Of a DNA stretch of 60,574 nt, positions 1 through 60,574 are shown piece by piece. The DNA is from an uncultured delta proteobacterium (GTDB lineage: Bacteria; Desulfobacterota; RBG-13-43-22), in assembly GCA_963843145.1 (NCBI GenBank), contig CAWJJC010000014.1, forward strand, positions 1 through 60,574. The letters are read 5' to 3'. The notes under the pieces are model-generated. The model made no database searches and was not told the DNA's origin. It saw nothing but the letters and a program-made list of their open reading frames with translations. Both the position numbers and the translations under genes were made by a program. Position 1 is the stretch's first letter; each line of letters starts with the position of its first letter.

Positions 1-506
1 GCGGTTAGATCCACTGTGGCGAAAGGGGCTAAAAAACAGCCCTCTACCGTCGAGCCATGGATGTTGGCATAGTGCAGGGAAGCCGTATTCTGTATCAGAA
101 ATTCTTCCAGGTTTTCAGGATCGTGGGAAAAGCTGTGTACCAGAGTTTTGATGAGAAAGCTGTCCTTGATATGAATCACTTCATCATCATGGAGCGGGAT
201 TTCCAGGCCTTTATGATTGAAGGCCTGCCCTTTGGACTTCAATTCATCTCCCCGGATATCACTTTTATAGAGCACCGAATAATCCACGATGCATTTCCCC
301 AAGAAATAACTTCCGGCCAAACTGGAGCATTTGAATCGGAAATAAAGAGGATGGTGGGAAGTCAATCCATAGAAGGCATAAAACTTTCCGAATTGCGCTG
401 AAGGAATAACGTGGCGAATAGCCGGAGCTACGTCAAAGGCAGGTTCTCTGAGGTTGATATTGACCCGATTAATGATCCGGTCGATCAATTTTTCGAGTTG
501 TTTCAT
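1..506 (-). CDS. Conserved protein of sulfate reducers (often annotated transferase/hexapeptide-repeat-like); 5' part only, runs off the window start
   Basis: Manual translation from ATG at 506: MKQLEKLIDRIINRVNINLREPAFDV...LAGSYFLGKC...YANIHGSTVEGCFLAPFATVDLT, open to position 1. Absent from the ORF track because there is no stop in the window. Confidence 0.7.
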   Translation of the reverse strand, partial: MKQLEKLIDRIINRVNINLREPAFDVAPAIRHVIPSAQFGKFYAFYGLTSHHPLYFRFKCSSLAGSYFLGKCIVDYSVLYKSDIRGDELKSKGQAFNHKGLEIPLHDDEVIHIKDSFLIKTLVHSFSHDPENLEEFLIQNTASLHYANIHGSTVEGCFLAPFATVDLT

Positions 507-667
507 GCTGGATGCCCCCGCAAGTTGACCTAAACCGATTTATGGGGCCACTTGTAACAAAAAAAATACTTTATTTCAAGAAAATAATTATATATAATCA
601 AATTATTATTAGTAGTTAATCTATTCGTATCTATTATTATTACACTATTATATAATAATTAAACATA

Positions 668-2068
668 ATGGGCGAGAAGATCCTTATAATTGATGATGAA
701 CCCGAATTGCTGGAATTACTCAAATTAGTCATTGAGGATAAGACCCGCCACGAGGTAACAACCACCACCAATCCCCTGCAGGCACCCGCGTTTTTGGAAG
801 AAACTTCCTTCGATTTGGTTATTACCGACCTTAAGATGCCCCATTTGGGTGGAATTGAGTTGCTGGAGACTATTCGGAAAAGTGCCCCCGACTTGCCGGT
901 AATCATCTTGACCGCCTTCGGAACCATTGAATCGGCCGTGGAAGCCCTCCAGAAAGGGGCCTTCAGCTATGTCACCAAGCCTTTTAAGATTGACGAAATC
1001 CTGATCAATATCGAAAAGGCCCTGGTATTTGAACGGATCAAGAAAGAGAATATCAATCTCCGCCGGGAGCTGGATCTGAGAAGGCAGTCCCCTTTCTTAA
1101 TCGGGAAAAGTCAGGCCATGAAAAAAGTCAATCAGACTATTCTGGAGTTATCCCACAGCGAGGCGGCCATCCTGATCTCCGGGGAACCGGGTACGGGTCG
1201 GGAACTGGTGGCCAAGGTCATTCATTTTCAAAGTCCCCGGAAAGAAAAAAAATTCGTGCCCTTCAATTGTTCCGCCATCCCCGAAAACCTGGTGGAAGGT
1301 GAATTGTTTGGCTATGCTGCCGGGACTCATCCGGGAACCTTAACGGAAAAGAAAGGCCTGGTGGAAGAGGCGGATGGCGGGACGCTCTTTTTGGATGAAG
1401 TGGAAGAGTTGAACCTTTACAACCAGACTAAGCTCCTGCGACTCCTTCAGGAAGGAGAATACAAGCCCCTGGGAAGCAAGCGCAGCCAACGGGGCAATCT
1501 GCGATTTATGACCTCCACCGGTCGAGATTTAAAGGAAAAGTTGAAACGCAGGGATTTCAGGGAAGATTTATACTATCGCCTTTCGGTGATCCAGATCCCC
1601 CTTCCCCCGCTCAGGGAGCGGAAGGAGGACATCTCGGCCTTGGCCCAACATTTTCTGGAAAAATACGGGAGGATCAATCAGAAGGAAATCCGGGGTATTC
1701 ACGGTGACGCCCTGGCGGTGCTCCGTTCCTGGGACTGGCCCGGAAATATCCGAGAATTGGAAACCGTTATTGAACGGGGGGTTATTTTCTGTAAATCCGA
1801 CTTTTTGACTATCTCGGATTTGATCCTGCCGGACCGCCCCACTTCCACCTTACTGGCTATCGAAGAAGAACTTTTCAGCCGACCGATCAAGGAAGCCCGC
1901 GAACGTCTGGTCTCCCACTTTAACACGGAGTACATTAAAAGGGCCCTGGTCAAAAACAAGGGCAATGTATCCCTGGCGGCTCAGGAGATCGGGCTCAAGC
2001 GTCCTTACCTACATCGCCTGATGAAAGAATGCGACCTTAAGGCCAAAACGTTCAGGCAAATCCATTAA
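668..2068 (+). CDS. NtrC/AtoC-family response regulator (REC-AAA+-Fis HTH) with degenerate sigma54-contact loop
   Basis: REC (ILIIDDE, DLKMP), Walker A GEPGTGRE, Walker B LFLDEV, WPGNIREL, C-terminal HTH. GAFTGA is replaced by GTHPGT. Confidence 0.93.
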   Translation: MGEKILIIDDEPELLELLKLVIEDKTRHEVTTTTNPLQAPAFLEETSFDLVITDLKMPHLGGIELLETIRKSAPDLPVIILTAFGTIESAVEALQKGAFSYVTKPFKIDEILINIEKALVFERIKKENINLRRELDLRRQSPFLIGKSQAMKKVNQTILELSHSEAAILISGEPGTGRELVAKVIHFQSPRKEKKFVPFNCSAIPENLVEGELFGYAAGTHPGTLTEKKGLVEEADGGTLFLDEVEELNLYNQTKLLRLLQEGEYKPLGSKRSQRGNLRFMTSTGRDLKEKLKRRDFREDLYYRLSVIQIPLPPLRERKEDISALAQHFLEKYGRINQKEIRGIHGDALAVLRSWDWPGNIRELETVIERGVIFCKSDFLTISDLILPDRPTSTLLAIEEELFSRPIKEARERLVSHFNTEYIKRALVKNKGNVSLAAQEIGLKRPYLHRLMKECDLKAKTFRQIH

Positions 2069-2859
2069 TCGGCAAAAAGCTCATCCAAGAAGGAGAGCAT
2101 CAGTTTCCAGGACCGCCGGTCCGCGATTTTATTATAGGCCAGGGCCGGGATGCCTGCTTTATCGGCATCGGGATTGGTAAAACTGTGCCGGGCCCCCCCG
2201 TAGACCATGAACTGCCAGTCTGCGCCCCCAGCCCTTAAGCTATCCTGGTAGGCCATAATCTGCTCTTTGGTAGTCAAAAGGTCATCCGCTCCGTGGAGGA
2301 TCAAGACCTTGGCTTTGAAAGACCCGGGCTCCGCCTTTTCGGCCGGAAGCGCGCTGTGAAAACTGACCACCCCCTTCAGATCCACCCCTTCCTGGGCCAT
2401 GGACAAAACGACATGTCCTCCAAAACAATAGCCGATGGCCGCGATTTGATCTTTGCGGGTCAGGGGTTGGTTGCGCAATAATTCATAGCCGGCCAGGAAA
2501 CGCGCCTTACCCATCTGTTTGTTCTGCCGCACGGCCGTGGCCCATTCACCGGCCTCCTGGGGATGGGTGGTAGTCTTTCCGCCTCCGTACATATCCACGG
2601 CCAGGGCGATATACCCCTCCCTGGCCAGGGCCTCGGCCCTTTTCTTGGCGTAATCATTAAGCCCCCACCATTCATGGACCACCAGGACCCCGGGGCGCGG
2701 CGTCGGATAGCTGTCCTCATAAACCAGATAACCGTTCAGCACCGTGCTTCCCTGCTTATACTCCACTTTCTCCGCTTTCAAAGCGGCTTCACTTCGAAGG
2801 GATAAGCAAAAAAAGGAAACCATTGCCAGTGCTAGTGTTGTCGTCATACTTCTTTTCAT
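2065..2859 (-). CDS. Dienelactone hydrolase family protein with signal peptide
   Basis: VVHEWWGLN, GYCFGG nucleophile, HGADD, HSFTNP. Start placed at ATG 2859 behind GGAGGA; hydrophobic leader ending SEA. Confidence 0.9.
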   Translation of the reverse strand: MKRSMTTTLALAMVSFFCLSLRSEAALKAEKVEYKQGSTVLNGYLVYEDSYPTPRPGVLVVHEWWGLNDYAKKRAEALAREGYIALAVDMYGGGKTTTHPQEAGEWATAVRQNKQMGKARFLAGYELLRNQPLTRKDQIAAIGYCFGGHVVLSMAQEGVDLKGVVSFHSALPAEKAEPGSFKAKVLILHGADDLLTTKEQIMAYQDSLRAGGADWQFMVYGGARHSFTNPDADKAGIPALAYNKIADRRSWKLMLSFLDELFAD

Positions 2860-2861
2860 GG

Positions 2862-5036
2862 TCATTCCTCCAATGCAAAGTGCTTTTTTTCCAACAAGAA
2901 TTCCCGATCTTCCGGCCAGCCCTGCTCCACCCCTTCCCGAAACCAAGCCAGGGCCGCCCGCCGGCAGAGGGATTCGACCTGGGCGCCGGTCCAGTCGACG
3001 GTTTGCCCCAGCAGCCAATCCATGGTCACCTCCGAGGAAAGGGGCTTCCCGGCGAGATGAATGGCCAGAATTTCTCTTCGCTCCGACTCTTCGGGAATGG
3101 CCAGGACGATTCGAAGCTCAAAACGGCCGGGCCGGAGCAGCGAGGGGTCTATTACCTCCGGCTGGCTGGTGGCCCCGACGATAAACACCCCTTTCAATTT
3201 TTCCACCCCATCCATTTCGGTGAGGAGCTGACTGACCATGCGGCTGGTCACCTTGGAGCTTCCCCAGTCCAATCCCCTCTGCGCGGCAAAGGAATCAATT
3301 TCATCAAAGAAGAGGATGCAGGGAGCCGCCAGCCGGGCCTTGCGAAAAATTTCCCTTATCCGCTCTTCGCTTTCCCCCACATACTTGCTGAGCAGTTCCG
3401 GACCTTTGACGGCGATAAAATTCAGACCGCTCTCCCGGGCCAGGGCCTGGACCAGCAAGGTTTTCCCGGTGCCGGACGGCCCGGTGATCAAAATCCCTTT
3501 GGGCGGTTCGAGGCCCAGGGCCGCGTACCGCTCCGGGAATTCCCAGGGCCATTCGAAGGCCTCTTTCAGGGCCTTTTTGGCCTCATGGCAACCACCCACC
3601 TGCTCCCAGCGCACCTGGGGCAACTCCACCTGCACCTCCCGGATGGCCGAGGGTTCCACCTCTTTGAAGGCCTCATCAAAATCCACCGCCTCCACGGACA
3701 ACCCCTCCAAAAACTCGGGCGTCACCGTCTCCTGGACCAAATTCAGGCGGGGCCGGATCCTCCGCAGGGCGCAAAGACCTGCCTCCTGGCAGAAAGCCTT
3801 GAGGTCGGCGCCTACAAAGCCGTGGGTTTTTTTGGCCCAGACCTCCAGGTCGATATTCGGGGACAGGGGCATATTCCGGCTGTGGATCTTCAGAATTTCC
3901 AGGCGCCCTTTCTCGCCGGGTACCTCGATGGAGATCTCCCGATCAAAGCGACCCGGCCGTCTCAAAGCCGGGTCCAGGCTGTTGGGAATATTGGTAGCCC
4001 CCATGACCACCACTTGCCCCCGGGATTCCAGACCGTCCATGAGGGCCAATAACTGGGCCACGATCCGCTTTTCCACCTCGCCCTCCGTTTTTTCTCTTCG
4101 GGGAGCCAGGGCGTCGATTTCGTCCAAAAAGATAATGGCCGGGGCATTTTCCTGGGCTTTTTCAAAAATAGAGCGGAGTTTTTCCTCGCTTTCCCCGTAA
4201 TGACGCTGCATGATCTCGGGTCCGTTGATATGATAAAATTGGGTCTGAGTCTCCTGGGCCACGGCCCGGGCGATCAAGGTCTTTCCCGAACCCGGCGGAC
4301 CGTGAAGCAGAATCCCCTTGGGGGCATCAACCCCCAGCCGGGAAAAAATCTGCGGAAAGCGCAAGGGCAGTTCCACAATTTCCCGAATCCGTTCGATCTC
4401 CTTCTCCAGGCCCCCGATATGCTGATAACTGACGGCGTTGCTCCTGCGCCCTTCCCCGGTTTCCTCCTGAAACACCAGGGCGGTTTGAGACCCGACCTGA
4501 ACCGGGCCTGCCGGTTGGGTGGCCTGGACCCAAAAAACATCCTTTTTATCTCCGCCCAGGGAAACCGGGATACGGTTGCCGGCCAACACGATAATCTCTT
4601 GAAGTCGTTCTTTGAGGATCGCCTTCCGTTCCTCCTTGATCAATTGGGATTTTTCGGGAATCAAAACGATTTCCTCGGCCGGAAGGGCTCTGGCCTTCTG
4701 GACAATAATCTTGCTGAACAGAAAGGTCCCGGCATTGCTGAGCGTCAGCGGGTCCAGGTGAATAACGGCTTCGGAGCCGATAATGGGGGCCGAAGGCCCC
4801 ACCGGGACCACGGCTGATTGGGTACCCTTCAACAGCAGAAAATCGCCTTCCTGAACCTTGAGGTACTTCATGTTAGACGGAGAGATGCGGACCTTGAAGG
4901 ACTCCCCGTCTTCAAGTAAGGCCTTGACTACATGAAGGGCCACCTGATGATGGCCGCAGGTCTGATCCCGGCAATCCTTACACGTGTGGTGGAAAGGGTC
5001 GTTTACCTGGGTTTCATGGGGGCAGTGCTCGGACAT
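2862..5036 (-). CDS. CDC48/p97/VAT-family double AAA+ ATPase
   Basis: N domain plus D1 (GPPGSGKT, IIFLDEID, ALRRPGRFDRE) and D2 (GPSGTGKT, LFFDEID, LLRPGRF), with EVEPSAIRE linker. Start at ATG 5036 after GGGAGG. Confidence 0.93.
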   Translation of the reverse strand: MSEHCPHETQVNDPFHHTCKDCRDQTCGHHQVALHVVKALLEDGESFKVRISPSNMKYLKVQEGDFLLLKGTQSAVVPVGPSAPIIGSEAVIHLDPLTLSNAGTFLFSKIIVQKARALPAEEIVLIPEKSQLIKEERKAILKERLQEIIVLAGNRIPVSLGGDKKDVFWVQATQPAGPVQVGSQTALVFQEETGEGRRSNAVSYQHIGGLEKEIERIREIVELPLRFPQIFSRLGVDAPKGILLHGPPGSGKTLIARAVAQETQTQFYHINGPEIMQRHYGESEEKLRSIFEKAQENAPAIIFLDEIDALAPRREKTEGEVEKRIVAQLLALMDGLESRGQVVVMGATNIPNSLDPALRRPGRFDREISIEVPGEKGRLEILKIHSRNMPLSPNIDLEVWAKKTHGFVGADLKAFCQEAGLCALRRIRPRLNLVQETVTPEFLEGLSVEAVDFDEAFKEVEPSAIREVQVELPQVRWEQVGGCHEAKKALKEAFEWPWEFPERYAALGLEPPKGILITGPSGTGKTLLVQALARESGLNFIAVKGPELLSKYVGESEERIREIFRKARLAAPCILFFDEIDSFAAQRGLDWGSSKVTSRMVSQLLTEMDGVEKLKGVFIVGATSQPEVIDPSLLRPGRFELRIVLAIPEESERREILAIHLAGKPLSSEVTMDWLLGQTVDWTGAQVESLCRRAALAWFREGVEQGWPEDREFLLEKKHFALEE

Positions 5037-5315
5037 AACCGGTCCTCCCATCAGTTTAAAAATGAAACTCGGCACCACCAGGCATTTCTTAATAGTTACT
5101 AATGAACCATTGATTATTAATGATTAATGCCAAGCAGATAGGCTTATGCCGCCCCTAATATTTTCAAACTTCGGGGTGCAAGCCGCCGGCCTGATTGTTT
5201 AATACAAAGTAAGGCATTTTAGACATAATGCAATAGGGTATCCTATCCCCGGGTCCGGGATGAGGAGGAAAGGAATTATTCCGATTTCGATATACGGCGG
5301 TCTAAACTTTTGGAT

Positions 5316-5638
5316 GTTCGCCCTTTTGGGTGGGTAGGCACAAAATATGGGGGTTTGGTCTGAAATCGGGCCTTCGTGGCCGCCGGGTCTCGGCGAAAGG
5401 GTTCCCCAGCCCGCCTAAGGCGGGCCTTTATCGGTGCTAACCCGGCCCCCATGTTTTCAAATCTTTCCGGAGGCAGGGCCGACCTAACAGGCGTTAAAAG
5501 CCTCTAAGTTTGGGCCTGCTTTAGATAAAATTGGTAAGTTGGGCCCGAATTCGAAGTCCGGAGTACCTCTGGAAAACCCTTTCGCCGAGACCCGGCGGCC
5601 ATACCCGATATGGGGGGTACCCACCCAAAAGGACGAAC
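5316..5638. repeat. Long nested inverted-repeat element (MITE-like)
   Basis: Outer arms 5316-5336/5618-5638 (1 mismatch in 21) and inner arms 5377-5409/5569-5601 (2 mismatches in 33). Confidence 0.8.
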
Positions 5639-5785
5639 CGTCAAACTTTTCTCTTTACTGACATCACTAATTGGTTTATTCTGATATAAGAGAAAAATAA
5701 TAGTCTCTCCCCCCGCCTTTAATCCTGATGCGGCTCAAAAAATCCGGATAAGGCAACTCATCTTCAGCGAAAAGGACAAAACCTC

Positions 5786-7303
5786 TTGAAAATACTTTTG
5801 ATTTACCCTAAATACCCTGAAACCTTCTGGGGCTTCAAATACGCCCTCAAGTTCATCTCCAAAAAAGCGGCCTTCCCCCCCCTGGGCCTGTTGACCGTGG
5901 CGGCCCTACTGCCGGAAACCTGGGAAAAACGTCTGATTGATCTGAACGTGCGCAATCTGAAGGACGAAGACCTGAAGGGTGTGGATCTGGTCTTCATCGG
6001 GGCCATGTTTATCCAGAAGGACAGCGTAGAGGAGATCATCCACAGGTGTAAAGCCCAAGGGGTCAGGATCGTAGCCGGGGGCCCCTTGTTTACCATGAGC
6101 GAGGAAAGCGAACTGGACCGGCGGATCGACTACTTCGTCCTGGACGAGGGGGAAATCACGGTCCCGTTATTCCTGGCGGATCTGGAAAAGGGAAATCCCC
6201 GGAGGGTCTATACCTCTCCGGAGCGGCCCGATGTTAAAAAGACCCCCCAACCCCTCTGGGATCTGATCTCCTTCAAACACTACGCCACCATGTCGATCCA
6301 GTATTCCCGGGGGTGCCCCTTTAACTGCGATTTCTGCGACATCATCATCCTGAACGGCCGGGTTCCGCGCTCCAAGGGAAGCGACCAGGTCCTGGGGGAA
6401 CTGGATGCCCTTTACGATCGAGGTTGGCGGGGCGGGGTTTTTATCGTGGACGACAATTTTATCGGCAACAAGCAGAAAGTGAAGCGGCTCCTACCCGACC
6501 TGAGGCACTGGAATCAGGAGCGCAAGTATCCCTTTCATTTCATCACCGAAGCTTCGTTGAATCTGGCGGACGATGACGAACTGATGAAGATGATGGCTGA
6601 TGCCAACTTTTCCCAGGTCTTTCTGGGCATCGAGACTCCTAATGAGGGAAGCCTGACGGAATGCAACAAAACCCAAAATTCCGAGCGCGATATGGCGGAC
6701 TCCATCCGAAAGATCCAGCAGGCCGGACTGGAGGTCATGGGAGGCTTCATCGTGGGGTTCGACAACGATCCTCCATCCATCTTTGAGCAGCAGATCCGTT
6801 TTATCCAGCGGATCGGGGTAGTGACCGCCATGGTGGGCTTGCTGCACGCCGTTCCGCGGACCCCATTGTATCAGCGCCTCAAGCAGCAGGGCCGGATCCT
6901 CATGAACAGCACCGGGAACAACACGGACGGCACCCTGAATTTTATCCCCAAGATGGACACCCAACTGCTGGTGGACGGCTACCGAGAAATCATCAACACC
7001 ATCTATGCTCCGAAGCAATACTACGAACGGGTTCGGACCTTCCTCAAGGGTTACCAGCCCAAGTTGAAGGGTCGCCGCCTTACCTTAAGGGATACCCGGG
7101 CCTTCGTGAAATCCATTTTCATACTGGGTATTTTTGCCAAAGAGCGGAGTTACTACTGGAAGCTCCTGACCGCCACTTTGTTCAAAAACAGAAAAGCGCT
7201 TCCTCAGGCCCTCTCCTGTGTCATCTTTGGTTACCATTTCCGCCGGGTATTGAAGCATCTTTCTATTTCACCCCGGAAGGGAGTTGCCCCAGGCTCCCCC
7301 TGA
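5786..7303 (+). CDS. B12-binding domain radical SAM protein (DUF4070-type)
   Basis: N-terminal cobalamin-binding fold (PPLGLLTVAALLP), SRGCPFNCDFC CxxxCxxC, VDDNFIGN, GFIVGFDND. TTG start. Confidence 0.9.
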   Translation: MKILLIYPKYPETFWGFKYALKFISKKAAFPPLGLLTVAALLPETWEKRLIDLNVRNLKDEDLKGVDLVFIGAMFIQKDSVEEIIHRCKAQGVRIVAGGPLFTMSEESELDRRIDYFVLDEGEITVPLFLADLEKGNPRRVYTSPERPDVKKTPQPLWDLISFKHYATMSIQYSRGCPFNCDFCDIIILNGRVPRSKGSDQVLGELDALYDRGWRGGVFIVDDNFIGNKQKVKRLLPDLRHWNQERKYPFHFITEASLNLADDDELMKMMADANFSQVFLGIETPNEGSLTECNKTQNSERDMADSIRKIQQAGLEVMGGFIVGFDNDPPSIFEQQIRFIQRIGVVTAMVGLLHAVPRTPLYQRLKQQGRILMNSTGNNTDGTLNFIPKMDTQLLVDGYREIINTIYAPKQYYERVRTFLKGYQPKLKGRRLTLRDTRAFVKSIFILGIFAKERSYYWKLLTATLFKNRKALPQALSCVIFGYHFRRVLKHLSISPRKGVAPGSP

Positions 7304-7308
7304 CCAGT

Positions 7309-8427
7309 TCATGAACAGCAAATCTTCTCCAATGGCGCGCAGGCATAGCCCAGGTCACCGGCCACGTTGGCGCAGGTGACCTGGCCCCGGTATACGTTGA
7401 CCCCCTTGGCCAGGGCCGGGTCGTCGGCCACGGCCTGGGCGATCCCTTTGTTGGCCAGGGCCTGGGCATAGGGCAGGGTGACGTTGGTCAGGGCAAAGGT
7501 GGAGGTGCGGGCCACAGCGGCCGGCATGTTGGTCACCCCATAGTGGATCACCCCGTCCACTAAATAGATCGGATCGGTGTGGGTCGTGGGCCGGGTGGTT
7601 TCGCAGCAACCGCCCTGATCCACCGAGACGTCCACCACCACGGTACCCGGTTTCATCGAAGCGATCATCTCCCGGGTGACCAACTTGGGCGCCCGGGCCC
7701 CGGGGATCAGCACCGCCCCGATGACCAGATGGGCGTCCTTCACCGCTACGGCGATGTTGTCGTGGTTGGACATGAGGGTATTGATCCGGGTCCCGAAGAT
7801 GTCGTCCAGATAGGCTAGGCGCTGAGCATTGTTGTCCACGATGGTTACGTAGGCCCCCAACCCCACGGCGATCTTGGCCGCGCTGGCGCCCACTGTTCCG
7901 GCGCCGATAATCGCCACTTTGCCCCGGGCCACGCCGGGTACACCTCCCAGCAGGACTCCCCGACCGCCGAACCCCTTTTCCAGGTAGTGGGCCCCCACCT
8001 GAACGGCCATACGTCCGGCCACCACACTCATGGGGGTCAACAGGGGAAGCGAGCCGTCTAAAAGTTGAATGGTTTCATAGGCCACCCCGATAACCCCCCG
8101 CTGCAGCAGGCCCCGGGTCAATTCGGGCGCCGGCGCCAGATGCAGGTAGGCGAAGAGGATCTGACCTTCCTGGAGCAAAGGGATTTCCGCGGGCAGGGGC
8201 TCTTTGACCTTCATGACCATCTCGGCCCGGCCGTAAACGGCTTCAGCGTTGGGGACGATCATTGCCCCGGCCTCGGTGAATTCCTCGTCCAGGATGCCGC
8301 TTCCTTCCCCCGCGCCGGCCTGGATCCATACCTGATGTCCGTCCTGGGCCAGGGCCCGCACCCCGGCCGGTACCACGCCCACCCGATACTCGTGATTTTT
8401 TATTTCCTTGGGTATCCCGATGATCAT
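7309..8427 (-). CDS. ald: Alanine dehydrogenase
   Basis: [48 protein letters not shown]. Confidence 0.96.
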
Positions 8428-8471
8428 TCACCCCTCCTACTTTGCGTTCTTCGCGCCTTAGCGGTGAAGGT

Positions 8472-10487
8472 TTATAACTTCAACCCCACTTCCAAACCCT
8501 CCCGCACGGCCTCCAGGGCCTTGCGGGGTTTCTTGGCATCACCGATCAGGTAAATCTCCTCCACCTTGTCCTTAAACTCTTCATAAAGATCGTTCACCGG
8601 TTCCACCCCCAGGGCCAGCACCACCGTGCGGGCCGGCAGACTGCCGGTTTCACCCTCCTTTTCAAAAACGACGCTTTCCGGGGTGATCTCCACGGCCCTG
8701 GAGGATAACTGGCTCCGGATCCCCCGGCGGTGGATATCCTGAAGGATCGACCAGCGGGTCGAAGCCCCGATATCACGGCCGATCTTGGCCATCATTTCCA
8801 GGATAGTGATTTCCTGAATTCCCCGGGTAACCAGCGGATACAAAACCTCCGGAGACTCGGCCTGGTTTTCAAACAGAAAATATAGAGTTTCAGGGGGAAT
8901 CGTCCCGATGCGGGCCAACAGCAGGGCTGTTTCGCAGCCCACCGCCCCGCCGCCGATAATCACTACCGGGCTGACCGTGTCCACTTGACCGGAGAGGACC
9001 TCCCAAGCCTGGACCACGTGGGGCAAGTTGATGCCGGGAATATCGGGGAGGATCGGTCTGGCCCCGGTGGCCACCACCACCGCATCCGGGGAAACCGCTT
9101 CCAGCAAAGGCAGGGTCACCTCCTGGTCCAAATTCACCTCCACGTCAAAAAGACCGAGTTGATAAGAAAGGTCTTGACCCAGGGCAGCCATTTCCTGCCT
9201 CCCCGGAGGGACAGCGGCTAATAGCAACTGCCCGCCCAATTCGGAATTGCGGTCGTAAAGAAACACCTTATGCCCTCGCCGGGCAGCCGTCACGGCGGCC
9301 ATCATTCCGCCCGGACCGCCGCCGATCACCAGAACCTTTTTCCTTTTCTCCGCCCGGATGACCGGGGTTTCTTTTTCCCGTCCGGTCCGGGGATTGACCA
9401 GACAAGTGACCGGGCCGAGTTTAAACACTTCGTCGAAGCAGCCTTGGTTGCAGGCGATACAATGCTGGATGGCCTGAAGATGTCCCCCCCTGGCCTTGTT
9501 GGGCAGATGGGGGTCGGCGATCAGTGCCCGAGCCATCCCGATCAGGTCCGCCTGTCCCTGACGTAATATACGATCAGCCAACAAAGGATCGTTCACCCGG
9601 TTGCAGGCTACCACCGGGACTTTGACTTTTTCGCGGATCCCCTGGGCCAGGTAGGTGAAGGCCCCCTGGGGAACCATCATGGTGAGCTGGGGCACCCGCG
9701 TTTCGTGCCAGCCGCCGGTGACGTTGATGGCATCGGCCCCGGCGGACTCCAGGACCTGGGCGAATTGGGCGGCCTCCGTATTGGTGTTGCCGCCGGGCAT
9801 GAAATCATTCCCGGCGACGCGAACCATGATCGGGAAATCCGGTCCCACTGCCTGCCGAACCTTTTCCACCACTTCCCGGCCGAAGCGCACCCGATTCTCC
9901 CAGGAGCCGCCATAATCGTCTTCCCGCTTATTGGTGAGGGGGGATAGAAACTGGCTGATCAAATAACCGGCGCTGCCCAGCACCTCGACCCCGTCCAACC
10001 CGGCCTCCTTGGCCCGCAAGGCGGCCTGAACAAAGCGCTGCTGGACCATTTCGATTTCACCTGGATCCATGGCCTTGGGCGTCTCTCCAGTAAGTTTGCT
10101 GCGAATGGCCGAGGGTGCCAGCGGGGTTCGTCCGCCGATCAGAAATGAATAGGCATATCGGCCGGCCTGGTACAGTTGAGCAAATAAGCGGGCGCCTTCC
10201 GTCTGAACCGCCCGGGCCAGATGAGACAGTCCTTCGATAAACCGATCTTCGTGGATGGCGATCATCTCCGACATGCCGCCGTATTCGTCCACCGTGCAGC
10301 CGCCGATGACAATCAGCCCGACTCCGCCCCTGGCTCGCTCTCGATAAAATTCGATCAGCCGGTCCGATACGAGACCTCCCGGGGTATACCCCAGGTGCAT
10401 GGCCGGAAGGATGATACGGTTTTTGATGGGCAACTGATTGATCATAATTGGAACAAATAACTTCTTAATCGGGTCTCCGAAGGACAT
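8472..10487 (-). CDS. NADH:flavin oxidoreductase / 2,4-dienoyl-CoA reductase (FadH-like, OYE + 4Fe-4S + FAD)
   Basis: GYLISQFLSPLTNKREDDYGG, CIACNQGC...C, GGGPGG and GGGAVG. Start at ATG 10487 after AAGGAG. Confidence 0.9.
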   Translation of the reverse strand: MSFGDPIKKLFVPIMINQLPIKNRIILPAMHLGYTPGGLVSDRLIEFYRERARGGVGLIVIGGCTVDEYGGMSEMIAIHEDRFIEGLSHLARAVQTEGARLFAQLYQAGRYAYSFLIGGRTPLAPSAIRSKLTGETPKAMDPGEIEMVQQRFVQAALRAKEAGLDGVEVLGSAGYLISQFLSPLTNKREDDYGGSWENRVRFGREVVEKVRQAVGPDFPIMVRVAGNDFMPGGNTNTEAAQFAQVLESAGADAINVTGGWHETRVPQLTMMVPQGAFTYLAQGIREKVKVPVVACNRVNDPLLADRILRQGQADLIGMARALIADPHLPNKARGGHLQAIQHCIACNQGCFDEVFKLGPVTCLVNPRTGREKETPVIRAEKRKKVLVIGGGPGGMMAAVTAARRGHKVFLYDRNSELGGQLLLAAVPPGRQEMAALGQDLSYQLGLFDVEVNLDQEVTLPLLEAVSPDAVVVATGARPILPDIPGINLPHVVQAWEVLSGQVDTVSPVVIIGGGAVGCETALLLARIGTIPPETLYFLFENQAESPEVLYPLVTRGIQEITILEMMAKIGRDIGASTRWSILQDIHRRGIRSQLSSRAVEITPESVVFEKEGETGSLPARTVVLALGVEPVNDLYEEFKDKVEEIYLIGDAKKPRKALEAVREGLEVGLKL

Positions 10488-10720
10488 CGGGATTACTCCT
10501 TTCGTGATTACAAAACCAATTGGAATTACTTTATTTTGATATAACATCCCCATTGGAGACTGTCAAAAGGATTGAAAGACTCCCCCCCCCTAATTCCAGG
10601 AAATATCCCGGTTCAGTATAAAAAAATTTACTCCCAACAAAATATTTCCCTTCTGATCTCATTTTAATTAATACTTATTATTAGTTATCAATATCCATAC
10701 TTCATCAAGCCTCCCTTTCC

Positions 10721-10754
10721 AGTTACCTTTTAGTAACCTTCCTTGTGATACCCT
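10721..10754 (+). promoter_or_regulatory. Putative SARP-type operator (AGTTACC-N4-AGTAACC, 11-bp period) plus extended -10 (TGATACCCT)
   Basis: Heptamer direct repeat at 10721 and 10732; TGnTAnnnT at 10746-10754; upstream of ATG 10790. Confidence 0.4.
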
Positions 10755-10789
10755 GCGCTAAATGTTCTGAAAGGGAAAAGGGCCACGCT

Positions 10790-11737
10790 ATGTTTGACCG
10801 GGAGACGACTGAAGGGAACAGAGCATCAACAAAAAATAATCATTCGGATTGCCTGCCGAAAGACTTTCCGGTGCCGAGAATTTCGGGATCCAGACCTGAC
10901 AGGCAGGGCCAGCCTCCTTTTGAAGGTCCCCGGTTTAAGAAAATGAAAAATATTTCAACCGGGATAAGTCTGGACCAGATTAAAATCTACCCTTTATATG
11001 AGTTATTCGATATGCATAACGAATTGATGCTCCTTCATCGAATCGGAGAAGTCCTGCCCCCTAAAAAGAATGGGGAAGCCTCTCTGCTGGACCTGAAAAT
11101 TGAAATGGTCCGCCACCTCTTGATATTTTGTTCCCTATGTAAAAGACTTTGTTGGATTAATCGCATTAGAGGGGAAAGAGGATTATGCCGGATGGGTTTA
11201 AACCCGAGAGTTATAGATCTCTCTTTATCCGGCCCTGAAAAGACCATTTTGGAAATCACTTTGGCCGGATCCGGAATGCGCTGTAGTTTCTGCCTGAAGG
11301 AATCACCCCCCGAACGGAGAAGGAGCTCCGGTGTCCTGTTGGATCATCATTTATGGACCCGATTGGATTTTAGGGAAGCGCGTTTCCTTTCTTTCAACGG
11401 CGGAAATCCTGAAAATTCGTTATTGGCCATCCTTGAATTTCTGAATACCGCTCCGGCAAATTGGGAAATCTCCATCCTTTGGAACAGCCATAGTCATACC
11501 ACTCCTCCGGTTTTATCCCTTTTAGAGGGCATCGTGGACGCCTTTAGACTTGATTATTATTTTACCTGCGCCGTTTGCGGAAGGATCAGTTCTTTCCCAG
11601 CACAATTCCCCGAGACGGCCGGAATGGTCAGGACCTTGGCCCGGGAACAAAATGTTCCGATTTATCCGGAAATAGGTATCCAAGACCCGCAACCAACCCC
11701 TGAAAAAGGGATAAGCACCGGCCCTTCCTACTCCTGA
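10790..11737 (+). CDS. PflX-like radical SAM homologue with degenerate cluster motif
   Basis: CSLCKRLCWINRIRGERGLC matches the PflX N-terminal Cys motif. The SAM-cluster motif reads SGMRCSFC (first Cys replaced by Ser). Also GGNPE and LLEGIVDAF. Confidence 0.6.
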   Translation: MFDRETTEGNRASTKNNHSDCLPKDFPVPRISGSRPDRQGQPPFEGPRFKKMKNISTGISLDQIKIYPLYELFDMHNELMLLHRIGEVLPPKKNGEASLLDLKIEMVRHLLIFCSLCKRLCWINRIRGERGLCRMGLNPRVIDLSLSGPEKTILEITLAGSGMRCSFCLKESPPERRRSSGVLLDHHLWTRLDFREARFLSFNGGNPENSLLAILEFLNTAPANWEISILWNSHSHTTPPVLSLLEGIVDAFRLDYYFTCAVCGRISSFPAQFPETAGMVRTLAREQNVPIYPEIGIQDPQPTPEKGISTGPSYS

Positions 11738-14700
11738 TTAATTCTCTCCCGGATCTGTTGGTGTAGTGAGCGGGTCTGGGGATTGGGTTGACTTTTCAGT
11801 TCTTCTTTCAGGTTTTTTTTCAAAGAATCAAAGGCCCTCAAGGCCTCATTGTAATTGCCCAAGGTGAGGCAGAGCCGCATCAGATTCCGGCAGGCCTCTT
11901 CCTTCAAAGGGTCCGCCTCCAGGATCCGCTGGTAATAGCCGACGGCCTTTTTTATTGATCCCGTTGCCACCGAAAGCTCCGCCAGTCGTTCCAGGTTTTC
12001 AATGAAAATCTTTTTCAGTTCGACCCGACGACGGTCAACGCTCGGCAAGGAGTTCTCCTCCGGAAGAAAATCCCCCTGGTACATTTCCAGCATCCGACCA
12101 TACTCCTCCATGGCGCCTCGGGTGTCGCCCAGCATTTCCCTGCGTCTTCCGGCTCCTGCGGATTTCAGGAATTCGTCCGTATCTATCCGAATAAACTCTG
12201 GGGCCAATTCCAGCCGGTTATGGCGCAGGTGAAGATAGGTGGAACCCAAGAAAGGATGAATCGTCGCCTCCAGTGATTTACGCAAGCGCAGCAGGGTCAC
12301 TTTAAAATTGTTTTCCCCTTTAGCGTCCATTTCCAAAGGCCAGAGTTCTTCGATTAATGTCTCCTTGGGGGCTTTCCCGCCCGGATGGCAAAGGAGGGCC
12401 ATCAAAAGCCGCTTGGGTTGCTGACCGACCCACGAATCTTCGGTGATTGGGACCCCGCTTCTAATAATCTGCAAAGCGCCCAAGGTGTTTATCTCAACAA
12501 ACGGAACCAGGCTATGATGAATGATCCGGAGCAATTCCCTTGCTCTGGACCGCAACTCTGGAGAGAGATTGTGTTCCAGCCTCAGCAATTCCGTTTCAGC
12601 CACCTTCGCGTAACGATCCGTCAGAAGCAGCCGCACCAAGGGGTACACGTGGTCGATATAGAATTCAAGGGCCATCAGGCACCCTTTAACCAAATCATCC
12701 GGACTTAACAAAAAGGAGTAGGTATATTGCTTCTCCTGGGCCAGGACCAGACCAGCTTCTATATGCACTTCCGCCTCAACTCGATTTCCATGGTCTCCTT
12801 GGACAATCCCGAGGGCCAGATGGCTATCGACCTGCAGATTATAATTTTCAATCGATTGGCCATACCCCAGAATTTCCTCGAGATCGTTAATAATTTCTTT
12901 TCTTCTGGTCCGGCGGTGGTTGAGAAGCCCTTGAATAGTCCGGGCGGCAAACAGGAAATTTCCGGAATAACCCTTTTCGGAGGTAAAATATTGCAGGGCT
13001 TTTTCAGTTGATTCGGCAGCTTTATCATATTGTCCCGACTTATAATAAGAAAGACTCAGAAAAAAATAAGGGTTTCCTTTCATTAAATCGTTCCCCTGCA
13101 TTTCGGCGATAGCGATAACTTCCTGAGCTTTACTTCTAGCGATTTCTTGATTTCCAAAAAAACCATGCCAGATGATTTCAAGGGTCAGCAAAGGTGCATA
13201 AAAATAAAAAAGCCCATTTTCGGAAATCAACTTCCGTGCGGCTGTCAAATCCTCCAGCGCTTTTTTGCCGTTTCCGGTAAACAGGTAAAAAACTCCGGTA
13301 GCGGTTAAGACCCAGGTTCGCGTCTCGTCGTCCTTAATGGACTCGGCCAAAACTTCCAGTTGCCGTTTCACTCGATCGGCCAATCTAAATTCACCCAGGA
13401 TACTTAGCCCTTTTAAGGAATGGCTCAGAGCAAGACATTCCAGCCTCGGATTTTTCATGGCCCGAGCCAACTGGTAGGCATTCTGGCAGGCTTGATGACC
13501 TTTACGAGTATTTCCATACATGATCTGGATTATTCCCATATTGATCCAAACAAAGGCCTTCTCCTTAGAACAATTATCCGGCGGACAATAGGATAACCAC
13601 CACTCGGCTTTATCAAGTAAGGGGATCAAGAATTCCCAGGGAGCCCGGCAAAACAAAGAGGCCTCGATCAAATAGCCCATAGACAGGAGTACCCCCTTCT
13701 GCTCTCCCGCTTCTTCAAAAAGAGAGATGCAGGCAGAAAATCGGTCTAGATTTTCTTTCATCTCCGTCCAGCGCCGGGTCAGTGAAAAGAGCAGGAGCAA
13801 CCAGGGATCAAGTTGAATTGAGTCTTCCGGCAATGCCCCGAGGAATTTCGAGAGTTCTTCAATACGCCCTTTGTTGAACAGATCCAAGCCGATCAGCCGA
13901 ATGACCCCGACTGCTGCGGCCGGATCTTTCCCCAGAAGATACAGGTGCGCCGCCTCTTCCAGGTCCCCCCGTTCCTGAAAGAGGGCGGCGGCTTTTTGAT
14001 AGAGGGCGGCCTTTTCCGCGACTGAAAAGGCCGCCTGAAACCGATTCAGCAAAAATTCCCGGAAAAGCTGGTGGAAGCGAAAGCTCCAGCCTTTACCCGT
14101 TTCATAAACCCCCTGCACGAAGAGATTTCGCCCAACAAAATCCTGTAAAACTCTTTCCGCATTAACCGTCCCACCCAAGCCCCGCATCAGAGCCGTATCG
14201 ACAAACGGGACTAGCGCGGCCTTGACAAGCATCTCTTTCACTTCCGGGAGTTGCGCCGCAAAAATCTCTCGTCCTAAATACTCAAAGGCATCCAAACGGA
14301 ACTGGTTCAAAAATACTTTCGAAAGAAACCGGTCCGGTTCGGTCGGGGCTTTCTTCTCCAAATTTTCAGCCAGAAGGATCAATCCTCCAACCCAACCCTC
14401 GGTAACCTCACTGATTTTAGCGAGCGGCGCTGCTTTCAGCCTGATATTCCGAGTCCGGACAAAAAATTCCCTTGTTTCCTCTCGATTAAAAGCCAGGTCT
14501 TCGTTGGTCAAGACCACCGCTTGCTGTTTCATTTTGAAGGAATCTACGTTGAAGTCAGAAGGTGGTGTCTGGCGGGAGCACAGAACCAGCTTCAGATCGA
14601 ACGGGGATTCCTCCGCCAGGACCTGCAAGAAGGAAAAGGACGGCGAGTCGGAAACCAGCCGGTCGAGACCGTCCAGGGCCAATAAAATTGGGTCGGGAAT

Positions 14701-15069
14701 AAATTCCCCCAAACCTCGGACCCACTCTTTGTAAAAACCGACCGGGTCCCGGGGGCCCATTGCCCGGGAAGGGAAATCCATCAAGGAGGCCCAATTGCTC
14801 TCAGGCAACGCCCGCTGCAGGGCAAGAACGATGACCTGGAAAAGGTTGGCCGGATCGGATTCCTCCGGCCCCAGGTTCACCCAGGCGACCGGGATGCCGA
14901 CCTGTTCCAGAAAAGACGCCGCCAGGGTGGATTTTCCCTGAGCCGCCTGGCCAAGAATAAGAATCAGCTTCTTGTCCTTATTTTTATTCAAAAGGTCGAG
15001 CAGCCGCGGGCGCGGCAGTGTGTTGGTCAAGTGCGGAGGCGTGATCTTGGACAGGCTGACAGGGGTCAC
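11728..15069 (-). CDS. Large MalT-like ATPase/TPR transcriptional regulator with C-terminal SARP (wHTH + BTAD) module
   Basis: SKITPP...RPRLL, GQAAQGKST, TEGWVGGL, FHQLFREFL, TPR-like middle, LIEELWP, YQGDFLPE, DPLKEEACRNLM. Confidence 0.88.
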   Translation of the reverse strand: MTPVSLSKITPPHLTNTLPRPRLLDLLNKNKDKKLILILGQAAQGKSTLAASFLEQVGIPVAWVNLGPEESDPANLFQVIVLALQRALPESNWASLMDFPSRAMGPRDPVGFYKEWVRGLGEFIPDPILLALDGLDRLVSDSPSFSFLQVLAEESPFDLKLVLCSRQTPPSDFNVDSFKMKQQAVVLTNEDLAFNREETREFFVRTRNIRLKAAPLAKISEVTEGWVGGLILLAENLEKKAPTEPDRFLSKVFLNQFRLDAFEYLGREIFAAQLPEVKEMLVKAALVPFVDTALMRGLGGTVNAERVLQDFVGRNLFVQGVYETGKGWSFRFHQLFREFLLNRFQAAFSVAEKAALYQKAAALFQERGDLEEAAHLYLLGKDPAAAVGVIRLIGLDLFNKGRIEELSKFLGALPEDSIQLDPWLLLLFSLTRRWTEMKENLDRFSACISLFEEAGEQKGVLLSMGYLIEASLFCRAPWEFLIPLLDKAEWWLSYCPPDNCSKEKAFVWINMGIIQIMYGNTRKGHQACQNAYQLARAMKNPRLECLALSHSLKGLSILGEFRLADRVKRQLEVLAESIKDDETRTWVLTATGVFYLFTGNGKKALEDLTAARKLISENGLFYFYAPLLTLEIIWHGFFGNQEIARSKAQEVIAIAEMQGNDLMKGNPYFFLSLSYYKSGQYDKAAESTEKALQYFTSEKGYSGNFLFAARTIQGLLNHRRTRRKEIINDLEEILGYGQSIENYNLQVDSHLALGIVQGDHGNRVEAEVHIEAGLVLAQEKQYTYSFLLSPDDLVKGCLMALEFYIDHVYPLVRLLLTDRYAKVAETELLRLEHNLSPELRSRARELLRIIHHSLVPFVEINTLGALQIIRSGVPITEDSWVGQQPKRLLMALLCHPGGKAPKETLIEELWPLEMDAKGENNFKVTLLRLRKSLEATIHPFLGSTYLHLRHNRLELAPEFIRIDTDEFLKSAGAGRRREMLGDTRGAMEEYGRMLEMYQGDFLPEENSLPSVDRRRVELKKIFIENLERLAELSVATGSIKKAVGYYQRILEADPLKEEACRNLMRLCLTLGNYNEALRAFDSLKKNLKEELKSQPNPQTRSLHQQIRERINQE

Positions 15070-15230
15070 AGGAGCCGGCGAAACCTCATTGTGGGATATT
15101 CAGAATGCCTGGGAAATTTATATCACAATTATATCAGAAAATAATCTCTTATTTGTTCAGTTTTCTTAGTGGTGCTGGAGGTGATACTGGTCTCGGCGGG
15201 AGTGGAACCGGGCGGGTTTGGAACCCGCCT

Positions 15231-16407
15231 CTACTTCTTTGTTATTTTGGTTCCTTCCTCGATCTGGTTGGTAGGGTGGGTAATGACCCAATCACCTTCT
15301 TTTAGGCCCTGTTCGAGCTCGACTTCCCGGGGGCTGCGGTGCCCCACTTTCACAATCTGCTTTTCCGCCCGGCCCTTGCGGGACCGCGAACAGAGCCCAA
15401 TCTTTTCCGGAACGGAAAAGAGCACCGGCCGGGACCTTCAAGACATTCTGAGCTTTCCAGATGACGATCCGGGCCTCTACCCGGTAGTCGTCGCCCAGGG
15501 GCCCGGGCGGGTCCATAAAATCCACTACCACATTGACCCGTTGCTCTTCGATCCCCAGGGCCGAGACCTTGGTGAATCCCTGGTCCTCGATCAGTCGGAC
15601 CCGGGCCCGCAAGGGTTGTTCCCCGCCCCAGTTTTCCAGAATAACCGGCATCCCCGGCCGGACCTTCACCGCTTCACTGGACAGGAGGTCCACCACCACT
15701 TCCAGCCTGGTGGGATCCCCCACCACTACCAGGGGTGTCCCGGCCGATACCACCCGCTCACTTTTCTCCTGAATTTTTAAGATCCGTCCGCTGACCGGGG
15801 ACGAAACGGCGATCAGACCTCCGGTCTTCCCCTGACTCCTTTCCGCGGCCAGCAAACGAGCCCGACTTAATTCCACTTCGTAAGCCGCCGCCTTGGCCCG
15901 GAAACGGGCGGACTCCAACTCGCTGGCGCCGGTTATCTCCGCCTGCTCGGACTGCTCATAGGCCTGTCTGGAAATCCCGCCGGCCTGAAACAGACGCTGG
16001 TAACGGTCCCGCTCCCGCTTGGCCTGTTCATGGACGGCCTGGGCTTCCCTGACCTTCTCTTCGCTTGCCCGTTGGAGAGCCCGATTCATCTGAACTCGGG
16101 CTTGGGCTTCGGCCAGTTCTCGAGGGTCCAGAGGTGACGGGTGGAGCCAGGCCACCACCTGTCCCTGTCTCACTCGATCGCCTTCCCGCCAGTCCAGGCG
16201 GGTCAGGCGTCCGCTTACCGGGGAGGCCACCACATACCGATCCCGGGCCCGGGTCTTCCCCTGTTCGTCGATGGTCACCGTCAAAACCCCTTTTTGGGCC
16301 TGGGCCAAATCCACCGGCACCGGTTTTGGCCACCAGATCCAGAAAACCAGGGCGGCCAGAACCAAAACCGCAGCGACCGTCAACAACTTCTTTTTTGAGT
16401 TTTTCAT
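15231..16407 (-). CDS. Efflux RND/ABC periplasmic adaptor (MFP) subunit; one frameshift near 15385
   Basis: N-terminal TM, ASPVSGRL lipoyl-like motif, SALGIEEQRV. The C-terminus (VGHRSPREVELEQGLKEGDWVITHP) continues in the 15231..15425 frame. Confidence 0.88.
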
Positions 16408-16442
16408 TTGTTTCTACCCTACCTGAACCATTCAAAACTATT

Positions 16443-16762
16443 TCACCGCAGAGGCGCCGGGGACGCGGAGAAATTTTTTTCGTCTCAGCTTGACGAAATA
16501 CTTTATTAAGGATCTCATAATTGTCTGTACATACCACCGACCGTCATCCTCGAGTGTTTTTGTCGGGGATCCAGAATCGTAGCAGATAGGGGCTGGATTC
16601 CCGCCCAGAAGCGCTGCGGGAATGACGATGAGAGAACCTCGAGATAGTCGGTTTTATTATGAGACCGTTAATATCTGCGCCACTGGCTGGGGGGGGTTAT
16701 AAAATCGGTATCTCCCGATTTTAGAAAAATTTCTCTCTACACCCTCTGCGTCTTCGCGGTGG
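16443..16762. repeat. Nested repeat stack: outer CGCAGAG/CTCTGCG pair, 18-bp terminal IR element (16504-16673), inner REP-like palindrome (16542-16627)
   Basis: tattaaggatctcataat vs attatgagaccgttaata (16/18 complementary); cgtcat...ggatccag...ctggattcccgc...gcgggaatgacg. Confidence 0.7.
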
Positions 16763-16777
16763 AAATGTTTTTTGTTT

Positions 16778-19141
16778 TTACTCCCTGGTCTTCAACACCG
16801 CGATCAGATCCAGGTGTTTAATCCTCCGGCGAACTAAAAGGCCCGACAGCAAGGCCGAAACCGCTACAATCAGAAAGGCCAGGGCATAGGTCTTCCCGGT
16901 GATCACCAGGGGCAAGCGGTACAACTCCGACTCGGCGGCCCGGATGACCAAAGCGCAGACTCCCCAGCCCAGCAGGCAGCCCAGAGGTATGGCCAGCAGG
17001 GTTAAGAGGGCCTGTTCCCCCAGGAGGAGGACGCCGACCTCCCGCTGGGTGAATCCCATAACCCTCAAGCTGGCCAACTCATTCCCTCGCTCGGAGAGGG
17101 CGATGCGGGCCCCATTATAAACCAGGCCGAAAGCAATCACGCAAGCAAAAACGATCAGCATGGTGGTGGAAATCATCATATTTTCAGCAATGGTTTGTTT
17201 GAAGCTTTCCAGCATGGCCTCCCGGATGCCCACCCCGCTCACCGCCGGGGTCTGTTTAAGCCGGGAATATAATTGAGCGGCCTGGAGGGGTTCCACGGTC
17301 AGATAAGCCCCGGAGACGGTAGGCTCCTCCTCCAGCAGACGGTTCAAGGCCCGAATATCCATATAGGCCGAAATCCCGATCAGTTCATCCACCAGCTTGG
17401 CAACGAGCATTGTTTTGACCGGTCTCTTTCCCTCCAAAACCTCCATTTGCAGAGCATCCCCGACTGAGACGCCCAGGATCTCAGCCAGCTTGGTGTTCAG
17501 CACGAGTCCCTCGGAGGGCAGGGATAGCGGCCGCAGCCGGCTATCGACCAGGGAATGGAGCCGCCCGCCCGGGGGTAACCCTAAGACCCCCAGGCGTTTG
17601 GATCGATGTTCAAACCGTAACCGGACCGGGACCATTCGAAACGTTTCGGTCTCCTTGACTCCCGGCAGATGATTTAGATCATAGCGGACCCGCGCCGGAC
17701 GGGGATTATGAAAGAGCAGGGTGGCATCCTCTCGCTGAATGATCCCAAACTGGACCTTCATTATGTAATCGATGGCGTCGAAGCCGTAAAAGCCGACCAC
17801 CAAAATGGCCACCGCCCAGGCGATGCCAATAACCGACAGAAAAGCTTTCGCTTTCTTTCGAGCCAGGTTGCGCAGGATCATGCGGGCCGCCGGATGAAAC
17901 AGGCCCTGCAGTCCCAGGCCTTCCAGCCAGCCGGTTCGAAAACGGGCCGGGGGTTCCGGGCGCATGGCCTCGGCCGGGGGCAGGGCCGCCGCTTTCCAGA
18001 CGGCCGTCAGGGCGCCCAGGCAGGCCGAGCCGCCGCTAATCAGCAGGGCCCAGCCGACCAAAGAAGGGGTGGTCCGGAAGCGAAGGGCGGGAAAATGAAA
18101 AAATCGGGAATACATCTCGGAGAGATACGTGCCGAACCAGATCCCCAAGGCGAATCCCAAGAGGGCCCCCCCCGCGATGATCACCAGGGCAAATTTTAAG
18201 TAGTGCCCCCCGATAGACCAGCGCGTGTAGCCGAAGGACTTCAACAGGGCGATCTGCGGCCGCTGCAGAGCAATCATCCGAGAGAGGATGATGTGGATCA
18301 AGAAAGCGGCGATGCCCAGGAAGATGGAGGGGATGAAGATGCCGGTCACCCGATCCTGGGCAATTTCATCGGAGAGAAAGCGATGGGAAATCTGCTCGTC
18401 CCGGCCATAGGCCCCCAGACCGCCGTAGTCCTCCAGCAGCCGGTCCAGTTGGGCGATGATTTCGGCCGGATTCGCCCCGGGGGAGAGGGTCAGCGATAGA
18501 TCATTGAAACCCTCCTTCAGGTCAAAGGCTGGACCCAATATCTCCCGACTCATCCAGAGGATCCCGAAACGGCGGTTATCCGGGAAGATTTCCACGCCCC
18601 GGATTTCATAGACATACTCGGGCGAAATAGCAATCCCGACGATACGCAACTGCTGCCGACGTCCGTTCAGGATCGCCCCCAAGGTATCCCCGATCTTTAA
18701 CCGGTTAGCGGAGGCGAAGGCCTCACTGATCAGCACCTCGTCCCGCTGCCGGGGTTCTATATAGCGGCCCTCCCGCAGATAGAGGTCGTTGAGTCGAGGC
18801 CGGTATTTTTCCGGAATCGAAACCAGCCGTCCCGTGGCCGGCTCTTCCAGACCGGGCACATCGAGCGCCACTTCGAAAACTACGCGGGTGTCCACCTGGG
18901 CCACACCCGGGATAGCGGCCAGACGGGGAACCAGGGATTCCGGAGCTCGTTTGACTTGAGCGAAGATCTCGGCGAAACGGGATTCGCGGTAAAATTCGGT
19001 CTGGGAAACCACCAGGGACTCGTAGGCGCTGCGCATGGTGATGTAACTGGCCATCCCGCAGGCCACCACCAGCATGACAGCCAGCACCTGCCCGCTCATA
19101 TGGACCAAGTCCCGAAGCAGCTTGCGGTTGAGGCTGGTCAT
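16778..19141 (-). CDS. ABC transporter permease, duplicated FtsX/MacB type
   Basis: [40 protein letters not shown]. Confidence 0.92.
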
Positions 19142-19180
19142 GAGAAAAATTCGAAATCCGAGCAGCGATCTATCCTAGGA

Positions 19181-19912
19181 TTACCAGCTCAACTCGCTTG
19201 GAGATGCGCGTTTTTCATTCTCCCGAATCTCCACGATTTCGCCGCTGCTGATCCGGATCACCCGGTCGGCCATAGCGGCGATGGCGGCATTGTGGGTGAT
19301 GACCACCGTGATGGTGCCTAACCTCCGGTTGACCTCTTCCAGGACTTCGAGGACCAGTTTACCGGTAGCGTAGTCCAGGGCCCCGGTCGGTTCGTCGCAA
19401 AGGAGCACATCCGGTTGCTTGACCACCGCCCGGGCAATGGCCACCCGCTGCTGCTCCCCGCCGGAAAGCTGGGCCGGAAAATGATGCAGCCGGTCGCCCA
19501 GACCCACCAATTTCAGGGCTTCCTTCGGGTCCAGGGGTTTTTCGGCGATCTCGGTGACCAGACTGACGTTCTCCAGCGCGGTCAGGCTGGGGATCAAATT
19601 GTAAAACTGAAAGACGAAGCCCACGTGCTCCCGCCGGAAGAGGGTCAGGGCCTGATCATCCATCGTCGTCAAGTTATGGTCCAAGTAGTAAACCTCTCCG
19701 CCGCTGGGGATGTCGAGCCCTCCCAGGATATTTACCAGGGTGGATTTCCCGCTCCCTGAGGGGCCCAGCAAAACGACGAACTCGCCGGCATACAAGTCCA
19801 AATCCACTTTTTTCAGGGCCGGCACTATCACCTCTCCGAGGGTGTAAACCTTAGAGACATTTTGAAGGTGGAAAACCGCCGGCCCGGGATATTTTTTCGT
19901 TTCTCGCGACAT
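19181..19912 (-). CDS. ABC transporter ATP-binding protein (LolD/MacB-like)
   Basis: [34 protein letters not shown]. Start uncertain. Confidence 0.94.
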
Positions 19913-19967
19913 GGCCTTTTCTTCAATCTTTTTTTTCTTATATCCTACCTGGTCCAAATCCTCCATG

Positions 19968-20000
19968 TAAAAAAAAAGGGCGGGGGTAAACCCGCCCTTC
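19968..20000 (-). terminator. Rho-independent terminator after cooS
   Basis: Minus strand gaagggcggg-tttacc-cccgcccttt followed by a long U tract. Confidence 0.75.
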
Positions 20001-20033
20001 ACTCATTGCGTTGGAGATAACCTCCTCTTCCGG

Positions 20034-22010
20034 TTAGGCCGCTTCCATTTCCCGGCGGCTGGCCATATCCATCAGGACCCGTTCGCGGGTCTTGTCTATG
20101 CCCAGGGCCTTCCGTTTCTTATCAATGTGTTCGATCATCAAACGGGCCATTTCGTAGGGATCGGCCGTAAAGCCCCATTTCCCCAAACCCAGTTCCTCCA
20201 GGCCTCCGAATAGATGCCGATGAAACTTGGTTTCCTCGACGATCGGAAAGGTTACCCCGAAGACGGTATAGACCCCGGAGGCCACAAAATACTGGCCGAT
20301 GGAGATGGCCTTTTCGCTCATCCATTCCGGAGCGGCCCCGGCCACCGGTAAATCGGCGATGCTCTGTCCCAATCCGCCATTGCGGACCATTTCCGCGCAG
20401 GCAGTCAGAATGCGGCTGTTGTCCACGCAGGAACCCAGGCCTAAAACCGGGGGCATGCCCACGGCTTCACAGACCTCCCGCAGGCCCGGGCCCGCCAGGT
20501 AGGCGGATTCCGGCAGGTAGAGTCCGGCCTTGGCCAGGGCCACCTGGGAGCATCCGGTCTGAACCACCAGGATGTCGTTCTTAATCAGTTCCTTCACCAG
20601 TTCCACATGGACCCAGTCCTGTTTGACCCGGGGATTGGTACAGCCCACCACGCCGGCCACACCGCGAATCCGCCCGTTAATAATATTGTCGTTCAAAGGC
20701 CGGTAGGAACCCCGAAAGGTCCCGCCCAGCATATAATTGATATATTCATGGGAAAAGCCGTGGACGCCGATGCTTTTGAACCGGGGAATTTCAATGGGCA
20801 GTTTCCGGTTTTTGAAGCGGTCGATGCCCAGGCGGACGATAGTATCGGTACAGACCCGGGGTTCATGTTCCACGAAGGGCAGATGGTCGGCCCCTTCAAT
20901 TCGGCAGCGGGGATTGGTGGTGAAAAGGCGGGTCCCGTAACATTGGGCGACCTTGGCCAGTCCCTGCTTGATGCACTGGACGTCGACCCCCATGGCATCG
21001 ACGGCCCCGGTTACCAGGACGGCCTCGGTGGACATAAAATTTCCCGCATGGGGTATGCCGTGGCGGCCCATCATTTCCGCCCCGGAGCAGCACATCCCCA
21101 CCAGGTTAATGCCCTTGGCCCCGGCGGCCCGGGCCTCTTGGAGCAGGGCCGGGTCGCTGACGGAAGCCAGGATGGACTCGAACAGGTTGGGTTCATGCCC
21201 GTGGATGATGATATTGACCTCATCCTCCTTCAGACAGCCCATGTTGACTTCCGCGGTGACGGGCATGGGGGTCCCAAAGAGGATATCGGAGATTTCAGTG
21301 GCCACCATGGAACCTCCCCAACCATCGGACAGGGCGGTCCGGTTGCATTGTTTGGTAATATTTTCGTAATGCTGATCCACCCCCATATGGGTGCGATGCA
21401 TCAATTCCATAACCTCGCGCATGGCCCCCCGGGGCACGATCCCCTGTTTCCGCCAGTTTTCCAGCGTTTTTTCCGGGACCCGTTTGACAAAAGGGATCTC
21501 CCCTTCCACCTGGATATAGGTCCGCTCGAGTTCGTGATAGACGTCACTAGCAATGGCCATCAGCTCGCGCCCTTCCGTTTCGATCCCCAGTTCTTTGGCC
21601 AGTTCCTCCAGTTTCAGGGGGTCCTTGATGCCGTAATCGGTAATGTTGCCGTTGACAACCTCCCGGAAAAGTTCCAGCATGCTCATCCCATGGTCGGTGT
21701 GGGCCGCCGCCCCGGCGGCCACCATGCGGGCGAAATTCCGGGACATGATGGTATCGATCGTGGCCCCGCAAACACCCACTTTTCCGTAGGGGTCTTTGGA
21801 TGAAAGCCTACATGGCCCCATGGCGCAATGCTTGCAACAGGCCGAATCGGCCCCGATAGGACAGGCTTTCATGGAATCGGCCCGGTGAAAGGCGGTTTCC
21901 ACGCCGTCCCTCTCAGCCTTCCGCAGCATCTGGGCCGTGGCCTCACAACTGGTCACCGCCTGGATATTGAGGGGCTTTAATCCGGTGGGGGATTTTACTT
22001 CTTTTTCCAT
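20034..22010 (-). CDS. cooS: Anaerobic Ni-Fe carbon monoxide dehydrogenase catalytic subunit
   Basis: CPIGADSACCKHCAMGPC (D/B clusters); C-cluster ligands HGHEP, GMCC, DVQC, VGCTN, TGCS, GSCVDNSR; WMSEKA. Confidence 0.96.
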   Translation of the reverse strand: MEKEVKSPTGLKPLNIQAVTSCEATAQMLRKAERDGVETAFHRADSMKACPIGADSACCKHCAMGPCRLSSKDPYGKVGVCGATIDTIMSRNFARMVAAGAAAHTDHGMSMLELFREVVNGNITDYGIKDPLKLEELAKELGIETEGRELMAIASDVYHELERTYIQVEGEIPFVKRVPEKTLENWRKQGIVPRGAMREVMELMHRTHMGVDQHYENITKQCNRTALSDGWGGSMVATEISDILFGTPMPVTAEVNMGCLKEDEVNIIIHGHEPNLFESILASVSDPALLQEARAAGAKGINLVGMCCSGAEMMGRHGIPHAGNFMSTEAVLVTGAVDAMGVDVQCIKQGLAKVAQCYGTRLFTTNPRCRIEGADHLPFVEHEPRVCTDTIVRLGIDRFKNRKLPIEIPRFKSIGVHGFSHEYINYMLGGTFRGSYRPLNDNIINGRIRGVAGVVGCTNPRVKQDWVHVELVKELIKNDILVVQTGCSQVALAKAGLYLPESAYLAGPGLREVCEAVGMPPVLGLGSCVDNSRILTACAEMVRNGGLGQSIADLPVAGAAPEWMSEKAISIGQYFVASGVYTVFGVTFPIVEETKFHRHLFGGLEELGLGKWGFTADPYEMARLMIEHIDKKRKALGIDKTRERVLMDMASRREMEAA

Positions 22011-22309
22011 TTTTTCTTCCTCCTTCGTAGTTAAAACAACCGTTTACTTCGCCCTCACACCAGCCAAGCAACAATCTTGGAGATACTAAGGCCTGAACTC
22101 AACCTCTTAACTATTTTAATAATAGTTATTAATAATATTAAACCATAAAAAAGAAAAGTCAAGAGAGCGGATAACTCACTCATTGGGGGGAGATCAAGGA
22201 CTTGTTTTGGGCACGAGAGGGGGGGCTAATTAAAAAAATTTATGTCTTTGGTTTTACATCCGAAATTCGTATTTCGAATTTTTATATAAGCAACTTACCA
22301 GAGATTCTT

Positions 22310-22326
22310 CAGCTCACCCGGAGCCG
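22310..22326 (-). promoter_or_regulatory. Candidate bacterial SECIS for UGA 22338-40
   Basis: CGGCTC-CGGGT-GAGCTG stem-loop starting 11 nt after the UGA. The next TGA (22314-16) lies in its 3' arm. Confidence 0.55.
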
Positions 22327-23456
22327 GTCTTCGTGGCTCAGGTAAAAGGAGATGATGGCGGAGGGCCGTCCAGGCTGCTCAAAGTGGTTAATCCGGGAGA
22401 GGGTCTTTTCGCTTCCACCGGTTTGGGAGCCAGGGAATCCATGGCCCGCTGCTGAATTAATTGGGTCTTCGTGGCTCCGACCGTCATGGCCAGGGCCAGG
22501 GTCTCCTGGATCTCCTCTTCGGTAGCGCCCAAATCCCTTGCGACCGCAAGGCAGTAAGCCGTTCAGGGCTCGCATCCGGCCCCCAAGGAGGCCCCCAGAG
22601 CGATCAGGTGCTTCATCTTGCGGTTGATGGCCCCGTCGGCATAGGCGGTCTCAAAAAATTCCCGGTATTTGTTCAATCCGTCTTCGACCCCCATGCCTTT
22701 TCCTCCTTCACTTTTTGTTGCCCTAAACAATGTCCCTTTGGTATCCGGCGAACTGTTAAACCCGGTTTCTCCGGCCGACTTAGCCCCATTGAACCCCGCT
22801 TCCTTCATCAAGGCCAGGAAATCCTTTCCCGGTATGGCCCCGCCTTCTCAGCGGAACCAGCTTTCGATTCGTTCCTGAGGGCTCTTGGTCAGGGCCCCGC
22901 TCAAAATTTGGTCGGCGATCAATAGCCGGCCGTTCGGTTTCAAGACGCGACAAGCCTCCTTCAACATGCGGCCCTTGGCGGGGATCAAATTAAACACCCC
23001 GTTAGAAATGACCACATCGAAGCTCCCGTCGGGGAAGGGCAGGTCTTCTCCGAAAAATTCCTGGAAAGCCACGTTGGTCAAGTCCGTCTGTTTCAGGTTT
23101 TCATAAGCCCGGGCGACCATTTCCGGAGACAAGTCCAAACCGACCACTTTCCCGCCCGGGCCCACAAGGCGGGCGGCCACCATACTGTCCAGCCCCCCAC
23201 CGCTGCCGATGTCCAGGACCGTTTCCCCCCGGTCCACCGAACCCAGAGAGAAAGGATTGCCCACACCGCAGAAAGAATCCAGAATTTCATCCGGCAAGGT
23301 TTTCAATAATTCGGGATCATACTGCAAGGCCTCCAAGCCGGACTTTCCGGTGGGGTATTTGAACAATCCCTGGGGGCCGGCCGCCACCTGGGCATATTTT
23401 TTCCGAATTCCGGTTTCAATTTTATTTTTATCTTCCAGGGTCAACGACAGTTCCAT
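22314..23456 (-). CDS. Predicted multi-selenocysteine protein: ArsM-like SAM methyltransferase (Sec) fused in frame to an AhpD/CMD domain (CxxU) and a Sec-containing tail
   Basis: One frame 23456-22314 with in-frame TGA at 22848-50 (SWFR-U-EGGAI), 22563-65 (GCEP-U-TAYC) and 22338-40 (PFT-U-ATK), each followed by a hairpin. ArsM motifs FCGVGNP, LDIGSGGG, ISNGVFNL; CMD motif KHLIALGASLGAGC. Confidence 0.8.
22536..22551 (-). promoter_or_regulatory. Candidate bacterial SECIS for UGA 22563-65
   Basis: CCTTGC-GGTC-GCAAGG perfect stem, G-first loop, starting 11 nt after the UGA (fdhF-like geometry). Confidence 0.78.
22814..22832 (-). promoter_or_regulatory. Candidate bacterial SECIS for UGA 22848-50
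   Basis: CCGGGAAA-GGA-TTTCCTGG stem-loop starting 15 nt after the UGA. Confidence 0.6.
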
Positions 23457-23457
23457 A

Positions 23458-23763
23458 TCAGGCCTCCCGCACCTCTTCCCAGGCCCTTTGCACGGCTTCG
23501 GTCAGATCGCCCATTTCCGGGATATGGTCAAAGGCGATCTTTTCGTTGATCACGATCGAAGGAACAGCCGGTTTCCGGCCGGATAACCGGGTAAGTTCTT
23601 CATGCCGCAGCAACCCTTCCCGGGCCCCCATATCCACCACTTCCCAGGTTAATACGCCGGGCTCAAATTCCGGGGCGATTTCTTCCAGGATGGCCAGGGC
23701 CAAGTCGCAGAGCATGCAGCCCTTCTTCTTGGCGATAATCTCCACATAGACTTTTCGGTCCAT
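23458..23763 (-). CDS. Thioredoxin/glutaredoxin-fold protein (CMLC)
   Basis: GCMLC CxxC and AVPSIVINEKIAF cis-Pro motif. Its stop is 1 nt before the methyltransferase start. Confidence 0.8.
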   Translation of the reverse strand: MDRKVYVEIIAKKKGCMLCDLALAILEEIAPEFEPGVLTWEVVDMGAREGLLRHEELTRLSGRKPAVPSIVINEKIAFDHIPEMGDLTEAVQRAWEEVREA

Positions 23764-23818
23764 CTTCTATTTCTTCCGGTCCGGCATGACGTAGTCAACC
23801 CAGGCTCTAATTCAGCAT

Positions 23819-23995
23819 TTACACGCGCTCAAGATACTCGGATAATTCCTGGTAATTGACCCGGTCTCCTACGAAACGCTCCACTTCCGGGCCCTCCCGG
23901 TAGACCACAAAGCTGGGGGCGCTGAGAATGTTCAGTTTCTTAACCAGTCCCTGAATGTTGGCCACGTATAATTTCACCCATTCAGAAATATCCAT
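23819..23995 (-). CDS. 58-aa C-terminal half of a thioredoxin (no CxxC); fragment or pseudogene
   Basis: Manual translation MDISEWVKLYVANIQGLVKKLNILSAPSFVVYREGPEVERFVGDRVNYQELSEYLERV; below the ORF-track cutoff. Confidence 0.5.
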   Translation of the reverse strand: MDISEWVKLYVANIQGLVKKLNILSAPSFVVYREGPEVERFVGDRVNYQELSEYLERV

Positions 23996-24066
23996 GGATG
24001 ACTTTCCTCTTCCCCAGGGTCTGCCTTGATCCTTTCTTCCTTTAACCTTTTCCCCCGAACCCCTGA

Positions 24067-24574
24067 TTAATCCAATAATACCATACCGTACCAGGCCGGC
24101 AACAACTTTCCTTCCTTATCGAATTCTACCTTAAATCCCAACGGCTCAATGGTCTTCCCGATATCCATCCCGTAGGCGTCCATGGAGGGCCGGGCCAGGT
24201 GCGGGAAGTTGCAGGGATTGGGGAAGGCGCATTCGTCACACTGGACGCAAAGGACCAAGGCCAGGGCATAGGAACAGTTGTAGGAGAGCATGGCCTCCTT
24301 TTCCACGGCCAGGGCAACGTTCTGTCCTCCTTTTGGCTCTGTAGTCTGGAGGACCAGGCCCCAACGATAGCGTTCGAAAGCCTCCTTAAACAGTTCCTGA
24401 GGGAATGCTCATGTTGGGTGGGCAGGTCCAGAACTTCCCCCAGCGACTGCAGCCGAACCGACATTTGAGAAAAGAGCGGGGATCAAAAACGACTTGACTG
24501 GTTTCCAAAAGTTTCGCTTTGGCTGCTCCCAGTTCAATGGCTTTTGTTTCTAAGGGTTCAAAATAGGTTCTCAT
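24067..24574 (-). CDS. DUF2284-like Cys-rich metal-binding protein; one frameshift near 24400
   Basis: KCRFGCSRWGKFWTCPP, then in the shifted frame QELFKEAFERY...CVQCDECAFPNPCNFPHLARPSMDAYGMD. Confidence 0.75.
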
Positions 24575-24629
24575 GATTTCCTCCGTATTTTCGTACTAAC
24601 CCATCAGGCCGTCGGCCTTTGGTAGAGCG

Positions 24630-24860
24630 CCGGCAAGCAGTACCGGCAAAGATTTCACAATGGAGCCGGAGAGTATTTAAAGTCGATCCAGGGGCTTTTC
24701 CCCGCAGGTCCAGATGATCCGCGGGCGGTCCATCAGTCGCTGAAACACACTCCGGGAAAGAAGGGCCGCAACCAGTCCGTCCAGTATGGGACCCCGGATA
24801 TAAACGGAAAAGAATCTGCTATAGGAACTTTTACTTTTTGTGGGGTAAACCTATAGTCGG
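24630..24860. mobile_element. Possible degenerate IS91/ISCR-family remnant
   Basis: + strand fragments RRVFKVDP and DDPRAVHQSLKH resemble an IS91 transposase C-terminus. Minus strand AAAAGTAAAAGTTCCTAT (about 24821-24838) resembles an oriIS end. Confidence 0.3.
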
Positions 24861-25057
24861 AGTCGGTCAGAAGACTTTCGGCCACTGCAAAATACGCCGA
24901 AGCAGGGTGGTTTTTCCGGCCCCTAAAAATCCGGCGATGAGGATAACGTCGCACAAAGATTCAGGAGGAGCTTCTTTGGGGGATTTCACTGGACCTCCTT
25001 TCCAAGGGCGGCAGAAAGTTTTTATCATAATAATTTTTTCAGGTTTTTTTGAAAAAA

Positions 25058-25399
25058 TTATTTCTCGAACTTTATTTCAGCGTCCTTGGGCAATGCCATA
25101 CCCATGGTCACTTCGGCCGTTTTTAAGACCGCAATCGGCACCGGGCACATGGGGTGGCAGCCGGACTGCTGCGCCGCCTGGAAGACGAGGCTCTTGCTGA
25201 TCGGGGCGAACAGATCCCGCAGGCTGATTTCCTGGATTTGCTCGAAGAACCGCTGAATGTGTTTGCACTCCGAACCCCGGCCGTGGAGTTCGACCAAGTA
25301 TTTGTCTTTTTTTTCCCCTTCGATAACGCAGGGAAAACCGCAGATTCCCGGATTGACGTGTACCCGGGTCAGTTCTTTTTTTTCAGGCGGGTCTTCCAT
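25058..25399 (-). CDS. Small Cys-containing protein (DUF6951-like)
   Basis: VNPGICGF, SECKHI, CHPMCPVPIAVLKTAEV...LPKDAEIKF. Confidence 0.7.
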   Translation of the reverse strand: MEDPPEKKELTRVHVNPGICGFPCVIEGEKKDKYLVELHGRGSECKHIQRFFEQIQEISLRDLFAPISKSLVFQAAQQSGCHPMCPVPIAVLKTAEVTMGMALPKDAEIKFEK

Positions 25400-25484
25400 A
25401 AAAAGGTCATAGTCCTAGGGGTATCTATCCTTCGCGATTTTGCAGGGGCGGGTTTAGCACCCGCCCCTACAAAATACACCCGGT

Positions 25485-27581
25485 CTACTTCTGGTGCAGT
25501 ACTTCCGGCGGCACAATCCCTTCCAGGTGTGGGAAGGCATCCTTCATGTGCGGTATCTGCAGGGATTCAATAAACTGGGCCTGGAAATCCTTTTCCATGG
25601 TCAATTCCAGGTACTCCACGTTGCGGGAGACCCAGTTGGCTTCCACCCGTTTCTCCCGGTTCAACAGGGCCGCCCGGGCGCCGTCACCGGCCGCGTTGCC
25701 CACCGAAAGGATCTTTTCGATGGCGCAGTCCGGGAACAGGCCCATGATCAGGGCTTTGGTCCGGTCCACGTGGGTTCCGAAGGCCCCGGCGATCTTGACC
25801 ACATCCACCTGATCGATGTTCATCTTCCTCATCATCAGCTTGCACCCCGTGTACAGGGCTCCTTTGGCTAATTGGATCTGGCGCACGTCCTTCTGGGTGA
25901 TGACCACGTCCCGCTCGATGCCGGTCTCATTGGCCCAGGCGATGACGAATTCCGGCTGTTTGGTGTCGGCGTTCAGACGGAACCGGTTGGATTTCTGAGT
26001 CTTGTTGAACACCCCGCTTTTCACAATGACCCCCGAGGTGTAAAGTTCGGCCAGAACATCCAGAATCCCCGAGCCGCAAATCCCCTTGGTCTTCATCTCC
26101 TCCGGTTTGGAAAAGCTTCTCCAGGCATCCCGGCCGATGACCTTATAATCCACCGCGTGGGTCTCCGGATCGATCTTGATCCGTTCGATGGCCCCGGGGG
26201 CCGCCCGCATGCCATAGGCCAATTGGGCCCCTTCCAAGGCGGGGCCGGTGGCGCAGGAGGAAGAAATCATTTTTTCCTTGTTACCCAGAACCAACTCGCC
26301 GTTGGTCCCGATGTCGATGAGCAACTGGATTTCATCGCTTTTGTAGGGGGCTTCGGCGATCAGCACGCCCACGTTGTCCGCCCCCACAAAACCGGCTTCG
26401 TTGGGCAGGAGGTGGACATAGGCCGAATCATTGATTTGAATCTTCAGGTCCCGGGCCTTGATATCCAAGCTCCGGTGAACCACCGGGGGAAAGGGGGGCA
26501 AACCCACAAATGCCGGGTCCAGCTTGAGCAGGATGTGATGCATGACGGTGTTGCAGACGATGGTCATGTCCACAATATCCTTGGGTTCCAGGCGCAGGTA
26601 GCTCCTGCCTTCCGCGGGCGCCTCTTCCCAGGTCTCAATGACTTGATCGCCTTCTTTGACCTTCTTTTTCTTTCTGGGCGGATAGGTGGACTCCACGGCC
26701 TGTTGGACCAGGATATTCAGACCCTCGATCAGGTCGTTGCTCATCCGCTCCAGGCCGTTTTCGTTCATCATGTGGTAGGTGATCCGGCTCATCACATCTT
26801 CCCCGTATTTACACTGGGGATTCATCATGGAGACCGTTTCAATGACCTCCATGGTCTTCAGGTTACAGAGATAGGCGGCCACGGTGGTGGTGCCGATATC
26901 CACGGCCAGCCCATAATTGGCGGCTTCTTTTCCCCCGGGCAGAACCCGGATGATTTCCTTGTCCATCCAGACCGAAACGGTCAGGGAAAAGCGCCGTTTA
27001 CTTCGCAGGCGGCCCGGCAAATCCATCAGGGCCCGGTAGTCGATAGTCAGGTCCCGGAGGCCAAACCGGCGGTTCAACTCCTCCTGAACCCGCTCGAAAT
27101 CCCCGGTGGGATGCTCGAAGGTGGGTTCAATGACCTCCACGTAATATTCCTTGACCGCCGGGTTCCAGTCGATGGGAATATCCCGGGCGGCCTTGCGGAC
27201 CACCTGTTTCCCCGCCCGTGATTCCTCGGGCACAAAAATTAACAGGTCTCCTTCGACTTTGGCGCAACAACCGAGCCGGTATCCCCGTTCGCGCTGTTCC
27301 GCGTTGATGAACCGCCCCTCCTCTTCCCTCCAGGGGCTGACCTGGCTGCGGCTGGACTGGATCCCGTATTTGTCATCGCCGCCTTCTTCAATCCGCACCA
27401 GGCATTTGCCGCAAGCCCTTTTCTCCCCGCAAAGGGCTTCGATATCCACGCCTACCCGGCGGGAGGCCTCGATAATGGTCATCCCCCTATCGACTTCGCC
27501 CCGGCGTCCGGAAGGTTGAAAAATCAATCTCGCTTTGTCCGCCACCATTTGTCTTGACTCGTTGGAGTCCTTCTTATTCAA
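25485..27581 (-). CDS. ASKHA-domain reductive activator of corrinoid proteins (RACo) with N-terminal 2Fe-2S ferredoxin
   Basis: CGEKRACGKC...RLGC, DIGTTT, GFVGAD, DIGTNGE, GICGSG, AGAFG, GNAAGDGA. Confidence 0.92.
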   Translation of the reverse strand: MNKKDSNESRQMVADKARLIFQPSGRRGEVDRGMTIIEASRRVGVDIEALCGEKRACGKCLVRIEEGGDDKYGIQSSRSQVSPWREEEGRFINAEQRERGYRLGCCAKVEGDLLIFVPEESRAGKQVVRKAARDIPIDWNPAVKEYYVEVIEPTFEHPTGDFERVQEELNRRFGLRDLTIDYRALMDLPGRLRSKRRFSLTVSVWMDKEIIRVLPGGKEAANYGLAVDIGTTTVAAYLCNLKTMEVIETVSMMNPQCKYGEDVMSRITYHMMNENGLERMSNDLIEGLNILVQQAVESTYPPRKKKKVKEGDQVIETWEEAPAEGRSYLRLEPKDIVDMTIVCNTVMHHILLKLDPAFVGLPPFPPVVHRSLDIKARDLKIQINDSAYVHLLPNEAGFVGADNVGVLIAEAPYKSDEIQLLIDIGTNGELVLGNKEKMISSSCATGPALEGAQLAYGMRAAPGAIERIKIDPETHAVDYKVIGRDAWRSFSKPEEMKTKGICGSGILDVLAELYTSGVIVKSGVFNKTQKSNRFRLNADTKQPEFVIAWANETGIERDVVITQKDVRQIQLAKGALYTGCKLMMRKMNIDQVDVVKIAGAFGTHVDRTKALIMGLFPDCAIEKILSVGNAAGDGARAALLNREKRVEANWVSRNVEYLELTMEKDFQAQFIESLQIPHMKDAFPHLEGIVPPEVLHQK

Positions 27582-27599
27582 CCGGGGAATAGACTCGCG

Positions 27600-28550
27600 T
27601 CAGTTCGATTTCAGTTGCTCCACAAACTCCGGGAATAACTTAAACAGCGGATGATTGGAATCCGTTGGAAATTGCTTGGTTTCCGCATAAACGGCTGTGG
27701 CCAAAAAGGCGTCGGCCATGGCTACGGCCGGAAAAATTCGGATCGACCCAGCCATGGGACCGGAGAAAACCATATCGTGATAAAAGAAGGCGGAAAGGCC
27801 TTCCAGGGCGGCATCGGCGGCGGACCAGCCCTTGAACCCCCATAGCTCCCGGGCCTGCTTCCACATATAGGAACCGTTGCTGGGGGCGCTGGCCGTAGGA
27901 AAGCCCCATTTCTCTTTGATCAATTTATTCGCCAGGCCGCAGAGGGCGGTCGCCGGACCGTTCATGACCGAAGAGTCCACAAAAATACTATCAAACCGGG
28001 CGCCGACTTTCTCGATGGCATCCAAAAGTTTCTGGGTCCCCGTGACGCGTCCAGTAGGCATCTGATCGGCCTGATCAAAGGCCACCAGCAAGACATGCTT
28101 GATCCCGATCTGGTAAATTTCCCTGATTTCGGTTTCGAGGTCCTTTTCCCAAATGGTCAGGCTGTTGTAGAAAACCCGGTCGAGGAGGCCTTTCTCGGCG
28201 CAGTATTTGGCCCCCTCCAGCTTGGGTTTCATTACCCAGGCATCGATACAGAAGGGCAGGTTGCAGTGGCCGCTCACAAAGTCGATATATTCCTTAAACT
28301 CCGCCCCCGTATTGGCCACGACGTCCGGCATACAGTTGACCCCGGTCTCGGCTACCAATTTCTCGCAATCCTTCAACAGCTCCCGGCCCCGGTCTTCATT
28401 GAAGCCGTCTTTCCGCTTGGCCCCCTCAAAAACCTTATCTCCTTTCTGGAAAATAGACGGGCAGAGGACCGTGGGATTCATCCCGGGCTGTCCTCCGAAT
28501 TTGACGCCCCCGATGCGGCAGACTTTCTGTTCTTTCGAAAAGGTAAACAT
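27600..28550 (-). CDS. MtrH/MtgA-family methylcorrinoid:tetrahydrofolate methyltransferase
   Basis: MFTFSKEQKVCRIGGVKFGGQPGMNPTVL, FYNSL, KEKWGFPT, IFPAVAMADA. Confidence 0.87.
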   Translation of the reverse strand: MFTFSKEQKVCRIGGVKFGGQPGMNPTVLCPSIFQKGDKVFEGAKRKDGFNEDRGRELLKDCEKLVAETGVNCMPDVVANTGAEFKEYIDFVSGHCNLPFCIDAWVMKPKLEGAKYCAEKGLLDRVFYNSLTIWEKDLETEIREIYQIGIKHVLLVAFDQADQMPTGRVTGTQKLLDAIEKVGARFDSIFVDSSVMNGPATALCGLANKLIKEKWGFPTASAPSNGSYMWKQARELWGFKGWSAADAALEGLSAFFYHDMVFSGPMAGSIRIFPAVAMADAFLATAVYAETKQFPTDSNHPLFKLFPEFVEQLKSN

Positions 28551-28658
28551 AAGCACCCCCCAATTTTGTTTCATTTATTCCGTCAGTAAGGTTGTCCAAG
28601 GCTTTGGGAAATTACCGCGGCGATCGAACCCTGTAAACCCAATAAACAAACCAATCCT

Positions 28659-29198
28659 TTATCGCTCCGCGCTGATCCGATCCGGTACACCCTTTTCATA
28701 ATAGTGTTTCAGATTTTTCATTTCAGTAACCAGATCCGCTTTTTGGATTATCTCGGGCGGAGCATAACGCCCGGTCAGGATCAACTCCATTTCCTCGGGT
28801 TTGGCGTCCATCAGCTCCAGCAGCTCCTGCACCGAAACCAGGTTAAACGCCGCGGCAATGTTCACTTCATCCAGGATCAGGATATCGCAGGCCCGGGAAC
28901 GAATCACCTGCCAGGCATGGTCCAAGGCCTTTTGGGCCAACTCCCGATCCTCAATATCGGGGTTGGCCAGGTTGGTAAAACCGGCCCGGCCCATGGGTTT
29001 GATGGTCAACAACGGGCCCAGCTTTTTGGCCGAGGCGATCTCTCCGGTTTTAGTCGGTCCTCCCTTGAGAAATTGGATCATATAGACCCTGCGCCCATGG
29101 CCGACCGCCCGCATGGCCAGTCCCAGGGCGGCCGTGGTCTTCCCTTTGCCTTCGCCGGTATACACCTGGATCATGCCCCTGACGGTTGTTTCAGCCAT
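28659..29198 (-). CDS. cobO: Cob(I)yrinic acid a,c-diamide adenosyltransferase (CobO/BtuR)
   Basis: VYTGEGKGKTTAALG, QFLKG, LDEVN, LTGRYAP, ADLVTEM. Confidence 0.93.
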   Translation of the reverse strand: MAETTVRGMIQVYTGEGKGKTTAALGLAMRAVGHGRRVYMIQFLKGGPTKTGEIASAKKLGPLLTIKPMGRAGFTNLANPDIEDRELAQKALDHAWQVIRSRACDILILDEVNIAAAFNLVSVQELLELMDAKPEEMELILTGRYAPPEIIQKADLVTEMKNLKHYYEKGVPDRISAER

Positions 29199-29374
29199 TC
29201 GTTTTTCCGTTTTAGGACTCGGTGAGGGACGTCAGGCGTGAGCGCGTGAGGCGCAAGGCGTTCGAAACAACAAGCATCACGCATAAAAAGGATGACTCCG
29301 GTGGATCTACGCTTTTTTCTTCCATCTTCCATCTTCCCGCTCTCTTCTGTCTTCTCCCCTCTCCCATTCTTTGA

Positions 29375-30529
29375 TCAGGCCATCCCCAGCAGCTCCCGGG
29401 AGATGACTAGCCGCTGAATTTCCGATGTCCCTTCGTACAATGTGGTCACCCGTACGTCCCGGGCCAGTCGCTCCAGCGGGTATTCGGCCGTGTACCCGTA
29501 GCCCCCCAAAATCTGAAGCGCCTTATAGCAGGCCCGGTTGGCCGCCTCCGAGGCATAGAGCTTCCCCATGGAGGCCTCCCGGGTAAAGGGTTTTCCCTGT
29601 TCCTTTAAGTAGGCCGCCCTGAGGACCAATAACTGGGCCGCTTCCAGCTCGGTGTAGGCGTCGGCCAGCATCCATTGAATGGCCTGAAACCGGGAAATAG
29701 GCTGGCCGAACTGCTCCCGGTTTTTGGCGTATTCCAGGGCGTAATCCAGGGCTGCCAGCCCGATGCCCAACGACAGGGAACCGACCCCGATTCGGCCGCC
29801 GGCCAGCTCCATCAAGGCGATCCGATAGCCGTCGTTCAACTGGCCCAGCAGATTCTCCCGGGGGATACGGCAGTGGTCGAAAAAAAGTTCATTGGTGCTG
29901 GAGCCCTTCTGGCCCATCTTCTTTTCGTCCTTCCCGATCCTATATCCGGGGGTCCCCTGCTCGACCACGAAGGCACTGATGCCTTTGCCCTTCCCCACGG
30001 CCTTGTCGGTGACCGTCCAGACCACTACTACTCCGGCGTATTCCGCGCTGGAGATGAAAATCTTGCTTCCGTTCAGCACCCATCCCAGACCGTCCTGGAC
30101 GGCGGTGGTTTTCATGCCCGCCGGGTCGGAACCGGCCCCGGCTTCGGTCAGGCCGAAGGCCCCGGCCGGGTATTCCCCGGAGCAGAGGCGGGGAATGTAT
30201 TTTTGGCGCACCTCTTCCGTTCCGAATTCCAGAAGCACTTCGGCCACCATGTTGGTCACCGACATGGTCACGGCCGTAGAGGCGCAGCCCCGGCCGATCT
30301 CGGTCATGGCCAGGCTGTAGGCCACTGGTCCCACTTGGACCCCGCCGTACTTCTCGGGGATATTCATACCCATCAGGCCCAATTCGGCCATTTTTTTCAG
30401 ATTACCCAAAAGAATGGTCCGGTCCTTGGTCTCATCCAGCCGGGCCGCTTGGGGGGCCAGTTCGGTCCGCGCGAAATCCCGGCACATCTTCTGGATCATC
30501 TTCTGTTCATCGGTCAGTCCGAAGTGCAT
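29375..30529 (-). CDS. Acyl-CoA dehydrogenase
   Basis: FGLTEAGAGSD, GGRIGV, REQFGQPI, GGYGY, LYEGTSEIQR. Confidence 0.95.
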   Translation of the reverse strand: MHFGLTDEQKMIQKMCRDFARTELAPQAARLDETKDRTILLGNLKKMAELGLMGMNIPEKYGGVQVGPVAYSLAMTEIGRGCASTAVTMSVTNMVAEVLLEFGTEEVRQKYIPRLCSGEYPAGAFGLTEAGAGSDPAGMKTTAVQDGLGWVLNGSKIFISSAEYAGVVVVWTVTDKAVGKGKGISAFVVEQGTPGYRIGKDEKKMGQKGSSTNELFFDHCRIPRENLLGQLNDGYRIALMELAGGRIGVGSLSLGIGLAALDYALEYAKNREQFGQPISRFQAIQWMLADAYTELEAAQLLVLRAAYLKEQGKPFTREASMGKLYASEAANRACYKALQILGGYGYTAEYPLERLARDVRVTTLYEGTSEIQRLVISRELLGMA

Positions 30530-30600
30530 AAAGCAACCCCATTCCCGGCGTGGCGCGGAGCGCTGAGCGCATAGCGCAAAAACGAAAAAGACGCAAAGTC

Positions 30601-30716
30601 GTCATTCCGGCGAAAGCCCTTCGGCTTACTCAGGGCCATGAGCTTTGTCGAATGGCCGGAATCCAGGGCGGTTAAAACCTCCATTACCCTCGATACCGGA
30701 TCAGGTCCGGTATGAC
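30601..30716. repeat. REP-like palindrome with inserted sub-element
   Basis: gtcattccggcgaaagc...gccggaatccag...gataccggatcaggtccggtatgac. Confidence 0.6.
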
Positions 30717-30798
30717 GGCTTTCTTTGCTTCCGTCTTCCATCTTCCTTCTTCCCTCTTCTGTCTTCCTTCTTTTCTTAGGCTCCCCGCTCTGCGGTTT

Positions 30799-31947
30799 TT
30801 ATTTCCCTTTAATCAGATTATTGGCAATCACCACCCGCATGATCTCATTGGTGCCCTCGTAGATCTGGGTGATCTTGGCGTCCCGCATATGGCGTTCCAT
30901 GGGGTATTCTCGACAATAGCCGTACCCCCCCAGGATCTGAACCCCTTCAATCGAGGCCTTCATGGCCGCATCGGAAGCGAACATTTTGGCCATGGCCGCG
31001 GCTTTTTCGTGGGGCAGGTGGTTGTCTTCCAGCCAGGCCGCTTTGAGGGTCAGCAGTTCGGCGGCGTCCAACTCGGTGGCCATGTCGGCCAGCTTCCACT
31101 GGATGGCCTGGAAGGTGGCGATAGGTTTACCGAATTGTTCCCGGGTTTTGGCGTATTCCAAGGCCTCTTCCAGCGACGCCCGGCCGATGCCGATGGCTTG
31201 GGAAGCGATCCCGACCCGGCCTCCATCGAGGGTGGTCAACATCTGTTTGAACCCGTCCCCGGGATTGCCCAATAAGGCATCTTTAGGGACCCGGGCATTG
31301 TCAAAAACCAGTTCCGCCGTCCCGGAGGCGTTAATACCCAGTTTTTCTTCCACCCGGCCTAGGGAGAAACCCGGGGTATTTTCAAAATCTACCACAAAGG
31401 AGCTGATTCCCTTATAGCCTTTTCCTTTTTCGGTAACCGCGGCCACCACGCCATATCGGGAGACGTTGCCGTTGGTGATAAACTTTTTTTCCCCGTTAAT
31501 GATCCATTCATCCCCCTCCAGGACGGCGGTGGTCCGCATGCCGGCCGGGTCCGAGCCGGCCCCGGCCTCGGTCAAGCCGAAGCAGCCCAGGGTTTCGCCG
31601 CTGGCCACCGGCTTCAGATATTTCATTTTCTGCTCGGGCGTCCCGAAGGCCATGACCGGAAAACAGTACAGGGAATTATTCACCGACATGATGACGCCGG
31701 TGGAGGCGCAGGCCTTGGAGATCTCAATCAGGGCCAGCACGTAGCTAACGTAATCCATGCCGCCGCCGCCGTATTCCTCGGGAACGGCAATGCCCAGAAA
31801 GCCCAGTTCGGCCAGTTTCCGGCAGATCTCCGCCGGATGCTCATGGCTGGCATCCAGCTTGGCGGCCACGGGTTTGATTTCCGTCTCCGCGAAACGACGG
31901 GCCGTGTCCCGCACCATCTGCTGTTCCTCGGTCAACTCAAAGTTCAT
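30799..31947 (-). CDS. Acyl-CoA (butyryl-CoA-type) dehydrogenase
   Basis: CFGLTEAGAGSD, LDGGRVGIASQA, QIYEGTNEI. Confidence 0.95.
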   Translation of the reverse strand: MNFELTEEQQMVRDTARRFAETEIKPVAAKLDASHEHPAEICRKLAELGFLGIAVPEEYGGGGMDYVSYVLALIEISKACASTGVIMSVNNSLYCFPVMAFGTPEQKMKYLKPVASGETLGCFGLTEAGAGSDPAGMRTTAVLEGDEWIINGEKKFITNGNVSRYGVVAAVTEKGKGYKGISSFVVDFENTPGFSLGRVEEKLGINASGTAELVFDNARVPKDALLGNPGDGFKQMLTTLDGGRVGIASQAIGIGRASLEEALEYAKTREQFGKPIATFQAIQWKLADMATELDAAELLTLKAAWLEDNHLPHEKAAAMAKMFASDAAMKASIEGVQILGGYGYCREYPMERHMRDAKITQIYEGTNEIMRVVIANNLIKGK

Positions 31948-31969
31948 CCCTTTATTCTCCTTTTATTTG

Positions 31970-31999
31970 GTAGGGGCGGGGATGGGACCCTGCCCCTAC
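31970..31999. repeat. GTAG-type REP palindrome; relatives at 25442-25470 and 15210-15234
   Basis: gtaggggcggg-gatggga-ccctgcccctac; gcaggggcgggtttagcacccgcccctac; gggcgggtttggaacccgcctctac. Confidence 0.6.
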
Positions 32000-32023
32000 C
32001 CATTTTTTATTTGCAGTACGCGG

Positions 32024-32809
32024 CTAGATTTCTCCCTTGAAGTCCGGTTTTCTCTTCTCCAGAAAGGCATTCAGCCCTTCCTTGGCATCGGGGCTGGTGA
32101 AGGCGATGGCAAAGGCGTCCACTTCCATGGCGCAGCCGTTGCGCAGATCCACGTCATAGCCCCGGTTGATGGTGTGTTTGATGGCCCGGAGGGCCGCCCG
32201 GCCTTTGGAAGCGATCGCTTTGGCTGTTTTCCGGGTTTCTTCCATGAGCTTATCTGGAGGAAATACCTTGTTGACCAGGCCTATCTCTTTGGCCTCCTGG
32301 GCCGAAATCATCGCCCCGGTCAGACAGAGCTCTCGGGCCCAGCCCTTGCCCACCAGGCGGGCCAGCCGCTGGGTCCCGCCGAAACCGGGGATGATCCCCA
32401 GGTTGATCTCCGGCTGCCCGAATTTGGCGTTTTCCGAGGCATAGATAAAATCGCAGGACATGGCGATTTCCGTGCCTCCGCCCAGAGCGAAACCATTCAC
32501 CGCCGCGATAATGGGTATCTCGGCATTTTCCATGGCAAAGAGGACTTCCTGCCCGGCCGCGGAAAATCGTTTGGACTCCAACGGGGTTTGCTTAGCCATG
32601 GTGCCGATGTCCGCCCCGGCGACGAAGGCCTTGTCGCCGGTCCCGGTCAAGATAGCCACCCGGACATCCGGGTTCCGGCTGATTTCTTTCAACGCCGCCC
32701 CGATCTCCTCCATCACCTGCGGATTCAAGGCATTCAGGGCCTTGGGCCGGTTAACGGAAATCGTGGCGATCCCCTCTGCTATCTCCAACAAAATCAATTC
32801 GTAGGCCAT
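32024..32809 (-). CDS. crt: Enoyl-CoA hydratase (crotonase)
   Basis: NRPKALNAL, AFVAGADI, GFALGGGTE, GQPEINLGIIPGFGGTQRL. Start at ATG 32809. Confidence 0.93.
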   Translation of the reverse strand: MAYELILLEIAEGIATISVNRPKALNALNPQVMEEIGAALKEISRNPDVRVAILTGTGDKAFVAGADIGTMAKQTPLESKRFSAAGQEVLFAMENAEIPIIAAVNGFALGGGTEIAMSCDFIYASENAKFGQPEINLGIIPGFGGTQRLARLVGKGWARELCLTGAMISAQEAKEIGLVNKVFPPDKLMEETRKTAKAIASKGRAALRAIKHTINRGYDVDLRNGCAMEVDAFAIAFTSPDAKEGLNAFLEKRKPDFKGEI

Positions 32810-32901
32810 ATCTTTGTCTCCTTCTATTCGTTTATTAAGTTTACCTTTTGCATTTTTTTCTTCCATCTTCCATCTTCCTTCTTCCCTCTTCCATCTTGTC
32901 T

Positions 32902-34080
32902 TTACTTCCTCTCCAAAATCAAGGCCGCTCCCATACCGCCGCCGACGCACAGGGTGGCCAGGCCTAACCTGGAATCCCGTTTGATCATCTCAAACAGCAG
33001 GGTGTTCAGGATCCGCGCCCCGCTGGCCCCGATGGGATGGCCGATGGCGATAGCCCCGCCGTTGACGTTGACTTTTTCGATAGGCCAGCCCATCTCACGG
33101 TTGACGATGGCCGCCTGGGAGGCGAAGGCCTCGTTGGCCTCGATCAGATCCAGGTCCTTCACCGTCAGGCCGGCCTTGGCCAGGGCCTTCTTACAGGCCG
33201 GGATCGGGCCGGTGCCCATGATGGTGGGGTCCACCCCGGCGGTGGCATAAGACTTGACATAGGCCAGGGGCTCCAATCCCAATGCCTGGGCCTTGTCCGC
33301 GGACATAACTACAAAGGCGGCCCCCCCGTCGTTGATCCCCGAGGCGTTCCCGGCGGTGACGGTCCCGTCCTTCTTGAAGGCCGGTTTCAGCGCTCCCAGG
33401 GCTTCCAGGGTAGTACCCCGGGGGTGTTCATCGGTGTCGAACAAAACCGGTTCGCCCTTGCGCTGGGGGATGGGCACCGGCACGATCTCCTCTTTGAAAC
33501 GCCCCTCCTTGATCGCCCGCTGGGCGTTGTCCTGGCTGCGCAGAGCCAGTTCATCCTGTTCCTTCCGGCTGACGTTGAACCGGGAGGCCACGTTCTCCGC
33601 GGTGATCCCCATGTGATACTGGTTGAACACGTCCAGTAATCCGTCGTAAATCATCAGGTCCACCATCTCGGAACTGCCCATCCGCGCCCCCCAGCGGGCC
33701 GCCCGGAGGGCGTAAGGGGCCTGGCTCATGCTCTCCATTCCGCCGGCCACGACGATTTCGGCGTCCTCGGACTTGATAGCCTGAGCGGCCAGCATGACCG
33801 CTTTCAGTCCCGAGGCGCAGACCTTGTTGATGGTCTGGGCCGGGGTCTCCTGGGAAATCCCGGAATGGATCAACACCTGCCGGGCGGTATTCTGCCCCAG
33901 ACCGGCTTGAAGGACATTGCCTAAAATGACTTCATCAACCTGGTCCGGGGCCACCTTAGCCCGCCTCAGGGCCTCCTGCACGGCGATTACGCCCAACTTA
34001 ACCGCGGGGATATCTTTTAAAGCACCTCCAAATCGGCCCACCGCTGTCCGGGCCGCACCTACGATAACGACTTCTTTCAT
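32902..34080 (-). CDS. Acetyl-CoA C-acetyltransferase (thiolase)
   Basis: [27 protein letters not shown]. Confidence 0.96.
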
Positions 34081-34152
34081 GGTTCTCTCCTTCTATATTA
34101 TTTCAACCGCAAAGGCGCAAAGAGCGCAAAGAATTATGTTGCGGAATGAGTA

Positions 34153-35337
34153 CTAAATCAAATTTTCCACAATCAAACTGACCGCCTCCCCGCCTCCCAG
34201 GCAGAGGGAGGCCATACCTCGTTTCGCTTGGCGATCTTTCAGGGCAGAGAGCAGGGTGACCAGGACCCGGGCGCCGCTGGCTCCGATGGGATGTCCCAAG
34301 GCCACGGACCCGCCCTGGACGTTGGTTTTTTCCGGGTCCAGCCCCAGCTCTTTGATCACCGCCACGGTGGAAGAGGAAAAAGCCTCATTGACCTCCTGCA
34401 GATCGATATCCGCCACGGCCAAGCCGGCCTTTTTCAGGACCTTGGGAATCGAAAGGAGGGGGGCCACCAGGACGTACTTGGGATCCAGCCCGGACGAACC
34501 CTGGGCGCCGACCCTGAACAGCGGCTTAACTCCCAGTTCCCTGGCCTTGGAAGCGCTCATCAACACCACCGCTGCCGCCCCATCACTGATCTTAGACGAA
34601 TTTCCGGCCGTGACCGTGCCCCCCTTCTTAAAAGCCGGCCGCAAGCCGGATAAGGCTTCCAAGCTGGTCTCCTTAACGATCTCGTCAAAATCCACCACCA
34701 AGGGCGGTTTCCCTTTTTTTTGTGGAATGCTGATCGGCAGGATTTGATCCTTGAACTTCCCTTCAGCCCTGGCCTTCAGTGCCCTCTGGTAGGATTGATA
34801 GGCAAACCGATCCTGATCGTCCCGGGTCACGCCGTATTTTTCCGCGCAATACTCGGCGCTCACCCCCATCAGAAAATCATTGTTGATATCCCGCAGGCCA
34901 TCGTGATCCAAACTGTCCAATAAGGTCCCGTTGCCCATTCGATATCCGGTCCGGGCCTTTTCCAGGAAATAGGGGGCCCGGCTCATGCTCTCCATTCCGC
35001 CGGCCACGACAACCTCGGCGTCTTTTGCGGCAATGGCCTGGGCGGCCAGCATGACCGACTTGAGCCCCGATCCGCAGACCTTGTTCACTGTGATGGCTCC
35101 CACCTCATAGGGAAGGTCGGCCTTCAACATGGCTTGCCGGGCGGGATTCTGCCCCAACCCCCCGGGCAGCACATTGCCCATGATGACTTCGTCCACCTGT
35201 TCTTTGGCGATCCCGGCCCGCTGGATCGCTTCGCCAATCACCAGGGAGCCTAACTCCGTGGCCGTAAGACCGCTCAACGTCCCGTTAAAAGACCCGACAG
35301 GGGTCCGGACCGCGCTGACAATATAGACCTCTTCCAT
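34153..35337 (-). CDS. Acetyl-CoA C-acyltransferase (thiolase), second paralogue
   Basis: [27 protein letters not shown]. Start at ATG 35337 after AAGGAG. Confidence 0.95.
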   Translation of the reverse strand: MEEVYIVSAVRTPVGSFNGTLSGLTATELGSLVIGEAIQRAGIAKEQVDEVIMGNVLPGGLGQNPARQAMLKADLPYEVGAITVNKVCGSGLKSVMLAAQAIAAKDAEVVVAGGMESMSRAPYFLEKARTGYRMGNGTLLDSLDHDGLRDINNDFLMGVSAEYCAEKYGVTRDDQDRFAYQSYQRALKARAEGKFKDQILPISIPQKKGKPPLVVDFDEIVKETSLEALSGLRPAFKKGGTVTAGNSSKISDGAAAVVLMSASKARELGVKPLFRVGAQGSSGLDPKYVLVAPLLSIPKVLKKAGLAVADIDLQEVNEAFSSSTVAVIKELGLDPEKTNVQGGSVALGHPIGASGARVLVTLLSALKDRQAKRGMASLCLGGGEAVSLIVENLI

Positions 35338-35540
35338 TTTTTTCACTCCTTCGCCCCTGATCAAGGATCGGTCGAGAGTTCTTTTTGCTAATCTGAAAAA
35401 GATGGCCGCCTAAAAAAATCCTTTTCGAGGTGATACCCTTATAGGATTTTTCGTCTGCTTTGTCAATTCTTTTGTATTCCCCGCATCTTAAGTTTTTAAT
35501 GTTATTTTGACTGGTTAGGCAATATGACTTTTTCTTTTTA

Positions 35541-35645
35541 GGTTCGAGGTCCGGTGTATTCCTGGAATACCCCGTCGCCGAGACCCGGCGATCATTCTGG
35601 AGATGGGGGGGGGAAGTATCCACTGAATAAAGGGCGAAGCGACAA
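35541..35645. repeat. Diverged single-arm copy of the 5316-5638 element
   Basis: ttcgaggtccggtgtattcctggaatacccgtcgccgagacccggcga...aaagggcgaa aligns with ttcgaagtccggagtacctctggaaaaccctttcgccgagacccggcgg...aaaggacgaa. Confidence 0.7.
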
Positions 35646-35937
35646 AAAAGAAAGCCCCCTTACTGGCGTAAAGAGGCTTTCCAGTCTTCTACCCCGGGTT
35701 GATGCGGGAAAAGAAGAGGGGATATGGATTTTGTTTAATTATCATGACCTAAGAAATTAAGCAATATTTTTTATTGATTTTAATTTATTTATAGGATTTT
35801 TTTCTTTTCTCATGGCCTAAAATCTTAAAGACCCGGAAGACTAAATTGCGGATAGATCACCAGGGACCCGGTGATGCTTTGCAAAACCTTTTAAAATGAA
35901 TTATTTTATGAAAAACGGGATATAGAGGTTCAGTCTT

Positions 35938-37131
35938 ATGAGGATCATTTTTTTTGCCGGTAAAGGGGGCGTGGGCAAAACCAGCGTTGCCGCGGCTACC
36001 GGGATCAAGACGGCCGAGATGGGCAAAAAGACCCTGATCATGTCACTAGACGTGGCCCACAGCCTCATCGATATTTTTGACCTGGGCCGAAACCTTCTGG
36101 ACCAGAACCGGGGAAAACCCGTCAAGATCCGGGAAAATTTATGGCTCCAAGAGCTGGACATCCAGGAAGAAATTCAGAAGAATTGGGGATCCATCCACAA
36201 GTATCTGTCTTTACTGTTGAATACCACCGGTTTGAATGAAATTTTGGCTGAAGAACTGGCCATTTTGCCGGGCATGGAAGAAGTCAGCCTGCTGCTCTAC
36301 ATCAATCAATACATCCAGCGAAAAAAATTTGAGGTCATCATCCTGGACTGCGCGCCCACAGGGGAATCGTTGCGTTTTATCAGCATCCCCACTACCCTGG
36401 AATGGTATATGAGCAAGGTCTTCAAAATGGAGCGAACCCTGGTCAAAGTCGCCCGCCCCATTGCCAAACGAATATACAATGTCCCCCTGCCGGGAGATGA
36501 TTACTTCGAGACCCTGGAAAAACTCTTCGAGCGGTTGAAGGGGGTGGATCAGATTCTAACCGACCCCCGATGCACCACCGTCCGCCTGGTGGCCAACCCA
36601 GAAAAAATCGTTCTCAAAGAGACTCAGCGGGCCTACATGTATTTTTGCCTCTACCGGATGTCGATCGACGCCATCGTCATGAACCGCATCTTTCCCAAAG
36701 GGGTCCGGGACGCCTATTTCAGCGAGTGGAAAAAAAGCCAGGAGACCTGCCGGAAAATGGCGGAGGAATATTTCAGCCCCCTGCCCATCTTTTCGGTCCC
36801 TCTTTTCCGGGAAGAGATTCTGGGTTATGAACAATTGAAACGACTGGCGGACGAGCTCTACGCCGGGAAGAACCCTTTGGATCATTTTTACTCCGGGGAG
36901 CTTTACCGCCTGGAAAAGAAGGACGGCGCCTACCGGCTCCTCCTAAAACTGCCCTTCGCTTCCAAGGAGGATATCGTTCTGAATACCTTTACGGAAGAAC
37001 TGTCTATCCGTCTGGGCAGTTACAAACGATTGATCCCTCTGCCTCGACCCGTGGCCGGCCTCAGGTCGGTCAGGGCTAAAATGGAGGGGGAAACCCTGCA
37101 AATTACCTTTGAAGGAGAAAAAAATGCCTAA
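35938..37131 (+). CDS. ArsA/GET3-family ATPase with C-terminal HSP20-like domain
   Basis: GKGGVGKT, SLDVAHSL, LPGMEE, DCAPTG, beta-rich tail (LKLPFASKEDI...YKRLIPLP). Confidence 0.9.
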   Translation: MRIIFFAGKGGVGKTSVAAATGIKTAEMGKKTLIMSLDVAHSLIDIFDLGRNLLDQNRGKPVKIRENLWLQELDIQEEIQKNWGSIHKYLSLLLNTTGLNEILAEELAILPGMEEVSLLLYINQYIQRKKFEVIILDCAPTGESLRFISIPTTLEWYMSKVFKMERTLVKVARPIAKRIYNVPLPGDDYFETLEKLFERLKGVDQILTDPRCTTVRLVANPEKIVLKETQRAYMYFCLYRMSIDAIVMNRIFPKGVRDAYFSEWKKSQETCRKMAEEYFSPLPIFSVPLFREEILGYEQLKRLADELYAGKNPLDHFYSGELYRLEKKDGAYRLLLKLPFASKEDIVLNTFTEELSIRLGSYKRLIPLPRPVAGLRSVRAKMEGETLQITFEGEKNA

Positions 37132-37351
37132 AGAGAAAGAAAATCCAGAAACCATGGGCTGCCCGGTAGCCCGGTTTTTTACCGAGATGGAGAAGACCTA
37201 CGGGAAGAAATCCACCTTTTTTTCCCACCTCCACCAGTCGCAGATAGAATTTCTTAAGGCCATTCGGTCCCTGGTGGACGACCGGATCGGTGAATTGGAA
37301 AAGAAAAAAGAAGGAGGCCGGAAAAAGGCCACCCGGGTCGAAGTGGAGTGA
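37124..37351 (+). CDS. Small coiled-coil protein coupled to the ArsA/GET3 gene
   Basis: ATG 37124 after GAAGGAG overlaps the arsA stop; EFLKAIRSLVDDRIGELEKK. Confidence 0.75.
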   Translation: MPKEKENPETMGCPVARFFTEMEKTYGKKSTFFSHLHQSQIEFLKAIRSLVDDRIGELEKKKEGGRKKATRVEVE

Positions 37352-37543
37352 GCGGATAAAATACATCGTGAAAATCTGTCCGCTCTCTAGTTTTTTTTGC
37401 CCTTATATCCTACGGTCGGCAAAAAAATATTTATAATTTTTGTGAAATCTCCGATAGATTATGCAGGTGGGGGAATGGGTTCAAAAAAGGATTCCCCCTT
37501 AACAAAAATTAGGTAATGATATCGAGACGGGTTTTATTCGCCC

Positions 37544-39124
37544 ATGGATCCTGTGCCTCCTATGAATACCCTGCGCCTTGAAAATGCTCTTAAACCCGAA
37601 GATCTGGCATTAACTGCAAGCGCTCAATCCTTAATGGAGTGGGCCTTTGAAAGCTCCCCGGTGGCCACCCTGTTCATCGCCCCGGACGAAACCCTCCTCC
37701 GATGGAACCAAAAAGCCGCTGAAGATCTTATTCCGACTCACGCTGAAAACCGTCCTCTCTTCCTTTATGATTTGTTTGTGAATCGGGAGGACGCGGATCT
37801 TTTGTTATTTATCACCAATCAGCGAGATGAACCGGCTATACGGGAGACGGCCCTTAAAACTCCGGAGGGGACCACCGTGCCCTGCGAAGTTACCCTGCTG
37901 CCCTGCTCAAAGAAAATCGGGGACTCGCAGGAAAGGATTTGTTTTATTCGGGACCTGGGTGAAATCAAAGCAAGTCAGGCGGTGGCCTTGGATTTCCAGG
38001 GTCAACTAAAAACGGAAGTGGAAGAACGTCAGCAGGCCGAAGACGCCCTGCAGCAGACCACGTCCAAGTTGCAGGAGATGGTTTACGAATACGGACGCAG
38101 AAATCGGGATACCACCATTCTCCGGGAAATGAGCGAGTTCCTGCAGGCCTGTCAGAGCACCGAGGAGACCTACCCGTTGATCGCCCGTTTTGCCCGGGAA
38201 CTTTTTCCCAATACCTCGGGGTCTCTCTTTATGCTCCAATCCCGCGACGATGTTCTGGAATCGGTCAGCATCTGGGGTGAACCGGTTCTGTCCGTTCGGA
38301 TCTTTGACTCCCAGGACTGTTGGGCCGTTCGACGGGGCCGAATCCATCAGGTCGTGGAAAAAGATCCTTTGATGACCTGTCGCCACCTGAAAGATTATGA
38401 AGGCCCTTCTTCGACCTGCATCCCCCTCATCAACCAGGGTCAGGCCATTGGAATGTTGCACCTCCAATCCGTCGACGATACCGGTCTCCAGCCCGATGCC
38501 TTCCTGTCCGGTCCGCCTGACCTGCCGGATGAAAAATTGGTGGCTACCTTCACCGACCACATCGCCTTGGCCCTGTCCAATTTAAGGTTAAAGCAGAAAC
38601 TCTATCAGTTGGCCATCCAGGACGGTTTGACCGGACTTCATAACCGGAGATACATGGAAGAATCTTTGGAGCGGGAAATCCATCGGGCCAAACGAAAAGG
38701 CACCTCCTTGGGGATCCTCATGCTCGATATCGACCATTTTAAATATTTCAACGACCAGCATGGCCACGAGGCCGGGGATATGTTGCTTAAGGCCCTGGGA
38801 AATTATCTTAAAACCAGCGTCCGGGCGGATGATATCGCCTGCCGCTACGGCGGGGAAGAATTCACGTTGATCCTTCCGGAGTTGACCCTGGAGGCGGCCC
38901 TCATGAGGGCCGAAGCGATACGGGCGGGCGTTGACCAGCTCCGGGTCAATTACCGCGGCCTGGAACTGGAGAAAATCACCCTATCCATCGGCATCGCCCT
39001 ATTCCCGCAACACGGAACTACCTGGGAGCACACCCTGCGGGAGGCCGACAAGGCCCTCTATGAAGCCAAGGAAAGCGGCCGCAACCGGGTGGTCGCCGCC
39101 CGCCAAATCCTGCCTGAATCGTAA
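37544..39124 (+). CDS. PAS/GAF diguanylate cyclase
   Basis: DGLTGLHNRR, DIDHFK, RADD I-site, RYGGEEF, ADKALYEAK. Confidence 0.93.
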   Translation: MDPVPPMNTLRLENALKPEDLALTASAQSLMEWAFESSPVATLFIAPDETLLRWNQKAAEDLIPTHAENRPLFLYDLFVNREDADLLLFITNQRDEPAIRETALKTPEGTTVPCEVTLLPCSKKIGDSQERICFIRDLGEIKASQAVALDFQGQLKTEVEERQQAEDALQQTTSKLQEMVYEYGRRNRDTTILREMSEFLQACQSTEETYPLIARFARELFPNTSGSLFMLQSRDDVLESVSIWGEPVLSVRIFDSQDCWAVRRGRIHQVVEKDPLMTCRHLKDYEGPSSTCIPLINQGQAIGMLHLQSVDDTGLQPDAFLSGPPDLPDEKLVATFTDHIALALSNLRLKQKLYQLAIQDGLTGLHNRRYMEESLEREIHRAKRKGTSLGILMLDIDHFKYFNDQHGHEAGDMLLKALGNYLKTSVRADDIACRYGGEEFTLILPELTLEAALMRAEAIRAGVDQLRVNYRGLELEKITLSIGIALFPQHGTTWEHTLREADKALYEAKESGRNRVVAARQILPES

Positions 39125-39295
39125 CCGGCAACAAATCACTATTCAAGACCCGGGACCTGAACCGCAGTACCTATCAGATCTTTGACGACCAGATCGTCGG
39201 CACCAGCCGCTTTAAATTCGGAACTCCCCCTTCCGGCATGAGAAGCGCGGCTTTAATAATCCGGGCCATGGGTGGGAAATAAAAAATAGCCGATA

Positions 39296-39553
39296 TCAGG
39301 GCCAATCCGAACCGACCCGCTGCCTTTCACCCGGCTCTGGGTTGAAAAGATCCCTAAGTATGCTTTCGGCCTCTTCCAGGCGGGAATCATCGACCATTAT
39401 GGTTCCCCAGCCTTTCTGAGCCACAAACAGCCCATCATAAGCGCTGTCTTTATATTCCCTGAGAAGGAAAGGAATGGCCTCTTTTCTCAGGGCATCGGTC
39501 AGTAGATCGGCTTGAAACTGGTTATCCAGGGTAGCGATTTCTTTCCACTTCAA
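39296..39553 (-). CDS. DUF2007-like putative signal-transducing protein
   Basis: NQFQADLLTDALRKEAIP...DSAYDGLF...GWG. TTG start. Confidence 0.7.
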   Translation of the reverse strand: MKWKEIATLDNQFQADLLTDALRKEAIPFLLREYKDSAYDGLFVAQKGWGTIMVDDSRLEEAESILRDLFNPEPGERQRVGSDWP

Positions 39554-39595
39554 TTTTTTTCTCTATTAAAGAAATTATTTAATTACTATCTTAAA

Positions 39596-40777
39596 CTAGT
39601 TAAATATAAAAGGGAAATACTGTCTATAAAAGTCGCGGTACAAGGCAATGTCATCCAAATGAATATCATTTCCAAGACCATTTCCTAAACCGCCGATTCC
39701 CAAGAAACCGATCCTCACCTGGGATTGTCCCAAATAAGGTTGGAGGTCCACTTTATAGGGTTTCCAGCCCTGATAGCCATCGTAGCGTTTGATTTCGGGA
39801 CCGGCATTCTGCCAGAGGCTCCCATCCGTGGAAACCTGGACCTGAAGCCGGTCATTGGACCCGTCTTTTTCCAGGTCGTGATACATCCAGAAGGTCAGGA
39901 ACACTTCCGTCGCCGTCCTTAAATCGAAGCCGTAGGCATAGTTAAGTCTGGTCTGGGTCCCCGCTCCGGTTGAAAAAGAATTAAAGTAAATCAGGTAAGG
40001 GGAACTATGGGTCGGGTATCCGGCAGGGTGGCTGGTTTCCAAATAGGGCTTCCAATCGCCACCCAAATTCACTACCGGGCTGATAATCCAGGACGAGGAA
40101 AGCTTTCCCGGAGGGCTCAGGTTATCAAAGTTTTCGTTTAACAAAGTGGCCATAGGTACTTTGATTTCCATCGCTAAATCATCCAGGTGGATGTCCCTTC
40201 CATGATCACTGATCCCGAGCACACCCACCAAGACGCCGGGTTGCCCAAGGTAGCCATCCAAGCTGGCTGAATGCTGCTTCCACCCAGTAGTTTCGTCGTA
40301 CCGGGGGATCTCCGAGCCTACCGGACTCCAATTAGCGCCACCATCCGTGGATACTTGAACTTGTAGACGATCATTATTCTTGGTTTCGATTTCGTGGTAC
40401 ATCTGGAAAGTTACGCTTGCCCCGGAAGCCTTTCTTAAATCCAGTGGGACATTGTAATATAACCTGGCCGACTCCCCGGGATCTAGCGTGTAGGCGTTAA
40501 AATAGATCAGGTTGGGTGAGCTGAAGGCCGGGGCTGCCGTTAAAAGGTGACTAGTCCCGTTTTTGGTAACCCAAGCCCCGGGGCCATTAACCGCCATGGA
40601 AACCCAGCCCTCAGGCAAGGTCGGAATCGGGGTTACGCCGTCAAAATTTTCTACCCATTCCGTAAAGAAGACCTCCGGCATTTGGCCGAGGGAAGAAGCG
40701 ACCGCCATTTCGAAAGGTGAAAACAAAAAATAAAAGAACAATAAAAGGCCGCCAATAGATAGCCACAATTTTGTCAA
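39596..40777 (-). CDS. Secreted protein with two tandem MAM/choice-of-anchor-J-like beta-sandwich repeats
   Basis: TTG 40777 after GGAGG, signal peptide, repeated ENFD...SPxLIYFN...MYH...NDRLQVQVSTDG...DIHLDD, C-terminal YFPFIFN. Confidence 0.8.
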   Translation of the reverse strand: MTKLWLSIGGLLLFFYFLFSPFEMAVASSLGQMPEVFFTEWVENFDGVTPIPTLPEGWVSMAVNGPGAWVTKNGTSHLLTAAPAFSSPNLIYFNAYTLDPGESARLYYNVPLDLRKASGASVTFQMYHEIETKNNDRLQVQVSTDGGANWSPVGSEIPRYDETTGWKQHSASLDGYLGQPGVLVGVLGISDHGRDIHLDDLAMEIKVPMATLLNENFDNLSPPGKLSSSWIISPVVNLGGDWKPYLETSHPAGYPTHSSPYLIYFNSFSTGAGTQTRLNYAYGFDLRTATEVFLTFWMYHDLEKDGSNDRLQVQVSTDGSLWQNAGPEIKRYDGYQGWKPYKVDLQPYLGQSQVRIGFLGIGGLGNGLGNDIHLDDIALYRDFYRQYFPFIFN

Positions 40778-40820
40778 ATTATCCCCCTCCTTCTTAACGA
40801 AAATAAAATCGGGTACCCCT

Positions 40821-40912
40821 GTCATTGCGAGTGGAGCGAAGCAATCCCCCGGGCGAGAGTATGAAACAGTATACACTCTCTGGGGGATTGCTTCGTCGCT
40901 CCTCGCAATGAC
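40821..40912. repeat. REP/RPE-like palindromic element
   Basis: gtcattgcgag...gaagcaatcccc / ggggattgcttcg...ctcgcaatgac. Confidence 0.75.
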
Positions 40913-41090
40913 CAGAGGGCCTGTGATTTTCATGCTCCGGGGTGCCCGACCCGTACATGAGGGTTTAATAACAATATGGATTTGCCATTGCAATAAAGCT
41001 ATTTTACAAATATTATATTGAAAACAAAATGTTGTCAATCATTTTTAATGTTTTAAATTAGGTCTAAAGAAAGAGCGAACCGGCGGACTC

Positions 41091-42950
41091 TCAGGCAGGT
41101 TGAAGAGGAGAGTCCCCTTCCACACCCAAAGGAAAGCACACGATCATGGTGGTGGAATCTCCCCCCACTTTCACTTCCAATCTTCCCTTTAGCAAATGGA
41201 CGATACGCTGGGTGATATAGATACCCCGACCCCGGCCTTCCCCTTCCAGGAGACTCAGGCGGTCTTCTTCGGCGATTCGGCCGGTATTGGTGATCTCGGC
41301 GCAGGCCCAGGGACCGTCGGTATAGGTCCGTACGGAGAGGCTCCCCCCCTTTAGCGGAATGGCCTTGGTGGCATTGTTGAGGAGATTGTCCAGAATGCGT
41401 TCGAGTTGGATCGGATAGCAGCGTACCGGCAGCGGGTCTTGAAAAGGCCCTTCTCGAAGAGACACATTGGCCTTCAACATCTCTTTGATGGCCTCCTGAT
41501 TGATCTCAAAACGTTTTCTCAGTATCTCCGTCAAGTTGACCAAATGTTCCCGACCGGAATGGTGGATGCTCAAGGCCATCTCCTGCATCCGGCTGGTCTC
41601 TTCAACCAGGATATTCAAATATTTCTTAATGGTCTCTGTTTCTTTCCAGGGGGCTTCCTTTTGAAGCAGGGTGTTCAGCCGACGGGCGAAACCGGCAATG
41701 GCTATGGCCGGGTTCTTGAAATCATGGAGCGTATCATCCAACTGCTCCAGGCGCTGCGCCTGCATGAGTTCCCGGCCCAGGAATAGAAAAATCTCAATCT
41801 CCCACTGGCGGTACCCTTTCCTCAAGTCCAGGGCATCAAAGGTCATAAAATGAGTGACCTCCTCGCCATGATTCAGCGGCACGTAGAGGATGGAATTTAC
41901 GTTATGGTCGACGGCGAATTTTTTCAGATTAGCGGAAATCTTTTCGCTTCGCTGGGGATCCATTACCAGGACATAGGTCGGGGTCACCACTTCATAGGGG
42001 GAGGGCTCGTCGTGGCATTCTCGTCCCAGAACGAGTTCAAAGGCTCGCTCGCTTTTTACCGGGAAGGTCTTGCCGATGCCGTGATAACCGGGGATAGCCG
42101 GATAACCGGCCTCAAGGACCACATTTTCCCGATCCGGGAAACGGAAAAGAGCGTGCAGCTCTGGACGTTGATGATGTCCGCAATCTCCGGGATGACCCGG
42201 TCGAAGACCTCCTTCATCTTGACCCCTTCCCGGGATCCAAGCTTCTGGAAGATCTTTTGGACAATGGCCTCCTTCTTTTCATTGATCCGGTATAAGGAAA
42301 GGATCTTTTTGCGGGCCATGACAAAGCTGAGTCTTCGCGCCATGAGTTCCGCCATCTGGATGTCCAGGGAGCGGGAAGGCGCGATCGTTTTCCGGATAAT
42401 AGATCTGAATAACGCCCGCCGTCTCTCTTTCGTGGGGGAAGAAGCGGGGAATGGCAAAAGGGATGGCCATCAGGGAATGAGCCCCCCGGCGATCAATGAC
42501 CGCTTTGTCCGTATAGAGGGGTTCCTGCCGGATATTGGGGACGAGAAAGGTCTTTTGAGTCTTCAAGACCTCTCCGGCAATGGTATTTTCCAAGGGGATA
42601 TAGGTGGCCCGGGAGGCCTCCTGAAAGGGATACGATCCATAAGAAAGCATCTGGCCGGTATCGGGATCGTAAATCCGGACCGACGACGACAAGGCCCCTA
42701 GAAACTCCACCATATACCGGGTCACCCTGACCAAAATTTCGGGCTCAGGGAGTTCCGGATCGATTTCAATAATCGCCTCGACCTTATCGGATATTTCGCT
42801 TAAGAAACCAGGCAGGAAAGCGTTCTGCAGGGTAGCGGCCAATTGGTCCCAAAATAGCTCCCCCGGACAACCCACAGCCCAGCTTTCATTTCGTATGGTC
42901 TTAACCAGCTTTTCTACCGAACGCCAGCCCATCTCCTCCATCTCCCTCAC
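41091..42950 (-). CDS. GAF-domain sensor histidine kinase split by two frameshifts
   Basis: Consecutive frames 42279..42950, 42056..42457, 41091..42122; H-box LHDFKNP, N-box DNLLNNA, GRGRGIY. Confidence 0.78.
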
Positions 42951-43074
42951 CAGACTTTATACAGAATGCTAAAAAGATAATTCTATCATATTTAGGAACA
43001 TAAAGATTATTTTTATCGACAAAGGCGGGACGACCCGACACCGTCGGCTTCCGACCGTACCCCAACTATTATTG

Positions 43075-43650
43075 TTACCTGCCTATCTTTTTCACCAGCC
43101 AGGCCATGTTCCGGCCCAACGTTTTCATGGTCTGGATGCCCTCCTCGTCGTTAAGGACTTCGCCGGGGTCCCGGCCGATGGCCACGTTCCAGTAACTGGA
43201 CCCGGGGATGATCATTTGACCGATCAGGAAAAAGTAATTCAGCGAGCTGAAGGCATGGTTGGCCCCGGCCCGGCGGACGGCCACCACCCCGGCGCCCGCC
43301 TTGCGTTTCAGCAGGTCGCCGTTGGCCCGGCTGACCATACCGCAGCGCTCGATCAGGGCCTTCATCCCGGCGGAAATATCCGAGAAATAGGTGGGCGATC
43401 CCAGCAGAATCCCATCGGCCGCGATCATTTTTTGCAAATGCTCGTTCAGGGCGTCCTGATCGACCGCGCAGCGCTGATCCTTATTTTCGAAGCACTTATA
43501 GCAGGCGATGCAGCCCTGAAGGGACCCCGCGGGCAGGTGAATCAGTTCCGTTTCCAGCCCTTCCTGCCCCAGTTCTTCCAGAACGGTATTGAGCAGAATC
43601 TCGGTATTTCCCTTCTTGCGGGCACTGCCGTTAAAAGCTACTACTTTCAT
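43075..43650 (-). CDS. Iron-sulfur flavoprotein / NADPH-dependent FMN reductase family
   Basis: NGSARKKGNT, CIACYKC...C, GSPTYF, DEEGIQTM. Confidence 0.9.
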   Translation of the reverse strand: MKVVAFNGSARKKGNTEILLNTVLEELGQEGLETELIHLPAGSLQGCIACYKCFENKDQRCAVDQDALNEHLQKMIAADGILLGSPTYFSDISAGMKALIERCGMVSRANGDLLKRKAGAGVVAVRRAGANHAFSSLNYFFLIGQMIIPGSSYWNVAIGRDPGEVLNDEEGIQTMKTLGRNMAWLVKKIGR

Positions 43651-43717
43651 AACCATTCCTCCTCTTTATTTGCCGATTTATAATTGGAGCAACATCCCAG
43701 CTTATTTTAAATAACCT

Positions 43718-43829
43718 CTAGACCCCGGCGTTCGCCGGGGTGACGACTCTGTGGCGTTCCCCTATCGTCATTCCGGCGAACGCCGGAATCCAGGGCCTTG
43801 CTGTTGATTTAATAACGAGACCCTTAATA
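43718..43829. repeat. Two REP-like palindromes plus a lone terminal-IR copy
   Basis: gaccccggcgttcgccggggtgacg; cgtcattccggcgaacgccggaatccag; aataacgagacccttaata. Confidence 0.6.
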
Positions 43830-43857
43830 AGTTTCCCATCTACATGAAGGCCTGATC

Positions 43858-44085
43858 TCAGATGCCCAGGTCCTTAAAAAGCTCTTCCGCGGTGGAAAAG
43901 CTCCGACCTTTTCCCGCTCGGAAGGCCCTAATGGCCTTCATGGTTTTTTCATTCGCCACCTGAGGTTCGATAGGCAGATCCCCCGGGGCCACCACCTGCC
44001 TGCAGAACAGTTCCAGCGCAGTAGAAGCCGACAGACCTATTTTCTTGAGTAGGACGATTTTATTTCCTAATTCGTTAAAAATCAT
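43858..44085 (-). pseudogene. N-terminally truncated RelB/DinJ antitoxin, no adjacent toxin
   Basis: IGLSASTALELFCRQVV...LPIE...NEKTMKAI...FSTAEELFKDLGI. Confidence 0.65.
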
Positions 44086-44103
44086 TTCTATTTTTCATCC
44101 CTC

Positions 44104-45048
44104 CTACTGGAGATAGAAGGGCGCCTGATTTCTGGCCACCCGGCGAATATTTTCGGCCACGGCGGCAACAATGCCCCTGATCGAGACATCGGTAGAACCG
44201 CCGATATGCGGGGTGGCCAGGACATTGTACCGAAAAATAGGGTCTTCCGGATCCGGTGGTTCCTCCCAAAATACATCCAGGCCGGCGCCGGCAAGCCTCC
44301 CCGAGGAAAGGGCCTCCTCCAAAGCATTCCGGTCCACCAGGCCTCCCCTGGACAGATTGATGAGATAAGCCCCCGGTTTCATCAGGGCCAAGGTGTTCCG
44401 ATTCATAATCTGTTGGGTCTCCCGGGTAACCGGCAGGCAAAGGATGACAAAATCCGCCCTTCCCAGCAACTCTCCCAGATCATCCGGCCCCCCGGTCCAT
44501 TCCAGCCCCAGGTCTTCTCTGGCCTTTTGCGGGTCGCTTCTTTTGATTCCCAGGAGATGGACGCCAAAAGATTTGAGCCGCCTGCTCAAGGCCCGGCCGA
44601 TTCCACCCAGGCCCACCAGGCCCACGGTCAGGCCCTGCAGTGCCCGGCCCTGGGGTTCGCCCAATTTCCGCCGGGCTAGGCTGCGGGCCATACCGCGAAA
44701 GTCTCTGGCCAGACCGACCATGAGAAAAATGCCCAGTTCGGCCACGGAATCGGCATTGCCCGATATATCCGACGGCACATTGGCCACCGGAATATTCAGA
44801 TCCCGGGCGGCTTCCAGGTCCACCCCTTCCAGTCCCACACCGCATTGCTGGATCAGACGCAGCTCATCCGCCCCGGCCAGCAGCTCCCGGGTAATGGAAG
44901 ACATGGTCGGGATCAGGACCTGAACCCCCTTTAAGGTATCCAGGCCAAAGCGGCCCGTGGCCTTAAAATCATGCTCCGGAAGCTCATTCCGGATCTTTTC
45001 TAAAAAACCTCCCCAGGCCTTTTCAGGAGCCGCAAAGAGAATTTTCAT
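44104..45048 (-). CDS. D-isomer-specific 2-hydroxyacid dehydrogenase
   Basis: GLGGIG, INLSRGGLVD, GLDVFWEEP, TPHIGG. Confidence 0.93.
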   Translation of the reverse strand: MKILFAAPEKAWGGFLEKIRNELPEHDFKATGRFGLDTLKGVQVLIPTMSSITRELLAGADELRLIQQCGVGLEGVDLEAARDLNIPVANVPSDISGNADSVAELGIFLMVGLARDFRGMARSLARRKLGEPQGRALQGLTVGLVGLGGIGRALSRRLKSFGVHLLGIKRSDPQKAREDLGLEWTGGPDDLGELLGRADFVILCLPVTRETQQIMNRNTLALMKPGAYLINLSRGGLVDRNALEEALSSGRLAGAGLDVFWEEPPDPEDPIFRYNVLATPHIGGSTDVSIRGIVAAVAENIRRVARNQAPFYLQ

Positions 45049-45090
45049 CAGGCCTCCCGGCGCAGGGTTCTACTGGACCATTGTCAATCA

Positions 45091-45665
45091 TCATTTCTTT
45101 CCCCGTTTACCGACAGCTAACTGTTTGACTGTTTTTTCAAATTCGCCATCGATGCGATCTTTCAGCCGTATCCGCTTTCGATGAAACTTTTCGTATTCGT
45201 CCTCGGCCACATCCTTGGCCATTTCGTGTGAAATTGCTCCGGCGTGCGCCAGGATATCACGCTCGTTGAGCGTCAGGAAGGCATCCAGTTTCTTGGTCCA
45301 GTCAACCATGTGCATGGGGGTGCGGCGCATGGCCTGTCCTTCGGCAAATATACGGAAATAATCATGTCCAGATTGTAATAATCCAACTGACGTTGGACCT
45401 CCCGGTTGCCCTCCCGGCGAACTGACAAGTATTTCTTGTGAGTTGCCTTTGGAGCCAACTCGCCTTCTTCATAAATATTCTGAATATGCAGGCTGATGTT
45501 TTGTTGAGAGCTCTGGAACAGTTCGGCCATGAGTTGTTGGGTCAGCCAGACCGTTTCACCCTCCAGCCGGACGTCAATTTTGACCTGCCCATTTTCGGAT
45601 TCATAAACGAGAAACTGGCCCATGCCGGAATTCCGACCATCCACGGCCACCAGGTCTTTGCTCAT
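45091..45665 (-). pseudogene. RhuM-family (virulence-associated) DNA-binding protein with internal deletion
   Basis: N-terminus ETVWLTQQLMAELF...YYNLDMIISV is joined directly to C-terminus PMHMVDWTKKLDAFL...AGAISHEMAK; the middle is missing. Confidence 0.8.
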
Positions 45666-46079
45666 AACCGCACCGCCTTCTCAATGTTCATAATTTTTTG
45701 AGCAATACCAGGTCGTCGTCCAATCCGTGCCGAAGGATGTCGAGCCTGGAGGAAAGCGTAAGCAGGCTCTCGGCCGACATCGGCTTGGGCTGGAATGGGA
45801 AAAGGCCGGGACTGTCGAGTAGGCCCTTCAGAGGGGCCGATCCGTTGTCCCGCGCCTGGAGTGATTCTTCGACCAGCCAGGAAACAAGCTTGGGAGCATG
45901 AAGCGGCAAGGACAGCCCTTGGCAATAGAAGCCTTTAATCGTAGTTCTTTTCAAAACGTCTCGCTGCACCTCTTTCCTGCTGTTCCTGTTGGATGGGCTC
46001 GAATCCGGCTTGCCGGGCATAGACGGCTTTCTGGTCGGTACGCCGATACACCTTGGCGCGAGAGTGTGCGTTCGGACCC

Positions 46080-46211
46080 GACCGATGCCATGGCAATGAC
46101 GGCAGCCACAAGATCCCTATCCGACAACCCTTTGGCATCGCTCTTGAACTCGACCGTAAGCGTTTCCCCTTTGGTCAGAATGGTCTTCAATTCGTGTTCA
46201 ATAACGTCCAT
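46080..46211 (-). pseudogene. N-terminal fragment of an AlbA_2/Schlafen-domain ATP-binding protein
   Basis: GETLTVEFKSDAKGLSDRDLVAAVIAMA, after which similarity is lost. Confidence 0.7.
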
Positions 46212-46220
46212 TCGCAGTTC

Positions 46221-46358
46221 CTATTCCTACGCGATCCGCACCTTGCCGGGTTCCTTGCCCTCGGTGAGGCGGTCCTGATATTCCTCAAACCGTTTTCTCA
46301 TCTTCGTCGGGATGGCCGGTAAGCCGCCCGAGAGCAGGGCAACGCTCAGCTTCTCCAG
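46221..46358 (-). pseudogene. C-terminal remnant resembling the DUF6079 (type-3 BREX ATPase) tail
   Basis: Manual translation [44 protein letters not shown]; recalled family tail ...KKRFEEYL...[12 protein letters not shown]. Confidence 0.5.
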
Positions 46359-46659
46359 ACAAAAAAACCCTTTTCTCGAGAAAAAAGGGCCTTTCGATAT
46401 TCATTTAACCCTCCCCAGGTTACGGTTTAAGGGAAAAAGAAAAGAAAAATTAATAAGATAGAAAAAGAATAGCATAGATGCCGGACGATGTCAAATACAC
46501 ACCGATGCCCTCCCACTGGTCCGGGAAGGCTCCTGGTCAACCCCGATAATTTTTCCACCATTCCTTGATTGTTTGCCTAATTTTGCCATACCCCATAACG
46601 GGCATTCAATCCGGTTTTCACCATGCGGGCCAGTTCGAGCTTCGTCGTTTGGGAAGCAA

Positions 46660-46830
46660 TTGATAAAATTATGTGACCAATCTATTTCTCTCACCAGTGG
46701 TGCGAGTTTTTGCCCATTGCATATGCAAAGATGGTTTCATATCTCCATATCAACAAAATTCTTCTAAATATTTCCCTAACGCTACGCTATCTTGATCATT
46801 CTGGCCGTCTTTTCCTTCCCAATTCTACGG
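46660..46830 (-). pseudogene. YhcG/DUF1016 N-terminal remnant
   Basis: KLAPLVREIDWSHN motif amid stop codons. Confidence 0.45.
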
Positions 46831-46837
46831 CTTTTTT

Positions 46838-48007
46838 TCAGATCGGCCGGTTGGGTGCGGATGTCGCGGACTTCAATTTTTCCAGTTCCCCGGTCGAACC
46901 GAATCGGACCTCCAATTTACCGAACCTTTTCCGAAAAGGATTTTTTGTAATCGGGCTGATCAGATAATTCCTGCCTTCCGGGTAATGGGAACGGAAGAAG
47001 ATCAGATGCGACGGGTCGAAATGGTCGGGGTTGATCTTGCATTCAATGGCGTCTACTTTTCCCCCGCTGCCCCTGACGATAAAATCGATTTCCCGTCCGG
47101 ACTTATCCCTCCAGTAAAAGAGGTTTTGTTCATCCAGATGGGCTCGAAGCGTATCCAGCACCAGATGCTCCCATAAAAGACCCCGGTCTTCTTCTCTGAG
47201 TTTTTCCCAACCCCCGGCGAAGGCCACGAACCCGGTGTCAAAAACATAACCTTTGGGCCTGCGGGTCAATTCCCGTCGCCCCCCTCCGTGTAAAGGCGGG
47301 AGCAGGAAAACGGCCCGGGCAATCTGCATGGCCTCCACATGAGCCATAACCGTAGGGCGGCTCTGATCGGAAAGTTTGGCCAGGTTGGTATAATCCAGGA
47401 GACCGCCGCTCCGTCGCAGTAAAAGCTGCAATAGTTTCATAAACCCGGTCCGATTCCGGATAGCGAAGAGTTCCTGGATGTCGCGGGCATAAAAACTGTC
47501 CATCCATTCCGCATAAAAATGGGAATTCCTGTCTCCGGAGAGGAGCGGTTCGGGCAGGCCGCCCTGCAGCAACCTATGGTCCAGATCAGGGATAGCGAAT
47601 TCCTCCAGGCACTCGGCCCAGAGAACAGGAGGCAGGTAGATCATTGTTTTCCGACCGGTCAGACCATCACGAAATTTTTTTGTTGCGGCCAGAGTCGAGG
47701 AACCGGTGGCCAATACCCGTAGTTGGGGATAGACATCCGCTGCGATTTTTAGAACACGGCTGGGATCAGCCAAACGATGGATTTCATCAAATACAACGAT
47801 TTCCCCCTTTTTAAGCGAATCAAAAAAAGGCTCCGGATCCTCCAATCCTCGGATCACGGAAGGGAGGTCGCAGTTTTGATACCGGGCCTGGGGAAGCATT
47901 TCGGCCAGGGTCGTTTTTCCCACCCTCCGCACCCCGGACAGCCAGACCACCGGGCGCCTATTCCAGGCCTTCATTATACTTTGGATCCAAAAGGGTCGTT
48001 TAATCAT
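46838..48007 (-). CDS. AAA_14 ATPase with DUF4143 domain
   Basis: GVRRVGKTT, FDEIH, ATGSS, FDTG, GLLWEHLV, YWRDKSGREIDF, IECK. Confidence 0.88.
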   Translation of the reverse strand: MIKRPFWIQSIMKAWNRRPVVWLSGVRRVGKTTLAEMLPQARYQNCDLPSVIRGLEDPEPFFDSLKKGEIVVFDEIHRLADPSRVLKIAADVYPQLRVLATGSSTLAATKKFRDGLTGRKTMIYLPPVLWAECLEEFAIPDLDHRLLQGGLPEPLLSGDRNSHFYAEWMDSFYARDIQELFAIRNRTGFMKLLQLLLRRSGGLLDYTNLAKLSDQSRPTVMAHVEAMQIARAVFLLPPLHGGGRRELTRRPKGYVFDTGFVAFAGGWEKLREEDRGLLWEHLVLDTLRAHLDEQNLFYWRDKSGREIDFIVRGSGGKVDAIECKINPDHFDPSHLIFFRSHYPEGRNYLISPITKNPFRKRFGKLEVRFGSTGELEKLKSATSAPNRPI

Positions 48008-48018
48008 CTAAAGTGTAT

Positions 48019-48044
48019 TTTACATTTAGACGTCTAAATGTAAA
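48019..48044. promoter_or_regulatory. Perfect 26-bp palindrome (putative operator) in front of the AAA/DUF4143 gene
   Basis: tttacatttagac|gtctaaatgtaaa, 11 bp upstream of ATG 48007. Confidence 0.65.
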
Positions 48045-48156
48045 GTATATTTTCTATTTTCCAGACCAAAAGAGGCCGCCGCCAAGAAATAAGAGAGCCC
48101 TCCCGGTAGTCCGGGAGGGCCCTTGGTTAAACCCCGATTCTTTTTTTCAGCGGATC

Positions 48157-49029
48157 TCAGGCCGCTTTGAGCACTGAACCGGCCGAAATCAGCAGGCGGT
48201 CGAGGGCGGCCGCTTTATTGCCCAGGCCGAAGGCCACGGCCATAAGCTGGGTGATGAAGACCACCGGGATGTTGAAATTGGTGCCCAGGGCCTTGTTGAT
48301 CTTCTTCTGGTAGGCCTCCAGGTTCATCTGGCACATGGGGCAGGCCGTGGAAATGATCTGGGCGCCGTGGTCGATGGCATCCTTCAAAATATCCCGGGCC
48401 AGTTCATAGCAGGAATCCAGTTCGGTCAGAAACAACCCGGAGCCGCAGCAGCGGATCTTCTTCGGGAAATGCACGGCCTCGGCGCCCAGGGCCTGGATGA
48501 GCTGATCCTGGACGGTGGGCTGTTCCACGCTGTCGTATTCCCCGAAGGGCCGCACGGTCTGGCAGCCTACATAGCCGCCGACCTTGACGCCGGTTAAGGG
48601 TTTTTTGACCAGGGACTTGATCTTTTCCGGTCCGACGTCATTAAAGAGGACGTCCAGCAGGTGCCGGACCTTGATCTGGCCGCTGTATTTCAAGCCCCCC
48701 TCGGCCAGAACCTCGTTGACCTGGGCCAACAGGGCCGGCTTCTCCTGGAGCTTATGATTGACCTTGTTCAGGACGATGTAACAGGAACTGCAGGGGGCGA
48801 CAATGTCCTGGCCCCCGTTGGCCTCGGCAATGGCCAGGTTGCGGGCAGCCAGGACTTCCACCGAGAGCTCGTTACCTCCCACATAGGAGATGCTGGCGCC
48901 GCAGCAGTTCCAGTCCGGGATCTCCTTCAAGTTGATCCCCAGGGGTTTGGCCACGGCCTCGAGGGAGATCAGGTAATGCACCCCGCTGGCCTCCAAAGAA
49001 CAACCGGAGTAGAGAAAATAATCCGCCAT
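48157..49029 (-). CDS. hdrB: Heterodisulfide reductase subunit B-like (two CCG domains)
   Basis: YSGCSL, WNCCGA, APCSSC, GCQ, RCCGS, TACPMCQMNL. Confidence 0.92.
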   Translation of the reverse strand: MADYFLYSGCSLEASGVHYLISLEAVAKPLGINLKEIPDWNCCGASISYVGGNELSVEVLAARNLAIAEANGGQDIVAPCSSCYIVLNKVNHKLQEKPALLAQVNEVLAEGGLKYSGQIKVRHLLDVLFNDVGPEKIKSLVKKPLTGVKVGGYVGCQTVRPFGEYDSVEQPTVQDQLIQALGAEAVHFPKKIRCCGSGLFLTELDSCYELARDILKDAIDHGAQIISTACPMCQMNLEAYQKKINKALGTNFNIPVVFITQLMAVAFGLGNKAAALDRLLISAGSVLKAA

Positions 49030-49661
49030 TATGCCGCCCCTCCTTTCCCCATGGCCTTGGCCTTATCGAGCATCTTCTTCAGCGCCTTGATATTTTTGAT
49101 CGGCCGCTCGGGCAGGAGCTTCATCCGTCTTTTAAGCAGCATGCCCAGGCCCATGTCCTTGTTGTCCAAAGCCATCTTGATCCCCGCACCGATACCGTGG
49201 CCGAAGAAGTAGCGGTTGGCCACGTCCTTCTCGTCGATCCGGCCCAACCGATAAATATTGCCCCAGAACTTATCGCCGAAAAGGGCCGACTCCTTCCGGG
49301 GGGTGTAGCCGTGGCGCAGGGCGTAATGGGCCAGCCCGTGCATGACATCCACCACCGGCACCTTCCGGGGACAGCGCACCTTGCAACTGTAACAGGAGGT
49401 GCAGAGCATGATGGCCTGGCTGCCCAGGACCTTGTCCCGCTGTCCGGCCCGGATCAGGGTGAATATTTTTCGGGGGGACAAGTCCATCTTGTCCTTCAAC
49501 GGGCAGGAGGCGGCACAGACCCCGCACTGCATGCACATCTTGATCTCTGCTCCCGAATCCACCTTCTGGTACACTTCCCGGGCGAAGGATTGGTCATAGG
49601 CCTGCCGGGGATTTCCCTGGGAATCGTATTTAGGTCCCACTACCTGTTCCATAGGCGTCAT
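49029..49661 (-). CDS. hdrC: Heterodisulfide reductase subunit C-like
   Basis: CMQCGVCAASCP, CTSCYSCKVRCP. Confidence 0.9.
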   Translation of the reverse strand: MTPMEQVVGPKYDSQGNPRQAYDQSFAREVYQKVDSGAEIKMCMQCGVCAASCPLKDKMDLSPRKIFTLIRAGQRDKVLGSQAIMLCTSCYSCKVRCPRKVPVVDVMHGLAHYALRHGYTPRKESALFGDKFWGNIYRLGRIDEKDVANRYFFGHGIGAGIKMALDNKDMGLGMLLKRRMKLLPERPIKNIKALKKMLDKAKAMGKGGAA

Positions 49662-49772
49662 CCTTCCCTTATGTGATGAAAGTAGTCAGAAGGCTGGAGC
49701 CAGTACCCAGAATAGCCAGAGAGAAACTTTCTATTCTGTCTTCTGTCTTCTGTCTTCTGTATTCCTGGCCTT

Positions 49773-51913
49773 TTAGAATCCCTTGTAGGGATTCGGTTCC
49801 ATCTCCTTGATCCGGTCCATGAAGGCCTTCAGGATCTGGGGCAGCCGTTCGTAATCGGTGATGGCAATCTCTTCCACCGCGACCCGGTCCGGTTCCAGGG
49901 CCAGGCGCCCCAGGGTCTCCGAAATTTTCTCCATCCGGGTATTGGCCAGCTCGCTGCCCTTGATGAAGTGACACTGGTAATCGTCCCCTTTGCGGCAGCC
50001 CAGGAGGATCACTCCGTCAATGCCTTTGGCCAGGGCGTCGGCGATCCAGACCAGGTTGATCGAACCCAGGCAGCGCACCGGAATAAATCGGAAGAAGGGG
50101 TCGATCGGAATCCGGTTGATGCCGGCCATATCCAGGGCCGGATAGGCATCGTTCTCGCAAATCAGGGCGATTACCCGGGGTTTTTCATCATCCGCGTCCG
50201 GCACCTCGATCCCCTTGATCATGGAACCGATCATGTCGACGGAGTAATTTTTGAAGGAAATGATGCGCTCCGGACAGGCCCCCATACAGGTGCCGCAACG
50301 GCGGCAGCGGGTGGGTAATGGGAATGGGATTGGCCTTTTCATCTTCATTGATGGCCCCGAAAGGACATTCTTCGGTGCAGCGCTTGCATTGGGTGCAACG
50401 CTGACATGAAGAATTCGGGATAGGTCATATCGCCGGACCGCGGGAAGGTGGAGGCCCCCACGGCCGTGGCTTCGATGGCCTGAATGGCCTTCAGGGCCGC
50501 CCCGGTGGCGTCTTCCCCGGCCAGGGCCGTTTCCATGGGCGCTGCGGACGCAGCCGGCGGCATAAATGCCGGTCCGTTGCGTTTCATAGGGGAAACAGAT
50601 AAAGTTGGAATCCGGAAACCCATACTTGTTCAGCGGCAATGGAGGCCCTGGCGGTAGTCCAGATTTAAGGGCCACCTCATCCAGGGAGGTGGGCACCATG
50701 CCGACGGCCAGGACCACCAGATCCAGATCCTCCAGCAGGATCTGTTCATTCAACAGAACATCATTGGCTTCAACGGTCAGCTTACCGCTCCCTCGGCCGA
50801 AAGTCCCGGCAGTTCGCCCCGGATAAAAATCCCCCCGTCCCGTTGCACCTTCCGGTAAAAATCTTCGCTCTGATGCGGGGTGCGGATATCTTTATAAAGG
50901 ATGAAGACGGAGGCCTCGGGATCCTGCTCTTGAACATAGGTGGCCTGCTTCAGGGAAACCAGACAGCAGACCGAGGAACAATAGGGCAGATGATTTTCAT
51001 CGCGGGAACCCGCGCACTGGACAAAGAGGACGTTTTTGACCGCTTTTCCGTCCGAAGGCCGGATGATCTTGCCGCTCTTGGCCATCTCTTCCATCTGGAC
51101 GTTGGTGATCACGTCCGGGAATTTTCCGTAGCCTAGATGCTCCAGTTTGTTGGCGTCATAGGGCTTCCAGCCGGTGGCCATAACGACGGCGCCGGCCCGT
51201 TCGGTCACCGAGGAGCCGTTCTGGGAGATGGTGACATCGAAGACGCCCGGTCCGCCGGAAATCTTTTCCACCTGGGCCGAGGTAAAAACCTTGATGTTGG
51301 GCTCAGCCTCGATGTCCTTGATCTGGTTTTCCAGGTCCACCGGTTTCAGTTCTTTGTAGGGCGGGCGGATGCGCTTGTTCATCTTGTTCATAAACCCACC
51401 CAGGGCAGGTTCCCGTTCCACCAGGAACACCGGGTAGCCGGCCTGGGCGGCCCCCAGGGCCGCGTTCATCCCCGTAAATCCCGCCGCCGACCACCAGAAC
51501 CGTCTTACTAAGGTTTTCCGCCTGGAAGGGCTCCGGAGGGGTAGACTTTCTGGAGTTTGATCAGCCCGAGGCGCATTTGGTCTTCGGCCATCATCTGCGT
51601 GTCTTCGTCCCCGGCCGGAAGCACCCAGGCCACCTGCTCCCGGACATTGACCCGGTCCAACAGTACCGGGCCGAAATCAAATTCGTTCGTATTTCACCCG
51701 GGGAGAACAAGCCACCAGGCTCAGGGTATTGACCCCTTCATTGGCCATATCGGCCTTAATCAATTCCAGGCCTTCGGATCCGCAAAGCCAGGGGTGGCTT
51801 TTGCAGATCGGGGCTTTGAATTCCTTCGTGGCCACCTTTTTCAGGGCCTCTATATCCAGGGATTCACCGATCCCGCATCCGGCACAAATATATACACCGA
51901 GTTTTTTATCCAT
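49773..51913 (-). CDS. qmoB: QmoB (HdrA-like + MvhD domain); several frameshifts in this sequence
   Basis: MDKKLGVYICAGC, QCAGSRDENHLPYCSSVCC, SNFICFPYET, CRRCGTCMGACPER, CENDAYPALD, YQCHFIKGSEL, PNPYKGF, spread over several frames. Confidence 0.88.
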
Positions 51914-51919
51914 GCGCCT

Positions 51920-53173
51920 CTACCTCCTTACCGATTGAATAGCCCGGAGCGCCGCCCCGGCAGCATCCTGAACAACACCCGCCACGTCCGAAGGCCGCTT
52001 GATACATCCGGCGCCGTAAATGCCCTTTTGCTCCTGGTCGGAGACGATAAACCCGTAGTCGTCATAGGTGACTTCCGCGGGCACCTTCACCGAGGCCGTG
52101 GCCGGTTCCATGCCGGTGGCCAGGACCACCAGATCCACCGTCTCGCGGATCCGCTCCCCCGACATGGTGTCTTCCCCTTCCAGGATCAGGTTATTGGTGG
52201 CCGGATCCTCGGTGATCAGGGCGATCTTGGACTTCACCAGGGACAGCTTCTCGTCCTGTTTGACTTTGACGTAGAAATCTTCCAGTTTACCCTGGGCCCG
52301 AATATCGATAAAGTAGATGAACGCCTGGGCGTTGGGGTTTTTCTCCCGCACATAGGTGGCCTGCTTCAAAGAGGCCAGGCAACAAATCCCCGAGCAATAG
52401 GCCAGATGGTTTTCATCCCGGGATCCGGCGCACTGGATAAAGGCGATCTTCTCGGCCTCTTTCTGGTCCGAAGGGCGAAGGATCTTGCCCTGGGTCGGTC
52501 CCCGTTCGGCGCAGAGTCTTTCCATCATCACGTTGCTGATCACGTTGGGATAGAGACCAAAGCCGTAATTTTCCAACTTGGCGGCATCGTAAGGGTTCCA
52601 GCCCGCAGCCCAGATGATCGCCCCGATCTCCAGGGTCTTTTTCTCCGGGGGCATATCGAGATCGATGGCCTGATAGGCGCAGGCCTCCACGCACTTGGCG
52701 CACCTGCTTCCCAGACAGACCGATCCGTCAATCACATATTTCATCGGGAAGGCCATGTCATGAGGCAAATAGGCGGCCTTGTTTTTGTCCAATCCGTAAT
52801 TGAAGTCGTTGGGCCGTTCCACCGGACAGACCTCGGCGCATTTGTTGCAGCCGGTGCAGTTATCATTGACAAAGCGCGGTTTGATCTTGATGGTAACCTG
52901 GTAATTCCCCTCCTGACCGGCAATCTTTTCCACTTCGGCCAGGGTATAGATCGTCACCCGGGGGTTGTTCTTGGTTCGTTTGAAGTTGATTTCCAGTCCG
53001 CAACTGGGAGGACAAAGCTTGGGGAAATACTGATACAACTGGGCTACCCGCCCACCCAAATACGCGTTTTTCTCAACGATGACGACCTCATAGCCGACTT
53101 CCGCGGCTTCGATCGCCGCGGTCAGTCCGCTCATGCCGCCGCCGACCACTAAAATACTCTTTTTGTCGCCCAT
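51920..53173 (-). CDS. qmoA: QmoA (HdrA-like flavoprotein)
   Basis: GGGMSGLTAA, YFPKLCPPSCGLEIN, QCAGSRDENHL; directly downstream of aprA. Confidence 0.93.
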   Translation of the reverse strand: MGDKKSILVVGGGMSGLTAAIEAAEVGYEVVIVEKNAYLGGRVAQLYQYFPKLCPPSCGLEINFKRTKNNPRVTIYTLAEVEKIAGQEGNYQVTIKIKPRFVNDNCTGCNKCAEVCPVERPNDFNYGLDKNKAAYLPHDMAFPMKYVIDGSVCLGSRCAKCVEACAYQAIDLDMPPEKKTLEIGAIIWAAGWNPYDAAKLENYGFGLYPNVISNVMMERLCAERGPTQGKILRPSDQKEAEKIAFIQCAGSRDENHLAYCSGICCLASLKQATYVREKNPNAQAFIYFIDIRAQGKLEDFYVKVKQDEKLSLVKSKIALITEDPATNNLILEGEDTMSGERIRETVDLVVLATGMEPATASVKVPAEVTYDDYGFIVSDQEQKGIYGAGCIKRPSDVAGVVQDAAGAALRAIQSVRR

Positions 53174-53492
53174 TATTCTCCTCCAGAAATATTTTTTCTG
53201 ATTTATTCTCCTTGGAACGTTTTCCTTCTATACAAAAAAAACCGTTTAGACAACAAAAAAATGGTTAAAATCGCCTTTAACGGTATTGTTTTCGGTTTTT
53301 GCCCGGCTATCAAAGCCTCCAGGTTGGTTGATAGGGTTTTTCAGGATGTTTCCGCAGACAGTGGGAGAGAAGCAAAAGTTGCTCATCAAAAGGCAGCCAA
53401 AAGGAGCGTCCTCCTGCCTTTTGATCAACACCGTTTGAGCTTAAAAAACTCCAGGCGCCCGGAGGCGCCTGGAGGAAAAGATTACTTTGAAA

Positions 53493-55371
53493 TTAGGGGA
53501 TCAAAGGAACCACGTCTCTTTTGATCATGGTCCACTCACCGGACTTGGGATCCCACTTGCAGTTGGCGAAGACGTGCCAGTTGTTCTCGTCCATCTTCGG
53601 CTTGTCGGCCCGGAAGTAGTATCCCGGCCAGCGGGTCTCTTCCCGGAAGAGGATGGTCCGCATATGGGCCTCGGCCTGCCACATCCGTTGGATGTTCTCC
53701 CAGCAGCGCTCCAGGTCATAGACGTTCTTGGCGCCCAATTTGTCGGCGTCTTCCTTCAGCAAGACCATGAGCTCCAGACCTCTTTCGATCAGCGATTGCT
53801 GGTTTTGAACCCGCACCCCAGCCGCCGGCATATTCATCCATGATCTTCTGCAGACGATGCATGAAGGGCATGGGCTTGATGTAGTTGGGGTTGATCTCAG
53901 GGGCCGTGGTCATCTTGCAGTTCTCAGCGTAGAGGTCCAGCGGCATCAGGATTTCTTTCTTCAGAGCCTCGATCGGCCGCGGCGTCCACATTCGGCATTG
54001 CCGGATTCTCCACGCTGTAGCGGACGGCTTCCTTGGCGGTGAAACGACCTTCGGCATGGGAACCGGAGGAGAACTTGTGGCTGGAGGCGCCGGAGGCGTC
54101 GCCGGCGGCAAACAAGCCCTTCACGGTGGTCATGTTGCCGTAGCCCCATTTGTAAGGGGTGTCCAGGTCTTCGGGACCGCTGACCCAGGCCCCGGAAGCG
54201 CCGGAGTGGGAGCCGATGAAGTAGGGCTCGCAGGCGGCGATCTCGGAATGTTCTTCTCGGGCATGATGTTCTGGGCCGCCCAGAGGATGGCTTGGGAAAT
54301 GGTCATATCCAGGAAGTCTTCCCACGCCTCGGATTCCAGTTCCTTCATCTTCTTCTTGAAGGCCTTCTGGTCGTCCTGGTACTGGCGTTGGCCAAATTCT
54401 CGATGGCCTCGGCGGTTTCCATGTAGAGCGGCCCTAAGCCGGCTTCCACATCCAGCATGCCCAGGTAGTTCCTCAGGTTGGCCGGGATCGGCTTGGCCAG
54501 GCCATAGGGGGCCCAGTTGTTCAGTTCTTCCTTGCGGACGACCATGTACTCGCCGCCGCTGGCGCTGATGGCCCGGGATTTGAAGAGCAGGAACCACGCG
54601 CCGACCGGTCCGTAAGCATCCTTAAACCGGACGGGGATGAAGCGGACTTCCTGGCAGGTCATTTCCGCACCGGCTTTAATGGTGAAGTAGGCGCTGGATC
54701 CGGTGTTGAACGGCGGATACCAGGAACGGCCAAGACCTTCACCCGTGGACCGCGGACGGAACACGTGCACGGCGCCGCCCATGGTACAGATGACGGCCTT
54801 GGCCTTGAACACGTAGAACTTCTCTTCGCGGGTGCTGAAACCGACGGCGCCGGCAATCCGGTTGCCGTCCAGAATGGGCTCCACGATGAAGACGCGTTCG
54901 TAGATCTCAAACCGCCGGCGTCCATGGCGTTCTTGGCGGCCTCGGCCACGATGACCTTGTAGGATTCGCCGTTGATCATAAGCTGCCACCGGCCTTCGTG
55001 GACATACTTGCCGTTTTCATCCATCCAAATGGGGAGACCCCATTTTTCGAACAGATGAACCGAGGAGTCCACGTGACGGGCGATATTGTAAACCAGGTCT
55101 TCCCGGGAGATGCCCATCAGGTCCTGGCGAACGTAGTGGACGTAATCTTCACAGGTGTTCTCGCCGTCACTAACGCCGATATACTGGTTGATGGCCGAAA
55201 GGCCCATGGCCACGGCGCCGGAACGGGCAAAGGCGGCCTTGTCCACCAAGGTGACTTTCAGCCATTTTTCTTGGCCCAATAGGCGGCTTCCACGCCGCGC
55301 CGCGTGGAGGCCATCCCACCACCAAGAATCAGAAGATCGGTGGTTACTTCTACGGTCGGATAATCTGCCAT
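53493..55371 (-). CDS. aprA: Adenylylsulfate reductase alpha subunit; many frameshifts in this sequence
   Basis: MADYPTVEVTTDLLILGGG, RSGAVAMGLSAINQY, WQLMINGESYK, RFKDAYGPVGAWFL, WEDFLDMT, HKFSSGSHAEGR, FREETRWPGYY. Confidence 0.92.
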
Positions 55372-55389
55372 AATCGTTTCCCTCCTTCG

Positions 55390-55850
55390 TTACTTTTTGG
55401 GTGTAGGTAAAGTGGCCATTTTCAAGGAAGCAGGCTCGGTGAACAGGTAGGGACTCTTCAGATCGCCGGTACCTTCATCAAACCCGCCAATGGGCACCGC
55501 GGTGCCTTCAGCCGTGGTCCGGATGGGGAACTTGAACCGCTTGAGCGTGCCATTCCGGAACTTTACGGTCCACATAATGTCTTCGGAACCGCGGAGAGGG
55601 ACAACACTGGCGCCCATGGGAATGAAGTCGGCATAACCGCGGACGTCAATGGCCTGCTGGGGGCAAATCTTTACGCAGTTATAGCATTCCCAGCAAAGGG
55701 AAGGATCCCGGTTGAAACCCTTCATCTCGCCGTATCCCAGGGAGCGTCCTTATCCAGGAACATCAGGTCAACGGGGCAGATGTACATGCAGGCGGTCTTA
55801 TCCTGCCCTTTGCAGCCGTCACATTTTTCGGTAATTACAAAACTTGGCAT
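55390..55850 (-). CDS. aprB: Adenylylsulfate reductase beta subunit; one frameshift near 55730
   Basis: MPSFVITEKCDGCKGQDKTACMYICP, then CWECYNCVKICP, IMWTVKFRNG...RFKFPIRTT. Confidence 0.93.
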
Positions 55851-56242
55851 AGTTTTCTCCTCATAATCTGTTGATTTATGTTCCAAAAAGCGATTTGGAT
55901 CTTTCGTGTTTTTTGTAATAAATCGCCCCGTCGGTCAGACCGACCATCTCACCCCCCTTCTATGTCGGTGTATCTCTTTTCCAGATGTATTCCCTATCTG
56001 GGACGGTCGAAAATCCTTGAAATTAGGCCCCATGTTCCTTCAAAAAAGCCCTCCCAAAATATCGATTTGTACAGGGATAGAACCATATCAAAGATTTCAT
56101 TCTTTCCATAACAAAATCTGTCTGATAATTTGACTCAAAACCGTTACCAACTCTCCTGATTTAAAGAGACCTTTCCAGGAGATTCCCCATAGTTGGCCGA
56201 TTTACCCAATTTACTTAACTATCTAAATAAATTATACTTTTA

Positions 56243-56260
56243 TTGTGAATATTGGAACAA
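56243..56260. promoter_or_regulatory. Putative Rex operator on the aprB side
   Basis: TTGTGAATATTGGAACAA vs consensus TTGTGAA-N4-TTCACAA. Confidence 0.45.
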
Positions 56261-56857
56261 GAAATCCTTAACGTATACCAGATTCAATTTTTTTGTCAAG
56301 GGAAAAAATGCTCGGTTAATAAAATAGCTTACGAGCTCAAGGGAAACCGCAAATGGCTGATGGCCTTCGCCCTTGAACTCTGTCCACGGTCCGGAAAGCC
56401 TCAACAAATGAATAATGATACAAGGTACCCAAGACCTTGTGGACCGTCTTCCGATACCCACAACATCTTAATTAATTGGCGATCCTCCGTTGAGGGGATC
56501 TAAAGACTTTTTCCCTTCTAAGGCTAACTCAATCAGCCGATCTAACAAGACACTGAAAGGTATGCCTGCGGCCTGGGTAGCCTGGGGAAGAAGGCTGGTC
56601 CCAGTCATGCCGTGTATTGTATAGTGTTGGCCTCCAAGACGATAATTTCATCCCCTCTTGAAGAAGGCATCGCCCGGCTGAGGGCAAGAGGTATTAACAA
56701 CAGGAATTATTCATCACTGGGAGTTCACTCACCGGCTAACTCCCTCATTCTATTGAAAGGTTTGCTCGATATATTCCTGTCAAATTAGAAGGATTTTCCC
56801 CTCCTTTTCCCTCTTTCACCCCCCTTTATAGTTCATCTTCTCTTCAGTATCTCCTTT

Positions 56858-56901
56858 TTGTATATTTTTTCACTTGACTTAGTTCATGGTTTTGATTAAA
56901 T
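56858..56901 (+). promoter_or_regulatory. Putative Rex operator overlapping the sat -35 box
   Basis: TTGTATATTTTTTCACTT (56858-56875) overlaps TTGACT (56874-79); TTAAAT -10-like element downstream. Confidence 0.5.
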
Positions 56902-56986
56902 GCGTAACATCGCATGGAAAGTGGTCATGGAAGGTTCCATGTAATTACCTGTAAACCCAATAAGCATTGAAAGGAGAAAAGAACAG

Positions 56987-58258
56987 ATGTCAGGATTACT
57001 CCCACCTCATGGCGGAAAAGGTTTGACCTGCTGCTTGCTTGAAGGCGCAGAGTTGGCGGCGGAATTGAAAAAAGCTCAAGGATTGAAAAAAATCGATGTC
57101 AGCCCCCGTGAAAAAGGCGATTTGATCATGATGGGTATTGGGGGGTTCAGCCCCCTGACCGGTTTTATGACCAAGGCAGACTGGAAAGGCGTTTTGGATA
57201 ATTATCTTCTGGCTGACGGAACGTTTTGGCCCATCCCGGTTACGCTTTCCGCTTCCAAGGAAGAAGCCGCAGCGATAGCGATCGGTGAAGAGATCGCCCT
57301 GTTCGACCCGGAACGTAAAGAATTCATGGCTACCATGAAGGTTACCGAAAAATACGAAATGACCGCGGCCGACAAAAAGTTCGAATGCGAAAAATCTTTT
57401 ATGGGCGAAGGGACCAAGACCGTAGAAGACTTCTGGAAAATTGCCAAAGATGATCATCCCGGCGTTCAGATGGTCATGAGCCAAAAAGATGTCAATCTGG
57501 CCGGCCCGGTAAAAGTACTCAGTGAAGCCGAATATCCTACCAAATATGCCGGCGTTTATATGAGACCGGCTGAATCCAGAAAGATTTTTGAAGAAAGAGG
57601 CTGGAGTGAAGTGGCCGCCCTGCAGCTGCGTAACCCCATGCATCGTTCTCACGAATATCTTTGCAAAATCGCTGTTGAAGTATGTGACGGCGTTTTTATT
57701 CACTCTCTGGTAGGCAACTTGAAACCGGGGGACATTCCTGCCGAAGTTCGCGTGAGATGTATCGACGCGCTGGTAAAGAATTATTTCGTAGAAGACAAAG
57801 TCCTTCAGGGCGGTTATCCGCTGGATATGCGTTATGCCGGCCCCCGTGAAGCCCTGCTTCATGCCACCTTCCGTCAAAATTACGGGTGCTCCAGGATGAT
57901 TATCGGCCGTGACCATGCCGGTGTTGGTGATTTCTACGGCATGTTTGAAGCCCAGACCATTTTTGACAAGATTCCCAAGCCGGCTGGCGGAAAAGCCTTG
58001 CTTTGCACCCCGCTAAAGATCGACTGGACATTCTACTGCTACAAATGCGACGGTATGGCTTCCTTGAGAACCTGCCCCCACGACAAGAAAGATCGGGTCC
58101 TTCTGAGCGGCACGGCACTGCGTAAGGGCCTGTCCGAAGGCACGCCGATTGCCGATCATTTCGGTCGCGAGGAGGTTCTGGTTATTCTCCGTGAATACTA
58201 TGCCGGTCTGGATGAAAAAGTTGAAGTCAAACTGCATGGGGCTGCAACCGGAAAATAA
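56987..58258 (+). CDS. sat: Sulfate adenylyltransferase
   Basis: [51 protein letters not shown]. Confidence 0.97.
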
Positions 58259-58283
58259 TCCCTTCGGTTTGTTTTGAAAAACT

Positions 58284-58320
58284 AAAGAGGAGATACTGTA
58301 AAAAGTATCTCCTCTTTTTG
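58284..58320. terminator. Bidirectional terminator between sat and ddl
   Basis: aaagaggagatact-gtaaaa-agtatctcctcttt plus U tract. Confidence 0.8.
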
Positions 58321-58345
58321 TTTTGTAATCTTTAAATGACGAATT

Positions 58346-59284
58346 TTATTTCTCTAAGGCCAATTCAATCAACCGATCCAGTAAGGCACCGAAGGTCAAT
58401 CCGGCCGCCCAGGCGGCCTGGGGTAACAGGCTGGTGGGGGTCATCCCGGGAATGGTATTGGTCTCCAAGAGGACAATTTCCCCCCCGCGAACGATCATAT
58501 CGGTCCGACTGCAGCCCCGCAGGCCCAGGGCCTGATGGGCCCGAAGGCCATACTCCTGGGCTTGCCGGGTCAATTCCGGGCTTAAGCGGGCCGGACAGAT
58601 CTCTTCGGAGGCTTTTTCCTTGTACTTGGCCTCGAAATCAAAAAAGGTATATTCCGAGGAGGGGATAATCTCCACCAGGGGTAAGGCCTGCAATTCCTGA
58701 TTGCCCAAAACCCCGCAGGTGATTTCCGTGCCCTGGATATACTCCTCCAGCAGGACCTCCCGATCCAACCCCAGGGCCTTTTCCAGTCCCTTTTCCAACT
58801 GTTCCCGATTCTCGGCAATCGATATGCCGATACTGGATCCCTCCTGGTTCGGTTTAATCACCAGGGGCCAGCCCAGTTCCGGGGCCAGGGCCTCCAGATC
58901 GCAGGCCTCTCCCCGAACCACCATCCGATCCCGGGCCACCGGCAGTCCGGCCTGGCGATAGAGGCCTTTACTGAGCCGCTTGTTCATGGCCAGGGCGCTG
59001 CCCAGCACCCCGGAGCCCTGGTAGGGGATGCCCAGCAGTTCCAGCAGTCCCTGGATCGTCCCATCTTCCCCGAACCGCCCGTGGAGGATAATCAGGGCCA
59101 CGTCGATGCCGGAGGCCTCGGCCACCAGCCGGGAAAGCCCTTCCCCCAGGTCATAGCCGGTCACCCGATAGCGACCGGGATCCAAGGCTTGAATAACCTG
59201 GGTCCCGCCGGTGAGGGAAACGGTCCGTTCAGAAGAGGTCCCGCCGTAGAGTACGGCCACTCGCAGCGGCTGGGAATCCGTCAT
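58346..59284 (-). CDS. ddl: D-alanine-D-alanine ligase
   Basis: GGTSSERTVSL, LHGRFGEDG, EGSSIG, FEAKY, ETNTIPGMT. Confidence 0.95.
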   Translation of the reverse strand: MTDSQPLRVAVLYGGTSSERTVSLTGGTQVIQALDPGRYRVTGYDLGEGLSRLVAEASGIDVALIILHGRFGEDGTIQGLLELLGIPYQGSGVLGSALAMNKRLSKGLYRQAGLPVARDRMVVRGEACDLEALAPELGWPLVIKPNQEGSSIGISIAENREQLEKGLEKALGLDREVLLEEYIQGTEITCGVLGNQELQALPLVEIIPSSEYTFFDFEAKYKEKASEEICPARLSPELTRQAQEYGLRAHQALGLRGCSRTDMIVRGGEIVLLETNTIPGMTPTSLLPQAAWAAGLTFGALLDRLIELALEK

Positions 59285-59967
59285 TTTTTCTTGGCCTTCC
59301 CTTCGGCGGAGGTCTCCTGAGGAGTCAGGGTGATGTCCACCCGTCCGGCCGGGACGAACCCTCTCAAGGTCCCCAGCATGCCCATAATCCCCTGGATGAT
59401 GATATCCTGGACGAAGTCCTTCATCGGTATTCGCTTACCGTCCAACCAAACCCGAATCCGAGGTTCATGACGCTCCTTCAAAAATCGCTTCTCCAGCAGG
59501 TCCACGATCCCTTCGGCCTCCTCCGGTTGAAAATGGGGCAGATTTTCCCGAAAAGGCTTAGGGCCCACGGTAGCCAGGACGATCCCCTGAACCTCGGCCA
59601 ACAGTTTTTCCTCCTGACCCTCAGAGAGCAGGGCAATTTTGGGATAGGATTGTTTTTTAAACCCCTCAGTCAGCACCAGGTCCGCTTCGGGAAAAAAGAA
59701 GGCCGCCAGCCGGTCCAGCGGCAGGGCCGGTTGCCCCCCCGCTTGGAACAGGGAAAAATGGTCGTCCCCGCAGAAGCCCACGGTTTCGGCCCCGGCCGTC
59801 CGGAACTTGGCGGTGTCTTTCCCTTCCGTTTCTTCCGGCTGCCCCTCCCCGGTATGTTTCAAAACCCCGAGTTTGTAACCCTTTGATTTTAATATGGGGA
59901 TCAACTGCTCGACCAAGGTCGTCTTGCCGCTCTTCTTATAGCCGACGACGGAAACAATGAATGGCAT
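59281..59967 (-). CDS. mobB: Molybdopterin-guanine dinucleotide biosynthesis protein B with C-terminal extension
   Basis: GYKKSGKTT, KH, EGKDT, VLTEGFK. Confidence 0.88.
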   Translation of the reverse strand: MPFIVSVVGYKKSGKTTLVEQLIPILKSKGYKLGVLKHTGEGQPEETEGKDTAKFRTAGAETVGFCGDDHFSLFQAGGQPALPLDRLAAFFFPEADLVLTEGFKKQSYPKIALLSEGQEEKLLAEVQGIVLATVGPKPFRENLPHFQPEEAEGIVDLLEKRFLKERHEPRIRVWLDGKRIPMKDFVQDIIIQGIMGMLGTLRGFVPAGRVDITLTPQETSAEGKAKKK

Positions 59968-60157
59968 GGCCCCTCCCGGAAAATAGAAAATTCGAAGCGC
60001 TTTGGTTTTTAGATTTTGGTCGTTTGAATTTGTTTCGTGCTTCGAATTTCGGATTTCGAATTTCCAGCCAAAAATTCAACTATTTTTGGCCAGCGTTATG
60101 GATACCATGGGGAAGGATTGTTTTGCAACCATGTTTCTTGCACGGAGCATCCTTCCC

Positions 60158-60253
60158 TTCAATGATTCCAGGCGCGCTCGAAGTTCCGGAAGGATCGTTT
60201 CCGGGAGCGGCATCATCCGCTCCTTTTCCCTTGCCGACGACCAATAATCGGTC
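60158..60253 (-). pseudogene. Tyrosine recombinase (integron-integrase-like) fragment
   Basis: LLVVGKG, then after a frameshift KERMMPLPETILPELRARLESLK (GKGxKxR motif). Confidence 0.45.
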
Positions 60254-60327
60254 AAGAGATCTATTGACATTTAGAATGATTTAAGTAGGATTTGGCAAAT
60301 TGGGGAACCCGGACCGGCACTATAAAA

Positions 60328-60567
60328 TATTAACAGTCTCATAATTAATTGTATTTACACGAGGTGTTCTTTTTATCTCTCACCCGCTTCGCTCGAGTTC
60401 GCAGGGAGCGCAGAGAAAGACGAAGTTATTTTTTGAAAAATCGCTGAGATGCCGATTTTTCAAAACAACTCACGCCTCCGGCGGGGCCTTTTTCGCGGAG
60501 CGGGAGATTTTTTTTGATTGCCGGCCTCTTAAAGGAATCCAGTCAATATTATTTTGAGACCGTAATA
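60328..60567. mobile_element. MITE-like element with the same terminal IRs as 16504-16673
   Basis: tattaacagtctcataat ... attttgagaccgtaata, with internal hairpins. Confidence 0.6.
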
Positions 60568-60574
60568 TCTCATG

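What the first reader, a model, noticed from the sequence alone, without database searches (positions are those of the whole stretch)
22314..23456. Hidden three-selenocysteine methyltransferase-AhpD/CMD protein split into three ORFs by UGA
Seen: ORFs 22848..23456, 22563..22811 and 22338..22532 share one frame and are separated only by TGA codons. UGA1 (SWFR-U-EGGAI) falls where ArsM/AS3MT enzymes have a conserved W-x-x-C cysteine, and it restores the missing methyltransferase C-terminus. UGA2 completes a CEPU version of the AhpD CxxC motif. UGA3 lies in a low-complexity tail (PFT-U-ATKTGSG). Each UGA is followed by a G-loop hairpin, two of them exactly 11 nt downstream as in E. coli fdhF. Known: Sec variants of ArsM-like and AhpD-like proteins exist. 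Inference: a 380-aa enzyme that couples SAM methylation of a metalloid/thiol substrate to an on-board selenol reductase with a swinging Sec arm. It may correspond to the MduS selenoprotein family; I cannot confirm that from memory.
Basis: partly seen in the sequence, partly recalled or inferred. Interest (0 to 1): 0.88.

Follow-up and report, generated by a model that had tools for sequence, protein, structure and literature searches.

The report
Known three-selenocysteine methyltransferase-AhpD selenoprotein
One gene that looks broken into three pieces by stop codons really encodes a single 380-residue enzyme containing three selenocysteines, but this protein family and its three selenocysteines are already catalogued.

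Summary
On the minus strand, 23456..22317 is one reading frame interrupted only by TGA at residues 203, 298 and 373. The next TGA, at 22314-22316, is the stop.

The read-through product scores 593.8 bits against NCBIfam NF041537, "arsenite methyltransferase/AhpD domain selenoprotein" (cut-off 510). It covers the whole profile. It is not MduS: 115.6 bits against a cut-off of 380.

The genome has selA, selB, selD and a tRNA-Sec with anticodon TCA.

Across the window plus 24 related loci:
- TGA sits at site 1 in 25 of 25.
- TGA sits at site 2 in 22 of 25; two have Cys and one has Arg.
- In 23 of 25, a tail TGA is followed by 2-9 in-frame codons and then a stop.

A hairpin starts 11 nt after the tail TGA. 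It is 96.9% paired, and 5 of its 6 pairs show compensatory changes. The third selenocysteine is therefore well supported.

A 2026 review table already lists NF041537 with three Sec, citing Haft and Tolstoy 2025. The finding is real but already known.

The substrate is untested. One of the canonical arsenite-binding cysteine columns of ArsM is an invariant Gly here, and another Cys is shifted by two residues.

The parts
22314..23456 (-). Whole gene: 380 codons (23456..22317) plus the terminating TGA (22314-22316). It encodes the ArsM-like/AhpD-domain selenoprotein.
   Evidence: Translation with TGA=U. NF041537 scores 593.8 bits against cut-off 510, protein 1-341 on profile 1-345/345. A six-frame search of the genome gives 582.5 bits with 2 TGA inside the match. 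A GGGAGG motif lies 7 nt upstream of the ATG (read directly).
22713..23456 (-). ArsM-like SAM-dependent methyltransferase part (about residues 1-248), with C63 and Sec203.
   Evidence: Pfam Methyltransf_31 on residues 75-202, E 4.3e-30. ArsM structures 5evj, 5eg5 and 4fr0 match with E 4e-24 to 4e-22 over residues 49-226.
22848..22850 (-). UGA1 = Sec203 (motif W-F-R-U-E-G-G).
   Evidence: Aligns with the conserved Cys of ArsM and with Cys in the all-Cys fusion relative L139. TGA here in 25 of 25 AhpD-type sequences and in 55 of 55 further relatives.
22814..22832 (-). SECIS-like hairpin 1: CCGGGAA / loop AGGAU / UUCCUGG, starting 15 nt after UGA1.
   Evidence: 100% of cells paired in 24 distinct sequences, with no double-sided changes. 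Synonymous sites in these codons are nearly frozen.
22470..22670 (-). AhpD/CMD domain (residues 263-329), with C295-E-P-U298.
   Evidence: Pfam CMD PF02627, 50.3 bits against cut-off 23. Aligns to AhpD/CMD structures with CxxC on C295/U298.
22563..22565 (-). UGA2 = Sec298 (C-E-P-U).
   Evidence: TGA in 22 of 25. TGC (Cys) in L084/L085 and CGA (Arg) in L072. Cys in L139 (CIPC).
22536..22551 (-). SECIS-like hairpin 2: CCUUGC / loop GGUC / GCAAGG, starting 11 nt after UGA2.
   Evidence: Present in the minimum-energy fold. 91.7% of cells paired, 3 of 8 pairs changed on both sides, and 0 of 500 shuffles reach the observed pairing or covariation score.
22317..22424 (-). Flexible C-terminal tail (residues 345-380) carrying Sec373, then A-T-K-T-G-S-G.
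   Evidence: pLDDT below 50 for residues 345-380. The tail peptide after the TGA is conserved in relatives.
22338..22340 (-). UGA3 = Sec373.
   Evidence: In 23 of 25 sequences the first in-frame nonsense codon after the AhpD domain is TGA. It is followed by 2-9 sense codons and a stop: TGA in 19, TAG in 2, TAA in 2. In 11 of the 23 it forms C-x-x-U.
22310..22326 (-). SECIS-like hairpin 3: CGGCUC / loop CGGGU / GAGCUG, starting 11 nt after UGA3. The stop codon at 22314-22316 lies inside its loop and 3' arm.
   Evidence: 96.9% of cells paired in 22 distinct sequences. 5 of 6 pairs are changed on both sides (19 cells). 0 of 500 shuffles reach this, and slid controls give 34-44% paired. No terminator-like site is called here.
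23458..23763 (-). Upstream gene for a glutaredoxin-like CxxC (CMLC) protein. Its stop lies 1 nt before the selenoprotein's ATG. Possible redox partner (inference).
   Evidence: Pfam Glrx-like gives only a weak hit, E 6.4e-4 and 20.4 bits, below the cut-off of 26. A tblastn match was found in 7 of 23 related loci.

Best explanation
The gene is an intact member of the curated family NF041537 (arsenite methyltransferase/AhpD domain selenoprotein).

Decoding. One mRNA is translated through three UGA codons as selenocysteine. Each UGA is followed at 11-15 nt by a short hairpin with G-rich loop bases. The inference is that each hairpin recruits SelB carrying Sec-tRNA(Sec). Translation stops at the fourth TGA (22314-22316), which lies inside the third hairpin.

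Product. An ArsM-like SAM methyltransferase domain has Sec203 in place of a substrate-binding Cys. It is joined by a short linker to an AhpD/CMD redox domain with C295-x-x-U298. It ends in a disordered tail of about 35 residues carrying Sec373.

Function (inferred, not shown). SAM-dependent methylation of a soft metalloid or chalcogen bound by Cys63/Sec203. The AhpD CxxU and the mobile tail selenol would serve as an internal redox relay or hand-over arm, re-reduced by a thioredoxin-fold partner such as the CxxC protein encoded just upstream.
For: Shown by tools:
- The frame is interrupted only by TGA.
- NF041537 scores 593.8 against 510 bits over the full profile and 582.5 bits in the genome search.
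- Sec machinery in the same genome: selB 368.8 bits, selA 609.4 bits, selD 395.3 bits with its own in-frame TGA, and a tRNA-Sec at 75.1 bits with anticodon TCA.
- U203 aligns with an ArsM Cys.
- C295/U298 align with the AhpD CxxC.
- An all-Cys fusion relative has Cys at site 1, CIPC at site 2 and a Cys-rich C-terminal tail.

Comparative evidence (window plus 24 loci):
- TGA at site 1 in 25 of 25.
- TGA at site 2 in 22 of 25.
- Tail TGA followed by a short in-frame extension in 23 of 25.
- In L062 and L063 the extension runs on through GGA-GCx to TAG. In the metagenome protein P0002 a Gln replaces the fourth TGA. This makes the fourth TGA a stop and the third a sense codon.

Hairpins:
- UGA3: 96.9% paired, 5 of 6 pairs with compensatory changes. 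It stays anchored 11 nt from UGA3 whether the final stop lies in the spacer or in the 3' arm.
- UGA2: 3 of 8 pairs compensatory.
- UGA1: 100% paired.
- Codon entropy at invariant residues is 0.50 bits in the 7 hairpin codons against 1.46 bits in the 60 others. 0 of 10,000 permutations are as low.

Other: the tail is disordered in the model. A review table lists the family with 3 Sec (passages seen).
Against: - No direct evidence of expression or selenium incorporation was obtained.
- Folding energies of the single 60-nt stretches do not beat shuffles, and the UGA3 hairpin is not in that stretch's minimum-energy fold.
- Rfam gave no relevant match.
- The NCBIfam short name is 'UU', and the profile ends at residue 341, before the tail.
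- The UGA2 hairpin is also kept in the rows with Cys (L084, L085) or Arg (L072). It overlaps the conserved peptide LAVAR, so it is not diagnostic by itself.
- The UGA1 hairpin shows no double-sided changes.
- Two of the 24 loci break the pattern. L072 has Arg at site 2, a TAG in the linker and no tail TGA. L079 has a TAA 20 codons before its tail TGA.
- The window's own tail lacks the Cys of the C-x-x-U seen in 11 of 23 relatives.

Against arsenite as the substrate:
- NF008823 (arsenite methyltransferase) scores 183.9 against a cut-off of 263.
- G153, invariant in 22 sequences, occupies the ArsM Cys column 'visnCvinl'.
- C63 lies two residues N-terminal of the ArsM 'GCG' Cys.

The hairpin ranges for the codon-entropy test were chosen after the hairpins had been seen, and the sequences are related to one another.
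Confidence: 0.88

Rival explanations
1. Two-Sec protein. UGA1 and UGA2 are Sec, but the tail UGA3 (22338-22340) is the real stop, giving a 372-residue protein. The downstream hairpin would then be a 3' structure unrelated to recoding.
For: The NCBIfam short name is ArsM_AhpD_UU, and its profile ends before the tail. The tail is low-complexity and poorly conserved between distant members. The window's tail has no Cys next to the TGA. Single-sequence folding does not single out the hairpin.
Against: - 23 of 25 sequences have TGA, never TAA or TAG, as the first nonsense codon at the end of the tail. A second stop follows within 2-9 codons.
- The peptide after the TGA is conserved (ATKTGSG, ATQxRSG, PTxSSSG).
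- L062, L063 and P0002 extend it through a sense codon where others have the fourth TGA.
- 11 of 23 have C-x-x-U.
- The hairpin is anchored 11 nt from UGA3 with 5 of 6 compensatory pairs.
- It is not followed by a T-run.
- A review table gives 3 Sec for the family.
Confidence: 0.08
2. Decayed gene or other recoding. The three ORFs are remnants of a pseudogene, or TGA is read as Trp or Gly throughout the genome, as some metagenome gene callers assumed.
For: The JGI translations P0002 and P0008 show W at these positions. Nearby genes in the window do look decayed: DUF2284 is split over two frames, and there are CobW and thioredoxin-like remnants.
Against: - The same three TGA positions are kept over sequences only 48-58% identical, with no other stops or frameshifts.
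- Cys occupies these columns in homologues.
- The genome has a complete Sec system.
- The upstream gene ends on TGA at 23458-23460, and table 11 gives normal long ORFs across the window.
Confidence: 0.02
3. A genuine arsenite methyltransferase. The protein does exactly what canonical ArsM does, stepwise methylation of As(III), with Sec simply replacing Cys. The AhpD domain and tail would replace the thioredoxin-dependent reduction steps.
For: The best solved-structure matches are ArsM enzymes. NCBIfam and JGI names say arsenite methyltransferase. U203 sits on an As(III)-binding Cys column. That this column is an As(III)-binding Cys in ArsM is recalled knowledge, not from a call.
Against: - NF008823 scores below its cut-off, 183.9 against 263.
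- The ArsM 'SNC' Cys column is an invariant Gly.
- The 'GCG' Cys is displaced by two residues.
- There is no Cys in residues 1-62.
- No ars genes were seen among the ten neighbours scanned. These were RACo, DUF6951, DUF2284, a Glrx-like protein, CooS and an ABC transporter.
Confidence: 0.3

Closest known systems
NCBIfam NF041537, arsenite methyltransferase/AhpD domain selenoprotein (ArsM_AhpD_UU). Listed with 3 Sec in Table 1 of PMC13188914, which cites Haft and Tolstoy 2025.
   Same: Full-length match above the curated cut-off. Same domain order. UxxG and CxxU motifs. A third Sec.
   Different: Nothing that sets the window's gene apart from the family. Within the family it belongs to the 'long tail' form (U + 7 residues + stop), and its tail lacks the C-x-x-U cysteine that 11 of 23 members have.
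MduS (NF045649, methyltransferase domain-containing double selenoprotein)
   Same: A methyltransferase plus a C-terminal region that matches the AhpD-like part. The best matched stretch (one of two) is protein 254-344 on profile 228-318/338.
   Different: Scores 115.6 bits against a cut-off of 380, so it is a different family. The review lists MduS with 2 Sec and CxxU only.
ArsM_DUF2284_UU (NF041536) and MTase_UXPK_star (NF047649)
   Same: The same Sec-containing methyltransferase core: 370.2 and 321 bits over residues 1-250. The second Sec lies outside the core. Of 55 further loci, all have TGA at site 1, and many continue into a DUF2284 domain.
   Different: They carry different C-terminal partners. 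Both score below their cut-offs here (575 and 460).
Canonical ArsM/AS3MT (NF008823; structures 5evj, 4fr0, 5eg5)
   Same: Same fold family, and a conserved Cys column now occupied by Sec203.
   Different: Scores below the family cut-off. Gly sits at the 'SNC' Cys column, the 'GCG' Cys is shifted by two residues, and an AhpD domain and a Sec tail are added.
AhpD/CMD family (PF02627; 5dik, 7y4r, 1vke) and Sec-containing AhpD-like proteins
   Same: A helical CMD domain with the redox motif at the same columns. CxxU variants are listed in the review.
   Different: Here the domain is fused behind a methyltransferase and followed by a Sec tail.
E. coli fdhF-type bacterial SECIS
   Same: A hairpin starting 11 nt after UGA, with G and U in the apical loop, for example GGUC after UGA2. 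The fdhF details are recalled, not taken from a call.
   Different: Three elements sit in one mRNA. The third overlaps or lies beyond the stop codon. SelB binding was not tested.

Membership tests
NF041537 ArsM/AhpD domain selenoprotein | HMM score above the curated cut-off over the full profile | tested here: met
   593.8 bits against 510, profile 1-345/345. 582.5 bits in the six-frame genome search.
NF041537 ArsM/AhpD domain selenoprotein | UGA at the methyltransferase UxxG site | tested here: met
   U203-E-G-G. TGA in 25 of 25.
NF041537 ArsM/AhpD domain selenoprotein | UGA completing CxxU in the AhpD domain | tested here: met
   C295-E-P-U298, aligned to the CxxC of 5dik, 7y4r and 1vke. TGA in 22 of 25.
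NF041537 ArsM/AhpD domain selenoprotein | Third Sec (the review table gives 'No. of Sec' = 3) | tested here: met
   A tail TGA with a conserved extension in 23 of 25, and a covarying hairpin 11 nt downstream. Where the primary paper places the third Sec could not be read.
NF041537 ArsM/AhpD domain selenoprotein | Host has the Sec-insertion machinery | tested here: met
   selA, selB and selD above their cut-offs. tRNA-Sec with anticodon TCA.
MduS (NF045649) | HMM score above the curated cut-off | tested here: not met
   115.6 bits against 380. The best matched stretch (one of two) covers only the C-terminal AhpD-like part.
Canonical arsenite methyltransferase (NF008823) | HMM score above the curated cut-off | tested here: not met
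   183.9 bits against 263.
Canonical arsenite methyltransferase (NF008823) | Conserved substrate-binding cysteines. The set is recalled; the columns were read. | tested here: not met
   Sec at the 'geC' column. Gly153, invariant in 22 sequences, at the 'snC' column. C63 lies two residues before the 'GCG' Cys. No Cys in residues 1-62.
Canonical arsenite methyltransferase (NF008823) | As(III) methylation activity | not testable with these tools
   Needs enzymology.
AhpD/CMD (PF02627) | Pfam score above the gathering threshold, with the redox motif in place | tested here: met
   50.3 bits against 23. CxxU on the CxxC columns.
Bacterial SECIS | Hairpin a short fixed distance 3' of UGA with G in the apical loop, conserved across homologues | tested here: met
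   Spacers of 15, 11 and 11 nt. Loops AGGAU, GGUC and CGGGU. Pair counts; codon entropy.
Bacterial SECIS | SelB binding and Sec insertion | not testable with these tools
   Needs reporter assays or 75Se labelling.

The most novel reading that the evidence does not exclude
The enzyme is not an arsenite methyltransferase. It has lost part of the ArsM cysteine set (invariant Gly153, shifted Cys63) and gained three selenols: Sec203, C295-x-x-U298 and the tail Sec373. It may therefore be a self-contained methylation and redox machine for another soft substrate, such as selenide, tellurite, Hg(II) or a persulfide/selenosulfide. In this reading the disordered tail selenol physically shuttles the substrate or reducing equivalents between the AhpD site and the methyltransferase site. 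How much of this the primary paper already proposes could not be checked.
Probability: 0.3. Interest if true: 0.55.

Novelty: already known. Interest (0 to 1): 0.25.

Why it matters
For annotation: standard gene callers cut this gene into three ORFs or read TGA as Trp. The correct model is one 380-residue protein with three Sec. Bacterial proteins with three Sec are rare. The review describes only 'a small subset' of its 119 families as having 2-3 Sec.

For biology: the family couples a methyltransferase to two further selenol sites, and its substrate has not been tested. The comparative data here may help with design of expression constructs. They show three conserved recoding hairpins, the third overlapping or lying beyond the stop codon, in two tail forms (U + 7 residues, and U + 2-3 residues). 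None of this changes the classification, because the family and its Sec count are already catalogued.

Tried and rejected
MduS membership: rejected on score. A whole-word literature search for 'MduS' found only unrelated uses among the 10 papers listed of 48. The name does appear in the review table.

Fourth TGA (22314-22316) as a fourth Sec: rejected.
- No hairpin follows at 11-15 nt. Only an AU-rich stem lies about 37 nt downstream (z -1.25).
- The sequence after it is not conserved even within the genus.
- L062 and L063 have GGA there followed by a TAG two codons later.

UGA3 hairpin as an intrinsic terminator: not supported. No terminator-like site is called there. The nearest minus-strand call is at 22181..22165.

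Rfam scan of 22000-24800 at E up to 10: four chance-level matches with E 2 or more, and nothing related to recoding.

Single-sequence folding: uninformative.

Conserved operon: only partly found. tblastn of eight window neighbours against 23 related loci found the following (L085 was left out because it is near-identical to L084):
- The Glrx-like gene in 7 loci.
- DUF2284 and CooS in only 2 loci (L060, L061).
- The ABC ATPase in L060 and L061, plus a weak 30%-identity hit on the opposite strand in L068.

Structure: an AlphaFold2 model was made, but its coordinates are not readable in the script box. Distances between the Sec and Cys sites were therefore not measured, and no fold search was run.

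Primary paper: Haft and Tolstoy 2025 (PMC12013261, doi 10.1128/msystems.01417-24) is not held. What it says about the tail Sec, the substrate and the neighbourhoods was not seen. Only passages of the review PMC13188914, of PMC1976440 and of PMC13326102 were read. Supplementary files were not consulted. A search for 'AhpD domain selenoprotein', 'NF041537' and 'ArsM_AhpD_UU' found only that review.

Selection of rows:
- Of the 79 loci, the 24 whose match reached past query residue 330 were used for the three-site counts.
- The other 55 were examined only for site 1 and what follows it.
- L072 and L079 were left out of the UGA3 hairpin alignment (A2) and of A5, because they have no tail TGA as the first stop.
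- L085 was left out of A5 as near-identical to L084.
- L060, L061, L073 and L082 appear to be the same records as L032, L031, L033 and L034.
- Of the 8 rows without internal stops, only the G045 row was examined (L139).
Full report
WHAT IS THERE

On the minus strand an ATG at 23456 is preceded by GGGAGG and by the TGA stop of the upstream gene. It opens a frame that runs to 22311 with no TAA or TAG. The frame contains four TGA codons, at residues 203, 298, 373 and 381.

FAMILY

The read-through product scores 593.8 bits against NCBIfam NF041537, 'arsenite methyltransferase/AhpD domain selenoprotein' (short name ArsM_AhpD_UU, cut-off 510). Protein residues 1-341 cover profile positions 1-345 of 345. 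A six-frame search of the window's own genome with that model finds this place alone above the cut-off, at 582.5 bits with 2 TGA inside the match.

Related models score below their cut-offs:
- ArsM_DUF2284_UU: 370.2 against 575.
- MTase_UXPK_star: 321 against 460.
- Arsenite methyltransferase NF008823: 183.9 against 263.
- MduS: 115.6 against 380.

Pfam sees a class-I methyltransferase domain at residues 75-202 and a CMD/AhpD domain at residues 263-329.

SEC MACHINERY

The same genome (97.9% complete, 32 contigs) carries:
- selB, 368.8 bits.
- selA, 609.4 bits.
- selD, 395.3 bits, itself with one in-frame TGA.
- A tRNA-Sec at 75.1 bits. ARAGORN reads it as tRNA-SeC with anticodon TCA.

CYS/SEC PAIRING

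In phmmer alignments to solved ArsM structures (5evj, E 4.2e-24; 5eg5), U203 lies on the Cys of '..geC(l)(a/g)ga..'.

The same alignments show two departures from ArsM:
- The query has Gly153 where ArsM has the Cys of 'visnCvinl'.
- The query's Cys63 (FCGVGNP) lies two residues before the ArsM Cys (FWGCGNP).

In alignments of the AhpD part, C295 and U298 lie on the CxxC of 5dik (CPGC), 7y4r (CDGC) and 1vke (CDDC).

An all-Cys fusion relative from another genome of the phylum (L139, a 505-residue ORF) aligns at 32% identity, E 7e-45. It has Cys at site 1, CIPC at site 2 and the canonical ArsM cysteines. It ends in a Cys-rich tail (..RCGPGGCGCSAPAK) that BLAST did not align to the window's tail.

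RELATIVES

A scan of 401 genomes of the phylum with NF041537 gave matches at E up to 1e-60 in 38 genomes. Four were above the cut-off, including the window's genome. Five places covered the whole profile, each with two TGA inside.

A scan of genome contigs gave 79 loci. In 24 of them the match reached the AhpD part. Their record titles are mostly metagenome-assembled genomes labelled delta proteobacterium, Thermodesulfobacteriota, Syntrophaceae, Desulfomonile or Desulfobaccales.

Reading these 24 plus the window through gave the following:
- Site 1 is TGA in 25 of 25.
- Site 2 is TGA in 22 of 25. It is TGC in L084 and L085, two near-identical records, and CGA in L072.
- The first in-frame nonsense codon after the AhpD domain is TGA in 23 of 25.
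- In those 23 it is followed by 2, 3, 7 or 9 sense codons and then a stop: TGA in 19, TAG in 2, TAA in 2.

The residues after the tail TGA are conserved within groups: ATKTGSG, ATKAGSGGA, ATQxRSG, PTxSSSG, AGQSHSG. Eleven of the 23 have C-x-x-U in the tail.

Three sequences show that the fourth TGA is the terminator and the third is read through:
- In L062 and L063 the position of the window's fourth TGA is GGA, and the frame ends two codons later on TAG.
- In the metagenome protein P0002, which its source translated with W at each TGA, that position is Gln.

The two exceptions are:
- L072, from a Desulfoferrobacter suflitae isolate record: Arg at site 2, a TAG in the linker and no tail TGA.
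- L079: a TAA 20 codons before a tail 'KGSP-TGA'.

A further 55 loci with the same methyltransferase core but other C-termini all have TGA at site 1.

RECODING SIGNALS

Anchored on each TGA, the downstream sequences align almost without gaps.

After UGA3, a 6-bp stem starts 11 nt downstream. In the window it is CGGCUC-CGGGU-GAGCUG. Elsewhere it is, for example, CCGCUC-UGGAU-GAGCGG, AUGCCC-UGGAC-GGGCAU, CCACUC-AGGGU-GAGUGG or GCCGCCC-UGGAA-GGGCGGC. Counts on 22 distinct rows:
- 96.9% of cells are paired.
- 5 of 6 pairs are changed on both sides (19 cells).
- 0 of 500 column shuffles reach the observed pairing, double-change cell count or covariation score.
- 3 of 500 shuffles reach the count of pairs with a double change.
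- Sliding the 3' partners by 1-3 columns drops pairing to 34-44%.

The stem keeps its distance from UGA3 whether the final stop lies in the spacer (short tails) or in the loop and 3' arm (long tails, as in the window). This argues that it belongs to UGA3 and not to the stop or to coding constraints. No terminator-like site is called there.

After UGA2, CCUUGC-GGUC-GCAAGG starts 11 nt downstream. Over 8 pairs, 91.7% of cells are paired and 3 pairs are changed on both sides. 0 of 500 shuffles reach the pairing or the covariation score. The rows with Cys or Arg at site 2 keep this stem, and it overlaps the conserved peptide LAVAR.

After UGA1, CCGGGAA-AGGAU-UUCCUGG starts 15 nt downstream. It is 100% paired in 24 rows but shows no double-sided changes.

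An independent check used 67 alignment columns with an invariant, degenerate amino acid (22 sequences). The 7 columns in the UGA1 and UGA2 hairpin codons have a mean codon entropy of 0.50 bits, against 1.46 bits for the other 60. 0 of 10,000 permutations are as low, and the five lowest columns of all 67 are hairpin codons. The ranges were chosen after the hairpins had been seen, and the rows are related to one another.

Against this, folding energies of the single 60-nt stretches are ordinary (z 0.15, -0.08, -0.10), and the UGA3 hairpin is not in that stretch's minimum-energy fold. Rfam has nothing relevant.

PROTEIN ANATOMY

An AlphaFold2 model built on the 22-sequence alignment has mean pLDDT 83.1 and pTM 0.65. 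It has a confident methyltransferase domain, a low-confidence linker (residues 252-259), a helical AhpD domain and a tail (residues 345-380) below pLDDT 50.

The invariant columns in the 22 sequences include C63, U203, C295, U298, U373 and G153.

HOW IT MOST LIKELY WORKS

Shown: one gene; three conserved TGA sites on Cys columns or in a conserved tail; a conserved hairpin after each; and Sec machinery in the genome.

Inferred: SelB-dependent insertion of Sec at all three sites, with termination at 22314-22316.

Inferred with less certainty: SAM-dependent methylation of a soft metalloid or chalcogen held by Cys63/Sec203. The AhpD C-x-x-U and the mobile tail selenol would act as an internal redox relay. 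The upstream CxxC thioredoxin-fold protein (23458..23763) would be a possible reductant. Its Pfam hit is weak, and it was found in only 7 of 23 related loci.

Arsenite as the substrate is not established. The canonical ArsM model is below its cut-off, and part of the ArsM cysteine set is missing.

COMPARISON WITH WHAT IS KNOWN

The family has a curated NCBIfam model. [quoted passage not shown] It gives motifs UxxG and CxxU, No. of Sec 3 and representative WP_349247334.1, citing Haft and Tolstoy 2025. That primary paper is not held, so I could not see where it places the third Sec or what function it proposes. A search for the family name and accession found only the review.

VERDICT

The finding is real and well read. 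But this is a member of an already catalogued family, not MduS, and the biochemical story remains inference.

Novelty: already known. Interest: low to moderate, because three-Sec bacterial proteins are rare and the substrate is untested.

Noticed in passing
window 24067..24574 (-): A DUF2284 gene is split over two reading frames. The N-terminal part is 24386..24574 and the C-terminal part is 24067..24306, and both hit PF10050. The break lies near 24390-24400. In the close relatives L060 and L061 the two parts lie in one frame. This is either a frameshift mutation or an assembly error in the window.
   Followed up: partly
window 24867..25028 (-) and 23819..23995 (-): There are short remnants of two genes. 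One is a 53-residue ORF with only the P-loop start of CobW (PF02492 positions 2-22). The other is a 58-residue ORF that looks by eye like the C-terminal half of a thioredoxin-like protein; it has no Pfam hit and no upstream in-frame TGA. Together with the split DUF2284, the stretch upstream of the selenoprotein gene looks partly decayed.
   Followed up: partly
window 25058..27581 (-) and 20034..22010 (-): The surroundings are genes of corrinoid and CO metabolism. Upstream lie RACo (reductive activator of corrinoid proteins, 698 aa) and DUF6951. Downstream lies a CooS/prismane-family protein (658 aa), followed by an ABC ATPase and a FtsX-type permease. CooS and DUF2284 are shared only with the two closest loci; the ABC ATPase also has one weak opposite-strand hit in L068.
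   Followed up: partly
own genome, G000:C27:447576-448499 (L010): The selD gene of this genome has one in-frame TGA, so it is probably itself a selenoprotein.
   Followed up: no
L072 (Desulfoferrobacter suflitae record), match 3001-4086: This family member has TGA kept at site 1 but CGA (Arg) at site 2, a TAG in the linker before the AhpD part and no tail TGA. It may be a decaying or split version of the gene in a cultured isolate.
   Followed up: no
L079, match 3001-4062: A TAA interrupts the tail 20 codons before a conserved 'KGSP-TGA-GS-TGA' ending like that of L074. This is either a recent nonsense mutation or a sequencing error.
   Followed up: no
P0004 (metagenome protein, 395 aa): In this relative, which carries a DUF2284 match (PF10050), the source's translation shows W (TGA) in linker motifs 'PGGT-W-PS' and 'PGAT-W-PS'. 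These resemble the 'PGG[ST]-U-PR' tails of L080 and L082. Linker or tail Sec may be a recurring feature of this methyltransferase clade.
   Followed up: no
window 22165..22181 (-) and 22134..22162 (-): A terminator-like hairpin with a T-run is followed directly by promoter-like hexamers (TTGACT, 16-17 nt, TAATAT) in the AT-rich spacer between the selenoprotein gene and the CooS-family gene. A palindrome, AAAUUCGAAAUACGAAUUU, lies at about 22262..22280.
   Followed up: no
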